Source: Hyaloraphidium curvatum SAG 235-1
Lineage: Eukaryota > Fungi > Monoblepharomycota
Assembly: GCA_025558095.1 (NCBI GenBank)
Contig: JAIVFI010000002.1
Coordinates: 1 to 64,000, forward strand
Direction: 5' to 3'
DNA: 64,000 bases
The stretch's first letter is position 1; each line of letters begins with the position of its first letter. This document shows positions 1-64,000 of this stretch, piece after piece. Position numbers and translations under genes: made by a program. The notes under the pieces were generated by a model. That model was not told the DNA's origin and did no database searches. It saw only the letters and a list, made by a program, of their open reading frames with translations.

Positions 1-376
1 CGAGCCCACGCGAGGCGAGAAATCAATCGAAGGGAATCGCAGGACAGATGATGGAAGCTTCGTGGGCCAGCTGCCATGGGATAGAGTCTGCCATCCCTCA
101 GCGTCCACCCGCGGCTTTCCCAATTGTGAACGCGCGACCTCTGCGGCCCGTCCAGCTGGGGAAGTGCCAACGAACGATCGCGACTAGAAGCCGTCAATCG
201 TCCTCAGTGGTTGTCGACCTCTGATGGAGACCTACCCCAGGGACGATCGACCGGAGCGCGGCGAAGCGGTCCTCAGGGTCCGCGTCCGACTTCTCGGCCC
301 TCTCCCCATACTGATCCCGGCCGCCCAGTGCCGTGCCGGTCTTTCAAACCACCTTCCGACCGACGCAGTTTCCTTG

Positions 377-2123
377 ATGAGCGCCCCGAGAGACGAGCGC
401 CCGCCCTCGCCCTCCCCGCGGCTGCTGGCCGGGGAGACGGTGCTTGCCAGCGACCCGGCCGAGGAGCCCGAGCGGCTGCCGATCGTGCTGCTCCACGGCA
501 TGCGGCTCACCGGCACGCAGTTCCGCCCGGTGCTGCGCGCCCGCGAGTTCGGGCCGGTGCTCGCCGGCGGCCACGACGTCGCGACGCCCGACATCCCCGG
601 CCACGGGCGGTCCGCACAGCTCGACTACTCGGTCGAGCGCACCGCACGCGTCGTGGCCGAGGCGCTCGGCGAGTCCTACGGCGACAAGGAGTGGGAGGCG
701 GAGAAGGAGCGGTGGGGCAAGGAGCTGAACCCGTTCCGCCCGTACGCGGGGAGGAAGTCGCCCGGCCCCGAGCGGGCGAGCACGCTGGGCCGCAAGCGGT
801 CGGCCGACGGCATCTCTACTTCATCGGGCTCCTCGGCCGCGTCGACCGCGATCGCCTCGATCACCGAGCGCGTGCGCAGCCTCTCGCGCTCGCTGCCCCG
901 CGGCGCCTCCTTCTCCTCGCTGCTGCGCTCCGCCGCCGACGCCGCCGACGCCCCCCGGCCCGAATCCACTCCCCCGCCGGCCACCCTCCCCGCCGTCCTG
1001 ATCCCCGGCCTCGCGGTCCGCGCCGCCACCGAGGACGACCCCCTCCTGGCGCAGGAATCCTTCGCCGCCGAGCTCGCCTCGCTCGACCCCCCGCCCCCCC
1101 GCGGCCCGCGACGGCACGTCCTCGCCGGCACCTCCCTGGGCTCCTTCATGGCCCTCGCCTCGGCCTTCCTCCGCCCCGACGCCGTCGCCGGCCTCGTGCT
1201 GATGAACGGCGGGTTCAACCCCACCTACCCGCTGTCGTTCCCGTACCTGGCCTTCACCACGCTGATGTCGACGTGGTCCGACGCGGGGTACATCCGGAAG
1301 CTGTACGACCGCGGGCTCGAGGGGTACGTGGACAAGGGCCGCACGCGGGAGGAGGTCGAGGGGGTGATGGAGGGCGGGAGCTTCTTCAAGGGCGCGGGCG
1401 AGGCCGTGTCGCGGGGGGTGCTGGGCTGGGACTACGTGGCCATGGCCGCCGCGTTCGTCGAGAAGGTAGGTCGGCGGTGTAGCCGACGCGCACCCGCCAC
1501 AAACCCCGCCAGAGCTGACCTGCGCCCCCGTCTCCCTTCTTCGGTGTCAGACGAAGCACCTCTACCCCCAGACCGCCACCCCCACCGGCCGACCCCCCCG
1601 CAAGCTCCGCATCCTCCTCATGAACGGCGCCAACGACGCCCTCTTCCTCATGCACGAGCCCGCGTATGTCCGCGCCCTCTCCGCGCCGCACACGCTCGTC
1701 TCGGCCGTCCGGATCCCCAACTCGGGCCACCTCTCCTTCCTGGACAACCCGCCGTTCGTCGCGGGGGCGCTGGCGAGGTTCGTCGCGCGGGTGCAGGAGG
1801 AGGAGGAGGCCGGGTGCCTGATCGCGCGGGACGGCGACGGGGAGGAGCTGCGCGAGGTCAGGGGGGAGGGCGCGAAACCCCCCTCTGGCGCCGCTGTAAC
1901 GCAGGGGGACAAGAACTCCCCGGGGATGGGCACGCTCCGCAGGAAGCTGGAGAAGGAGGAGAGCGAGGCGGCCGAGGCGGCCGCGGGGGCGGGCAAGGCG
2001 GTGTGGGGCAGGGAGTGGGGGGACAAGCTGAGGGGGTGGTTGGGGTTGCCGATGTCGGGGGCCGCGGGAGGATCGGTGGGGCTAGGGGCGGTGCCGGAGG
2101 GGAAGGAGGTTGGGCAGGTGTAG
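377..2123 (+). CDS. Alpha/beta hydrolase fold protein (2 exons: 377-1465, 1551-2123)
   Basis: IVLLHG oxyanion motif, DIPGHGRS, nucleophile elbow GTSLG, then NGAND (acid) and NSGHLS (His) in exon 2. The GT-AG intron 1466-1550 with a CTGAC branch point joins the two ORF frames. Confidence 0.8.
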
Positions 2124-2353
2124 GGTCAATGATGGTGAAAATCCTCGACTATTTCCCAACGTACCGCCAATAGTGCGGCTTCCCGCGACTTTCACCCCGG
2201 AGACGATCGCACTCGCGGTGGTGATCGGGTTAGACGCGACGTTTGGTGCGTGAACGGTGCTGGCATCTGCGTCCAAGAACATGGCGATGCACATGTTTTA
2301 TTATATCAATGTTTTCGCACACTCCACACTGTTGAACAGCTTGATCAGCTTCA

Positions 2354-3748
2354 TCACGCCACCAGCAGCGCCGCGGTGGCCGCCAGCAGTCCCACGAGCA
2401 GCCCCGCTGCGGACCTGCTGCCGGCGCCCGAGGGGCGGGAGGAGGTGCTGATCGGGAGGGAAGACGTGCTGGTCGCGGCGGCCGCCGACGCCGACGTCGT
2501 GCGTGCGACCGCGGTTGTGGTCGCGGTTGCCGTCGTCCGCGTCTCCGTGCGCGTGGTGCTGGCGGTGTTGACGGTCTCGGGCAAGCCCGGGTCGGTCTCT
2601 GGCGCGTCGGCACCCACGCAGTAGTTCAGCCCCTCGGGGGTCTGCTGTGCCTGAGACGGGATCGGGCAGCTCTGCCCGTCCGGCGAGACGTAGACGATCA
2701 CGGCATACCCAGCGTTGCCCCCGCCGAGGAAGCTTTCCTCTTTGCCGCCGACGCCCCCGGCGCCGGCGCCGCTGGGCAGCACTGCGGAGCCAGTGGGTGC
2801 GAAGGAGCATGCACCCTGCCCCTGCTGCGCAGAGCCCTCCTGGTAGTTCGGCGTCGACGGCGAGGGCTCCGACCGCGGGGGCCCGCCGGCGGAGCCCGAG
2901 GACCCGCCGATGCCACCATACATGTATGACTGGCCGCCCGAGGCGCCGTTGTAGAGCGGCTGCGCAGGGGAGCCGCCACCCGAGCCGTACCCGCCGCCAT
3001 TGCCAGCCTGGCACGCGGCCTGCGAGCCCGAAGCGCCCTGCCCGCCGGCGCCGCCGCAGATCGTCCCGGCCTGCTCGCCGTCGCCACCGTCGTACTGCGA
3101 TCCGGCCGCGGCCGCCCCGCCTGCGTTGCCCGCCCGGCCCGACCCGGCCTGCTCGCCGCCGCCGCCGCCCGACGTGTCCGTGGACGTGCCCAGCGAGGCG
3201 CCGCCCCCGCCGCCGCCGTACGCACCCGCGCCGCCGCCACCGCCGCCGAAGTAGCAGATCAGCGCGTTGCCGACGTCCTTGCCGCCGGTCACGCAGTACG
3301 GGTTGCCCGCGCCGCCGCCGCCGCCGACGGTCACGGTGATGGGTGCGCCGGCCGGCAGCTGCACGCCGGTGAAGCTGGCGACGGCGCCGGCGTACCCCGA
3401 CCAGCTGGACCCCGCCAGCCCGTTGATGTACCCGCCGTGGCCGCCGGGCGCGAAGAGGTGCGTGCTGTCAAAGTCGATCGCGGTCGAGCCGCCGCCGCCG
3501 CCGCGGCCGTTCTCGGCCGAGCCGCCGCCGCCGCCGCCGGCGAGCACGACGTCGACGGTGAGCGGCGCGGAGAGCGTGAACGTCGCGCGCGTGGCGATGT
3601 TGGCGACGCACAGCAGCGCCGGCGGCGGCTGCGTGGAGTTGGCCGGCGCCTGGCGGGCCGCGAGTGGGAGCGCCGAGGAGAGGGGGAGCGAGACCGCCGC
3701 GACGAGCGCGAGCGACAGCGCGGGGATGCACGAGCGTCGGCGAGTCAT
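2354..3748 (-). CDS. Secreted glycine-rich protein with Ser/Thr stalk and probable GPI-anchor signal
   Basis: Signal peptide (MTRRRSCIPALSLALVAAVSLPLSSA), VDVVLAGGGGGG and ITVTVGGGGG strands, repeated polyglycine runs, GGNAGYAVIVY, a Thr/Ser-rich stalk and a hydrophobic C-terminus (AAGLLVGLLAATAALLVA). Paralog of 4161-5312. Confidence 0.8.
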   Translation of the reverse strand: MTRRRSCIPALSLALVAAVSLPLSSALPLAARQAPANSTQPPPALLCVANIATRATFTLSAPLTVDVVLAGGGGGGSAENGRGGGGGSTAIDFDSTHLFAPGGHGGYINGLAGSSWSGYAGAVASFTGVQLPAGAPITVTVGGGGGAGNPYCVTGGKDVGNALICYFGGGGGGAGAYGGGGGGASLGTSTDTSGGGGGEQAGSGRAGNAGGAAAAGSQYDGGDGEQAGTICGGAGGQGASGSQAACQAGNGGGYGSGGGSPAQPLYNGASGGQSYMYGGIGGSSGSAGGPPRSEPSPSTPNYQEGSAQQGQGACSFAPTGSAVLPSGAGAGGVGGKEESFLGGGNAGYAVIVYVSPDGQSCPIPSQAQQTPEGLNYCVGADAPETDPGLPETVNTASTTRTETRTTATATTTAVARTTSASAAAATSTSSLPISTSSRPSGAGSRSAAGLLVGLLAATAALLVA

Positions 3749-4160
3749 TGCTGTATGTCTTGCGGGCTTGTGTCTCGTGTGCAAAAGTGCCGAGTGCCGC
3801 CGCGCAGGGGTTGCTTATGAATCGCGAGAATGCAGCGTTCTTGGGAAAGTCCTGGGGCTCAGCCCCTGGACCCGTCGAAAGCGCACAGCAAGTGAGGACA
3901 CACCGGTAGGGGGCCCATCCGCGGCACTACGGCACTACCAGCTCCGGGATCCGAGGGCTAAATGTGTATAGATGGCTCTCCGGGGCGGGCTCGGGCGCGC
4001 AAGGCCGATGCTCGGCCCCGAGGCGAGGTGGATGCTAGCATCTATGGACCCAGCTAAGCCCCGACATGGAACCGCAAGAATTTCGCAACCGAACCTCGCA
4101 AGATCTCCACGCACGGCATATAAACAGCGCCCGCCAGAACCCGCCGCAGCATCATCAAAC

Positions 4161-5312
4161 ATGCGACGACCCTCCTTCCCCGCTCTCGCCCTCGCCGCCG
4201 CGCTCGCCGCGTCGGCGCCCGCCGCGCAGGCCCAGCAGGCGCCCGCGCTGCGCTGCGTCGCCAACATAGCGACCCAAGTCAACTTCACACTCTCCACCGC
4301 GATCGCCGTCGACGCCATTCTCGTCGGCGGGGGCGGCGGCGGCTCGGGATACAACGGCCGCGGGGGCGGGGGCGGCTCCTCGGCCATCGACTTTGGCACC
4401 ACGCACGTCTATGCCGCTGGCGGCCACGGCGGATACTCGTCCGGCGACGGGCTGAACTACTGGAACGGCTACCCCGGGCAGCTGGTCCAGGTCGCCGGGC
4501 TCAAGATCCCCGCCGGCGTGCCCGTGACCATCACCGTCGGGGGTGGCGGCGGCGCCGGGAACGACTACTGCCAGAGCACGCTGCAGAAGGGCGACCCGTG
4601 CCCGCAGGGCGGCGGCGGCGGCGGTGCGGGTGCGTACGGTGGCGGCGGCGGCGCTTCGGACGGCGGGTCGGACTCGGGCGGCGGCGGTGGCGAGGCGGGC
4701 GGCGCACGGCAGGGCGGCAACGCCGGCGGCGAGGGCAACGCCGGCTCGCAGTGGGCCGGGGGCAAGGGCCAGGGCACCAGCTCGGGCAACTGCAACCAGG
4801 CGCTCAACAACCAGGGCCAGAACCAGGTCTCCAACTGCGGCGGCGACGGAGGCGCCTTCTTCCTCGGCTCGCAGCTCGCCACCACCGCCGGCTCTGGCGG
4901 CGGCTTCGGCTCGGGCGGTGGCAGCTCGGCCTACCAGTACCACGACGGGGGGGCCTACTTCCCCCTAGGAGGCACGGGCGGCAGCAACGGCGGCGCCGGC
5001 GGGCCCAGCCGCACGGGCACCCCGAACTCGGCCAACTACGCCACGGGCCCCGACCTGGCCGGTGCCGGCGCCTGCTCGTTTCCCCCCGGGATTGGCGGCG
5101 CGGTGCCGTCGGCCGCTGGCCGGGGTGGCTCGGGCGCTAACCCCGGCTTGGGCGGGCTGGGAGGCGTAAGCGAGGAGGAAGGCTCCGGCACCGTCTCGGG
5201 GGGCAATGCGGGCTACGTGGCGCTCTCGTACGCGAGTCCCGACGGGGTAAGCTGCCCGATCCCGTCCCAGGCGCAGCCGGCGGGCGTGGGCGGCAATTAC
5301 TGCGTGTTCTGA
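4161..5312 (+). CDS. Secreted glycine-rich protein (paralog of 2354-3748, without stalk or GPI signal)
   Basis: Signal peptide MRRPSFPALALAAALAASA. Shares CVANIAT, SxAIDFxxTH, ITVGGGGGAGN, GGNAGY, SPDGxSCPIPSQAQ and NYCV with the divergent neighbour. Confidence 0.8.
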   Translation: MRRPSFPALALAAALAASAPAAQAQQAPALRCVANIATQVNFTLSTAIAVDAILVGGGGGGSGYNGRGGGGGSSAIDFGTTHVYAAGGHGGYSSGDGLNYWNGYPGQLVQVAGLKIPAGVPVTITVGGGGGAGNDYCQSTLQKGDPCPQGGGGGGAGAYGGGGGASDGGSDSGGGGGEAGGARQGGNAGGEGNAGSQWAGGKGQGTSSGNCNQALNNQGQNQVSNCGGDGGAFFLGSQLATTAGSGGGFGSGGGSSAYQYHDGGAYFPLGGTGGSNGGAGGPSRTGTPNSANYATGPDLAGAGACSFPPGIGGAVPSAAGRGGSGANPGLGGLGGVSEEEGSGTVSGGNAGYVALSYASPDGVSCPIPSQAQPAGVGGNYCVF

Positions 5313-6269
5313 GCCGGTAGCAACCAACGTCGGGCATCTCCGTCGAGCGGGTGTATCTGCTACGACAGCTATACGTGTGGGATTATGTTTTTGGTCAGCA
5401 GAGTGCTGACGCCAGTCTCCGCATCTGCTGCGCCCAGTCCACGTTGAGTCGCAGTGCGAGAGGATGTGGGAGATGCTGGAGATGCTAGAGACGGCGGCGG
5501 CGGAGAAGCTCAAAAGAAGGGAGGATGGGCAACGCGAGACCCGATGAAGGCGCAACGTGGGCGAAAACTCATGCAACCACCCGGCCCAAAGTGCTTCTGC
5601 ACATGGGTGCTGCAAGTGTGCAAGGCGGCTCTACGAGTTTCGGACTGAAATCCGGGGGCCGCTCGGAGGCGGCGGAGGCGGTGGGACGCGGCTCTTTCCC
5701 CGTTCACGCCGGGTTCGGGACAAAGCTTTCGGGCGGGCGATCACCCGGTAGCACCCACAAGGGTCGCTTTCCCCTGAGCCTTCGGCCGCAGGCGAGAAAT
5801 CCCAGACGTTCTCGGACGATAATACACACTGGAGCCCAACACGACGATTCCCAGAACCGGTTCTCGGAATCGGGTCCTCCGGAGGCCTGTAAAAGCAGGC
5901 CATTCGTGTAGTCGAAAAACCACCGCAGTCAGTCGTCACTGAGCCCACTGAAGGGCAGTCCGCAGCCGACACTCAAGTCCGTGAGCAAGGTTTGTGTACG
6001 TCGCCACCGGCGCGTCTCCCGTCTTGCCCGCGCTAGCTGTCACTTACCGCACGGGGTCTTTTCTTCAATGCGGCTTCGGCCGCAGGCGTGAAGGTCCGTC
6101 CTGCAGGGCAAGGGGGAAAGGTGCTCCCGATCCGGAAGTGAAGGAAGGTCCCGAATCCCTGAATAACACCGGAGGCGGTCGAACGCAGGGACGGACGTCA
6201 AGCCGAGTTGACATTAGCGAGCCGAGTGCGGACGAAAGGGACTCGGCGGACCGCGCAAGGAAACGGTCT

Positions 6270-6308
6270 GATCACGCCCGAGACTCTCGATTCCAACTCG
6301 CCGCCGGC
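6270..6308 (+). repeat. Left copy of a 39-bp imperfect inverted repeat (exact 18-bp core 6280-6297)
   Basis: GAGACTCTCGATTCCAAC is the exact reverse complement of 8133-8150; 32/39 identity when extended. Confidence 0.75.
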
Positions 6309-6515
6309 GCCGCACTGCGGCCCCGGCAGGCAACGATGTACACATGTGGTATTGGGACGCAAGGCGTCCGACAAAGAGACGGAGGGAGACGGAGGGCGAC
6401 GGGGCGCCGACAGAGGCGGAGACGTCCGTGATCGCGCGGCCGGGGCCGGGCGGAGAGGGGAACAAAGGAGAAGGAGGAGGGGGGGCATTGTGTCCGAGTT
6501 CGGAGGGTGACGGAA

Positions 6516-7454
6516 TCACGCCCGTTGCGCGATCGGGGGACCGCGGCGGAACCGGGGCGCCCGCCGCGTGGTCTTTGCGCGCTTGGTGGTCTTCCTCCGC
6601 GACGTGGTCCTCCTCCTCGTGGTTGTTTTCCTCTTCCGCGACGACGGCGAGTACTGCTCTACCACCTGGTCGAGCCACGAGCTCGCCGACGACAGCCGCG
6701 AGAAGTAGCCCTCGCGGGAACAGTCCTGCTCTGCCGTCGCCGAGACCACCCCGACCTGCACCCACCCCGTGCCCCTCCGGACCAGCAAGGGGCCACCGGA
6801 GTCGCCGTAGCACGGGCCCAGCCGGGGGGCACCGGCGCAGATAAGGTGCCACGACGAGCAGCGCGCGATCACGGGCAGGTCGGCCTCCTTGGGCGCGAGC
6901 TCGGACAGCCTGCCGGTGCCGGTTTCGCCCCAGCCGACGATCCGTGCGGTCAGACCCGGGGTGGGGGTCACCTCGTCGTGGTTGTAGGGCACCACAACGG
7001 GGTCGTAGGGCCCAAAACGCACAGGAGGCCCGAGCACGATTACTGAAACGTCCATGTTATCGATGTTGGCCAGGATAGCGGTGACGTTGTAGGCGATGCC
7101 GCCCTCCTTCGAATCGAGCAGGTTGCGACGGTGCGTTTCGATGCGCCAGGCCGCGGGGTTCGGTTCGGAAGCGGTGCAGTGCGCGGCTGTCAAGGCGAGG
7201 TTCGGGGCGACCAGCGATGCGCCGCAGTAGGCGCGGTCGCCTCTCAGGAGAATGGCGAGGAAGGGATAGGGGGCGGCGGGCCGGCCGCCGACGACGTTGG
7301 GCGCGAGGCTCGGCGCGAGGTCGTTGGGCGGCACCGGCACGCCCGACAGCGGGGCGACCGCGAGCGGGGCCGCGGGGCCCAGCGCACCCGCCGGGCGGCA
7401 CAGGAGGGGCAGCAGCGCGAGTGCCGCTGCGAGCCGCGCCCGCGCCCGGCGCAT
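6516..7454 (-). CDS. Secreted S1 (trypsin/chymotrypsin-fold) serine protease with Arg/Thr-rich basic tail
   Basis: Signal peptide, mature N-terminus VVGG, CGASL, TAAHC (His), DVSVI (Asp) and GDSGGPL (Ser). GPCYGDSGG lacks the trypsin S1-pocket Asp. Confidence 0.9.
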   Translation of the reverse strand: MRRARARLAAALALLPLLCRPAGALGPAAPLAVAPLSGVPVPPNDLAPSLAPNVVGGRPAAPYPFLAILLRGDRAYCGASLVAPNLALTAAHCTASEPNPAAWRIETHRRNLLDSKEGGIAYNVTAILANIDNMDVSVIVLGPPVRFGPYDPVVVPYNHDEVTPTPGLTARIVGWGETGTGRLSELAPKEADLPVIARCSSWHLICAGAPRLGPCYGDSGGPLLVRRGTGWVQVGVVSATAEQDCSREGYFSRLSSASSWLDQVVEQYSPSSRKRKTTTRRRTTSRRKTTKRAKTTRRAPRFRRGPPIAQRA

Positions 7455-8121
7455 CTCTGTGCGATTGGCCAGGGGGACGGCGGTCGGTCGGCCGGGGGTC
7501 CAGATGCCCTTGCGCGCGCCCAAACCGGAGGGAAACACGCCCACAACACCGCTCGCAGGAGGGCTGCTCGGCGGCCGATCTCGGGCACTCGGCACGCAGG
7601 GGAGCACGGCAGGGCTTCCCGCCCGCTGGTGCCGCCGGCTGAGGGGGATCCGGGCAGGTGCGGCGGTTGCGGCCGTCGGTTCCAGCCGGCCAGCTCCTTT
7701 TTGGCGTTCTCGATTTGGTTGATTGCCTCCCCCCGGCAGAACCTGCCCCCCCGGAAACCCGATTGCCGTGCACGCCGTGCTCGTAAGACGTCTTCGGAGC
7801 TCCGATCGCCCCGTTTCGCGCGGCCGCCGGGGGTCCCCATGCGCAAAACGGGTCCGGACCGCGATCCCCCTTTCCCGCCTTGCCGCCGCCACTCCCGGGC
7901 GCCATGCTGTCCGATGTCCCCTCGCAGCCCTGCGGCACGAGGGCGAAAGGAATGGTAACCCTCGGCGAGCAGGAGGCGGATTGGGCGGGTGCATCTGCAC
8001 TTTGTGCCACTTTAAGGCACAGGAACGAGGGAGACAAGGGCATGTGACAGGCAACGGCCGTCGTCCCTGCGCCAGGGATGTAAGCGGCAGGCACGAGGGC
8101 TATATTTCGGAATTGTCTGCA

Positions 8122-8160
8122 GCCTGCGACCCGTTGGAATCGAGAGTCTCTGGCGCGGTC
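8122..8160 (-). repeat. Right copy of the 39-bp imperfect inverted repeat (exact 18-bp core 8133-8150)
   Basis: GTTGGAATCGAGAGTCTC is the reverse complement of 6280-6297. Confidence 0.75.
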
Positions 8161-8323
8161 CCTTCCTGGCTGTTCCGGGTCCTCCCCGTCTCCGCCGTGT
8201 CTGCCTCGGATGGCAGGGCATTCCACTACCAACGCGTCGTCAGGTCAGTTACGGTGCAGTCAGTGCGATCGTCGGGCTCCCGACGTCCAGGTTCGAGTCA
8301 CCAACCGAACCACACACACCAAC

Positions 8324-9637
8324 ATGGCCCCCTCCGCCCCGCTCCTCGGCCTCACTCACCCCATCGTCCTCGCCCCCATGGGCGGAATCGCCACCGGCCT
8401 CCTCGCCGGCCGCGTCGCCCGCGCCGGAGGCCTCGGGCTGATATCCGCGGGCGGTGCGTGGCGCGCCGCGAGGGTGACGTGGCATCCGGTGACCGGCGCT
8501 GCAGCGTCCTACACGGCGGAATGGTACCTTTCCGAGCTCGACGTCGCGGAGCGGGAGATGGGAGGCAAGGAGGAAGGGGCGCTGGGCGTGGGCTTCATCA
8601 CCTGGTGGGCGCCGACCCGGTCCGAGGCGACGCAGCCTCTGACCCGCTCCCACAGGGTGCTTCTGGCGCTCCCCGTGGAGAGGCGCGCCCGGCTGCTCGA
8701 ATCCGTCCTCTCCCGACCGAGCGTGCGCGCCGTCCATCTTTCTTTCGGCGACCACACCCCCCTGATCGCCGCGATCCGCTCCCTGCGGCCCGACGTCGTC
8801 GTGATGCACCAGCTCCACTCCCCGCGCGAGGCTCTCGTTTCCCTGCGCGCCGGGTTGGCGGATGCGATCGTCGTTCAGGGCACCGAGGCGGGCGGGCACG
8901 GGAGGGGAGGGGGCAAGGGGGTCGGGTTGATGGTGCTGCTCCCCGAGGTCGTGAGGGAGGTGAGGAGGTGGGAGAAGGAGGAGGGCGGGAGGAGGAGGGT
9001 ACCGGTGCTTGCGGCGGTGGGATCGCCTCGGATTCCTGTGGCTCTGTTTTGGAGCTGACCGAAATACGCTCGTGCTGCCACAGGGGGGAATCTCCACCGG
9101 CGCCCAAGTCGCCGCATGCCTCCGCCTCGGCGCCGACGGCTGGTCGATCGGCACGCGGTTCATGGCCTGCCGCGAGTCCCCCCCTGCGCGAGGCGTGGAA
9201 GGCGCGGATCGCCGCGGCGGGGTCGTCGGAGGAGACGGTGCGGACGCTGCTGTACGATCGGACGAGGGCCGGGGGCAGGGAGCAGGGGTGGGAGATGCTC
9301 GGGTATGTTGCGCGGCAGCGGGACCTCGTGCGGCGATGCTGATCGTTCGCGCAACAGCTACGACGGGCGCGTGATGCACAACGACCTTACCATCGCGTAC
9401 GAGTCGCCCGACGCCTCCGACGCCGACCGCGCCTCCCTCGTGCGCCACGTCGAAGAACGCGGTGGGCAGTTCCAGCTTCCCGACGACGAAGGCGCGCTCT
9501 GGGCTGGCGCGGGGATCGGGCTCATCGAAGGAAACGAGACGGTGGAACAGGCGATGCGAGACCTGGTGGACGGGGCGGTCGGGGCGCTGAAGGGGGCTTC
9601 GGATCTCGTTCCGCCCGTGCTGTTTTCGAAGATGTAG
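8324..9637 (+). CDS. Nitronate monooxygenase / 2-nitropropane dioxygenase family (5 exons; apparent +1 frameshift in C-run 9178-9184)
   Basis: PIVLAPMGG, AGGLGLI, VGFITW, DAIVVQGTEAGGHG, VLAAGGI..LGADG..IGTRF, LWAGAGIGLI. Introns 8454-8504, 8605-8655, 9017-9083, 9303-9357. C-terminal SKM is PTS1-like. Confidence 0.85.
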
Positions 9638-9659
9638 GATTCCTCAATTCCGCTGTGCC

Positions 9660-11001
9660 TCACCTCCCCGACCGGTAATCGCCCTGCGTGTACGAGCTCC
9701 CGTACGTCAGCCCCCTTCCCCCCGGCCTCGGTCCCTTCGGCCCCCTCCTCCCCTCCTTGATCCTCCCCTCCACATGCACCGTGTCGCCATCGACCCAGTA
9801 CGCCTTCTCCAGCTCCACCTCGACCAGCGCGAACCTCGCCCCCGGCCCGTCGCGTGTCCCCGGCGGCGCGGGCGCGGACCCGGCGAACCCGGCGGCGCCA
9901 AACACCGCGCCCGCGGCGTCGGCGTTGAGCACCCTCGCCGGCACGACGGGCGCCGCGGTGGCGGCGAGCTTGGGCTCCAGCAGCGCGCGGATGCCGAAGG
10001 TCGGGCGGGCGCGGGCGGCGGCGTCGTCCGCGGGCGGGGTGGCGGGCTTGGTCTCGGGGCGGAGGTGGAAGAGGAACGAGGGGGGGTGCACGCGCGGGCC
10101 GGTGGCGCGGGGTTGGGGGAGGAGGGAGAGGGCGAAAGTGCGGGCGGCTCCGGGGGGGACGGCGTAGTCCGGGAGGGGGCGGGGGTTCTCCGAGGCGGTG
10201 TAGGTGTCGAGGGGGGGCATGCCGTCGCGGATCCACTGGCGGAAGCGGCGGCGGACGGCGGGGGAGCGTGCGGCGGCGAGGAGCGCGGAGAAGTCGGCTT
10301 CGGAGAGGTCGGGGAGCTCCTTGGGTTCCTCGAAGCGCACGTCGCGGTACGTGCCGCCGAGGTCCGCGGCAGCCTGAGGCGGCACGAGCTCGTTCCACCG
10401 CGCGAGGCGGTCGGCTAAGGGTGTGGCGGGGACCCACTCGGCCGCGCGGTCGTCGGCCGTGTCAAATTGGGCGGCGGGTTTGGGCTCGACCGGTGGGAAG
10501 ATGGGACGCTGCGCCATCCGGGGGCTGACGAGGCGTGGCACGGGGAGGAACTCGGGGCCGGTCTGCGGGTTGGGGTCGTACGGCCTGGGCAGCGGGGCCA
10601 TCAGGGGGCTGTCAACCCAACCAGCAGCCAACGGCAGTTTAAGAGGAGATTAAGGAGAGGTCAGAAGCACGAATACGGCGGGCCAGGACGGGTTACCTCG
10701 CGGGGGCCACGGCGCCGAACTCGCGCTTGAAGCCAAAGTCGCCGCGGTCCTTGCGGGCGTCCCACTCTGCCAGCTGCGCGTCCGACGCGCCCGGCGGCGG
10801 GTCCGGGATCTGATAGGTCTGCCCCAGAGCCAGCTTGCCGTCGACGGCGGCGAACCGCGAGCTTCTAAAGAGGTGCGCGAACGAGTCGAGCGCCGTCGGC
10901 GGCGGCGCATCGCGCGGCGCCCGCGACGACTTGCAGCGGGACAGGCGCGGGGCGGAAGCCCGGCCCAGCGCCCGGACGCGCGGCGCGCTGAGAGGGAGCA
11001 T
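9660..11001 (-). CDS. Probable mitochondrial ribosomal protein Mrp51 (bS1m)-like (2 exons)
   Basis: Arg/Ser-rich presequence-like N-terminus. FAHLFRSSRFA and RGDFGFKR resemble the RGDWGLKR motif of fungal Mrp51. Intron 10609-10696 (GTAACC...ACAG) joins the ORFs in frame. Confidence 0.55.
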
Positions 11002-11419
11002 CGCGGCGGCAGGCGGCTGGCGATGCGTGGCCGTGGCGTTTGTTGCCGCGGGCCGTGCGGAAGGGCGCACGGCGATCGGCCGCGTCCGCACGTACTCCCC
11101 GTGAAGCAGCTGTGCAGTCAACAACCAAGGAGGACTTCTGCTAGCATCCATGTCCGCCGCTTCTGCCGCTGATGGCTACCGTCGTGCACGAATCGTTGAT
11201 CGAGGTGCCCTTGAGCCCCGGCCCGCTCAGCACCTTCGCCTTCGCGGACTGCGCCGACAAAACTATACGCAGTGGACCATCGCTGGGGAAGGAAAACGTT
11301 GGAGTTGAATGGTCTGCGGCGCATCTTGACGTTCAATGCGCTGCATGACGCGTCGGCGGTCCTGCCGTCACCGCAACGCGCAACCCGCTCAGCACCGATC
11401 AGCAACCCGGACCGCAGCC

Positions 11420-13356
11420 ATGGCGGACGCGCCGCAGCCCGTGCGAGCGCACTTCGAGGCGTTCATGGCGGCGGGCACGGCGGCCGACATTCTCGACGCG
11501 TTCGGGAAGCTGGCCGGCGCGGCGGACGCGTCATCTGGAGAAGACGCCGGGCACTCTTACGAGCGGCTCCGCGACGCCGTGCTGCCGCACCTCCCGTACA
11601 AGCACAAAGGATTGTTTGAAGGATTGGACGCGCGTTTCGCGCGGTATGCCGCCCTTCGTGCCCAGACTCCCCCCGATGCGCGCCCCCTTCTTGTTTCCGG
11701 CGCCGGCCCGTGCGGCCTCCGCGCCGCCGTCGATGCCCGACTCCTTGGCATCTCGTGCACTTTGGTCGAACTCCGCACAGATTTCTCGCGGCACAACGTG
11801 CTCAAGGCGTGGCAGGGCTCGCTGGACGACCTCGCCGGGCTGGGGCTCGCCGCCTCGGTGCCCGGCTTCCGCAGGCACGGCGTGCTGCACTGCCCGACAA
11901 AGGACCTGCAGGCGACGCTGCTGCGCGCCGCACTGCTTTTGGGGGCGGACGTGAAGATGGGCTGGGGCGTGTGCGGGCTGCTGGACCCCTCCTTTGTTGT
12001 GGATGGGGCGGAGGGGGAGGCGGGCCGGGCGGGGAGCTGGCGTGCCTGGGCGCTCCCCGAAAAGCTGGCCCGGGAATACCTCCGACCCCCCGACTCGGCC
12101 GACTCCGCCGACGAGCCGGCCGAGCTCGCGCTGAAACCCGGGGAGCAGGACACCTCGCGGCTGCAGCAGACCTCGCTCGTCGATTTCGTCGAGGTGCCCG
12201 CTCCCGATCCCAAGGCGATCCTGCGCGGGCCGGACGGCGGGCTGGGGGACGGGGATCGCGAGCGCGGGCTGCTGGTGGACCCGCTGCGGAGCGGACACGG
12301 CGTACAGCTGCCTCTGGTGATCCCGTTCGACAGCCTGGTCATTGCCGAGGGCGAGGCCTCGCGGCTGATCCGCCGCCTCGGCTTCTCGCGCAAGGTAAAC
12401 AAGTTCGCCAACGCCATCGGTACGGCGCCGCGGTTTGTCGCTTCCATGCTGGCCGTACTGAACAGTTCCCCCCCTCGTCCAGGGATCGTGGTCAACCTCG
12501 ACTTCTCCCCGGGCGCGGGCCCCACCTCCCCCGAGCGCCGCATCCCGGAGCGCGTGGTCTGGCGGGCCAGCGCCGACTGGCGCTCCTCGGTGCTCGGCCC
12601 CCTGGCCGACGCCGGCTTCCACGCCGAGAACCTCGAGTACCTCCGCGGCGCCGCGGCCCACTTCATCGCCGCCACCACGCGCATCCTCGATCTGCTAACG
12701 GCGGGGATCGTGCGCGCCGATCGGGGCCGCGTGCGGGACACGCTCAGGGGTGACAACGTCGACCTCGATGCTCTGCGGGAGCTGGCGAGGAAGCTCGCGC
12801 GGGCGCTGGGGATCCCAGACGATGCGCCGCTGTCGGCCAAGCACGGCGTGCAGGTGTTTGACTTTTCGGCGCGCGGGCTGTGCACCGAGGTCGCGAGGGT
12901 GCTCGAGGCAGACGGGGGCCCGGATGCGCTGGTGCTGCCGGCGGGGGACACGATGCAGAACCCCTATTGGTGGGCCCCGCGAGCGTCCGCGACATTCATC
13001 CTGCTGACCCGCCCCTTTCCCGCGACGGCAGGCCCCAGGGTCTCGGCATCAACCGCGGCTTCCACAACGCCCTCGACGCCGTCTGGACCGCGTACCTCCG
13101 CCTCCTCGCGCACCCCCCTTCCCCCCCGCTGGACGAGCGCCGCGACGCCTTCCGCACCGCGGACTACCTCACCTTCTCCCCCGCGTGCCTCGCCCCCGCG
13201 GCCGGTTGGACCGCCGATCCGTGTAGCAGGTACGCGCAGGCGGTGTATGCGCGGAGGCACCTGGATGATGTGGCGGCCGGGAGGCCGCCGGGGGTGCTGC
13301 CGAGGATACGGGAGGCGCTGGGGCTGAGGGAGGCGGCGGTCGCTGCCAATGGATGA
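11420..13356 (+). CDS. Stand-alone MICAL-like FAD-dependent monooxygenase (3 exons)
   Basis: GAGPCGLRAAV..LLG...VELRTDFSRHNVL and, after splicing, GDTMQNPYWPQGLGINRGF match the MICAL monooxygenase motifs. Introns 12420-12482 and 12970-13031. Confidence 0.8.
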
Positions 13357-13693
13357 TGGGGGAATGAGTTGGGGCAGTGCGTAGGTATCCCCGTTCGCGA
13401 CTCCAGCTGGAGCGGACGCGCCTAGCCCTAGCGCAATCGGCCTGTGCTTTTCTGGTACCGCTAATGCTGGTTCGTGGCTTCTTCCATGTTGTTTGCGTCG
13501 GCCACCTTGCCACTCGCCACCATCCGCCACTGAACTCAAACTCCGTCGCGCGCTTCCGCCGTCTGCTGGCCCTAAACTCAGCTACAAACACTTTAGCACG
13601 CGTTCTTCGTGCTCTAAAGTGCGAGAGGGGGTTTTTCAGCCGCCCGACGTGACCTGGCCTTCGTTAGCCGCACTGTCTCCCGCGATCCTCGCC

Positions 13694-14902
13694 ATGGCTC
13701 CCCACATCTTCTCCAACCTGTTTGTGCTCGAGGTGGCCTCCTATATCGCCGGTCCTTCTGCAGCGACGATCCTCTCGGACTTTGGCGCCGACGTGGTGCG
13801 CATCGAACAGCTGGACGGCGACCTCTACAGGCGCTACTTCCCCGGGCAGAGCTTCCACTTCGACCTCACGGCGAGGAACAAGCGCAACGCGGCCATGGAC
13901 ATCAAGGACCCGCGGTGCTTCGCCGCCCTCATGAAGCTCGTGGAGCGCGCCGACGTGTTCCTGACCAACTACCTGCCCCCGATCCGCACCCGCCTGGGGA
14001 TCGGGTACGAGGACCTCAGGAAGATCAACCCGCGGCTGATCTACGCCACCGTATCGGGATACGGCGATAAGGGTCCCGAGGCCGAGAAGCCCGGGTTCGA
14101 TGCGACGGCGTACTGGGGCCGCTCGGGGCTGCAGGACACGGTGCGGCCCGACCCCGACGGCCCGCCCGCGGGGAGCGCGGTGGCGCAGGGCGACTACCCC
14201 ACCAGCATGTCGCTCTTTGCGTCCATCATGGTGGCGCTGTACCGCCGGCAGATCACGGGCGAGGGCGGCTACGCGACCACGAACCTGCTGCACAACGGGA
14301 TCTTCTCCAACTCGACCTACGTCTACGGCGCGCTGCGGGGGGCCGACCTCGCGGGGGAGGTGCCGCAGCCCACGCGCGCGACGAGGCCGAGGCCGCTGGT
14401 CAACATGTACAGGTGCAGGTGCGGGGGGTGGCTGTTCATGACGGTGGTGCAGGAGAAGCAGGTGGCGCCGCTGTGCCGGATCCTGGGGATGCCGGAGCTC
14501 GTCGACGATCCGAGGTTCGCGACGGGGGAGGCAAGGGCGGCCAACAACGTCGAGGTGACGCGGATCCTGGACGGGCTCTTCGCGAGGCACGACCGGGCCG
14601 ATCTCATCAGGGCGATGGACGAGGTAGGGATCACCTACGGCCGCATCTCGACGGTCGCAGAAGCCGCAGCGGATCCGACGGCGCACGCCAACGGTGTCTT
14701 CGTGCCCTACGCCGACGGCCGCGGGATGACGGTGGCCAACCCGATCAACGTGTCGGGCGTGGACAAGGTGGCGCCCAGGTGGGCACGCGGGCTCGGAGAG
14801 GACACCGCCGAGGTGCTCAAGAGCGCGGGAGTGGATGGGGAGGAGTTCCGGCGGATGGTGGAGGACGGGGTCGTCATCGTGGCGGGATCGTCCAAGCTAT
14901 GA
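13694..14902 (+). CDS. CoA-transferase family III (CaiB/BaiF), intronless, PTS1 (SKL)
   Basis: AGPSAATILSDFGADVVRIE, RNKRN, ADVFLTN, INPRLIYATVSGYG..GP...PGFD, LGEDT; ends SSKL. Confidence 0.92.
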   Translation: MAPHIFSNLFVLEVASYIAGPSAATILSDFGADVVRIEQLDGDLYRRYFPGQSFHFDLTARNKRNAAMDIKDPRCFAALMKLVERADVFLTNYLPPIRTRLGIGYEDLRKINPRLIYATVSGYGDKGPEAEKPGFDATAYWGRSGLQDTVRPDPDGPPAGSAVAQGDYPTSMSLFASIMVALYRRQITGEGGYATTNLLHNGIFSNSTYVYGALRGADLAGEVPQPTRATRPRPLVNMYRCRCGGWLFMTVVQEKQVAPLCRILGMPELVDDPRFATGEARAANNVEVTRILDGLFARHDRADLIRAMDEVGITYGRISTVAEAAADPTAHANGVFVPYADGRGMTVANPINVSGVDKVAPRWARGLGEDTAEVLKSAGVDGEEFRRMVEDGVVIVAGSSKL

Positions 14903-15020
14903 AGCGGCGCGACGGGCACTCTTTTAGCTAGATTGTCACGGAAGATCTGTTACAAAAATTCAAGGAAGACCTAGTTTTCGGGGAATCGATCTGATCGCAC
15001 ATCGAGCACTGTCGAGCCGT

Positions 15021-16349
15021 TCACCGGAACTTCGTCACCACCATCCGGTCCTGGATCGCCCCGACATGATCCATTTTGGCGAACGCGTCGTTCAGGTCGT
15101 CCAACGAACACGGCGTGACGAGCGGCTTGACCTTGCCCTCGGCGACCAGCTGCAGTGCCGCCGCGGCATCCTGGGACAACGTGTCAACGGCGCAGGAGAA
15201 CCAGTGCGCACGCAGGGTCGTTACCTCGGTGCTCCCGATGACGCTCCCCTTGATCGTAATCTCCTTCATCAGCACCGCCATGACGTCCAGCTCGATCGGC
15301 TTGTCCGACCCCGGCACGCCGATGAACACCACCACGCCGCCGCCGCGGACGAGCTCGGGCGCCTGCTGGAACGCCGAGTTGGCGGTCGTGACGACGATGA
15401 TGGCGTGTAGGCCCTGCCCGCCCGTGTGCGCGCGGACGGCGTCGGGCGTCTTGGCGCCCTCCGTCTTGGGGTTCACGCAAGCCTGGGCGCCTAGCTTCTT
15501 GGCCGTGGCGAGCTTGCTGTCGTCGATATCGAGGGCCAGCATCTGCGAGTGAGGCAAATCAGCTGATACCACAACTCGTTCGACGAAGGCCGCACCTTGA
15601 AGCCCATCGTCTGCCCGATCTGGATCGCCATCTGCCCCAGCCCGCCCGCCCCGCTGAGGCCCACCCAGTCCCCAGACCGCGCGCTCGTCCGCTTCAGCCC
15701 GGCGTAGACGGTTACGCCGGCGCATCCTATCGGGCCGGCCACGTCGAACGGCACGTTGTCGGGGATGCGGACGACAAAGTCGGGGTTGACAACGGTGTAC
15801 TCGGCGCTGCAGAAAACGGCATCAGCTGGACCTTCCCCTCCGATTCTGCACGCCACCCACAAGAACCCGTTCTTATGCGTCGCGAACCAGCTCTTGTCCG
15901 GGCACTGCTGCTCCAACCCGCGGGTGCAGTACTCGCATTTCCGGCAGCAACCCCCGTTCACGGGCGCCAGTATCCGGTCGCCGACCTTCCACCCCTTCAC
16001 GTTCTCTCCCACCGCCGCAACGGTTCCGGCACCCTCGTGTCCTAGATTCGGTGGTCTCGGTAAGCGCTGGGTTGCCCGGCGCGCCCGAGAGAACGACCTA
16101 GGATGAATCCGTCGGGGATGCCGAAACGCTCCGCGCTCGCCGAGAGCATCTGGTCCGAGTGGCAGACGCCGCACGCGGCGACCTTCATGAGCAGCTCGCC
16201 GGCGGACGGTTTCGGGAGGGGAACGTCCTCGAACGTGAGCGGGCCCTGCGGGATGGGCGTGTTTGCCGGTCTCCCGCGGCGGCGTCAGGGGGCGCGTCGC
16301 GCACCTTGCTGTGCGTCAGTGCCGCCCGCATTTTGTCCGGGAGGGCCAT
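15021..16349 (-). CDS. Zinc-dependent alcohol dehydrogenase (multi-exon)
   Basis: GVCHSD, LGHEGAG, structural zinc cluster CCRKCEYCTRGLEQQC, CAGVTVY and Rossmann GAGGLG. Exons are joined by short GT-AG introns. Confidence 0.92.
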
Positions 16350-16447
16350 GGCGGCGGAAAGCGGCGCTGGAGAGGTGAATGAAGGAAGCGGTGGCGTGGG
16401 GGACGCGGGGAACGGGTGAACCCGGTCCGGGTGGCAAAGGTTGGCGC

Positions 16448-17658
16448 CTATGGCCGCGTCAGCAATTGCTCCCATCCACACAAAGCGGCAGCGGAAAAGC
16501 GCATCCGAAGATACTCGATGGCGTTGTCCGTGCCGGCCATCAGACGTGCCGTGCTTGACGTTGCCGGCGCCGTGGAGCTGGTCGCGGGGGCTGTAATGCT
16601 GGTGCTCGTGCCGGTCCATGGCATGGCCGAAGTCGTCCTCGGCAACGAGATGGCCCCGTCGACGGTCGCCGCCGTCCCCAGCGGCGCAACGAACAGCGCC
16701 AGCACCGTGCAGTCCGCCAAGCGGAGCACCAGGGGCGTGCCGGCCGGCTCGGCGGGCATCACGATCCGGAAGAGGCCCGACGCGTCGGTGGCGCCGCTGC
16801 CCAGGGCGGGCCTGCAGACCACTGCCCTCTTGCCGCGGGCCAGGGGGTACGAGACGGCGACCGAGACGCCTACGAGGGGCCTGTCAACACCGGGCACGTA
16901 TTCGCGGGAGGGGGAAACGTCGTAGTAGATGCTGGAAAGGGGAAGGCGGGTCAGCTTGCCCGATGCGACGCGAGCCGGAGACGCACCGCCCCGAAATGGT
17001 CTGCAGCGGCCTTCTCGTCGTCGTCCTCTTTGCCGGCGTCACGGTCCGCGTCCGCGTGGTCCGCCTGGTGGACGTGACGGTCCGCCGCCGCGGGCAGCAG
17101 TACGCGGCCCTGCTCGTGCCGGGCTTGGCGAGGCGTGCTCCGGCGGGGCAGAGGGGGCAGAGGTGGTTCGGCACGATTGCGCGGCGTTCCGGTGGCGATG
17201 CATCGTGCGGATCATTGGGGGAATGCGCGGCATTTGCCAGAGGTTCCTCGGCAGACGCGTCGCCTCGCGCGGCGGGCCAAGCACGCCCGGCGAGGCCGCG
17301 TGCTCGAGCGCTTGCGGTGACGGTCCTCGTCACGGTGATTGTCCTGAACTTGGTTACGGGCCGCGAATCAGAGGGAGCGCAGCAGCACCCCGAGAGCTGC
17401 CCGGTGACAGCGTCAGGCGGAGAACTTTCCGAGCCCCGAATGAACACACATAGGAGGCGCCGGGTTTGCTTCATGCCATGCACGGCAAGGCGTCGGGAAG
17501 ATCGACGTCAGGTTTTGCAGGCACGCTGGTACGGAGGGACGCCGTGCGACTCACCAGGCTGGCGCCGCGGCCCAGAGCTGCGGCGACGCGGCGTCCGCCG
17601 CGGGCCAGGGACACAGCGCGACCAGGCACTCGGCCAGAATTGCTGCGGCTATGAGCAT
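16448..17658 (-). CDS. Secreted Cys- and Thr/Arg-rich hypothetical protein (about 4 exons)
   Basis: Hydrophobic N-terminus MLIAAAILAECLVALCPW. Spliced CKPGASY-LSGCCC, CPLCP...YCCPRRRTVT, RT-rich linker, then a beta-rich domain (IYYD...DRPLVGVSV...TDASGLF). Exon boundaries are inferred from GT/AG sites. Confidence 0.55.
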
Positions 17659-18233
17659 CGGTTGGATTCGTTCTCAATTCGATTGCTGTCTTCGACGTTG
17701 TTTTGGAGCGCGGGATCCGGAACCTGAGGCCGTCGAGTCAGACGACCCCGCCACAGTGTGACTCCGCGCGCTCGCATTTGCCTTCGCCGCAGTCGGCGCC
17801 ATAAGCGGACGCGGATTACGAGACCCAATCTCACGATACGGTTGGTGAAGGCCCTGTGCTCGCCCGGATGCAGCAGCCGGGATGCGACGGCGTAGTCAGC
17901 TTGTGCTTCGCCACAGATCACCGCGGCCCCATTGAGCATGCCGGAGAGGAAGAGTTGGCTGTAGCGCGCACTGAGAAGACCTAGACATGTGGACGATGAT
18001 TTCCCGGCCAGCTGGCCGCCCGTTGGGTGGTGCGTGCCGAAGCCCCCAGCTTGCCCGGAAGGGTCCGTGGCACCATCCCCAAGCACGACTCGCTCGAAGC
18101 CATCCCATCCGACGGCTCGCGTAGAGCTCCAGCATTTTGTCTGTGAGGCGCTGCCTAGTCGAGGACGCGAGTCCTCAGGCGACCGTCGCCACCCGCAACC
18201 CTTTCTTGCGGAACGCTCCCCCTCGCGGCCGTT

Positions 18234-19907
18234 ATGACGGCGATGGCGGAGGCGGACCCGGACGGCGACGGCTCCTGCGAGCTTTCTGCGCTGCGCGTGG
18301 TCGATCCCGCCGCGTCGGACGCGCCGTTCCGGCTCTCCGCGGCCGAGTGGGCCGCCCTGTTCCCGGCTCCCCCGACCGACGCGGACGTCCCCGACGGTGG
18401 CGCGCCGGCTCGCGCCGCCCACCCGCTGACGGAGCGCGCCGTCCTCGATCTGCTGGGAGATCCGCGGTGGCGGGCTGGCCCTCTGGCGTCGCTCGTCAAG
18501 TTCTCCCGGTTCACGGCCCCCGTCTCCGCGTACCACCGCGTGCCGCACGATCTCGTCACACTGCCGCTGGCCGGCCTCCTCTGGTATTTTGCACCCCCTA
18601 CGGGACGCTTCTCCACGCTGTCACTCGCTGCCTCGACCGCCTCCACCGCCGTGGGCGCCGTCGCGTGGAGCTGGGGCATCATCGGGTACGGGATCCTGGC
18701 CCTGGGGCGCCGGTGGAACGTCAAGGACGTCACCGACGGGGTTGATGACGTGGAAAAGCAGGACATCGAGCCCACGCCGCCGCCAGGTACGGAATCGACC
18801 TGGGACGCGCACGTGCTGGCCCCCATGCTGCGCTGGATGATCCTGACGGACGGCGATCGCGCCTCCGAATCCGGACCTCTCGTACGCCACGATCCCACGG
18901 ACACGCTCTGCCCGTGTGCTAGGGCATCCTGCTGCGGCTCGTACCCGCGCGTCGACAGCACCCTCCGATCCGTCGCGCTCGCCGTGCAGGTCCTCGCTTC
19001 GATGGTGGCCTGGGTACTGCTCAAGTTCTGGATCCAGTTCATAACGGCCGGGACGACGTTCTGGCACATCCCGTGGTCGGCCGCGCTGGGCGGCCTCGTC
19101 AGAGAGTTTCGTTTCCGAGCCCGCCATACTCGCGCTCACCTCATGCCTCGCACAGTCCTCGTCGAGGTGATCCTTCTCACCTCCAACTACGTCACACTCT
19201 TCTTCACGCAGCCGAACGCCGTACCAGCTCGGCTGACTTCCAGGCTGCAGCGCCGCGCGGCCACGCTCGCCCTCGACGACCTCGTCGCCCGGTGCGCCAC
19301 CGGCCTGAAGCCGGACCTTGGCGGCGCACCAGGTCACACTCCTGAACCGCCGGGCGCCGACGAGGAGGACGCCCGGCTCTCTGCGGCGCTGGTGTCCTTC
19401 GTCCGCGCCCGCAACCTCGAAGGCGAGGCCGTACGCAAGACCCTCTCCATCTTCTTCGTCTCGGACGTCTTTGTCGGGGGCATCATCAACGCGGCCGCTG
19501 CCGGGTGCATCCCCGCCGTCGGCCTTGCCTCGGGTCTCGTCATCCTGGGCTTCATCGCGCAGGACCTCGCGCAGGCGGCCGCCGCCAACGCCGCCGTCGC
19601 CGGCGTCGCGGACCAGTACCGCCGCGCCGCCTCGCGCCTCCGCTCTCTCCTCCTCGCGGCTCCTCTGGCCTCCACGCCGGAAGAGCTCGATACGCGCGCG
19701 AAAGTGCGGGAGCACCTGCGCGCGCTCGAGGCGTTCGCGGGCGAGCCGGGGCTGGCGGCCAGGTTCATGGGGTTCCCCGTGTCGTTCGGCGCGCTGAGGA
19801 CGCTGCTGGTGACCGCGCTGACCGTCGTCGTGGGGCTTTGGGGGATCCTGAGGGGGCTGGGGGTGTTTGTGGCCGTGGAGAACGCGTGTCCGACGGTGTC
19901 AGGATGA
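18234..19907 (+). CDS. Multi-pass membrane protein, candidate 7TM ion channel / gustatory-receptor-like fold
   Basis: 557-aa ORF with several hydrophobic segments, an internal CPCARASCC motif and C-terminal LEAFAGEPGLAARFMGFPVSFGALRTLLVTALTVVVGLWGIL. The CDS is well supported; the family call is tentative. Confidence 0.65.
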   Translation: MTAMAEADPDGDGSCELSALRVVDPAASDAPFRLSAAEWAALFPAPPTDADVPDGGAPARAAHPLTERAVLDLLGDPRWRAGPLASLVKFSRFTAPVSAYHRVPHDLVTLPLAGLLWYFAPPTGRFSTLSLAASTASTAVGAVAWSWGIIGYGILALGRRWNVKDVTDGVDDVEKQDIEPTPPPGTESTWDAHVLAPMLRWMILTDGDRASESGPLVRHDPTDTLCPCARASCCGSYPRVDSTLRSVALAVQVLASMVAWVLLKFWIQFITAGTTFWHIPWSAALGGLVREFRFRARHTRAHLMPRTVLVEVILLTSNYVTLFFTQPNAVPARLTSRLQRRAATLALDDLVARCATGLKPDLGGAPGHTPEPPGADEEDARLSAALVSFVRARNLEGEAVRKTLSIFFVSDVFVGGIINAAAAGCIPAVGLASGLVILGFIAQDLAQAAAANAAVAGVADQYRRAASRLRSLLLAAPLASTPEELDTRAKVREHLRALEAFAGEPGLAARFMGFPVSFGALRTLLVTALTVVVGLWGILRGLGVFVAVENACPTVSG

Positions 19908-20297
19908 GCATGGCAGGACGTTTCGGGGCGGAGCTGTATTTGGGGGCTCGCCGTGGCGGACGGCGCCGTCCGTTCTGCGACGAGTACGGCAAGGACGAGT
20001 AGAAAGAGAGCGGCAAGGTGGAGGTGAAGCAAGCAGGCCGCGTGATCGACGGCTGGACGGACGGTTTCGCGGATCCGTTGGCGGTTCTTGCTGTAGCTTC
20101 GAAAGAGCTTACATTGCAATCAATGTCATTCGTCTTCCATCGTGTTTGCCAGAGGAATAACGGCACCCGATCCAAGGGCGCGCCGGCATCAGATCAGAGA
20201 CGGCCACGAAGAAGGGTTCGGGTCCGCCCGACCTTGCTGGGCGTGACCGGCGCGGCGCAGAAAAAAAAGGCCGCCCTTTCCGTCCCGCCCCCCCACC

Positions 20298-20736
20298 ATG
20301 CTCCCCCGCGCCGCCCTCCCCCTCCTCCTCGCCCTCCTCCTCCTCCCCACCTCCGCCCCCGCCCTCCCGGGCCCGGCGGTGGTCTTCCGCCGCTCGTGCG
20401 CGGAATGCGGCGACGACGCCCTGTGGTGCGCCGATGCCGCCCCCGCGCCGGCCGCGGCCGAATTAATTCCCCCCGCGGCGCAGCGAGTTCGGGTACAAGG
20501 GGGCGCCGGCGTACCACGTCGCGTGCTTCGAGTACGGCGCGTTCGGGGGGGACGGCCAGCGGCTCGTGGAGGGGTGCCTCCCCGACGCCCGGCCGTGCGG
20601 TAGCTCGTCGCAATGCTGGTGAGCTGCCGTTCGTGGCTGCTTTGGACTGTTTCTGAGCGACTGTTGCCGGGCCAGCTCGGGCGTTTGCGATGGGGAGGGG
20701 GCGGACAGCGTCTGCCTCCCGCCCGCGGCGGCATGA
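20298..20736 (+). CDS. Small secreted Cys-rich protein with C-terminal knottin-like motif (3 exons)
   Basis: Signal peptide. Introns 20426-20483 and 20619-20675 give ...VFRRSCAECGDDALCEFGYKGAP...CLPDARPCGSSSQCCSGVCDGEGADSVCLPPAAA*. Confidence 0.7.
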
Positions 20737-21222
20737 AGAGGAAATCGTCCGACGAAGGGGCAGACGCATCTCCGCGACGATATCAGAGCGATCCGTGTTT
20801 GTAGAATACCACGTAGGGAATACCAGCGAGTACTGGTGGCTCGGCAGATCCGTTGCCGAAGGGGATCTTCCGCTTCGAGTCCGACGGGCCGCCGGTCTCC
20901 GCACCAGCAGGAGCGGCCGCCTCGTTGAGAGAGCGAGCTTTTTCTTTGCTTCGAAGCATTGACTGGTGTTGTTGCATGAGGAGCGCAAAGAGGCGTGGTA
21001 GGGATGTCTCCCACGAGGGCTCCTCCCCTTCTATCCCCTCGGTCCATGACAAAGCGTCAATGGACGTGTCGGTCTCGCTACCCAGCACGTAAGAAGTCAT
21101 TACGTACGGCATGGATGTGCCGCCGGCCAAACAGGCGGCGAGATCCTCGTAAAGGACTTCGGCAACGCGCAATCTCCGCTGGGGACCAGAGTGGGGACAC
21201 CGCCCCCCAGCCTTTTCCCGCG

Positions 21223-21942
21223 ATGCGCGCCGCCGCCTTCTCCGTCGCCGCGATCGCGCTCGCCCTCGCAGTTGTCGCTTCGGGCTCGTGAGCTTCCTCC
21301 CGGCGCGATGCGCGCGTCCCGAGCGGCTCCTGACAGCAGTCGCGCAGGCCCGTCCGCGCGGCCCAAGCCCCGGCCGTGTTCCGCAGGAGCTGTGCCGCGT
21401 GCGCCGAGCACGAATACTGGTTGGCCGCCCGTCCCGCTCCTTGCCTGATCGCGCTGACGGACCGCCCCGCCCCCAGCGAGCTCGGCTACCCCGGCGCCCC
21501 CCTCGACGCGGTCGCCTGCGTCGACTACTCCTCCGCGTCCCGCCGTGCACTCTACCGCCGCTACGCACCCGGCTCATGCTCCGTCCTCGACCCCCCGCTG
21601 TACCCGTCGGGCATGCTGCAGTGCGGCACCGGGGGCGGCTACCAATCCGCGTGCGACCTCGCCACAGGCGCCCTCGTCCCCTCGGGAACAGCGGACGGGA
21701 TGTGCGTCAACCCGGACGCCGACGAGTACTGCTGCCAGTCGGTCGCCACGGGGTGCGCCAACGCCGGCGGGGGCGCAAAGCAGATGTGCAGGGCGGCGGT
21801 CGGGGCGGCGAGCAACGTGGTGTACGCGTCGACGTCGCAGCTGCAGTGCGATCTGTCGACGGGCGTGGTGGGGTCGGGGTCGGGGCGGTGCAGCTCCACG
21901 CCCGCGGTCGGCTCGGCGGCGGGGTGCTGCGTTCCCACCTAG
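21223..21942 (+). CDS. Small secreted Cys-rich protein, tandem paralog of 20298-20736 (3 exons)
   Basis: Signal peptide MRAAAFSVAAIALALAVVASG, then AVFRRSCAACAEHEYCELGYPGAP...VAC with intron 21420-21476 at the same codon as in the paralog. Cys-rich C-terminus ending GCCVPT. Confidence 0.7.
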
Positions 21943-22382
21943 ACACGCGTCAAAGCTTGCACTTCTTCGGTGATCCAACAATGCTCGTCGTCGGTCAGTC
22001 CGTCGCCTCCCCTCCTCGGTCATTTTCCGGCACCGCGTCGGCCAATCGGCCATCTGCCTGGCACTCGGCCGACCAGTGCCTCCCGACCCTGCACCTCCCG
22101 CGCCGCATCATCTTCCTCCCTCCCTAGCTCACCCGGCGCACGCCTTGCACCTGTCCCGATCAGCTCGGTCAGTACGTGACCCCGGCTGTCTGTGGAGCGG
22201 GGCTCGAATGCAGACAGTCCGGTCGGAACGACCGAGGAGGCGCTCCTTTGTTCTCCAAGGCGGGTTGGGCACGGAGAGGCAGCCAAAGCGGGCCAATCGT
22301 TGGAAGCAGGGCAGAGATTGGCGGAGCAGAAGGCAAAGGATTGACCGCATTCCACCGCCGATCTCATCTGTTTACACCCGCG

Positions 22383-24656
22383 ATGCTTGGCACGGGCAGC
22401 TGGTCCGAGGCGGGCCGCAAGGCGCGCAAGAAGCAGCTAAAACGGGCGGCGCCCGTGGCGCCGGCGAACCTGCCCTCGGACGTGCTCGTGGACTTTGCCC
22501 TGGCGGCCATCTCCGACTCGGTGCCGAACGACCCCGCCGACCTGCTCATCGTGCGCGGCGACGCGCGCAGCCACTTCTGGCTGGCAGAGATAAAAGGCCA
22601 GCGCCGCGTGCGCCGCGTGTTCGGGTCGGCGCTCCCGCCGCTGCAGCGCGGGCGCGCTTTCCAAATCCGCTGCGACGCGCGCGCCGGGAGGCGCTCGTGC
22701 TCCATGGACTTTGCCGAACGGCGCGTGATCATCGAGGATGCGGTGCTGACGTGGGCCCCGCGCGTGTTTGCGAGGACGGCGTGGGACGGCGAGGTCCCGG
22801 AGCTCGACGTCGACGCGGTGGAGAGCGTGCCGGAGCCGGCACGGCCAACGACCCCGCCTCTGGCCATCGCCGTTGCGCAACCCAGCATTCCCCCGGTGCT
22901 TGCAACCGCAGGGGTGTTTGATGAACTTGCGGAGGACGGTGCAGGCCCGGATTCTGAGGGCGAAACCGAGGCGGACCGCTCGCCCGCGGATCGGAATCGC
23001 GCTCCCGCCGCCGCTGCCGCCCGGAAAAAGGCCGGCAAGTCCAAGAAGAAGGCCAAGGATGCCAAGCAGTCCCCTTCGCCGAACAACGAGCTCGAGGACT
23101 GGGAGCTCCTCGAGCGCGCCGCCAAGGAGGCCGAGGCGGCCCGCGCGGCCAAGGAGAGGGAGGAAGAGGCCGCGCGGATCGCCAAGGAGAAAACAGAGAC
23201 AGTTGCCCGAGCCGAGGCGGCCACCAGCACGGAAGCTAGGCCGCATGACGCGGGGAAGGACTTGGCTGCCGGAGGCGAAAAGGCCAAAGAGGGCCCGGCG
23301 CCGGCTATGGCACCGGCCAGCGTCTACGCGAAGCTGTTTCCGCATTTTGTCGAGGTCAAGGGCATCGATTTCGAGCCCTCGCCTGCGATCATTGGCGTGT
23401 TGGAAGGGGGGGAAGGCTTCCTCACCGCCGCGGAATGCGCCATGTTCCAGCCGGACCCGCCGCCGGACGACGGCGAGGGCGACGAGTGGGCGGACAACTT
23501 CGACGCCGCCGGCTTCTCCGGCTGCATGGACTCCCTGCTCATGGACTACACCGCCAACTTCCTCCCGTCCATGCTGCGAGCACGGGAGGCGGGTCCGGCG
23601 CCCTGGGCGGACGCTCCGCCACGCGCACACCGCGCCAGGAGGGCGCTCCGCCGGGCGTGGGACCTCGTCCGGGCGCTGCTGCGTCCGGGTACGGGCGCGC
23701 CGCCGGAGCGCCTGGCGCCCTTCTTCAGGAACGGGGCGCTGCCCCGCACGGGCATGAAGCCGTGGCACGCCAACCTCCTGCACCGGATCTTCCTGAAGCA
23801 CTACATAGCCATGCGCACGACCGTCACCGCGTTCGCGGACCCGCACGTACGGCAGCGCTGGAGGGCGGTGGATGCCCCGCAGTCGGACAAGGCAGCGCAC
23901 GCCGGGGCCGCGTTCGTCCTCTGCGACTTTTTCCTCCCGGCCTTCAACTACGCCTGCGGCCTCCTCGCGTCGCTCATGTCCTCGCGCCCCGTCGCGGCAC
24001 GCGTGGCCCGGGACCCCAACTTCCTCGACCAGCTCGCCTTTGCCGGTGCCAGCATGGTCGCGATCAAGGCCGCCCCCGGCTTCCACGGCCGCCCCGAGCT
24101 TCCCATCGGGTGGTACACGTGCTCGGACATCCTCAACGCCGTGGACATCTGCTCCCTCGCCGTGGCCGAGAACCGCAACCCGTGGCACCAGACCTCACAC
24201 GGGGCCGTGATCATGGGGCAGCACGTGCCCGCGGAGCTGCTCTACATCAACGCCGGCGCCATCAACGGCGTCTTCGAGCAGGGAGCGTCGCACCCCGGGA
24301 CCGATCCGTCCCGCGGCCCCAGGTTCGCCGCGCGGAGGCTGATCCTGAGCCTCGTGGTGGAGCGGGACGTCGAAAAGAACCCCGTCCTCTCCCTGCGCCG
24401 CGAAGCCCTGAAGGCGTGCATCGCCGCGCGATTGCCGGGCGACGATGCCTGCGACGCGTGTTACAAGCCCGGCCCGCTGTCGACCGTGTGCGGGAACTGC
24501 GGGTTCGGCACCTTCTGCAGCGGCGACTGCCTGCGCGCCGGGTTCGAGGACCACAAGACCGTGTGCAAGCAGATCGGAATGGGGATGATACGCAGCATGC
24601 AGGAGCTCCGCGCGAAGCAGCTGGAGCATAGGAAGCTGATGCCGAAGAAGAGATAG
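22383..24656 (+). CDS. MYND-type zinc finger protein with uncharacterised helical domain
   Basis: Long ORF with C-terminal CDAC...CGNC...FCSGDC...HKTVC. The middle region aligns with 41712-42920. Confidence 0.75.
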   Translation: MLGTGSWSEAGRKARKKQLKRAAPVAPANLPSDVLVDFALAAISDSVPNDPADLLIVRGDARSHFWLAEIKGQRRVRRVFGSALPPLQRGRAFQIRCDARAGRRSCSMDFAERRVIIEDAVLTWAPRVFARTAWDGEVPELDVDAVESVPEPARPTTPPLAIAVAQPSIPPVLATAGVFDELAEDGAGPDSEGETEADRSPADRNRAPAAAAARKKAGKSKKKAKDAKQSPSPNNELEDWELLERAAKEAEAARAAKEREEEAARIAKEKTETVARAEAATSTEARPHDAGKDLAAGGEKAKEGPAPAMAPASVYAKLFPHFVEVKGIDFEPSPAIIGVLEGGEGFLTAAECAMFQPDPPPDDGEGDEWADNFDAAGFSGCMDSLLMDYTANFLPSMLRAREAGPAPWADAPPRAHRARRALRRAWDLVRALLRPGTGAPPERLAPFFRNGALPRTGMKPWHANLLHRIFLKHYIAMRTTVTAFADPHVRQRWRAVDAPQSDKAAHAGAAFVLCDFFLPAFNYACGLLASLMSSRPVAARVARDPNFLDQLAFAGASMVAIKAAPGFHGRPELPIGWYTCSDILNAVDICSLAVAENRNPWHQTSHGAVIMGQHVPAELLYINAGAINGVFEQGASHPGTDPSRGPRFAARRLILSLVVERDVEKNPVLSLRREALKACIAARLPGDDACDACYKPGPLSTVCGNCGFGTFCSGDCLRAGFEDHKTVCKQIGMGMIRSMQELRAKQLEHRKLMPKKR

Positions 24657-24715
24657 ATCGATGCCAATTGCACTGTATGTACATTCAAGAACCAACGATT
24701 TCCCTCCCCCAAGAA

Positions 24716-26632
24716 TCACGCGTTCCGCATCTCGGGCGGCACGTACCGCAGCCCCAGCTTCTCGAAGAGCCCCTCCTCCGACTCGACCTCGATCCGTTCC
24801 CCCGTGACGCGGTCGAACAGGCCGTGCGAGGCAAAGTGCATCCCATGGAGGCGAGCCCACTCGCGCAGGGAGCGCTGGAAGAGGGTCGAGCCGGACCAGC
24901 CGACGACGGCGACGGGGTAGTTGGCGGGCGGGGTGACGATGAGGTCGAGCTGGCGGAGCTTGCCGCTGGAGGGCTGGCTGAGGACGACGAACGCCTGTGC
25001 GTCATTCCCAGCCGAATGCATCACATGGGAGGTCCATTGTATCCGCGTCGTGGCAACGCACCTTGTCCAGCACGTCAAAGTGCGCCCCGCGAAACGCGCC
25101 CATGCTGCTCGGGTTGACCCACTCCACGACGCCCCGCCCTCCAAACGCCTTCTGGCTCACACTCCTCGCATCCCCGCGCCCCTCCCTTCCCTCGCCGAAG
25201 GTTAGGATGTCCACGAGCACGCCGCGCCGCTCGAGCTGCTTCACGATCCGCCCCAGGAGCCCCGGGACCTCGCCGGCGTCCGGGTGCGTGATGACGACGT
25301 CGACGTCGCCGTTGAGCAGCTTGCCCCTGCGGTACCCGCCGCACACCTCGTGCTCCAGCTTCGGGTCCACGGCATCCAGCGCCTCCCTGACGACAGCGAC
25401 GACCTCGGCCACGTCGTCGCGGTCCATCGGCGCTGAAAAGGCGGAGAAGTAGCGCACCCCCATGTCCTGGCTCGGGTTCAGCCTGATCGCGTTCTCTTCC
25501 GCCGCCCTCGCGATGCCCTCGACGGTCCTGTACCCCCGGTTCCACCACTCCCGCGCCGTGGTCGCCCCCACGCCGTAGATCTTGGCGAAGCAGTCCAGCG
25601 TCTTGAACCTCTCGTCGGTCCTGATCCGCTCGGCCTCCTTCAGCCCGCCCGTCTTGAGCACCTCCCGGATGATGTGCGCGATCTTGGTCCCGATCCCCTT
25701 GACCTTCACGGCCTCGGCCGCCGAGCGGACGCGGCGGGGGTAGCTCCGCAATGCGGCCGCCGCATGCGAGTAGGCGAGGAACGAGGTCTCGTTGCCCTCG
25801 AGGTAGCGCGACCGGGCAATGATGTCGAGCGGCTCGATGAGGTCGTCGTTGGGGCTGGTCAGGGGGTGGAACCGCTGGCATTCGTGCCGCACGTTCGGGT
25901 ACGATGGGTCCAGCGCGGCGCTGCCGTCCTCGGAATCGGTGTCCGTCTCGCCCTCCGACCCGGTGCCGCGTGCCATGGGCGAGGAAGAGCGGGAGCTGAT
26001 GGATGCGGAGCCGAGTGAGAGCCGGGAGGGCGAGGGGGAAGGAGACATGCGGCGGCGTTTGGCCTGGCTCGCCGCCGCGTCGAGCGCCGAGAGGTGTTCC
26101 TTGGCCGCCTGCTTCAGGTCAGGATGCTCGCGGGCCTGTGGGATGGTACGTGGAAGCCTTTCGTCAGCACCTGCGGTTGGTGACAGTCGCCGTTGTATCC
26201 CACCCAACGCCTCACCCTCTCGTCCGCCTCGACCAGCCTCCTGTCCGGCCTGTACTCGTCCGGCACCCCAATCTCGTACGCTGCCGTGTCGAGCAACCTC
26301 CTCTCCCTCACGCAGTCAAACACAAACTCCCTCCTGAGCACCCTCAGATCCGGCTTGTGCTTCGGCACGTACCGTCCGATCCGCCGTGCCGATCCCAGGC
26401 CCGTCAGGAGGTAGTCCGCCCCTGAGTAGTCCGCGTTCTCGGAGAGCAGCACGCCGCCGTGGCGCGGGATCTCGGCGTCGAGGTCCGCGAGCTCCGGGTC
26501 GGGGAGGCCGGCGTCGACGAGGGCAAAGGTGAGGCCGCCGAAAAGGAAGTCGGAGATGTCGAGCGTGAGCTTCGGACGCGGAGAGGAGCTCGGTGGTGGC
26601 GCGCTAGAGGAGCTGCCCGCAACGGAAGCCAT
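24716..26632 (-). CDS. Family X DNA polymerase (Pol mu/Pol4-like) with N-terminal BRCT domain (multi-exon)
   Basis: HhH motifs KGIGTKIA and YGVGATTA, GGYRRGK..GDVDVVITHPD, QLDLIV, GWSGS (mu/TdT type), ASHGLFD, LGLRYVPPEMRNA. BRCT-like N-terminus (FVFDCVRERRLL). Confidence 0.92.
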
Positions 26633-26759
26633 GGTTGGCGGTTGCGAGGTGAGTCGGCTAATGACACGTCATCAACCGAACCGTACAAGCGGTCGCACGC
26701 CGCCAACACCAAGATCAATGGCACATCACATTTCGCAACGACATCGCATCCATAATCAT

Positions 26760-28076
26760 TTACAGCACGCTCCTCCTCCATGCCGGGCTCTCCGCGTACC
26801 CCTTCCCCCTCAGCGCCTCGGCCTGCGTGCCCGAGCTGGGGTCGAAGAACGGCCGCTCGCCCGTCGCAACCACGCGCACGCCGCGCCGGACCGAGGGATA
26901 GTAGTCCCTGTACGTCAAACAATGGGTCAGTCCGAAACTGGTTTAGCGAGTCCAAGGAGTACCGACCAGACGGCCTCGTGCTGCGTGGCCCGGTTGTCCC
27001 AGATCGCCACCGAGTTGTCCTCCCACTTGAACCGTACCTTGAACTCGTCGCTCTTGACGTGGTCTGCCGCGCACCCCATCTCAGCCCCCACTCCCGCACG
27101 CCCCCAAACGCGGCACCCACTGAACAAAAACTGCAGCACCGAGTCGCTCTCCCCCTTTGTCAGCCCCTTGATCTGCGTGGTGAAGCCCTCGTTGACGAAG
27201 AGGGACTTCCAGCGGGTGAGCGGGTGAGTGCGGACGACGGGGTGGAGGGAGGTGTGCGGGCCGCGGCGGTAGTAGCGGAGCTGGTCCGCGGTCAGGTCGG
27301 GGCGGAGGCCGGTGTAGTGCTAACCGACGGCGATGAGACGCGGTCGGGATGGATGGAAGCGGGATCCCACCCTGTGGGCGTTGGTGTGGTACGCCTGGAG
27401 CCCCTCGAGGAACCGCTTGTACGTGGGCGTCAGCCGGTCGTAGGCCGCGTACCCCGAGATCCAGAGCGTGTCGCCGCCGACCTCGGGCGCCTTGGTGATC
27501 TTGAGCATCGAGTAGGCCGCCGGTTCGGTCTCGAACGAGACGTCCGAGTGCCAGCCCTCGCCCGCGACGGCCGCCGAGCTGTGGGTCGCGGTTCGTCGTG
27601 CGCGGTCAGCCGACCGAAGCAGTCCACAGTGCCAACACCGCAACGCACCTGGCGTCGGCCGAAAACACCTGGATCTCGTCCTTGTCCGGGTCCGACCAGC
27701 CCAGCGGGTGCACGTGGATCGGCCCCAGCTTCCTCCCCAGCGCCAGCTGCCCCGCCTCGTCGATGTCCTGGTCGCGGAAGAACACCACCCCCCTCTCCGC
27801 AACCAGCAGCGCGAGGTCCTGGACCTGCTGGTCCGTCAGCTTCGAGAGCTGGATGCCCGACGCGGCCGGGAACTCGGTGCCGATGGCGGCGGTCAGGTCG
27901 CGGCGGCGGAAGGCGGCCAGCGAGGATTTGGCGGGGTCGGCCTTTGCGCCGGCGAGCTCCGAGAGCGGGCGGTTGACGACGCGGAAGTCGGAGCCCTTGG
28001 GGAGGTGCAGCACCGCCTCGGCGATGAAGGTGACGCCCTCGGCGTCCGAGCGCGGCGCGGGGTCGACCGAGGTCAT
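26760..28076 (-). CDS. TauD/TfdA alpha-ketoglutarate-dependent dioxygenase (multi-exon)
   Basis: LVAERGVVFFRDQD, WHSDVSFE (HxD), GGDTLW, HPVVRTHP, WDNRATQH. Confidence 0.92.
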
Positions 28077-28372
28077 GGCGGGGGCGGGCCGGGGCCGGGG
28101 CTCAAAAGCGCTCTAGCGGAACAAGATTGGACTGGCGAGGCCGGTCTCTCCCTGCCGGCAATGACGGGCCGATGGCGTTTGCTCGTGGGCGGAGAGATGG
28201 CGCGATTCCCAGCACAAACACCGCTGCGACTTCTTCCGTCTCCCACGCGCCGCCCTGAAAATCGCCCTAGCTCCTCCGAAGACGATCAACGAACAAGATT
28301 GATTCCTGGTCGGCACAGCAACCTGTCCAATCTTCTCCCCAGCGTACGGGCTTCCTCGCTATACGGCTCACT

Positions 28373-29266
28373 TCAGAGCCGCCCCTCGTCCCCGGCCGGG
28401 TTCCTCCGGACGTGCTCCACCAGCTCCTTGTTGACCACCTCGGGCGCCTCGTCCGTCACAAAGTGCCCGACCCCGGCCAGCGGCACGAACCTGTACGCCG
28501 CGGCCACGTGCGCCCCCGTCCCGTGCGCCGCGGTCTTGCCCACCGTCCCGTCCTCCTCGCCCCACAGGTACAGCGTCGGCACCTCGATTATGCCGACCTC
28601 GGTGCCCTTGAGCGCAGCCCCGGCGGCGCGGTACCACCCCAGCGCGGCCTCCATCGCCGCTTCGTTCCCGACAACGGAGAGGTACTCGTCGATCGTCTCC
28701 GCGGGCACCCCCTTGCTCTTGCTGGCCCACTTGGGTCCCAGCAGCTCCCTGATCCTCGCACACCCGTCCTTCACGAGTTCCGGCCCCGCCTCGGGCTTCA
28801 GGAAGGCGGCGTGGTGGCCCGACCGCGTGCGCTGGCCCTCGGCGTCGGCCTGGAACGCGGCGCGGAAGGACAGCGGGTGCGGGCGCGAGAGCACCGTCAG
28901 GGAGGCGAGCCGCGACGGGTGCAGCGAGGCCGCGTGCCACGCGATGGCGCCGCCCCAGTCGATGCCGACGAGGTGGAACCGCCGGCCGGGGGACACGGCG
29001 TCGGCGACGGCGAACACGTCGGCGACCATCTTGTCGACCGTGTAGTTCATGATGTCGGCCGGGTCGGGACGCAGCCCCGGAGAATAGCCGCGCTGGTCGA
29101 CGGCGACGGCGCGGAAACCGGCCGAGGCGAGCGCGGGCAGCTGGCGCTTGAACGCGTGCCGCGACTGCGGGAAGCCGTGCAGCAGGACCACGAGCTCGCC
29201 CGATGCGGGGCCGGCGGCAAACGCCGTCAGCGTGCCGCCGGGAATCGGGATGCCGATGGTTTCCAT
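28373..29266 (-). CDS. Epoxide hydrolase-like alpha/beta hydrolase, intronless
   Basis: LLHGFP, DQRGYS, GIDWGG (Asp nucleophile), [19 protein letters not shown]; ends GRL. Confidence 0.9.
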
Positions 29267-29419
29267 GGTTGGGGGGCAGACGGGTCCGGTCTGGTCTGGG
29301 AGGCAGTCCGGCGCGATGGAAAAGAGCCAATCGACGAGCGCGCTAGGCCATGTAAGCTCCGAACTCCAACGATTTCTGGCTTTCTCAGCTCCTGGTGGTT
29401 CGATTTGGCTTTGGTGGTG

Positions 29420-30318
29420 TCACCTAGCCCCGCATCCCCGACGACGACGAGCGAACGACTACGTCGCCGCCGGCCCCGCCACCTTCCCGCGCAGAACCGC
29501 TTGTGCTTCGGCCAATCCCCCCTCTGGCACTCCTCCCCGCAGTAGTACGCAGCCCTGCATGCCCCGCACCTCCTCAACCCCCCCGTCGCCGGGTCCGCCA
29601 CGGTGCCGCAGGCCTGGCAGTACTGCACCAGCATCCCCACGGGCGCCTCCTCCCCCACGTCCCGCTTGCCTGTTCCGATCATGGCGAGGATCACCCTCTG
29701 CGTGCCCGTCTCGTTGTTCACGTCCCCCACGTACCCCAGGTAGCCCTCGCCGACCTTGGCGAACGCGATTGGGGCCTCCCCCTTGTCCGTCACCGGCATA
29801 ACCGGGAACACGCGCGATTCGGTGACGGCCCCCTCGGCGGGCACGTACACGCGCTGGTCGGCCTCGGCCCCGTCTACGTGCAGCGCCTTCATCGAGTACC
29901 GTTCCGGCAGCCCCGGCATGCGGTCGGCAAAGGCGGGGTTGGCCCGGTGCGTGGTCCGCTACGTCCGCGCCGGGGGCGTCGCGATCCTGTGCTGTATGTT
30001 CTCCTCCATGGTGAGGATGGACGCGCTGTCCTCCCTCTTCGGGCGCACCTTCGGGCTGCCGTGGACCAACGGGGATTACATGCTGCCCAGCGCCACGGCG
30101 ACCTTGGAGTTGGCCTTCACCGCAATGCCGCCGTCGGTCACGAGGACGGCGGCAAAGGCGTTGGGCCCCGTGAGCTTTGCGATGGCCGTCGCGGGGGAGG
30201 TCACCTCCACCGGGGAATACGACGCCCGGAGGAGCTGGAGGAAGCCGGCGTACATCGAGTCGAAGAAGCCCTCCTTCTCGAGGCTGATCAGCAGCACGGC
30301 TGGCTTCGATGCGGCCAT
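29420..30318 (-). pseudogene. MYND-finger protein gene interrupted by an internal 122-bp inversion (29960-30081)
   Basis: As written, the minus-strand frame stops (AGC ATG TAA) just inside the inverted block, and the missing 40 codons read on the + strand. Re-inversion gives one ORF ending in CQAC...CGAC..YYCGEECQRGDWPKHKRFC. Probable terminal intron 29424-29482. Confidence 0.8.
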
Positions 30319-30500
30319 CCCGGTGCGTGCTTCGTCCGACGCGGCTTGGTTGTTTTTTTGCCTAGTTGGGTCAGCGTTGTTTGCGTCCTTAGAGGCCCAT
30401 CTACCGGAATTCCTGACTCTGATTGGTCGCGCCCCCTCGCCGCGCCCCGCAGTCACATTCCCCCTCCTGCGCCTCTCCGCCCCGGGGACCCGCGGCCGCC

Positions 30501-32495
30501 ATGCAGCCGTTCTACTACCTCCTCTTCGGCGCGCTGGCGGCGGTGTGCGTGTACCTCGAGGTGCAGAAGTCGCGCGGCGAGACGTCGGCCGTCACCTCCG
30601 AGGCGTACCGCACGTTCCGCAACAACTACGTCGTCGTCTACGCGCTCATGATGGGTGGGTAACCCCCGAGGGGCGGGGGCGCGGGACGGCGGGCGGGGGG
30701 CGGCGCCACGCGGGCAGCAGGGACGCGCGGCGCAGCGGTTGGGGGGTAACCGCCGAGGCTTGCGCGTCCGGGCGGCCGTTGTCACTGCTCGGTAGTGTGG
30801 TGCGAACGTGCCTGCAGCCGGGGAGGCCTATTTTGGGCCCTCCCGTGCGGCCCACAACAACGCGCCTGGATGCTCGTAACGGTTGGGGCCGCACGGCCCG
30901 GGCCCCGGACGGCATGCAAAGCCGGATCTCATGTTGCGGATCTGTCTCGGGCCCACCAGTTGGCCCGCTGCCGGAATGCGCTGCCATGACGGCCTCTGAC
31001 CACGCTTCCGCCACCCTTGCAGCCGGCGACTGGCTCCAGGGCCCGTACGTCTACGCGCTCTACCAGCACTACGGCTACACCACCGGCGACATCGGCAAGC
31101 TCTTCATCGCCGGCTTCGGCAGCTCGATGGTGTTTGGCACCATCGTCGGCAGTCTCGGCGACCGCTTGTGGGATCCTTCTCCTGTCCTTGCCGAGACCAA
31201 ACTGATCATGTTCCCTCCATCCCCACCTTCCAGCGGCCGCCGCACCGCCTCGATCACCTACTGCGTCACCTACATCCTCTCCTGCTTCACCAAGCACTCC
31301 CCCGCCTACTCGGTCCTCATGGTCGGCCGCCTCCTCGGCGGCATCGCCACCTCGCTGCTCTTCTCGGCCTTCGAATCCTGGCTCGTCGCCGAGCACTTCA
31401 AGCGCGGCTTCGACGCGCAGTGGCTCTCGCTCACCTTCTCGCGCGCCATCTTCGTCGGAAACGGGCTCGTGGCCATCCTCGCGGGGCTGCTGGCCAACTT
31501 CCTCGTCAAGAACATGGAGCTCGGGCCCGTGGTGCCGTTCGACGCCGCCGCGGCGTTTTTGTCGGTCGGGTTCGCCATCATCGTGACCACGTGGCCCGAG
31601 AACTACGGGGACGCGAGCGAGAAGGCCGCCTTCTCGGCGCAGTTCGTCAAGGTGGGGCGACAGGCGCCGGTGGTGAACTCGCGAGAGCTGAACGCATTAC
31701 CATACGCGGTCCACAGGCCTGGCAGACGATCAAGGGCGACCAGCGCATCGCCTCGCTCGGCGCCATCCAGTCGCTCTTCGAGGGCTCCATGTACACCTTC
31801 GTCTTCCTGTGGACCCCCGCCCTCAGCCCCAAGGGCGAGTCCATCCCGCACGGCTTCATCTTTGCCCTCTTCATGCTCGCCTGCATGATCGGCTCCTCGG
31901 TCGCTGCGCGGCTTCTGCTCAAGATCGAGGACGTGCCCGTGGAGTCCTACATGCGCTACGTCTTCGGCTGCGCCTCGCTTTCCCTCTTCGTCCCCGTCGC
32001 GCTGCGCTTCATGGGCATGAACGACGTGGCCGACCCCGCGGGCGGGCTCACCCTGGCCGGGCAGATCCTCCTCCTCGCCTTCCTCTGCTTCGAGGGCTGC
32101 GTGGGCGTCTTCTGGCCGTCGATCATGAAGATGCGCTCCACCTACATCCCAGAGGAGTCGAGGTCGACCATCATGAACTTCTTCCGCATCCCCCTGAACC
32201 TCTTCGTCTGCGTGGTCCTGTACAACGTCTCGGCATTCGAGATCTCGACCATGTTCACCATGTGCGCCGCCTTCCTGGGCGTCGCGGCGGCGCTGCAGCA
32301 CAGGCTGCTGGGGCTGAGCAAGAACCCGCAGCCGCGGAGGTCGATCGCAGGTAACGCTCCCCCGCGGCGCGCGGGGGCCAAGATGTCCTGACGGCCGTTT
32401 GGCGCGCAGACGACTCCGAGGCGTCGCAGAAGCTCACCGACACGGACGAGCTGGGGAGGCCCAAGGAGGAGAAGGAGGCGGGCGAGTCGGCGTGA
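30501..32495 (+). CDS. MFSD5 / molybdate-anion transporter (MOT2)-like MFS protein (multi-exon)
   Basis: FRNNYVVVYALMM-AGDWLQGPYVYALY, GRLLGGIATSLLFSAFESW, QSLFEGSMYTFVFLWTP, MNFFRIPLN. A probable last intron (GTAACG...CGCAG, about 32351-32409) moves the stop from 32391 to 32495. Confidence 0.92.
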
Positions 32496-32753
32496 CTAGC
32501 CGAGGGGGGCGGCAGGAGGAGGAAGGCCGCCGGTCCCGCTGGGGGGAGGAAGGGTTAAACCGAGCGGGCTCGGACGCGGATGGGACGGGAGATGGAGCGC
32601 ATCACGCGCGAGAGAGTGGAACATCGTCAATATCATCGCGCATCGTCTTGCAACGGGCCCCGATCGAGTCGTTCAGCAAGAGGGGAATAGCATTATCGGG
32701 TTTCGAAAGACATAGCGGGCCGGCCGCCCCCTTTTTGCCGGCGACGGAGCCCC

Positions 32754-34295
<1,542 letters not shown>

Positions 34296-34556
34296 GGCTT
34301 TGCTGGGAAGAGGAGGGTTCTCGGCAGCAGGCATGGACGGGAGAGAGGTCTGGCGCTCGGCGTTCTTTGGCGAACGGCCGGCGTGAGGGTCCACCGCGTT
34401 GGGGCCCAACCGGAGGAGAGACGCGGGTCCCACACCCGAATCTCCTTCTGAAGGCAAACACCGGGCCGCTGTTTCTCAGGCCAACAGGACAGTAGTTCTA
34501 GATCTTCGCCTGAAGTCTGCGACCGGCCCGACTGTATTCGAGGCCATCAGGATAGC

Positions 34557-36012
34557 TCAGATCTTCGCCTTGGCCTCCACCTTGCGCACGTCCTTGATCT
34601 TGCGCACAGTTTCGACCCGAGTCCGAACCAGCTCCAGCCCCGTGTAGATGGCCCGGATGGCAGCGCCGGACTCGAGCGTGTCCTCCTCGATCGCGTACAT
34701 CATGGCATCGGCGATGTCGTCCGGCGTCAGCGTTTCGATGGACTCCTGGAGCTGAGCGGGGCGGTCAGCCGGCATCCAATGATTCAGACTCGACGGCAAG
34801 TACTACCCCAGCTGCCTGGAAGCCCGACATCTCGAAGGCGGATTTCCCGAGCGGGGTCGCGACACCGCCGGGGTGGATCGCTGGGATCCAAGCGTAAGAG
34901 AGTAGCGAAAACACGCCGAACAGCGAAGAGCCCCCACAGTAAACGCGGACTTTCGGGTTGATCTTGCCGATCGAGCGGGAGAAGCTGTAGACGGCTGCCT
35001 TGGTGGCTGAATAGATGGGCAGGGCCGCCGACTGCAAACGAGCAATGTGGTCAAAAGAGAGGCGGTCTGGTCCAGTATGCTGACGTACCGGGTACCAGGA
35101 TCCGATCGACGCCGTGTTGATGATGATTCCCTGCTTGTTCGACTCCTTGAACTCGTTCAACGCGAGCTCTGTTTGGCCTCGTCAGATTGAACGACGAAGC
35201 ACGAAGCGGGAGACCCACGAGAACCGTAGATGACCGCATTGAGGTTGACGTTGACCATCGTTTCCTGTGTATCCCGACAGAAATGAGCGAGCTCTGCGGT
35301 CCGCAAGCGCGAACATGCCCACCCAGCCGGTGCTTTCGGGATCCTTTTCGTCCTGGAAGAACTTGTCGCCATTGCCAATGCCAGCATTGTTGCTTTGAGC
35401 GCGCTGTCAGCAGGCAATTGAGATCGAAGGAAGAAGGGGGCCCCACACGACGATCTGAATCCATTGTTGTCGCCCGTAGCCAATCATTCCCGAGATACCG
35501 TCGACCGAACCCAGGCAGTCCAAGCTGTCAATCATACAGTTTCCACATCCAGCGCCGAACCCACGTCCACGGTCGCGAACCGCTTCATGCACTCGTCGAA
35601 GACCTTCTTGACCCCCGCGTGCGTCGAGAGGTCCGTCTCGACGAACGGGAAGAACCCGATGTCCAGCTCGCCGCCGTAGGTCTCGTCCAGCTCCGCGGAG
35701 AGTTTCCGGCCGCGCTCGCCGTCCCGGTCCGCCATCACGACGATTGCACCCTGGGAGACAGCGGTCCGGCACGGCGACGCGCCAAACGCGTGCGTCAGAG
35801 AATCTCCGGCAGGAAACCCATTAAGGAAAATACCCGAGAGGCGAGCTGCCGAGAGATGGCCTCCCCGCTTTCCCGCAGACGCGAGTGTTGGCATGTTTGC
35901 AGCTCGGCAACGGAGGACGCGACACCCACAATCCGGAGGCTGCGCCGGTGACGATGCAGACTTTGCGCGTCAGGTTCTTCTTGTGCTTCACGGGAGCACC
36001 TGCGGGAGCCAT
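34557..36012 (-). CDS. Short-chain dehydrogenase/reductase (15-hydroxyprostaglandin dehydrogenase-like; many small exons)
   Basis: VCIVTGAASGL(G), NNAGI, VNVNLNAVIYG, IINTASI, YSATK, IHPGGVATPL; ends AKI. Confidence 0.85.
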
Positions 36013-36189
36013 GTTTACGCTGTGGGACGGGACAATCGGATGGGCGAAGAGCTGCTTCGTCTGTGGCAAGTTCGAGGGGCGACCTTCGCCGGACTCGAAT
36101 CCGTCCGCATCACTGTTTCCTGCTTCAATTCCCACCGAAACCATGCCTCAGGTCCCTTCTTAAATCCCTCCCTACACCCCGCCTCCGCC

Positions 36190-37085
36190 CTACCCGACGG
36201 TGATGATCCCCTCCTTCACGAGGAACTCCACGACGAACTCCCGCTCGCCCATCAGCCCCTCCACTCCGAACCGATCCACCAGCGCCGCCGCCACGTCTTT
36301 GTGGCCGTTGTGCACGGCGAGGGTGAGCACGGATTCCTGGGACTGGGCGTGCTTGGCGAGGGGGTTGGCGCCGCGCTGGAGGAGGAGGCGGACGGTGGGG
36401 AGGCGGCCGGTGTAGGCCGCGAGGGCGAGGGGGGTGAAACCTGGGAAGGAAATATACGTGTGAGCAATCAAGGATCAAGTGTTGTGATACGCTTGTCTCC
36501 TGAGTTGAAGTGCCAGTTCGATCCGTTGTCGCCGTTCCAGTGACACCTTCCGATCGCCCGATGAGGCAGTAGGAATGCCAAGCTGGGTCTTCCAGACCAA
36601 CAGATTGTCTCGATGACTGCAAACCAGATCGACACAGGGTTCTGGCCACGGGTAGCCCGCCAACCGGCTTCGTGCCATGCTCCGTCCACCTTCCCAACCA
36701 ATCGCCGTCCAAACACCGCCTCCGCAACGAAACCAAGCTCACCATTATCCCGCGCCTCGAGCTCCGCCCCCGCCTCGATCAGCGCCCTCGCCAGCTCGTC
36801 CTCCCCCTCGAAGCACGCGAACGCGAGGTACGTCGTCCCCTCCCCGTCGTCGTCCCGCGCCTCCAGGTTCAGCTTCCGTCCCGTGTGCTCCTTGGACGCG
36901 CAGAACCGCACGAACTTGGCCGCCTCGGCCGTCCGTTCCGCGTAGATGAGGTTCCACAGGCACGGCAGCTTGGACTCCTTGTCCGCCGCGTTGGGGTTCG
37001 CGCCGGCGCGGAGGAGCCGCTCGATGGCGTCCCATTGGGGTTTGGAGCCGGAGCAGGCGGCGACCAGCTGGTCGTCGAGCGACAT
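36190..37085 (-). CDS. Ankyrin repeat protein (2 exons, intron of about 300 nt)
   Basis: LLRAGANPN, GTTYLAFAC...LIEAGAELEARDN, GFTPLALAA...LLQRGANP, VLTLAVHNGH. Confidence 0.85.
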
Positions 37086-37412
37086 CGCGGGGGGAGGTGC
37101 GGGAGATGGAGGGCGGCCCGGCGTTTTCCCGCGCGTCTGCTGCCGGCGCCAAGCGCCTTCGCAAGTGGAATCGGTCCGCCCGATTCCGCCAGGAATCAGC
37201 ACGGCTGCCTCGCCAAAACTATGAACGCACGCCCCTGTAATGAGAAGCAGCGGGACGTTACATTACAGCAGATGATCCCAACCAGATCGGCATAGCCGTC
37301 CTCCGACGGTCGATCCACCCGGCACGACAGATGCGATCCATCCCAACCCATCCCGAACGATCAGATCCGAGTCCATGCGCGGTCCGCGAGGGTCCGTTGC
37401 GGCGCCACGCCC

Positions 37413-38334
37413 TCACATGCCCGTGAGCAGCGCCTCCACCGCCACGTCCTCCTTCCCCCCGGCCTTGACCAGCGCCCTGATCACGTCCGCCCTCGCGAAC
37501 CCCATATCGCACAGCCGCCCCACCGCCTCCTCCTTGATCCCCGGCGGCAGCGGCTCCTTCTTCTGCGGCTGCGCCGGCCCCGCCCCCGCCGGCGCCGCCT
37601 CGGTGCCCCCGGTGCCCCCGGCGTACATCCGCGTCCACGCGCGCGCGGTGCGGTCGAATTCGGCGGGGTTGCTCATGAACACCTTGGCGACCTCGGCGTC
37701 CTGCGGGTCCTTGGGCTCGGGGGACTGCAGGAGGGCCTGGAGGGAGAGGATGGCGGTCTTGAGGGTGTAGACGGGGGACCAGGAGCCGCCGTCGGCTTTG
37801 AGGATGTCGAGGCAGATGGCGCCGGTCTGGGAGGAGATGTTGGGGTGGTAGATTTTGGTGTCGAACTGAGGAAAGGAGTGGAGGGGTTACGGGGGCGAGG
37901 GCGGGCACGTGAGACACGAATCGCGCCGGCTGCCACAGATCCTCCTTCGGCGGCTGCCTACCTTCATCTTTGGCGGCTTGAACGGGTAGTCCTGCGGGAT
38001 CTGGATGTCCACAACATACTTGCCGCCTGGACGTGCCCGGCCGAGTCAATTACAGGCTGCCCCCTCCAGAAGTGCGCCGGCCGACGACGCACCTTCATAC
38101 ACGGTCCCGGGAGGCCCCTCGAACGCGCCCTTCAGGTGGCCTGCGGGGTGGGAGCGCGGAACGGGTGGGTCGGTCCGCCTTCACGCCCGGCGGCCCCGGC
38201 TGCCACGCACTCAGGTTGTCCTCGACGACCTCGATCTTCACTTTCGCCTCCTTGTCCGACTCGCACGCCTCGATCTCCTTCATCACGCGCTTGTTCTTGG
38301 GCACCGCCGCGCCCGGCTTGCCGCGCGAGGACAT
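37413..38334 (-). CDS. UBC1: Ubiquitin-conjugating enzyme E2 with C-terminal UBA domain (UBC1/UBE2K type; multi-exon)
   Basis: GPPGTVYEG, YPFKPPKM, HPNISSQTGAICLDILK (catalytic Cys), PEPKDPQDAEVA, UBA motif LCDMGF...AVEALL. Confidence 0.93.
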
Positions 38335-39174
38335 GGCGGCGGAGGGCGCGCGGGCGGCGCGCGCGGGGAGCTCGGGGGGCGCAGGAGGTGCGGCCGCGGG
38401 GAACGGCACAGTCCCCGAGCGGAGCGGGGGGAGGAGAGGGGACGAGGGGTTGTGGTGTTCGTTCACAGGGACGCGTTGCATGGCCGCGCGCCCCCGGCGC
38501 TGCAGAACAAAGAATGCCCGCCGAGCTGGACCCGGTTTCCCCAGGAAATATGGCACGAAAATTCCATCTCAACGAAAGAAACGCCTCGTGAGACCCGATT
38601 GGACCTTGATTGTGAATATATGTCGGATCCACGGTCCTGGGAAGGAGGACCGGATCTCGAGGCCCCAGTCGTACGATCTGCACCATTCAACACCAGTGGC
38701 ATCGAATAGGACCCAAAAAGTCGCAATTGTGGCCTGGGACATCCATCTTCTTTCTCGGGTATATCAAGTGACAAACGATCCGATGCTTCGTCGAATGGTC
38801 CACCGACAAGTACACCTGACCTTCCGTCAGTGCATTCCACGCTTTCGGCCCTCGACACATCTCCTGCTTCTCTGGGAGCTATATCAAAGCCAATCACCAA
38901 GTATGTTCTCATATTGGTGCGTGTGCTCGGACCTCGCAGCGCCACAGCTTGAGAGGAGCTCACACCCCAACGTCATGGCGAAATGCTTCCCTCCAACCAC
39001 TCGCCGACCCGAATCCAGATCGTCTTTAACGTCTTTCAAGCAAAAAGCTGTGGGTACTTGGTTCGCCGCGTGAACTCGGTCACGGAGCCAAAGCTTAGCC
39101 ACACCCACTCTTCCCCGGGAGACAGATTATCGCACTTGACGCGGGCAACGCATCGCGCATGCAGGATCCAAGGA

Positions 39175-40782
39175 ATGGCACCCCCGCTCCCGCAAGTGCA
39201 GCCCGCGCCGGGGCAGGCTCTCGCGCTGGTCAACGGGCGCGTGTTCACGGCGGCGGCGGGCGGCGCGCGGTGGGCGACCGCGGTGCTCGCCGTCGGCGGA
39301 CGCGTGGCGGCTGTCGGCAGCGACGGGGATGTGCTCGCTGCGGCCCCCGCGGGCGCGCTGGTCGTCGACCTCGGCGGCCGGGCGGCGCTGCCGGGCATCC
39401 ACGACGCGCACACGCACCTCCTCTTCTCGGGCCTCAAGTTCACGCGCGAGGCGCGGCTGGGCGTCGGGGCGGGCCCGAAGCAGATCGTCGCCGACCTCGG
39501 GGCATGCACGTGCTGCAATTTGCCCGGCGGCTGGCTCGTCGGCGGCGAGTTGAACCCGTACAACTTCGGCCCCGGCGAGCTGGACCGCGCGTTCCTCGAC
39601 GCCGCCTTCCCCGATCGCCCGATCTTCCTCTACGACTACTCGATCCACCACGGCCTGGCCAACTCGGCCGCGCTCAAAGCCGCGGGGGTGGACGCAGACA
39701 CCCCCGACCCGCCCGGCGGCACGCTCGTCCGCCGCCCCGGCGGCACCGACCCCACCGGCGAGCTCGTGGAGCGCGCCACGTGGCCGGTGCAGCGTGCCAT
39801 CCCCGAGCGCCCGATGGAAGAGTACGTCGACGCCGTCCGCTGGGCCGCGGGCATGTGCGCGCGCTTCGGGATCACCTCGGTGCAGGAGGCGTCCGCGGGC
39901 CCGCAGGTGCTCGCCGCGCTGCGCCACCTGGACGTAGCCGGCGAGCTGCCCCTCCGCGTGGCCGCGCACCTGGTCTGGAAGGAGGAGGGCTTCGGGATGG
40001 CCTCGGGCGCGGAGCTCGACGCCCTCCTGGACCGCGCGGGGGAGCTCGCCACCCCGCACGTTGACACCCGCTTCGTCAAGATCTGGCTCGACGGCGCGCC
40101 GCTGCCGCCGCACTTTACCCAGGCCGACCTCAAGGAGGACGGTTCCCCCGACCTGTCCCGCATCGTCGTCGACCCGGCCGAGCTCCTCCCCGCCCTGCGC
40201 CGCTTCGACGCCTCGGGCCGCACGGTCAAGATCCACTGCGCGGGGGAAGGCGCCGTCCGCGTCGCCCTGGACGCCCTGGAAGCTGTGCGCGCGGGCAACC
40301 CCTTGGGCCCGCCGCACGAGGTCGCCCACGCGGGCTTCGTGCACCCGTCCGACGTGCCCCGGTTCGCGGCCAAAGGCGTGGTGGCGGAGATGTCGCCCGC
40401 GTTGTGGCACCGCCGCGAGCCCGAGTTCGAGGGGCTCGACGCCGGCTTCAGGTTCCGCACGATGGAGGATGCCGGGGCCAGGGTGACCATCGGCAGTGAT
40501 TGGATCATTACGCCCGATCCGAACCTGTTCCCGGCGCTGCAGGGGGTCCTGGAGCGCGGCGGGGAGTCGCTGGCGCTCGAGCGCGCGCTGGAGATCATGA
40601 CCATCGGCGGCGCTCGCGCCGTGCGGCGTGACAAGGACGCGGGATCGCTCGAGGTCGGAAAGCTCGCGGATGTCATCGTGCTGGACAGGGATATCTTTGC
40701 CGTCCCGAGCTCGCAGGTCGGCGCGACGAGGGTGCTGCTCACCGTCTTCGAGGGGCGGCCCGTGTTCCAGCAGGGAGAGTAG
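39175..40782 (+). CDS. Amidohydrolase family 3 (YtcJ-like) metal-dependent hydrolase, intronless
   Basis: LPGIHDAHTH, NSAALKAAG, GITSVQEA, KIWLDG, KIHCAG, IGSDW, GSLEVGKLADVIVLD. Confidence 0.9.
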   Translation: MAPPLPQVQPAPGQALALVNGRVFTAAAGGARWATAVLAVGGRVAAVGSDGDVLAAAPAGALVVDLGGRAALPGIHDAHTHLLFSGLKFTREARLGVGAGPKQIVADLGACTCCNLPGGWLVGGELNPYNFGPGELDRAFLDAAFPDRPIFLYDYSIHHGLANSAALKAAGVDADTPDPPGGTLVRRPGGTDPTGELVERATWPVQRAIPERPMEEYVDAVRWAAGMCARFGITSVQEASAGPQVLAALRHLDVAGELPLRVAAHLVWKEEGFGMASGAELDALLDRAGELATPHVDTRFVKIWLDGAPLPPHFTQADLKEDGSPDLSRIVVDPAELLPALRRFDASGRTVKIHCAGEGAVRVALDALEAVRAGNPLGPPHEVAHAGFVHPSDVPRFAAKGVVAEMSPALWHRREPEFEGLDAGFRFRTMEDAGARVTIGSDWIITPDPNLFPALQGVLERGGESLALERALEIMTIGGARAVRRDKDAGSLEVGKLADVIVLDRDIFAVPSSQVGATRVLLTVFEGRPVFQQGE

Positions 40783-41083
40783 GGGCTCGGTGGACAGCAT
40801 TGTCCGCCTCGGCGTCGCCGCAGTCGATTGATAGAAAGCCTCGGTTGGAAGGATCGCGATTGAGTGTTCGACTGGGTGCTGACTGCGCTGTATATGGATC
40901 GCGGGCACCGACCGCCACTCGGCCAACCTAAGATGCTCCGTCGGTCGATAGCAATAGAGTGGATCATTTGCAAGGCGCCGTACATTACATGCAGGCACAT
41001 ATTCTACGAGCGGAATCTTGCGGGGAAGGTAGGCAGCTGGGCCGCAGCATCACGTCGCAACATCGCTGGGTGTCTCCCACGCG

Positions 41084-41505
41084 ATGCCGGACCCCAGCGG
41101 CAGCATCGCCGCCGTGACGCGCCTCTACGCCAACTACAACGCGCGCTCGCTCGACGGCTGGCTTTGCGCGTTCGCCCCGGCGCGGTCTGGACCAACGTGC
41201 CGACGGGGGAGAAGTTTGTCGGCGAGGAGGGACAGCGGGCCAACTATTCCGCGTGGGACACCCCGTTTCCGACCGGACAGTGCGTTGACCTGCGGGTGCG
41301 CGCGGGCGGCGACGTCGTGGTGGCCGAGTTTGTCGGGGAGGGCGCGAACGAGGGCCCGCTGGCCGGGCCGGACGGGACCGAGCGGGAAGCGACGGGGAAG
41401 CGCGTGGCCATTCCGTTCTGCGACGTGCACACCGTGCGCGACGGACTGATCGTGGAGACGCACCGGTACTGGGACAACGCGACGGTGGCCGCGCAGATGG
41501 CTTGA
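41084..41505 (+). CDS. SnoaL-like / NTF2-fold (ester cyclase) protein with apparent 1-nt deletion at C-run 41175-41178
   Basis: LYANYNARSLDGWLCAFAP continues as GAVWTNVPTG...VVAEFVGEGANEGPL...ATGKRVAIPFCDV...IVETHRYWD only if one C is added. Confidence 0.8.
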
Positions 41506-41711
41506 TGGTGGGGGACTGCGTGCAGCGGAACCCGTGCGACGCTTGCATCGGCGGATGCTTACAGCGCAACATCGAGTGCGTTGCGTCTGATAGCGAGGCC
41601 GATGATGCACTGCGCGCATCGGGCTGATCTGCTTCCGAGAGTAGCGGGGCGTCAGCGAGTTTCCGCACGGTCGACCAGCTCCAATAGAACAACCACAGGA
41701 AACGGCACGCG

Positions 41712-42920
41712 ATGTCCGTGCCGTTCGTGCCGCCCGTGTTGCCGCCCGGGTCGCCGTGGCGCGGGCTCGACGCGGGCCGGCTCGTGGCGCGCGTGTCCAA
41801 CACGGTGGTGAACCTCGAGACGTGCCACGCCGACTTCTACGGCGCGCTGGACGAGCCCCCGGCGGCGGCGGCCCCGCGCGAGGCCAACGACGCGTACGTC
41901 CGCGCGCTGCGCTACGGCCACTCGGTGCTCGCCGCGCTGCTCGCGCCGCCCGGCACCGACCGCGGGCCGCTCGCGGAGTTCTGCCAGAACGGCGCGGTGC
42001 CAAAGGACGCCGTGCCCGAGGACCTCTTCGCCGCGATCGCGCTGGCCGTGTTCCGCCGATCATTCAAGACGCTGCGGCGCTGCATCGCGGAGTTCGTCGA
42101 CGTCGGCAGGCGCCAGCGCTGGGGCGCCTTCGACCCGTTCGGGTGCGTGGCCGGCGAGCCGCTGCCCACAAAGATGCCCGACAACACGAAGCTGTACAAC
42201 GACTACTTCTACGACCCCGCCAAGCTGGCCAGGCAGATCGCGTACACGCTGGCCCGGGCCCGCCCCGTGCGGAGGCGCATGGCCGACGACTGGTTCTACC
42301 TCGACACGCTCTCCCTGGCGCTGCTCGCCGCACCCGAGGTGTTCCGCGCCGCGTACCTCGGCACCCTTTCCCGGGGGCTGGCCCAGGGGGAGAAGCTCAA
42401 GGAGATCAACAAGGTCGCGGCCGACCTGAGCGACGGCTGGAACGCGCTGCGGCTGCCCGTGGCCGAGAACCCCAGGCCCTGGACCGAGCACCGCCGCCGC
42501 GCCGAGCGGCTGGGGTACTTCCCCTGCGCGGCCATCCTCGCCGAGAACCTGTCCATCTTCGCCGACGACTGCGCCAAGCTGGGCCCGGAATCGCAGGCCT
42601 TTGCCAGGGACGTCGCGCAGCGCACCGACGCCCTCCTCCGCACCCTCGACCTCCCGCGGCGCCCGAACCCGCCCGATCCCAAGCCCATGGAGGACATGGA
42701 GCGGCAGCTGCTGCTGTACGGCGACCTGGCCGACGCCTGCGACGCCTGCGGCAAGAAATCGGACGGGTCGTTCGTGATGAAGCGGTGCGCGAGGTGCAGG
42801 ACCGCGAGGTTCTGCTCCAGGAAGTGCTTCGCGGCGAGCTGGACCTCGGGCTCGCACCCGGAGGTGTGCTACGCCGCGGCGCCGGGGTGGATGCCGGAGA
42901 TGAAGGCGCCTTCGATGTGA
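41712..42920 (+). CDS. MYND-type zinc finger protein, paralog of 22383-24656
   Basis: CDACGK...KRCARCRTARFCSRKC...W...HPEVC; the upstream domain is shared with the paralog. Confidence 0.8.
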   Translation: MSVPFVPPVLPPGSPWRGLDAGRLVARVSNTVVNLETCHADFYGALDEPPAAAAPREANDAYVRALRYGHSVLAALLAPPGTDRGPLAEFCQNGAVPKDAVPEDLFAAIALAVFRRSFKTLRRCIAEFVDVGRRQRWGAFDPFGCVAGEPLPTKMPDNTKLYNDYFYDPAKLARQIAYTLARARPVRRRMADDWFYLDTLSLALLAAPEVFRAAYLGTLSRGLAQGEKLKEINKVAADLSDGWNALRLPVAENPRPWTEHRRRAERLGYFPCAAILAENLSIFADDCAKLGPESQAFARDVAQRTDALLRTLDLPRRPNPPDPKPMEDMERQLLLYGDLADACDACGKKSDGSFVMKRCARCRTARFCSRKCFAASWTSGSHPEVCYAAAPGWMPEMKAPSM

Positions 42921-43335
42921 GGACGGGTGGGGGCCGCCGGAGTTTGCGTGTGGGACGGGAGCCTGGGCGTGGCGGTGATTGCGGGACCCATTGGATGGAG
43001 AGAATGGGCTTGACGGCACGATACCAAGCCGGAAGGAAGGGAATCTGGAGGCATGGACGGATGGAAGTGCTCGAGTCACGGATAGATCTTTTGCCATCTT
43101 TCCTCGGCGAGCGGTCCCAGCGGCAGCTCAATGCACGCAGGGTTCAGCTAGCCCACATGCGAATGACCTCAGCTGAACGGCGTCGGTGGAGGTTCCGGCC
43201 ACAGAACACCCCGATGTGTCACCGGGAAGCGGATACGTTCGTCGGATGAACGGTTGGACCGAAACGCAATCGCACTCATTGTCCCCCGCGCCGAGCGCGC
43301 CCGCCTCGCCCGCCTCCCGCCCGCCCTCCGCGGAA

Positions 43336-44666
43336 ATGAAGCCCGTCCAGGCCGCCAAGCTGGCCGCCGCGGCCGCCGCCGCCGCGCTCTCGGCCTACCT
43401 GGGCGCCAAGGCCTACCGCAGCGCGCAGGCCCGCCGGCGGCACGCCGAGAAGCTCAGGCCGCTGTTGGAGGCGTTCGCGGCGTCGGGCGAGAAGGATATC
43501 CACGTCGCCAACGAGATTCGGTGGGCTCGTTGCCGTCGGACGCCGTCGCTTTCGCGCCTGACTCAAGGCAACCTCCCGTTGGCGTCGGGTCCCCTCGCAG
43601 CACGCTCACGCTCCACACGCTGAACCCGCACATCGTTTCCTTCTACGGCTTCTACCTGACCTGGGCCTCGTTCATGTGCGTCCCCCGGCCGCCCGGAAAC
43701 GCCCCGCTGACAACCCCGCAGGGGAATGAACATTGCCCGCATCGTCATGGCCTCGCCGCAGGCCCGCACCCCCGAGGCCTCGTTCGCGCGGTACGAGCAG
43801 ACGTCCAGGCTGCTGATGCAGTACTGGCACTTCCCGCCGGACCACCCGCGCGCCGTCGAGGCGATCGAGAGGACAAACTACATACACTCGAGGTTCCCGG
43901 CCATCTTCGAGAAGTACAGGGACGACATGGTGCGGTCGCGGCGCGCAAGCCTCCCGATCGCGGGGCTGACCGGCTTCCGCCGGCGCAGATCTACGTCTGG
44001 GGCCAGTACGGCCCGTTCGGCAACCAGCGCATTGCGCGGCGGATCGGCGCGCGGCGCATGTTCACCCCCGAGGAGTGCCAGGCGCAGTGGCTGCTGCAGC
44101 GCGAGACGCTCAAGCTGATGGGGTGCACGGCGCCGGAGCGGTACGAGGACGCGGACAGGTTCTGCGAGAAGTTCGAGGAGACGACGATGGTCGAGACCCA
44201 GTCGAGGTGGGCCGTCCCGCTGCCCGCCGCATCGGCAGCGCTTGACCCGACCGTCCGATCCAGCCTTCGGTTCGCCGAGACGCTTTTCCTCTACTTCGAA
44301 AACATCAAGCCCGCGGGCCTCGGCCGCGGCATCGCCAAGGCCTTCTGCGAGGGCATCTTCCCCGAGCCCATGAAGCGCGCCTCTGGCCTCTCCAACCCCT
44401 CGTTCGGCACCAAGCTCGGCGCGTGGCTCATCTTCGACGCCATCCTGCCCGCCGTCGACTTTTACCTTTACTGGTTCGCCTTCTCGGACGTGCCGCACAC
44501 GCACCCGGGGGAGATGGGCGAGGACGGGCTGGTGGAGCGGCCGAGGATATTCGGCAGGGAGGCGGCGAGCGCCAGGTGGGAGGACAAGGGGGAGAGGTTC
44601 AGGATCGCGGACGTGAACGACAAGTACCAGCCGGGGGAGAAGCTGGCGTTCCCGACTTCGGGTTGA
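43336..44666 (+). CDS. MpaB/DUF2236-like (rubber-oxygenase-related) membrane-anchored oxygenase (multi-exon)
   Basis: N-terminal hydrophobic anchor, RYEQTSRL, AVEAIERTNYIHSRF, DDM-IYV, LKLMGC...FCEKFE, which fit the MpaB family pattern. Confidence 0.65.
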
Positions 44667-44872
44667 GGGGCGGAGCCTGTAGATCGGGGACTTGTTGAAC
44701 TCGTGTCGAAGTTTGCTATCTAGAATTGGTACTTCGTTGTCTGCGCAATGAGCGCGGCCTCTCAGGGTGGATCGCCAGGAGGATTCGCGCGGGCGGCAGA
44801 GAAAATGAGTCGGCCCCGGGTGCGGCTGTCACCCGTCGCGGACACCCTGTTGATTCCTCAAAGACAACGACG

Positions 44873-45211
44873 ATGGCCCAAATCAAGGTGGTCTACCACG
44901 TCAACGACCCCGCGTCCTTCCCGGGCGCCCTCAAGAACGTCTCCAACCACCTCGCCGCGGACCCCGGCGCGCGCATCGTCCTCATCTGCAACGGCGGCGC
45001 GATCAGCGCGCTCACCACGGCAGGGGGCCACGCGGACAAGATCACGGATCTTGCGGGCAAGGGCGTCACCTTCGACGGTTGCGCCAACTCGATGCGCGGG
45101 GCGGGATTGGAGCAGAAGGACCTGGTGCCGGGGGTCGAGGTGGTCCCGGCGGGCGTGGCGGAGCTGGCGAGGCTACAGTGCGTCGAGGGCTACGCGTACA
45201 TTAAGCCTTGA
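44873..45211 (+). CDS. DsrE/DsrF-like family protein, intronless, bacterial type
   Basis: KVVYHVND...ALKNVSNHL...IVLICNGGAI...FDGCANSM...VVPAGVAELARLQ..GYAYIKP. Confidence 0.85.
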   Translation: MAQIKVVYHVNDPASFPGALKNVSNHLAADPGARIVLICNGGAISALTTAGGHADKITDLAGKGVTFDGCANSMRGAGLEQKDLVPGVEVVPAGVAELARLQCVEGYAYIKP

Positions 45212-45320
45212 TGCCAGAGAGCGGATAGGACGCGATTCGGGTGGAACGGACGCGTTCGGACGGGATGCTCGGCACGACCTGTCAGCGGGACAAGCTCATG
45301 CAATTCGAACAAGCTATCCA

Positions 45321-46472
45321 CTAGCTCTCCAATATCCTCAGCACGCGTTCGGGAGGATACCCCGCCGCCGCCTTGTGCCGCTCGAAAAGGTCCTTGAGCG
45401 CCTCCTGGTACGCGACCTGGTACCCCTCCACCATCTCCTCCGGCGCGCGCCACTTCTCCCCCTTGTCCCTCAGCGCCGCCATCCTCTTCTCGGCGGCGGC
45501 ATCGTCGTATCCTGCCGGCCAGGGAACGGGGTTGCCGATGGCCACCGTCAGCTGCACGTTGAAGGGCAGGGGCGTGAAGAAGCGGCCCCAGAAGAAGGGT
45601 ATGCAGACGCGGTGCGCGTGCGAGAGCCACTTGCGGAGGCCGTACAGGAGGCCGGTATTGGTTGCATACTGCAGAGGGCGGAAGAGTGAGTCGCCGTCCA
45701 TGATTTCGCCCCGGAAGACGGGACCAACCGTGTCGGTGTTGTGGAAACAGTAGCAGGGCACGAGCTGCGCGCCCGACTCGAGCGCCAGCCTCACGAATCC
45801 CCGCCTCTTCCTGCCCGCAAGCACGACGTCGTCCGTCCCCGGTGCGGAAAGGAGCGCCTCGGCCTCCCCGCCCACGATGATGTACAGGCTGTTTCCTTCC
45901 GCGAGCGCCCTCTCGCACACGGCGCGCGATGCGTCGCGCCAGCCCAAGGCAAGGAAAAACTCGCGAACGAGGGGTACGTAGAACAATACTCCGGCCCCGA
46001 GGCCGACCATTCTGTTGCGCAGGAAGGGGTGCGTGCCGTAGAAGGGCGATGTGCGGTCAAAGAATAGGAAGGTGCCGAAGCCGTGGATCCCGTGCGGGCT
46101 GTAACCGAAGATATAGCTCCGTCCGGGCTCAATCGATGTACTTGCAGCCGGATCATCCATCAGGACGCGAAAGTCAAAGTACTGAGTGAAGGGGCCGCCG
46201 TCCGAGACGGTGCGCCGAAAGGTGTCCACGAGGCCGGTTGCCGCCCAGCCGGTCACGGGCGCACGCGACAGGAACACATGAGCGTAGTAGAGCGCCGCAA
46301 TGGCGAGGAGCAGAGACGGCGGGACCGACAGAACGCGAAAGAGGCCCCAGAAAAGCGCCGCGAGAAGCACAAAGTTCGCGAACAGATTCCCGACCAGGAA
46401 GGCCGCAACCGTGCCCGCCAAGGTGGGCCGGGTCCAGACGACCGTAGAAGCGACGTGCGGAGGCAGCGACAT
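45321..46472 (-). CDS. Diacylglycerol/monoacylglycerol acyltransferase (DGAT2 family)
   Basis: YIFGYSPHGI (HPHG-like), VPLVREF, IIVGGEAEAL, RRGFVRLALESGAQLVPCYCF, FFWGR, VAIGNPV. One stop-free in-frame intron near 45670-45730. Confidence 0.9.
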   Translation of the reverse strand: MSLPPHVASTVVWTRPTLAGTVAAFLVGNLFANFVLLAALFWGLFRVLSVPPSLLLAIAALYYAHVFLSRAPVTGWAATGLVDTFRRTVSDGGPFTQYFDFRVLMDDPAASTSIEPGRSYIFGYSPHGIHGFGTFLFFDRTSPFYGTHPFLRNRMVGLGAGVLFYVPLVREFFLALGWRDASRAVCERALAEGNSLYIIVGGEAEALLSAPGTDDVVLAGRKRRGFVRLALESGAQLVPCYCFHNTDTVGPVFRGEIMDGDSLFRPLQYATNTGLLYGLRKWLSHAHRVCIPFFWGRFFTPLPFNVQLTVAIGNPVPWPAGYDDAAAEKRMAALRDKGEKWRAPEEMVEGYQVAYQEALKDLFERHKAAAGYPPERVLRILES

Positions 46473-46913
46473 GGGCGTTTGCAGCCAAGCTCCAAGGTGA
46501 ATCGTTGCAAGTCGCGCGGCGTCACGCTGCATCGAACTGTTTACTGGAGGCTGGATGCATCGCCGTCTGCTCTCGCGGAGGCATGAGGACTTTATAATAA
46601 GTGAAAGATGCTTCGATATCCTACTGCTCTCGACCAGCATTGTCGAGCCCCGTCGAAAGACAGGCACCTTCACCGGGTCCCGGTTTCAAGGAGTCGACAA
46701 GGCGATCCAGCAAGCTCCCGAGTCCGCATCCAGGTCTCTGTGGATTCATCAAAATCGTCCGCAGCAAGGAAGAGCCAACAGTAAACTGGCCGGATGGAGT
46801 CGGGGTGATCGGAAGGGGAGTCACTCGGCGTCGACGACCGCAGCAGATGGCCGCGTCCCTGAACGAAACTCCGGGTCCCCCATCGCGCTTCCCGCGGCCC
46901 CGCGTACCGCGCG

Positions 46914-49081
46914 ATGCCGTGCTCCCAGCGCTGCGGCTCGTGCCGCCCTCGCGGCGCGGACATCGAGGAGTGCGCGGCGGCGTGCCCGCTGGCGCCCGCT
47001 CCCGCCGCGTCCGAGTTCGACCCGGCCGCATCGCACTATGCCGAGGACCTGCCCGAGGCCGACACCCCCGAGCTCACGCCACACTACCAAGTGGCCATCA
47101 TAGGAGGAGGCGTGATCGGGCTGGCCGTGGCGCGGAACCTGTCCAAGTTCACGGCGTCGGTTCTTGTCATCGAGCGAACACAAGACGTGGCACAGGGCGC
47201 GACAAAGGCGAATTCAGGCATCGTACACGGCGGCTTCGATGACAAGCCGGGGTCGGTCAAAGCCAGCGTGTGCTTCAGGGGTGGGGACAACTCGACGCGG
47301 GTCTGGGCACCGTCTTGACACACAGTTCCGGTCCTCCACCCCACAGGCAACCAGATGTTCACGCAGCTGGACAAGGAGCTGCAAATGGGATTCCGCCGTA
47401 CCGGCAGCTTGGTCCTGGGCTTCAATGACGAGGACCGCAAGGGCCTGGAGGAGGTCCGTGGTCGCTCAGCTGCGCTCGGGACCTCTCTGACCCCCTTTCC
47501 AGCTCCTCCAACGCGGGATCACCAACGGCCTCACCAGCTGCCGCATCATCGAGCGCGACGAGATCCGGAAGCTCGAGCCCAACGTGAACCGCGACGTCAC
47601 CGCCGCCCTGTGGTGCCCCGACGCCGGCCTCGTAAGCCCGTACGAGTACGCCATTGCGCTGGCCCAGAACGCCGTTACCAACGGCGTCGTCATCCGCCTC
47701 GGGGAGGAGGTCACGTCGATCGACGTGCTTGATGCGACGAGGCCGGCGCCGGTGGACGACCACCCGGACGAGGAAGAGCTGCGGAGGACGGTGGACAGGG
47801 TGCTCAAGGGGATGGAGGACGCGGCCGGGGATTCGGTGCCGCACGAGAAAAAGAAGGCGGCACCGGACGGCGCGCCGCGCAACTTCCTGGTTCACACGAA
47901 CGGGGGCATCGAGGGCGGCGGGTTCCAGTACACGGCCAGCATCGTGATCAACTGCGGTGGGTTTAGTCTTCCTTTTCTGAAAGGGCTTTTGACTAACTCC
48001 GCGACCAGCTGGCCTCTTTTCGGACCGGATCGCGGACATGGTTGGCGCTGGAGACTTCACCATCACCCCTCGGAAAGGAGAATACCTCGTGAGCTTGCCG
48101 TCACTCCAACTCCCTTCTTTGTTTGCTAACGGCACAATCCGTCAGGTTCTCGACCGCCCCAAGAACCCCGTCGTCAACACCGTCCTCTTCCCCATGCCCT
48201 CCAAGGAGCGCGGCAAGGGCATCCTCGTTAGCCCGACACACTGGGGGCAGATCCTCCTCGGCCCGACCAGCCGCAAGATCGAGGAGCGCATGGGCCGAGA
48301 GGAGGTCGTCCGGGCCATCCTGTCGGGGGCACACCACTCCATTGACCCGCCCAAGCTGATCCCGCACCTGAGGAAGGTGCTCACGAGCTACACCGGGCTG
48401 AGGGCCAAGTCGTCCCGCGGGGATTTCATCATCGAAGAGTCGCGGGTACCTAACTTCATCAACGTCGCCGGGATCGACTCGCCGGGTCTGACGGCGTCGT
48501 ACGCCATTGCCGAGAAGGTCGAGGGGATCATTAGGGCATGCAGGACGAGAATGGTGGGGCCGAGCGGGGAGCCGGCCGAGGTGCCGACGGTCGAGCTACT
48601 TCCCGACCCGACGTACGACCCGCGCCGGCCGCGGCTGTTCCGCCGCAAGCCGCCGACCTTTGACGGCGTGCCGGACGACCCGAGGGGACCGGACTACAAC
48701 GTCATCTGCCGCTGCGAGGTGGTCACCGAGACCGAGGTCCTGCGCACGATCCGCGGGCCAGTAGGGGCGCGCGGGGTCGACGGGATCAAGTGGAGGTGCC
48801 GCGCGGGAATGGTGGGCTCATTCGCTGCGCCGTGTTGTGTTCCAATGCTCACTACGCCTCGGCAGGGTCTCTGCCAAGGGTCCTACTGCCAACCGCGTGT
48901 CACCAAGATCCTCGCACGCGACCTTGAGATTCCGGAGGAGATGGTACCGCAGCGCGGCGCCGGGTCGAGCCTCCTTCCGCATAGGAGGGCCCTCTGGGAG
49001 GATCGCAAACAGCTCGTCGACATGTGGGAGGAGGCAGGGGAGGAGGAGCATGTGGAGCCGGGCGGGGCGCCGAAGCTGTAG
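46914..49081 (+). CDS. FAD-dependent oxidoreductase with C-terminal BFD-like [2Fe-2S] domain (GlpA / L-2-hydroxyglutarate oxidase-like; multi-exon)
   Basis: IIGGGVIG, GATKANSGIVHGGFD, PRKGEY, GKGILVSPT, GLRA, AGIDSPGLTAS, ICRCE...RAGMGLCQGSYC; ends PKL. Confidence 0.88.
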
Positions 49082-49429
49082 CCTATTCGTCTCTATTGTG
49101 CACAAATCGGTCCGGTGGCGAACGAGAGCCTTCCTCGAATTGGTTCCGAGATGGGCCGAGCCGTCCGCAACGCTGCGAAATCCAAATCCAATCCAACAGG
49201 GATCGTAAAGAAATCGATCTTTCACCCATTCCATGTCAACATCCATGCTGCGAGGAGGGCTCGGCTGCGGTTCGGTTGCGGTATCCTTTATTTGCCTCCG
49301 GCAGAGGATCCCCAAGAATCCCAAAGCCGGCAGATTCCGCCACCGCGAAGCGCATGCAGCATATCCTTCCACTCGGAATCTGCTGGCCGACTATAATTGG
49401 AAGCCCGACGTCTGTGTATGCGTTTCACA

Positions 49430-49996
49430 ATGCCCGCCGACCGCATCGCGACTCCGCTGCCCCGATACCATGCGCTCCTCGAAGAGCCGTGGGCCGCGTC
49501 GCCCCCACCGCTCCGTCTGCCGTCGCCCGCCTGCGCAGCGGAATCTTTCCACCAAGACGATTTCGAAGCGCGTTGGCGGACCGAGTACAAGGCGGCCGGA
49601 AACACGGACGCAGCGCGGGAGGCGGCGACGAAACCCGTCGAGCCTCCGCGCAGGTTCCGGCTAACGGGACGCCCAGAGGCCTACAGTCTTCGGAGACCCA
49701 TTTCGCGGCGCCAAAGTCGACCCTCTGGACCCGCTGTTGCGCTTCCTTTGCTGCTCCAACGTCTTGCGGTCGCCGAACCCGCGAGCAAGACGGGCAAACA
49801 CTCGGAGGCACCACACGCCATCATTGGCGAAAAAGACAATGGCAGCTACGTGTTGCTGCTGCCTCCTGGGACCGAGCTACAGAAGGCTCAGAAGGTCAAT
49901 GTTTCTAGTACCGAAGCTCAGGTGGAGCACGGATCGGACAAGCCAGTGCATTTGTCACCTCGCAGCCTTCTGTTTGGGATTGGCCTTGCGAGCTGA
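49430..49996 (+). CDS. Hypothetical protein
   Basis: Open frame of about 188 codons in an otherwise empty interval; no recognised motif. Confidence 0.3.
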   Translation: MPADRIATPLPRYHALLEEPWAASPPPLRLPSPACAAESFHQDDFEARWRTEYKAAGNTDAAREAATKPVEPPRRFRLTGRPEAYSLRRPISRRQSRPSGPAVALPLLLQRLAVAEPASKTGKHSEAPHAIIGEKDNGSYVLLLPPGTELQKAQKVNVSSTEAQVEHGSDKPVHLSPRSLLFGIGLAS

Positions 49997-50218
49997 CCGC
50001 GAACGACTGGTCACCTGTGAGCCGACCACGGACTAGTCATCTGCAAAGATCCCTGTATAGGTTGCCGCGGACCATTGCCAGATCATGCATACCCCGAGAT
50101 GCGTGAAGCAGAGCAGATAGAGGCATGAAATAGACTCTTCTTTTCCTCCTTCCTTCCAAACAAGAAGCCCGTCCCAGCACTGCACTGCTCCTAACGTTTC
50201 CCTCCAAGACCAACAGGC

Positions 50219-52702
50219 TCACGACACCCACGCGGACGCCCTCCGATCCGTCGCCTGCACCAGCTCCGCCACCGTCCTCCCCGGCTCTCCGGCCCCGCCC
50301 TTGAGTGACTCCCCCGGCCCCACAAACACCGGCGGCCCGGGCACGTTCGGCCCCGCCCCGCCCTCCTCCTCCTCGGGCGCGGGGAGCAGCGTCGGGTCCG
50401 GGCGAACGCCGGCGTCCAGCATGGACTTGCGGAACCGCGCGGCGGAGCGCTGGTACATGAGCCCAAAGTTGCGGCCGACGGCGTCCATGTGCCTGGCGAT
50501 GGTGCGGAGGTCGTTTGCGAAGCCCGAGGAGGCGACGGCCGCGGGCGGGGTGTTTGCGGAGCGGAGGATGCCGATCCCGGCAAAGTTGATGGCCGCGGCC
50601 ATGAAGGTCTCGTAGGTGCGCATGAAATGGGGCGAGCGCAGCTCGGGGTCGTGGTCCATCTGCGAGCCCATCAGTCGCACATACAGCACCGCGCTGTCGA
50701 GCACGCGCAGGAACTCGGGCGAGGAAAAGAGCGACGCCTGGGCGCCCTCGGGCTTCCCATGGCCCATGAAGTGTTCGATGGGATAGGCGTGCAGGGGCAT
50801 CACCGTGGTGATGAGCATGAGCGCGTGCATGGGGTCCGCAAAGTAGGTCGGCCAGGACGCCATCAGCGGCCCGGCATCGCCCTGTGCCAGCCCGGCGCCA
50901 ATCTCGGGAGGCATGCTGGCAAACACCTCGGCGACAACGGCGTCGAATATTTGGACGCGCGCGCGGAAGGCAGCCTCGGCAGGTGTCCACTGCTCCGCGG
51001 GGCGGGCGATCGTTGCCATGGGTTCCACGCCGGTGCGCTTGGCGTCGTCACGGATGCGAAGGCGGAGCAAGCGGAAGAAGCTGTTCAAGTGAAGGACTGC
51101 GTACGTCCCCGCGCGCAGCTCAAACACGGGCCGCACCACGTCCCGCATGAGCCGCTGGCCGTCCTCGAGGCGGTACCCGCCGGCAAAGAACTCGCCAAAA
51201 TTGGCCGAGGTCGGGAGGAAGCGGCCGTCGCCCGAGACAAAGACGAGGTCGAACGCGGCGGCGGGGTCGGGGTGGGTCCAGTAGAGCTCGTGGCAGGCCA
51301 GGCGGATGGGCCGCCTCGGGAACCAGTCGAAAGAGGGCTCGCGGTTGGTGTGGTGGGCAAACACGACGTCCAAGTTTGCGTAGGCTACCCAAAGCCGCAG
51401 CACGAGCTCGCCGCGCAGCCATTGTTCCACGTTGGCCGGGATCCAGGCCGGAGAGAGGCAGTCGTTGCGCCCGCGCAAGTCGGGGCCCGCCGCGGCCAGG
51501 CGGGCCAGGATGGAAATGCCGTGGCGCATTAGCGGGGCGGCTTTGCCGACCATGCCGACGGAAAGCAGGGCCTCAAGGAGCTGCCAGAGCGCCTGAGAGG
51601 CTTCCATATCCGTCACCGGGCGGGCGGCCGCCTGCGGGGAACCAAAGTAGCCGGCCAGGAGCAGGTCACGGGCGCGCTCGCAGTAAGCGATGCCGATGCG
51701 CATCTTTTCCGGCTCCGAGAGAGCACCGGTGCGGACCATGAAGGCGCCGCAGCCAGCGGCGGCGTACAGGAGGGCGAGTGGCGGGCGTTCGCCATAGATG
51801 GCCGAGCCGCGGCCGGCAAAGGCGGCTTCGAGGGTTGGGCGGTGCACCATGGGCACGAAAGGGTGGAAGTTCTCCCAGTAAGAGGAGAGGCAGAGGAGCA
51901 GGATTTCTGGGTACGGGGCCGCACATTCCGACACAGGGTGACACCACAATATGAAGCGGGCAAGGAAACAACTCGACGGTAAGAAACGATACAAGGCGTG
52001 CGCAGCGATCAAGAACCCACCCTCTGGAGGCGCAAGGGACACCTGCTGAGGGACGCTGAATGCCCGCTCCCAGGCCGCCATCGCCACGTTCTCCGCCCCA
52101 TGTAGCGGAGCAGGGAGCTGGCCAAACACGGGTGGCGCGTGCACCGACACACGCATTGCCTGCTCGGGGTTGTCGGGCAGGCCGAACGACGCCGAGAAGA
52201 GCGGGGCCCCTGCAGCGATCCACGAGCTCTGCGAGACGGGGCTGTTCCCGCTGTGTGCGTAGCTGCTGTTGCTGTGATTACGGCCGAAAGGCAGCAGGTC
52301 GACGGGCGACCGAGAATCGGTGGGCAGCGGGTCCGAGCTCGTCAGCGGGTCGGTGTCGGAGCCCGGCGAGCTCTTCCTGCCGCTCCACAGCTCCACCAGC
52401 CCCGCAGACCCGGAGAGCGCCGGCCGGCCCGACGAGGTGGGCGAGTCCGACGAGCTCGGCGAGCCCTTTGCGTTGTCCGGGGCGGCGCCGCCGGCCATCT
52501 CGGCGAGCATCGCCTTCCACTTCTCGACCTTGCGGAGGCGCTCCCGCTGGCGCCTGCTCAGCGCCGAACTCTGCGGTTCGCAACTTTTGCTCAATCTCAA
52601 GCACCTGTCGCAGGCGGCGTTGCCGGCCGTCCATTCGCATTTGACTTTGTGGGCGCCGCAGGGCGCGCTGGAGCGGGAACGGCGGTGAGCGCGAACCGCC
52701 AT
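50219..52702 (-). CDS. Fungal Zn(II)2Cys6-type transcription factor with middle homology region (first Cys replaced by Ser)
   Basis: S-x2-C-x6-C-x8-C-x2-C-x6-C (SAPCGAHKVKCEWTAGNAACDRCLRLSKSC) and YWENFHPFVPMVHRPT. Probable in-frame intron near 51908-52020. Confidence 0.8.
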   Translation of the reverse strand: MAVRAHRRSRSSAPCGAHKVKCEWTAGNAACDRCLRLSKSCEPQSSALSRRQRERLRKVEKWKAMLAEMAGGAAPDNAKGSPSSSDSPTSSGRPALSGSAGLVELWSGRKSSPGSDTDPLTSSDPLPTDSRSPVDLLPFGRNHSNSSYAHSGNSPVSQSSWIAAGAPLFSASFGLPDNPEQAMRVSVHAPPVFGQLPAPLHGAENVAMAAWERAFSVPQQVSLAPPEGGFLIAAHALYRFLPSSCFLARFILWCHPVSECAAPYPEILLLCLSSYWENFHPFVPMVHRPTLEAAFAGRGSAIYGERPPLALLYAAAGCGAFMVRTGALSEPEKMRIGIAYCERARDLLLAGYFGSPQAAARPVTDMEASQALWQLLEALLSVGMVGKAAPLMRHGISILARLAAAGPDLRGRNDCLSPAWIPANVEQWLRGELVLRLWVAYANLDVVFAHHTNREPSFDWFPRRPIRLACHELYWTHPDPAAAFDLVFVSGDGRFLPTSANFGEFFAGGYRLEDGQRLMRDVVRPVFELRAGTYAVLHLNSFFRLLRLRIRDDAKRTGVEPMATIARPAEQWTPAEAAFRARVQIFDAVVAEVFASMPPEIGAGLAQGDAGPLMASWPTYFADPMHALMLITTVMPLHAYPIEHFMGHGKPEGAQASLFSSPEFLRVLDSAVLYVRLMGSQMDHDPELRSPHFMRTYETFMAAAINFAGIGILRSANTPPAAVASSGFANDLRTIARHMDAVGRNFGLMYQRSAARFRKSMLDAGVRPDPTLLPAPEEEEGGAGPNVPGPPVFVGPGESLKGGAGEPGRTVAELVQATDRRASAWVS

Positions 52703-53298
52703 CGGGGCGCCGGCGGCCAGACGCACCACGCCTTGGACGGCCGAGCACGCCGCGGCGCCGACTCGCCGCCGTCGGACGGCGCCATCGCTACGAAACGGGG
52801 CCCACGGCGGCACGGGGCTGGGCAAGGGAATAATGACCGACGCCGCTTCTGACCGACGCCGCCAGGCCTCGCCGCAACGAGATTCTGCCGCGCAACCACG
52901 GCTGCCTCCAAACAATTTCGCGCGGTCGGTTGCGGACTGCAGAAAGTTGGCCAAGCTCGACTGATGGGCGGGCTCGTGGCCGGGCAGAAGTGCGCGACGC
53001 CCCCAACCGGCGGGTCCGGATTGATCAACTGCGGCCTCCGCACGAAGGAACCAGAAAGCAAGCGCCGCCGCTAGCGGTCGCGGCGCAGGCTGTCCCGATG
53101 GATTGCAACGGGATCGTGAGTGGTGACCTTGCTTCATAATCACCCGCGGGAATGGGGTGGTTTCGATCGAGTTAGTGTCCCCCGGCCCAGACCTTGGTCC
53201 GCTCGGCGGTTCGGGTAGCAGTTGGGCGGCCATCCGCAATGCCGCCTCGACCAATGGTGGCAAACGTCACGTGTCCAAAATGGACAGTCTCATCGCAT

Positions 53299-54358
53299 TC
53301 ACGTCTTCCTGTACACCATTGGCGGCCCGTCCGTCGCCTGCTGCTGCGGGACCACCACGACGTCGGCCAGATTCACGTGGGCCGGGCGGGAGGCCATGAA
53401 CGCGATGACTTCGGCTGGATGGTGGTGGCCACAGTGAGAAGCCGACTTTGGTGGATGCAGGGAGCATCCGTGAACGCACCGACGTCCTGCCCCGTCAGCG
53501 GGGCCACCCCGTTGTACACCTGCTTGGCCTTCGTCTTGTCCCCCCCAAAACGGACCTCGCTGAACTCGGTCTCCACCATGCCCGGATCGATCTCGCAGAC
53601 ACTGATTGGCCCGCTGTTAGCTGAAGAATCACGTTTCGATGGAAGCACTCACCGGATTCCGAAAGGGAGCAGTTCCTGCCTCATCGACCTCGCCACGGCG
53701 TTCAGGAAGTGCTTCGTCCCGCAGTCTGGAGCGACCTCTTTCAGAAAAAATGAGACTCATCCGCGCGAAACACCCACAGACCGCCCCCCCGGGGTAGACC
53801 TCCTTCCCGCTGATCGACCCGACAAAGATGACCGTCCCCCGCCCCCTCGCCTTCATGCCGGGCACCACCGCCTGCGCCGTGTACAGCGCCCCCGCGGCGT
53901 TGGTACCCAGCATGCTGTCGACCGCCGAGGAGGGGATCGCATCGGCGTGGTCCATCCCGACGACGCCGCCCGCGTTGACCACGCAGACGTCGGCTTCGAA
54001 GGCGCCCAGCTTCTCCTTCACCGCCACTGCGTTGGAAACGTCGAGCTCCACGGGGGTGGCCTTTATCCCGTGGGCGGAGGAGAGCTCCGAGGCGAGGGCA
54101 GAGACCCGGTCGAAGCGGCGAGCGGCGAGGACGACGTCGGCCCCGTGGGACGCGAATTCTGATTAAGGGGATCCCGAAGTCGATGGAAAGCGAAGTCGTA
54201 GAGCACAACGGCATTGGGCAGCGACGCGTCGGGAGGCACGTCAAGAGAGGAATCGGACGCTGACGCGTCGGAAGCCCACCCCGCGCGGTGGCCTCGCCGA
54301 TCCCGGCCGAGGCTCCCGTGATGATCACGAGCTGTCCTTTAAGTCGCGAGTCCGGCAT
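53299..54358 (-). CDS. Short-chain dehydrogenase/reductase (YdfG/YMR226C-like; 5 exons)
   Basis: ITGASAGIG, VNAG, GSISG, YCGTK, IDPGMVETEFSEVRF, ASRPAHVNL. Confidence 0.9.
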
Positions 54359-54483
54359 TGCGGGTCGGTGCTCCTGTGCTGCTGTCCAGTTTGTTTACGG
54401 GAGACGCGGCCGACCTCTTTGCCACCGCACTCCCACTTTCACTTTCATCCAGAGCACTGCTCAATCCTCCATCGCGCGCATAA

Positions 54484-55530
54484 ATGACCGCATCTGTTGC
54501 TGCTCCCCTCCCCGCGACGATGCGCGCCGTCGTCTGCGCCGAGTTCGCCCCCCTCTCCTCGCTCCGCCTCTCGTCGCTCCCCGTGCCGGCCGTGCCCCGC
54601 GGCTCGCTGCTGGTCCGCGTGCGCGCCGCATCCGTGTCGTTCCTCGACACCCTGCTGGCGCAGGGCAAGTACCAGGTGCGCCCGAAGGTGCCCTTCGTGC
54701 CGGGGAGCGAATACGCTGGGGAGGTCGCGGCCGTCGGCGAGGGCGTCGCCGGGTGGCAGGTCGGAGACGGGGTGGTCGCGGGCGGGTTCACGGGCGGGCT
54801 GGCGGAGTATGCTGTTTGCCCCGCAGAAGGCGCCGTGAAGCTGCCCCCGGGAATGTCCGCGGAGGATGCCGCGGGGTTCCGAGTGGGCTTCGCAACGGCC
54901 TGGCACGCGCTGGTGGACAGGGCCAACGCGCAAAAGGGGGAGTGGCTGCTGGTGCTCGGTGCTGCAGGCGCGGTGGGAGCGGCCGCGGTGCGCGTGGGCA
55001 AGGCACTCGGGATGCGGGTCATCGCGGCGGCGTCGAACCCAGAGAAGCGCGACTATGCCCTGCGCCTGGGCGCCGAGGCGGCCGTGGACTACACCGCCAA
55101 GGACTTCCGCCAGCAGGTGAACAAGATAGTGGGCGAACGCGGCGTGGACGTGGTGTTCGACCCCGTGGGCGGCGACTACGCCGAGCCAGCGTTCCGGTGC
55201 CTGGCCTGGAAGGGCCGCCACCTCGTCGTTGGCTTCGCCGCCGGCAACATCCCGCGGCTGCCCTTCAACCTGGCCCTGCTCAAGGGCGCCGCGCTGGTCG
55301 GCGTTGACCTGGCGCGGTTCGGCAACGTGCACGAGCCGGAGAAGGCAAAGGGGAACGCTGCGATGCTGGTGCGGATGTGCACCGAGGGCAAGTTGGAGCC
55401 GGTGCCGGCGACGGTGGTGCCGTTGGAGCGGTTCTCGGAGGCGTTCGAGCTCGTCGCGGGGAGGAAGGCGCTGGGGAGGGTGGTCGTCGTGATCGGGGAC
55501 GACTCGGCTCGGGGCAAGGCCAAGCTCTAG
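54484..55530 (+). CDS. NADPH:quinone oxidoreductase (zeta-crystallin/MDR family), intronless, PTS1 (AKL)
   Basis: QGKYQVRPKVPFVPGSEYAG, LGAAGAVG, GVDVVFDPVGG, VVGFAAGNIP..NLALLK; ends KAKL. Confidence 0.93.
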   Translation: MTASVAAPLPATMRAVVCAEFAPLSSLRLSSLPVPAVPRGSLLVRVRAASVSFLDTLLAQGKYQVRPKVPFVPGSEYAGEVAAVGEGVAGWQVGDGVVAGGFTGGLAEYAVCPAEGAVKLPPGMSAEDAAGFRVGFATAWHALVDRANAQKGEWLLVLGAAGAVGAAAVRVGKALGMRVIAAASNPEKRDYALRLGAEAAVDYTAKDFRQQVNKIVGERGVDVVFDPVGGDYAEPAFRCLAWKGRHLVVGFAAGNIPRLPFNLALLKGAALVGVDLARFGNVHEPEKAKGNAAMLVRMCTEGKLEPVPATVVPLERFSEAFELVAGRKALGRVVVVIGDDSARGKAKL

Positions 55531-55634
55531 TTGGACCGAAAGGAATTGGACTGCAGATCGCATCGGATCGAATCGATTGCTATAACTCTAGAACCATGCC
55601 CAGCACATGCTACCGCCGCGATCCAGCCCCGAAA

Positions 55635-56592
55635 TCATTCCACAACCAGCACCTCCCCAACCTCGCTCCGAATCTCCTTCCCGCCCCACGGCGCGACCAC
55701 CAGCAGCTCCGCGTCCCCGCCCTCCGGGGGCACCAGCACGAACCCCACGTGGTATCCGTCCGAGTGCCGCGCGCGAGCGACGCCGAGCTGGTCGCCCTTG
55801 GGGGAGCGGAGCGAGGCGCTGACGAGGTTGCGAAAGGAAGCGGCGGTGGGAGGGAGGGGAAGCCAGGTGTGGGTTAGTTTTGTCGGGGGCCGGGGGTGCG
55901 TGAGCACCTGTGGGCACAAACGAGAAAAGGCCCGCTCTGTGAGATCGCAGCAATCAGATACCATGTCATTGAGGCCCACCTGGTAGCTCTTCGCAACGCG
56001 CTCCTCGCCGTCGCCAAGACCGTAGTTGCAACCTCCCAGGAACGACGCCGCCTTCCCCGGCACGATCGCCACGCCATGCTTCACCCTGGCCACGTAGATC
56101 GCCTCCTTCGAGGATCCCCCGAACGTTGACCGCCGCACGACGTGCCCCGCCTCTACGGCAAACTCGGGAATGTCTCCGTTCTTCGCCGACACCCAGACGT
56201 AGCCCCGCAGCCCCAGCTCCGCGTCCGTGAGCAGCACGGGGTCCGGCACCTCGAAGCTGCGGAACTGCGCGTCCTCGTCCGCGGCCGGGAGGCGCTCCAG
56301 CCCCAGGTCCTCGGCCGGCGACGAGGACTCGGGCGAGGGCGCGAGGTCCAGGTGGTCGCGCGCCGCGATCTCCTTCGGGTCGAGCGGTGGCGGCGCGGCC
56401 AGTGGCGCGGCGTCGGCCCACGCGTTGGCCGTCGGGTCGTCGAGGCCCGGCGGGGGCGATGATCGCGGGGCGGAGACGGAAGAGGACGGCGCGTCCGCCC
56501 ACTCGTTGGCGGCGACGTACGGGTCCCTATGAGGCAAAAAGACGATGAATGGCAAGAATGATATGCGAGCACCACGTTTGGACCCACGCCAT
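55635..56592 (-). CDS. DM9-repeat (DUF3421) protein
   Basis: WVSAKNGDIPEFAVEAG...IYVARVKH...VPGK...YQVL, plus a second degenerate repeat (GVARARH...VG...WGGKE...EVL). The start is inferred through a micro first exon. Confidence 0.7.
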
Positions 56593-56840
56593 GGCCGGAA
56601 ACAGGGGTAGCGGGAGTCCCTGAAAACGCGTGTGCTGGCTTTGCGGCTGCCGCGAGATCGCGCAACCGTCCACACCGCATCGACCGATAGCAGACCAAAT
56701 GCGCCGGAAATCTAGCTCTAGTGTTCTAATACATACATCTAATCTTGGTCTTCCGCAGTCCGCTCCCAAGTCGCCTCCATCGGGCTGGCCGATGTGAATC
56801 CCTGTGTACTCACTTCCCAAGTCGCTCTCACTCGGTCAGG

Positions 56841-59087
56841 CTATCCAACGATGTGGATTCCCGAGTAGGCCATGTCCAGCATCGATTCCTTGGGTGGTTG
56901 CGGCACGATCCACGGCCGGTCGGCCTTGGTCGCCTCGAAATCTGACCAGACCGGGTATCGCATGATCGCGGCGAGCTCGGACGGCATCCCAGGGAAGTAG
57001 ATCCGCCTGGTCTCCGTGCCGTCGGCCTTTTGCACGGCGTAGTAGCCCGAGCAGGACGAGCGGGTGCCGGTCTGTGGCGCGGAGTGGGCGTCAGAGGCTG
57101 CCGCGATCAATCCTGCGCAGGACATACCGGCGTGCCCTTCACCCCGTCGTCGATCCGCTTGCACCACGCCAGCACGGCCTCGTGGGTCGGGCTGATGGCC
57201 TTGATCCCGTTGCGGATCGCGTGGCCGATGACCTTGCAGGCAAAGTCGATGTGCGTCTCGATGGCCTCGATCACAGAGTCTGCCAAAGGGAGGCGTCAGC
57301 GGACCGCTCCGGCCACTGCGGCGGCGACACCCACAGAGCGGCAGACCCAGCGCGTTGCCGGGCGTGAAGAAATTCGGGAACTTATCAAGCATAACGCCGA
57401 AGTATTGCTGCATTTCCATGTTCTCCAGGCCGCCCTCGTCGATGTTCATCATGCGGATCGGGTAGTCGATTCCGCCGACGCCGAGAATGGGAATGCCGGC
57501 GGGCTTCCCGCCAGTGATCGCCCAGCCAGTGGCGTCTACCGTGGGAGGATCATCAGCCTGGCTCGATCGCCAGCGGGCCCCACGAAGCGGAACCCACAGA
57601 TGATCACGTCGAACTCGCGCTTCTTGAGCTCCGCCTTCTCGTCCGGCACCGGGTCGCGGGGGTCCTGGAGCGCCGTCACGATGCCGTCCTTCTCGATCCG
57701 CACGATCCGCTCCTGCACGAGCTCGACGTTGGGGCGGTTGAGGGCGGGGTAGAACTGGTCGTGGAAGAGGACGCGGCGGCACCAGGGATGGAACTGGCAG
57801 GCATAAAAGGTCGCGGGGAGGAGGAGCAGCAGCGCCGCGAAGGGCGGGGAGAGTGAGGGGGAGAGTGAGGAGCGTGGGAAGAAAGGAGTCATGGTTAGCA
57901 GCTGGCAGTGGCCGTGACAATCGAGACCTACGGTAGGCCAGAGGATCTCGCGGAGCTTGGGGTCCTTGATGTTGGTCTCCAGGTTCCTCCTTGCGCTCTC
58001 GACCGTCTTCTTGTACTCGTCGCTCCCCTCCCGGAACGCCGTATCGTGCCAGTTTTTGGCAAAGGTATACTCGAACTTGGCGCGGAAGGACCTCAGCTCC
58101 AGCGGGTTCTCCCTCCACCTCTTCTTCTGCTCCTCCGGGTACGGCTCGTTGGGCCTCTCCACGACGTGGTTGGGCGTGCGGTGGTACACGGCCAGGCTGG
58201 TCGCCACCGCCGCGATCTCGGGCACCAGCTGCACCGCCGCCGCCGCGCAGCCCACCAGCGCCACGCGCTTCCCCATGAGCCGGTCGATCCCGTCCCTGGG
58301 CCACCGCATGCTGTGCCACCAGTCGCCCTCGAACACGCCCTCGACGGCGCCGGGGATCAGAGGCAGTCCGGGCTCGTTGGTGGCGTGGCTGGTGTTGAAC
58401 AGAAAGTTGACCTCAAAGTGCCCCGTCGAGCCCTCGATGACCTGGGACTCCTTCGTCGCCGGCAGCCCGTCATCGCGGGGCACGAGGTCGTGGTACGTGA
58501 CCCTCCAGACGCCCTCGTCCGCGAGCCATTCCGCCTTCTCGTGGCGGCGGTTGAACGTGAAGTATTTTTCCACGTCGAACCGCTTGGCGACGGACTGGAT
58601 GTAGACCAGTAGCTCCGTCTGAGGAGGGAACGGGCGGCTCCAATCGGGGTTCAAGGCGAAGGAGTAGGAGTCTGAGGGGGGGAAGGATCACTAGTGATCC
58701 CTGGCCAGAGCGAGGCGCAGTGGACCCACAGACGTGTGCGGGAACGTCGCACGCGAGGCCTGGATACGAACTTCAAACTTTCGGAGTCCGTCGCGCGGTT
58801 AGAACTCGTCCGAAGGCAGCTGACTCCCTGAAGACACCCACCCAGTTGCCGCCGGGCGCCGGGTGCCGCTCGATCCCGATGATGTCCTCGATGCCGAGCT
58901 TCTCCCTGACAAAGATCGTCGCTGGAGGCAGGAGCGCGATTCAGGCCGGAATCGGGCGGCGCGCAAGCGGAAGAGAGCGCGGACCTGCGATACCGGCCAG
59001 TCCGCAGCCTATGATCCCCACGCGGGGACTGCGGCCCTCGGGAGCCGCGTGGGCCGTGCCGTTGGCGACAGGCGCCGTGTCAGGCAT
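56841..59087 (-). CDS. Flavin-containing Baeyer-Villiger-type monooxygenase (multi-exon)
   Basis: IIGCGLAGI, GGNW, YPGLACDVPAH, YSFALNPDWS, BVMO fingerprint FEGDWWHSMRW, ATGW, FPNFF. Confidence 0.9.
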
Positions 59088-59477
59088 GGTTTCGCGCAGG
59101 TCAGGTCCCGAGTGGCCCGAGTCGGCGATGGTTGGAGTTGAGGTGGGTTCCGGTGGCGGGAGGTTCCGCCCCACCGATTCTCCGACAAATGCCGACTGTG
59201 GCGAACCGAATACTTCCCTCGTTCCCCCTGATGGACATCGGGTTTGCCGCGGTAGCTTCCAATAAGTTTATCTGCAGGGAGCTTGAAAGATCCGACGCAC
59301 CGCAGAGCTAGTTCGCATCGATGCAGCACGAGGATACAGCTCGAGGCTCTACGCTGCGGCACAAACAAGTCTCTGTTCGTCGTACTCGCCAGTAAGATGC
59401 ATCATCATAGAGCTGAATCTCATCATGTCGGAAAGTTAAGAATGGGAACCGAAACTGGGCGCCATCACAGTGCCGTA

Positions 59478-60000
59478 ATGACTCCGGAAGAGCGACTTGA
59501 CGCACTCGGAATCAAGCTACCCCCGGTGCCGCAGCCGGCGGGCACTTACATCCCGTGGAAACGCGTCGGCCACACGGCTTACTTGGCCGGGCAAGGCCCC
59601 CGCAAAGAAGATGGAGCTTTCGCGACAGGGAAGGTCGGGGACACGATTACCGCCGAGGAAGCGTACGAGCACGCGCGTCTCGTTGGGTTGGGAATCTTGG
59701 CGGCCGCGAAAGAGGCTGCCGGAGGGGACCTTTCGAAAGTCGAGTTCCTGAAGGTCTTGGGGATGGTGAATGGTGCGTCGACGCGTCTCCCGGCCTTCCT
59801 GGTCGTGTTACCAAGTCTAGACACCTGCTTTAGCCGTTCCAGAATTCGGAGACCACCCGAGAGTCATCAACGGGTTCTCGGATTTGATCGTCGAAGTGCT
59901 GGGCGACCGCGGAAAACACGCCCGCAGCGCCGTCGGCATGTCTTCGCTGCCCATCGGGATCTCGGTCGAGGTTGAGGCTGTAATTCACATTCATGAGTGA
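59478..60000 (+). CDS. RidA/YjgF superfamily protein (bacterial Rid1-like; 2 exons)
   Basis: RLDALGIKLP..P.PAGTY, LAGQGP, GKVG, HPRVINGFSDL, GKHARSAVGMSSLP...VEVE. Intron 59773-59833. Confidence 0.9.
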
Positions 60001-60279
60001 TTTCAACTCCGTAAAATGGCATCTTTCCTCATCTACAAGGGTGCGTGGTGCTGTCTACGGTCAAGGCGATCGCCGTCCCTTTCCGGCCGTGAAGACGCGC
60101 TGGATGCCAAGCTCTTGCTTCATTGAGAATCACTAGCCTGTTTATGTGTCTTGCAGTCCGTCAGAGGTTCGGTGCCCGATAGAAGCCCTCACTCGTGGGA
60201 GACGATGGGCGGCGGAGCGGAAGGATGGTCCCAGGTTGCCTCTTGCCACACCCGACACTAGAACCGCGTCAGCAGCGCC

Positions 60280-62067
60280 ATGGGTCCGGAGAGCGGTGCC
60301 GACGCAAAGACCGTGGTCTCAGATGAGGGGCTGCCGGGCTGGGAGCCGGTCAGCGGCGTTGCTGGCGTCGCCGCCGTGCCGAGTGACGGGGAACTCGGGG
60401 CACCTGAGGGTGCCTGGGTCGCGGACACTCCCTCGGATCCCGCCGGAAAAATAGCCGCGGCGTCTATCAAGGTGCCCATGGACGGCGAGCTCTTTCCCGG
60501 ATCGAAGGACGAGATGGTGGTGGATACTGCGGAGAAGGGGGAAAACGACGAGACGGCGGCGGCCCCTCCCCCGCCCCCCATGAGCATTCGGCAGACGCCA
60601 TTCAGGGCCTGGATGGTTCTCCTCGCCGCGTTCGTTGCCCAGCTCTTTACCTGGGGGTTCATCTTTGCGGGTGGAATCTGGCAGCGCTACTTCTTCACGA
60701 CCAACTTCTTCCCGGGCGCCACGCAGTCGGACCTTGCGTGGATAGGGTCTATTGCCTACACCGTGTGCATGGCGTTCGGGTTGGTTTCGGGGCCGATGTC
60801 GGACTACATCGGTCACCGCTGGGTCTTCATCATCGGCACGGGGCTCTACGCGGTCTCGTTCCTCCTCGCGTCCTTCGCCGTCGCCGCGTGGCAGCTGTAC
60901 CTCACCCACGGAGTCCTGTGGGGCCTGGCTATCGCATGCATCTACGTGCCCGCGAGCGGCGTCATCGTGCAGCACTGGAAGCACCAGGTCCCCTTCGCGA
61001 TCGCCATCTCGGGCATGGGCAGCGGGATCGGCGGTTTCATGTGGCCGGCGACCCTGCAGGCCATGCTGGACGCCTTGGGACCGCGGTGGAGCTACCGCAT
61101 CATGGCAGCGTCCGGGCTGTTCGTGCTCAGCCTCTGTGCCTGGGCGCTGAAGCCGCTGGAGCTGTCGGCACGGGCCAAGAGGAAAGTGGAGGGTGGGGAG
61201 CGCAAGCCGTTCATCGACGTGAGGCTGTTCACGAACTGGCATTACTGGTACGCCGGCTTGAGTCGCGCGTCGATCCATTCCTTAATCTTTCGATCGACAC
61301 AGGCTCATTTCGGGAGCCGGCGGCATCCTCGCGATCGGCCTGTACGTGCCGACGTATTATCTCGCGCAGTATGCCACGGACGTAGGGCTCGATGCCACCA
61401 CCGGCTCGCTGCTTATCGCCGTCTTGAACGGCAGCTCGCTTCTAATGCGACTTGTCCAAAGCCCGCTCGCCAAGCTTCTGGGGAGCAACACCAACTTCGC
61501 CATGTTCATCGCGCTCGGTGCGCTCTGTCAGCTCGTCATCTGTGGGTCGAAACTTCGCAACCATCCTCGTCCACTAACATCTCTTTCTCTAGGGCCCTTC
61601 AGCAAGAACCTGGCCTCGCTAATGGTCTTTTCTATCCTCTGTACGTCCGGCGGGAAGCGACCGACATGCCGCGCCAGTGCTGATTCCCTCCAATCAGACG
61701 GTTTTTTCGCGACCGGAGGCTGCTTCGGCTTCATGCCTCGTGGGTCTCCTGGCCTGTGCGAGCTGCCCCATTCTCACGCTTGCCTTCACCAGTCGTCGTC
61801 TTCAACGCCTTCCCGCACGCCTACGCGAGCGCCATCGGGATCATCTTCGCTTGGTGCGCCCCGGGAGGGCTGATCGGACCGGTCGTCAGCGGCGTCCTGT
61901 TTGACATCAACAGCACGTACACGAACGGCGTTCGCACTACGAACTATATACCTATGATGATGTTCGGCGGGGGAACGCTCCTGTTCGCCTCGTTCTTTGC
62001 GGTGGCTGAGCTGATGCTGTTGAGAAGGGAGCGCGGCATCCCGCTGGGCAAGTGGGTGCCGATCTGA
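60280..62067 (+). CDS. MFS monocarboxylate transporter (MCT/MCH-like; multi-exon)
   Basis: AWMVLLAAF...TWGF...GIWQRYF, LAWIGSI, LYLTHGVLWG, GSGIGG, GLIGPVVSGVL. Confidence 0.88.
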
Positions 62068-62122
62068 ACGCTAGAGAAACGTGTAATCGGTCAATGTGGT
62101 GAACTCTTCTTTGGTGTCTTTC

Positions 62123-63647
62123 ATGCTGCTGGTGTTCCCGCCCGCTCAGGGGGACCGCGTTTCCAGCGGGTCGGCGGTCCCGCTGCCCAGTTCTGTTTCA
62201 ACTTGCATACCGTCGCTGCACGCGTCCGACGGCCTCAAACTGGAGGGCGACCACCCCTACAAAAATGATCCCGTCCCGACGGAGGGGCAGTGCGGCGCCG
62301 CGATCGCGCGGATGGTCGGGCGCACGCGCTGGATCGACGTGGCGCGCGCGTTGGCACCGACAGATCCCGGCCACGGCGTGACCGTGCAGGACCCGAGCCC
62401 CGCCGGGTGTGATTTCGTTCGGCTTCACAGAACGATCTCCGGGCAAGGCGGCGAGCTGGAGCTGCTCGCGCCCGACGTGGCCGAGCTGGAGCTGCGCCGG
62501 GTCGTCTCCGCCTCGTTCCTTGAATGCAAGGCCGGCCAGAGGATGAAGTTCTTCGACGCAACGATGGAGTGGGTGGCGGCCGCCGAGGCTGAACGGGCAC
62601 ATCTGTCGCCCGGCCAGAGGACCAGCGCGGTGGAGGCTCTGCGGCAAGAGACCGCCCCGCAGCGGTGGCAGCAGTTTGCCGACGCAGCAATCGCCCGGGC
62701 GAGAGCGCACGGCGGGGCTTACAGCATCCTCCGCTACCGGCTCCACCATTTCTTCAGCAAGGCGCAGGTCAAGGGAAAGATCCCGCAACAGCACGGCGCT
62801 CACGAGCAAATCATCGGCTCGGCCGGCCACCGCATCAACGCCATGGGCATCCCCGATGCCGTGGACCTCTCTGCGCACCTCGCTCTCCTGGGCGACGCGA
62901 CGGCGGCGTCCGGCGTAGCGGGAGTGCTCTACCGGACTCACGACTCGCGCATTTTGTGCCCCCTGGGCGACAATGGCGTCCCGCTCCGGCCGTGGACGCA
63001 GCCGGACAAGGATTCGGACTTTGATGCGACGCGCGTGCGTATCCATTACGAGACGGCGCGGTCCAACGACGTCCGCGGTGCGGCCAGGGGCGCGATCATC
63101 CGCGAGTTTTCGATGACGTATCTGGATTCCAGCAGCGAAACGCCGCCCAGCGGGATCACCACCGGGCCCTGCTACTTCTGCTCCCGCCTCACGGGCCGCT
63201 ACTACACCCGCACAATGCCCATATCAAAGGACCACGTTAATCGCCCGCTGGATCCCCTCGCAGAGGAGTTCTGTTTTCTGGTGTGCACCGCCTCGGCTAC
63301 GAGCAGATGCGCGGCCAAGGGCAAGTCCGAGATGGATCGGCTCGTGGCGGCCTTCGTCGGGGTGCCAGATCTTTGCGTTGGCGAGCTCTGCTGGAACCCC
63401 ACGTGCGTGCGGCAGGGCAAGGGGGATGATGCTGGGAAGTACAAGAGATGCAGCCGCTGCAGGGCTGCGAGATGTGAGCTTCGATGCCACACGGACCTTG
63501 CTTCGTTCCTGCTCATGTGAGCTCCTTCCAGATTGCTCGGTCGAGTGCCAGAAGGAGGATTGGCCGCGGCACAAGGTCGATTGCAAGCGGCAGGAGGACG
63601 CGGAGGAAGCCACGGTTGCGGGCATCGGTGCCCTGTCGTTGGACTGA
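62123..63647 (+). CDS. MYND-type zinc finger protein (2 exons; start uncertain, alternative ATG at 62312)
   Basis: CWNPTC...KRCSRCRAARYCSVECQKEDWPRHKVDC after removing intron 63474-63531; additional CYFC...LVC...C cluster upstream. Confidence 0.75.
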
Positions 63648-64000
63648 TCGCTCGCCGGACGCAAAGAGTCTTGTCACGGACGGTTTCCACAGGTTGTAGC
63701 CGTCCACACGCGGAAATGGCTGGCCGAATATCCCGAATCAGATATACTCACTTCGAACTCTTGCCTTCGCGAGAGGTATGGTCACCGGCACCGCAACGGC
63801 GCTTTTGTGATGGCTGGCGCGCGTCACTTCATCGGTCCATGTCCACCACACTCACCCTCGCACATCCTTCGCTCTTGCTCTCCAAACGATGGCAGACTTT
63901 ACCGGTGTGTAGAGCGGCGGACATGTTGACCTTGTCTGAGCCCGCTCCGTCCCGCGCACCGTGCTTTCTGGCAGCGGCCCGCTTCTTCACCACCGCCGAG

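Follow-up and report, generated by a model that had tools for sequence, protein, structure and literature searches.

The stretch analysed here (hereafter the window) comprises 64,000 nucleotides of the genome of Hyaloraphidium curvatum SAG 235-1, positions 1 to 64,000 of contig JAIVFI010000002.1. Direct reading and translation of its minus strand identify a gene that opens with an ATG at 30318, runs for 79 codons to ...KVAVALGS and then meets ATG TAA (30081-30076). The minus-strand frame picks up again at 29958 as RTTHRANP...YSMKAL...GYVGDVNNE and continues into a MYND zinc finger. Between these two parts, the plus strand (29960-30079) reads YVRAGGVAILCCMFSS...GLPWTNGDY (YVRAGG...WTNGDY) over 40 codons, followed by AT. 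The features of the locus, in window coordinates, are the following:

30082..30318, minus strand: piece A, codons 1-79 (MAASKP...KVAVALGS), from translation; aligns to the N-termini of the homologs
29960..30081, plus strand: piece B, the inverted 122-bp block, with 40 codons found on the plus strand only and 2 nt of the junction codon (translation, blastp and genome search)
29470..29958, minus strand: piece C, RTTHRANP...YSMKAL...GYVGDVNNE... through the MYND finger (translation and homolog matches)
29491..29619, minus strand: MYND zinc finger (Pfam PF01753, E 1e-11, residues 114-156 of a 243-aa piece, from which these coordinates were computed)
30076..30078, minus strand: in-frame TAA made by the inversion, after which the present product stops at 80 residues (reading and genome search)
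29959..29961, minus strand: in-frame TAG, a second stop, at junction 2 (reading and genome search)
30082..30083, no strand: GC dinucleotide of junction 1, with the breakpoint possible on either side (outward ambiguity 2 bp, inward 0)
29958..29959, no strand: GC dinucleotide of junction 2 (junction analysis)
28080..30349, no strand: RNA-derived contig of 2270 nt (run X1, record 4), unspliced and colinear with 0 differences, covering the whole broken gene and the downstream hydrolase gene

The zinc finger scores 45.1 bits over the full PF01753 profile (positions 1-39), for which the cut-off is 22.7. Beyond the finger, the minus-strand frame stays free of stops down to 29227 (29227-29470), which adds ∼85 low-complexity residues and overlaps the start codon of the downstream gene (29266). 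The MYND-bearing homologs that we read (P0002 and a locus, L009, described below) terminate at most ∼10 residues past the finger.

The downstream gene encodes an alpha/beta hydrolase (28373-29266, minus strand); it is intronless and transcribed. In a database of 5.8 billion proteins, its nearest relatives are of bacterial type, share at most 60% identity with it and carry the description 'pimeloyl-ACP methyl ester carboxylesterase', the named matches belonging to Methylomirabilota and Proteobacteria. To judge from its sequence, this gene of a fungal genome may derive from bacteria. On the other side, the broken gene and a plus-strand neighbour (30473-32405) diverge from a gap of ∼120 bp (30349-30473). 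An RNA contig places four introns in this neighbour, at 30654-31021, 31168-31233, 31650-31714 and 32346-32404, all of them GT..AG.

Two other accounts of the 122-bp block were rejected. An intron that would excise it has a sole GT..AG pair to use (30079..29959); the excision would remove 121 nt and shift the frame into a stop, and the RNA contig is unspliced at this place. The block is also covered by a plus-strand ORF of 710 aa, and this ORF is a by-product of the 67% G+C content and not part of a plus-strand gene.

Homologs, domain and copy number

Searching a database with the C-terminal piece as query yielded 25 relatives, mostly from lichen-forming ascomycetes and a truffle relative. The pieces were searched and aligned separately, rather than as a joined (restored) protein. 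When each of them was compared by blastp with eight homologs, they took adjoining homolog coordinates in every case. In P0001, piece A matches up to residue 28, piece B matches residues 29-68 and piece C matches from residue 70; in P0005, piece A matches up to residue 97 and piece B covers 98-136. Piece B was found exactly between A and C, with E values from 1e-5 to 4e-19, whereas the minus-strand reading of the block had no match to the eight homologs. The initial annotation expected a single colinear arrangement in the family, and the three pieces do lie in one line in all eight homologs.

An alignment with 23 homologs extends this result. Pieces A, B and C tile the family with the absence of one column, which corresponds to the split junction codon AT|G. 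For instance, P0001 carries the block in line as ...KAAVALGS-YARSGGIVVFAMMFSNSIRMDALSALFAKTFGLPWTNGHY-F-RTTHAVNPAF.... Nearly all the homologs read or aligned hold the block segment in one line, and P0002 is without most of it. The family pattern quoted in the initial annotation (YVxxGGxxV...FSS...GLPW..GDYxRT...YSxKA) is borne out by the homolog sequences. In addition, tblastn gave the same minus/plus/minus pattern at the locus, and a six-frame search of the whole genome with P0007 returned a minus-strand match containing one TAA and one TAG, together with a separate plus-strand match at 29933-30085. The minus/plus/minus readings and the tiling of the homologs agree that reversing 29960-30081 gives a single A-B-C frame with no base gained or lost, as was first proposed. 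This confirms that a 122-bp piece in the middle of the gene is inverted onto the opposite strand.

Among the homologs, the one closest to the broken gene (53-62% identity) lies at L009:4857-5742, on a Logan contig of SRR26194948. Its frame is shifted after ...VVVTDG (near L009 5035), and its MYND finger contains an in-frame TAG (L009 5653-5655). By its reading, this locus looks like a pseudogene too. The neighbours of the L009 homolog differ from those of the H. curvatum locus, and when JGI metagenome contigs were scanned with the two flanks separated by a gap of 122 nt, no relatives appeared in either orientation.

A confident model of the N-terminal domain of the family (pLDDT 84.9, pTM 0.85) was compared with solved structures by Foldseek, which gave a probability of 1.00 and TM scores of 0.5-0.6 to the ThuA-like proteins 1t0b and 4jqs, to the middle domains of GH42 and to OST48/Wbp1. 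At the fold level, the domain is thus ThuA/GATase1-like (class I glutamine-amidotransferase-like). Since the Cys pair within the block is not conserved across the family alignment, we do not infer any enzyme activity from it. In the model, the block spans the central strand (E66-70) and a helix (H79-90) of the domain, so that the flip is predicted to be destructive.

The N-terminal domain is single-copy: a six-frame search of the 31.9-Mb assembly found no second locus, paralogue or haplotig that carries it, and the idea of an intact copy elsewhere in the assembly was therefore abandoned. At least 149 MYND matches are present in the genome. As the closest homolog locus also looks broken and MYND matches are so numerous, it is plausible that a gene of this type was lost.

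Orientation of the block in RNA and DNA contigs

Three public runs contain the stretch, all of them as contigs, a form in which rare variants drop out. The 2270-nt RNA-derived contig of run X1 crosses both junctions in the inverted form and without gaps. Record 5 of the same run lacks all four GT..AG introns of the plus-strand neighbour, and the depth within the 368-nt intron of that gene is zero, which makes carry-over of genomic DNA in X1 negligible. In X2, which comes from a second sample and study, a contig of 174 nt on 29812-29985 crosses the junction 29959|29960 and reaches 26 nt inside the block, short of the 31 nt required by the bridging rule. A single orientation was thus observed at the contig level, in RNA and in the second sample. 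The restored mRNA for which the initial annotation proposed a search did not appear in the RNA-derived contigs, and neither the restored orientation nor a strand-changing joint occurs in the contigs of the three runs, from which a rare variant would be lost. At the contig level, both DNA and RNA of the sequenced strain carry the inverted form, and the broken gene is still transcribed, as seen in an RNA contig that is blind to strand.

Two orientations of comparable abundance should break the assembly graph at the junctions; consequently, the inverted form makes up at least a large majority. This bears on the proposal that the inversion is one allele of a functional gene, of which a second haplotype, other nuclei or other isolates retain an intact allele. 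Diploidy is regarded as common among zoosporic fungi, which speaks for a second allele, as does the loss of minor variants from contigs. However, an intact copy would escape nonsense-mediated decay, and its RNA level should equal or exceed that of the broken one. Moreover, one contig runs through both junctions where two comparable forms would have broken it, and a second locus or haplotig is absent from the assembly. We therefore regard a functional second allele as improbable.

Junctions and origin of the inversion

The position of the breakpoints has an ambiguity of exactly 2 bp, namely the GC at 29958-29959 and the GC at 30082-30083, and given this ambiguity the inverted segment of 122 bp could range from 118 to 126 bp. 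No flanking inverted repeat was found at the junctions, so that the self-complementary GC is, as originally described, the sole junction homology. Among random 122-bp inversions placed in the window, 19% have an ambiguity of at least 2 bp. When compared with each other, the two sites match at 4/12 to 15/40 positions (P 0.15-0.7 against random GC-centred pairs). The similarity of the two breakpoint sites is at chance level and gives no evidence of recombination sites.

We favour the view, with a probability of roughly 0.8, that the locus carries a recent, conservative and pseudogenising micro-inversion that is still transcribed and that arose either from the rejoining of two breaks or from a replication template switch. 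A single mutational event would have reversed the 122-bp segment inside the only copy of the gene, with no base gained or lost. The flip brings TAA and TAG in frame and takes the central strand and the helix out of the N-terminal domain, which leaves a transcribed pseudogene with a product of at most an 80-residue fragment. Such a one-off micro-inversion, one of the possibilities raised by the initial annotation, fits everything seen: the segment is reversed in place, the 2-bp ambiguity lies within chance expectation and the pieces tile exactly.

Two routes may be considered. In the first, two nearby double-strand breaks would release a piece that is rejoined in reverse by end joining. In the second, replication would switch template to the opposite strand and back. 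Junction homology of 0-2 bp is compatible with either route. End joining often leaves small indels. A base-perfect result is not expected of a template switch without flanking inverted repeats. Exact conservation of bases is strongly predicted by neither route, and this is a caveat on the explanation that we prefer.

Micro-inversions are known as one-off mutations, produced by end joining or by replication-based mechanisms, in animal comparative genomics and in disease genes. The present case resembles them in that a small segment is reversed in place and disrupts a gene, with 0-2 bp of junction homology and repeat-free flanks. Unlike them, it is perfectly conservative, is confined to the coding part of a gene in a zoosporic fungus and is also seen at the RNA level. 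Our limited literature search found no described fungal micro-inversion of this size. In yeast, intragenic template-switch inversions flip spacers of 2-5 bp between inverted-repeat arms of >9 bp (Abraham & Hazkani-Covo 2021, PMC8604942). The yeast events are likewise intragenic, in place, reversible in principle and fungal, and they need no recombinase. However, the H. curvatum junctions offer 'arms' of 2 bp around a spacer of ∼118 bp, and the arms of ∼9 bp or more that define a quasi-palindrome template switch are lacking at the locus. With the unitary pseudogenes of expanded fungal MYND families, the broken gene shares a single disabling lesion, a large family with fast turnover and continued transcription; it differs from the usual ones in that its lesion is an inversion, and not a point mutation or an indel, and in that its N-terminal domain is single-copy.

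Regarding the age of the event, the initial annotation took the lack of other stops to mean that it is very recent. This part of the argument is weak, because long spurious open frames are common at 67% G+C, and one of them (the 710-aa ORF) covers the block itself. The conservation of the family residues fares better. In our reading of the 23-homolog alignment, 22/22 nearly invariant family positions are kept across the three pieces, which argues against long decay and for a young event, within an age bound that is loose since the homologs are 35-62% identical.

Serine recombinases, a possible reversible inversion and significance

The initial annotation also stated that no recombinase is nearby. 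This holds for the window, in which profile searches found no Resolvase domain (PF00239, serine recombinase), and on the contig the nearest recombinase gene lies at a distance of ∼610 kb, its sequence divided over two frames. Nevertheless, the genome does hold transposon-borne serine recombinase genes, with nine Resolvase matches, all in repeats; tyrosine recombinases (PF00589) had no match in the genome. The Resolvase matches sit in multi-copy elements that are 93-99.9% identical to each other. Their ORFs, of ∼200 aa, keep the catalytic Ser (YVRKS) and the DRLGR/DRLSR motifs, and their best solved relative is the Gin invertase. Resolvase-domain ORFs at loci L012-L018 have the following coordinates:

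C9:339269-339697
C22:421710-422132
C4:373085-373513
C34:542991-543419
C46:168839-169267
C9:539598-540026
C9:338229-338570
C2:639991-640415

One family of recombinase elements is 6.3 kb long and has four full copies with 97-100% identity; a comparison of the copies of this element revealed indels only. The other family has a 2.3-kb unit, which occurs once as a head-to-head palindrome.

Serine recombinases make cuts that are staggered by 2 nt at a central dinucleotide (the 2-bp core), and they rejoin the ends without loss. It is conceivable, but in our estimate quite improbable, that the inversion is one case of a genome-wide process producing precise, base-conserving small inversions in this chytrid-grade fungus, maybe by a serine recombinase at a 2-bp core, and that some of these events are reversible gene switches. 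We observed partial reverse-transcriptase matches lying close together on opposite strands, e.g. at C11:697568-699190, where positions 3-155 are on the plus strand and positions 146-205 on the minus strand, ∼0.8 kb apart. Such pairs are candidates for more small inversions in repeats.

A narrower proposal is that a transposon-encoded serine recombinase cut and rejoined the DNA off target, the self-complementary GC at both sites permitting rejoining in the inverted sense. The exactly conservative inversion and the self-complementary 2-bp overlap at both junctions would be accounted for, and near-identical (97-99.9%) multi-copy elements carry Resolvase ORFs with the YVRKS serine and DRLGR/DRLSR. 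However, a 2-bp overlap arises by chance in 19% of cases and the two sites show no half-site similarity to each other, while the activity of these recombinases is putative. Apart from the GC overlap, no observation speaks for an off-target event, and we give this proposal a slim chance.

The initial annotation further suggested an intragenic ON/OFF inversion switch. In that case the block would be programmed and reversible, an analogue of bacterial intragenic invertons, and the sequenced culture would have been mostly OFF. Bacterial intragenic invertons are bounded by inverted repeats, rely on an invertase and occur in both orientations within one clonal sample (Chanin et al., bioRxiv 10.1101/2023.03.11.532203). 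The H. curvatum inversion is, like these, wholly intragenic, creates a premature stop and is found in its inverted form in RNA. In contrast to them, it is without inverted repeats, its two orientations are not both seen in contigs and its host is a eukaryote. The perfectly conservative flip of an otherwise undecayed gene would suit a switch, as would the presence in the genome of serine recombinases with catalytic motifs and Gin DNA invertase as best solved relative. Against it, one orientation alone is found in RNA and DNA contigs, the sites resemble each other no more than random GC-centred pairs do, the window contains no recombinase gene, tyrosine recombinase matches are missing from the genome and the serine recombinase genes lie within transposon-like repeats. 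A rare restored minority is compatible with the contig data; a reversible switch is nonetheless unsupported, and we hold it to be very improbable.

Finally, mis-assembly of a block that is colinear in the real genome, a reservation of the initial annotation, is hardly credible: the evidence consists of contigs rather than of the genomic reads behind the assembly, but an independent RNA-derived contig of 2270 nt runs through both junctions with 0 differences, a second-sample contig runs through one of them and the colinear form occurs in no contig.

The pseudogenising micro-inversion at this locus provides a clean, RNA-confirmed case of a base-perfect 122-bp inversion that lies within coding DNA of a eukaryote and has no repeats to account for it; taken alone, the mutation is of modest importance. 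Loci of this kind will escape gene callers and homology pipelines or be mis-modelled by them, here as two truncated ORFs. If more precise small inversions in this genome prove to be real and to share a common junction signature, they would suggest that an early-diverging fungus possesses an unusual activity of repair or of a recombinase. A process of this sort, if true, would make it possible to test whether eukaryotic microbes control genes by DNA inversion.
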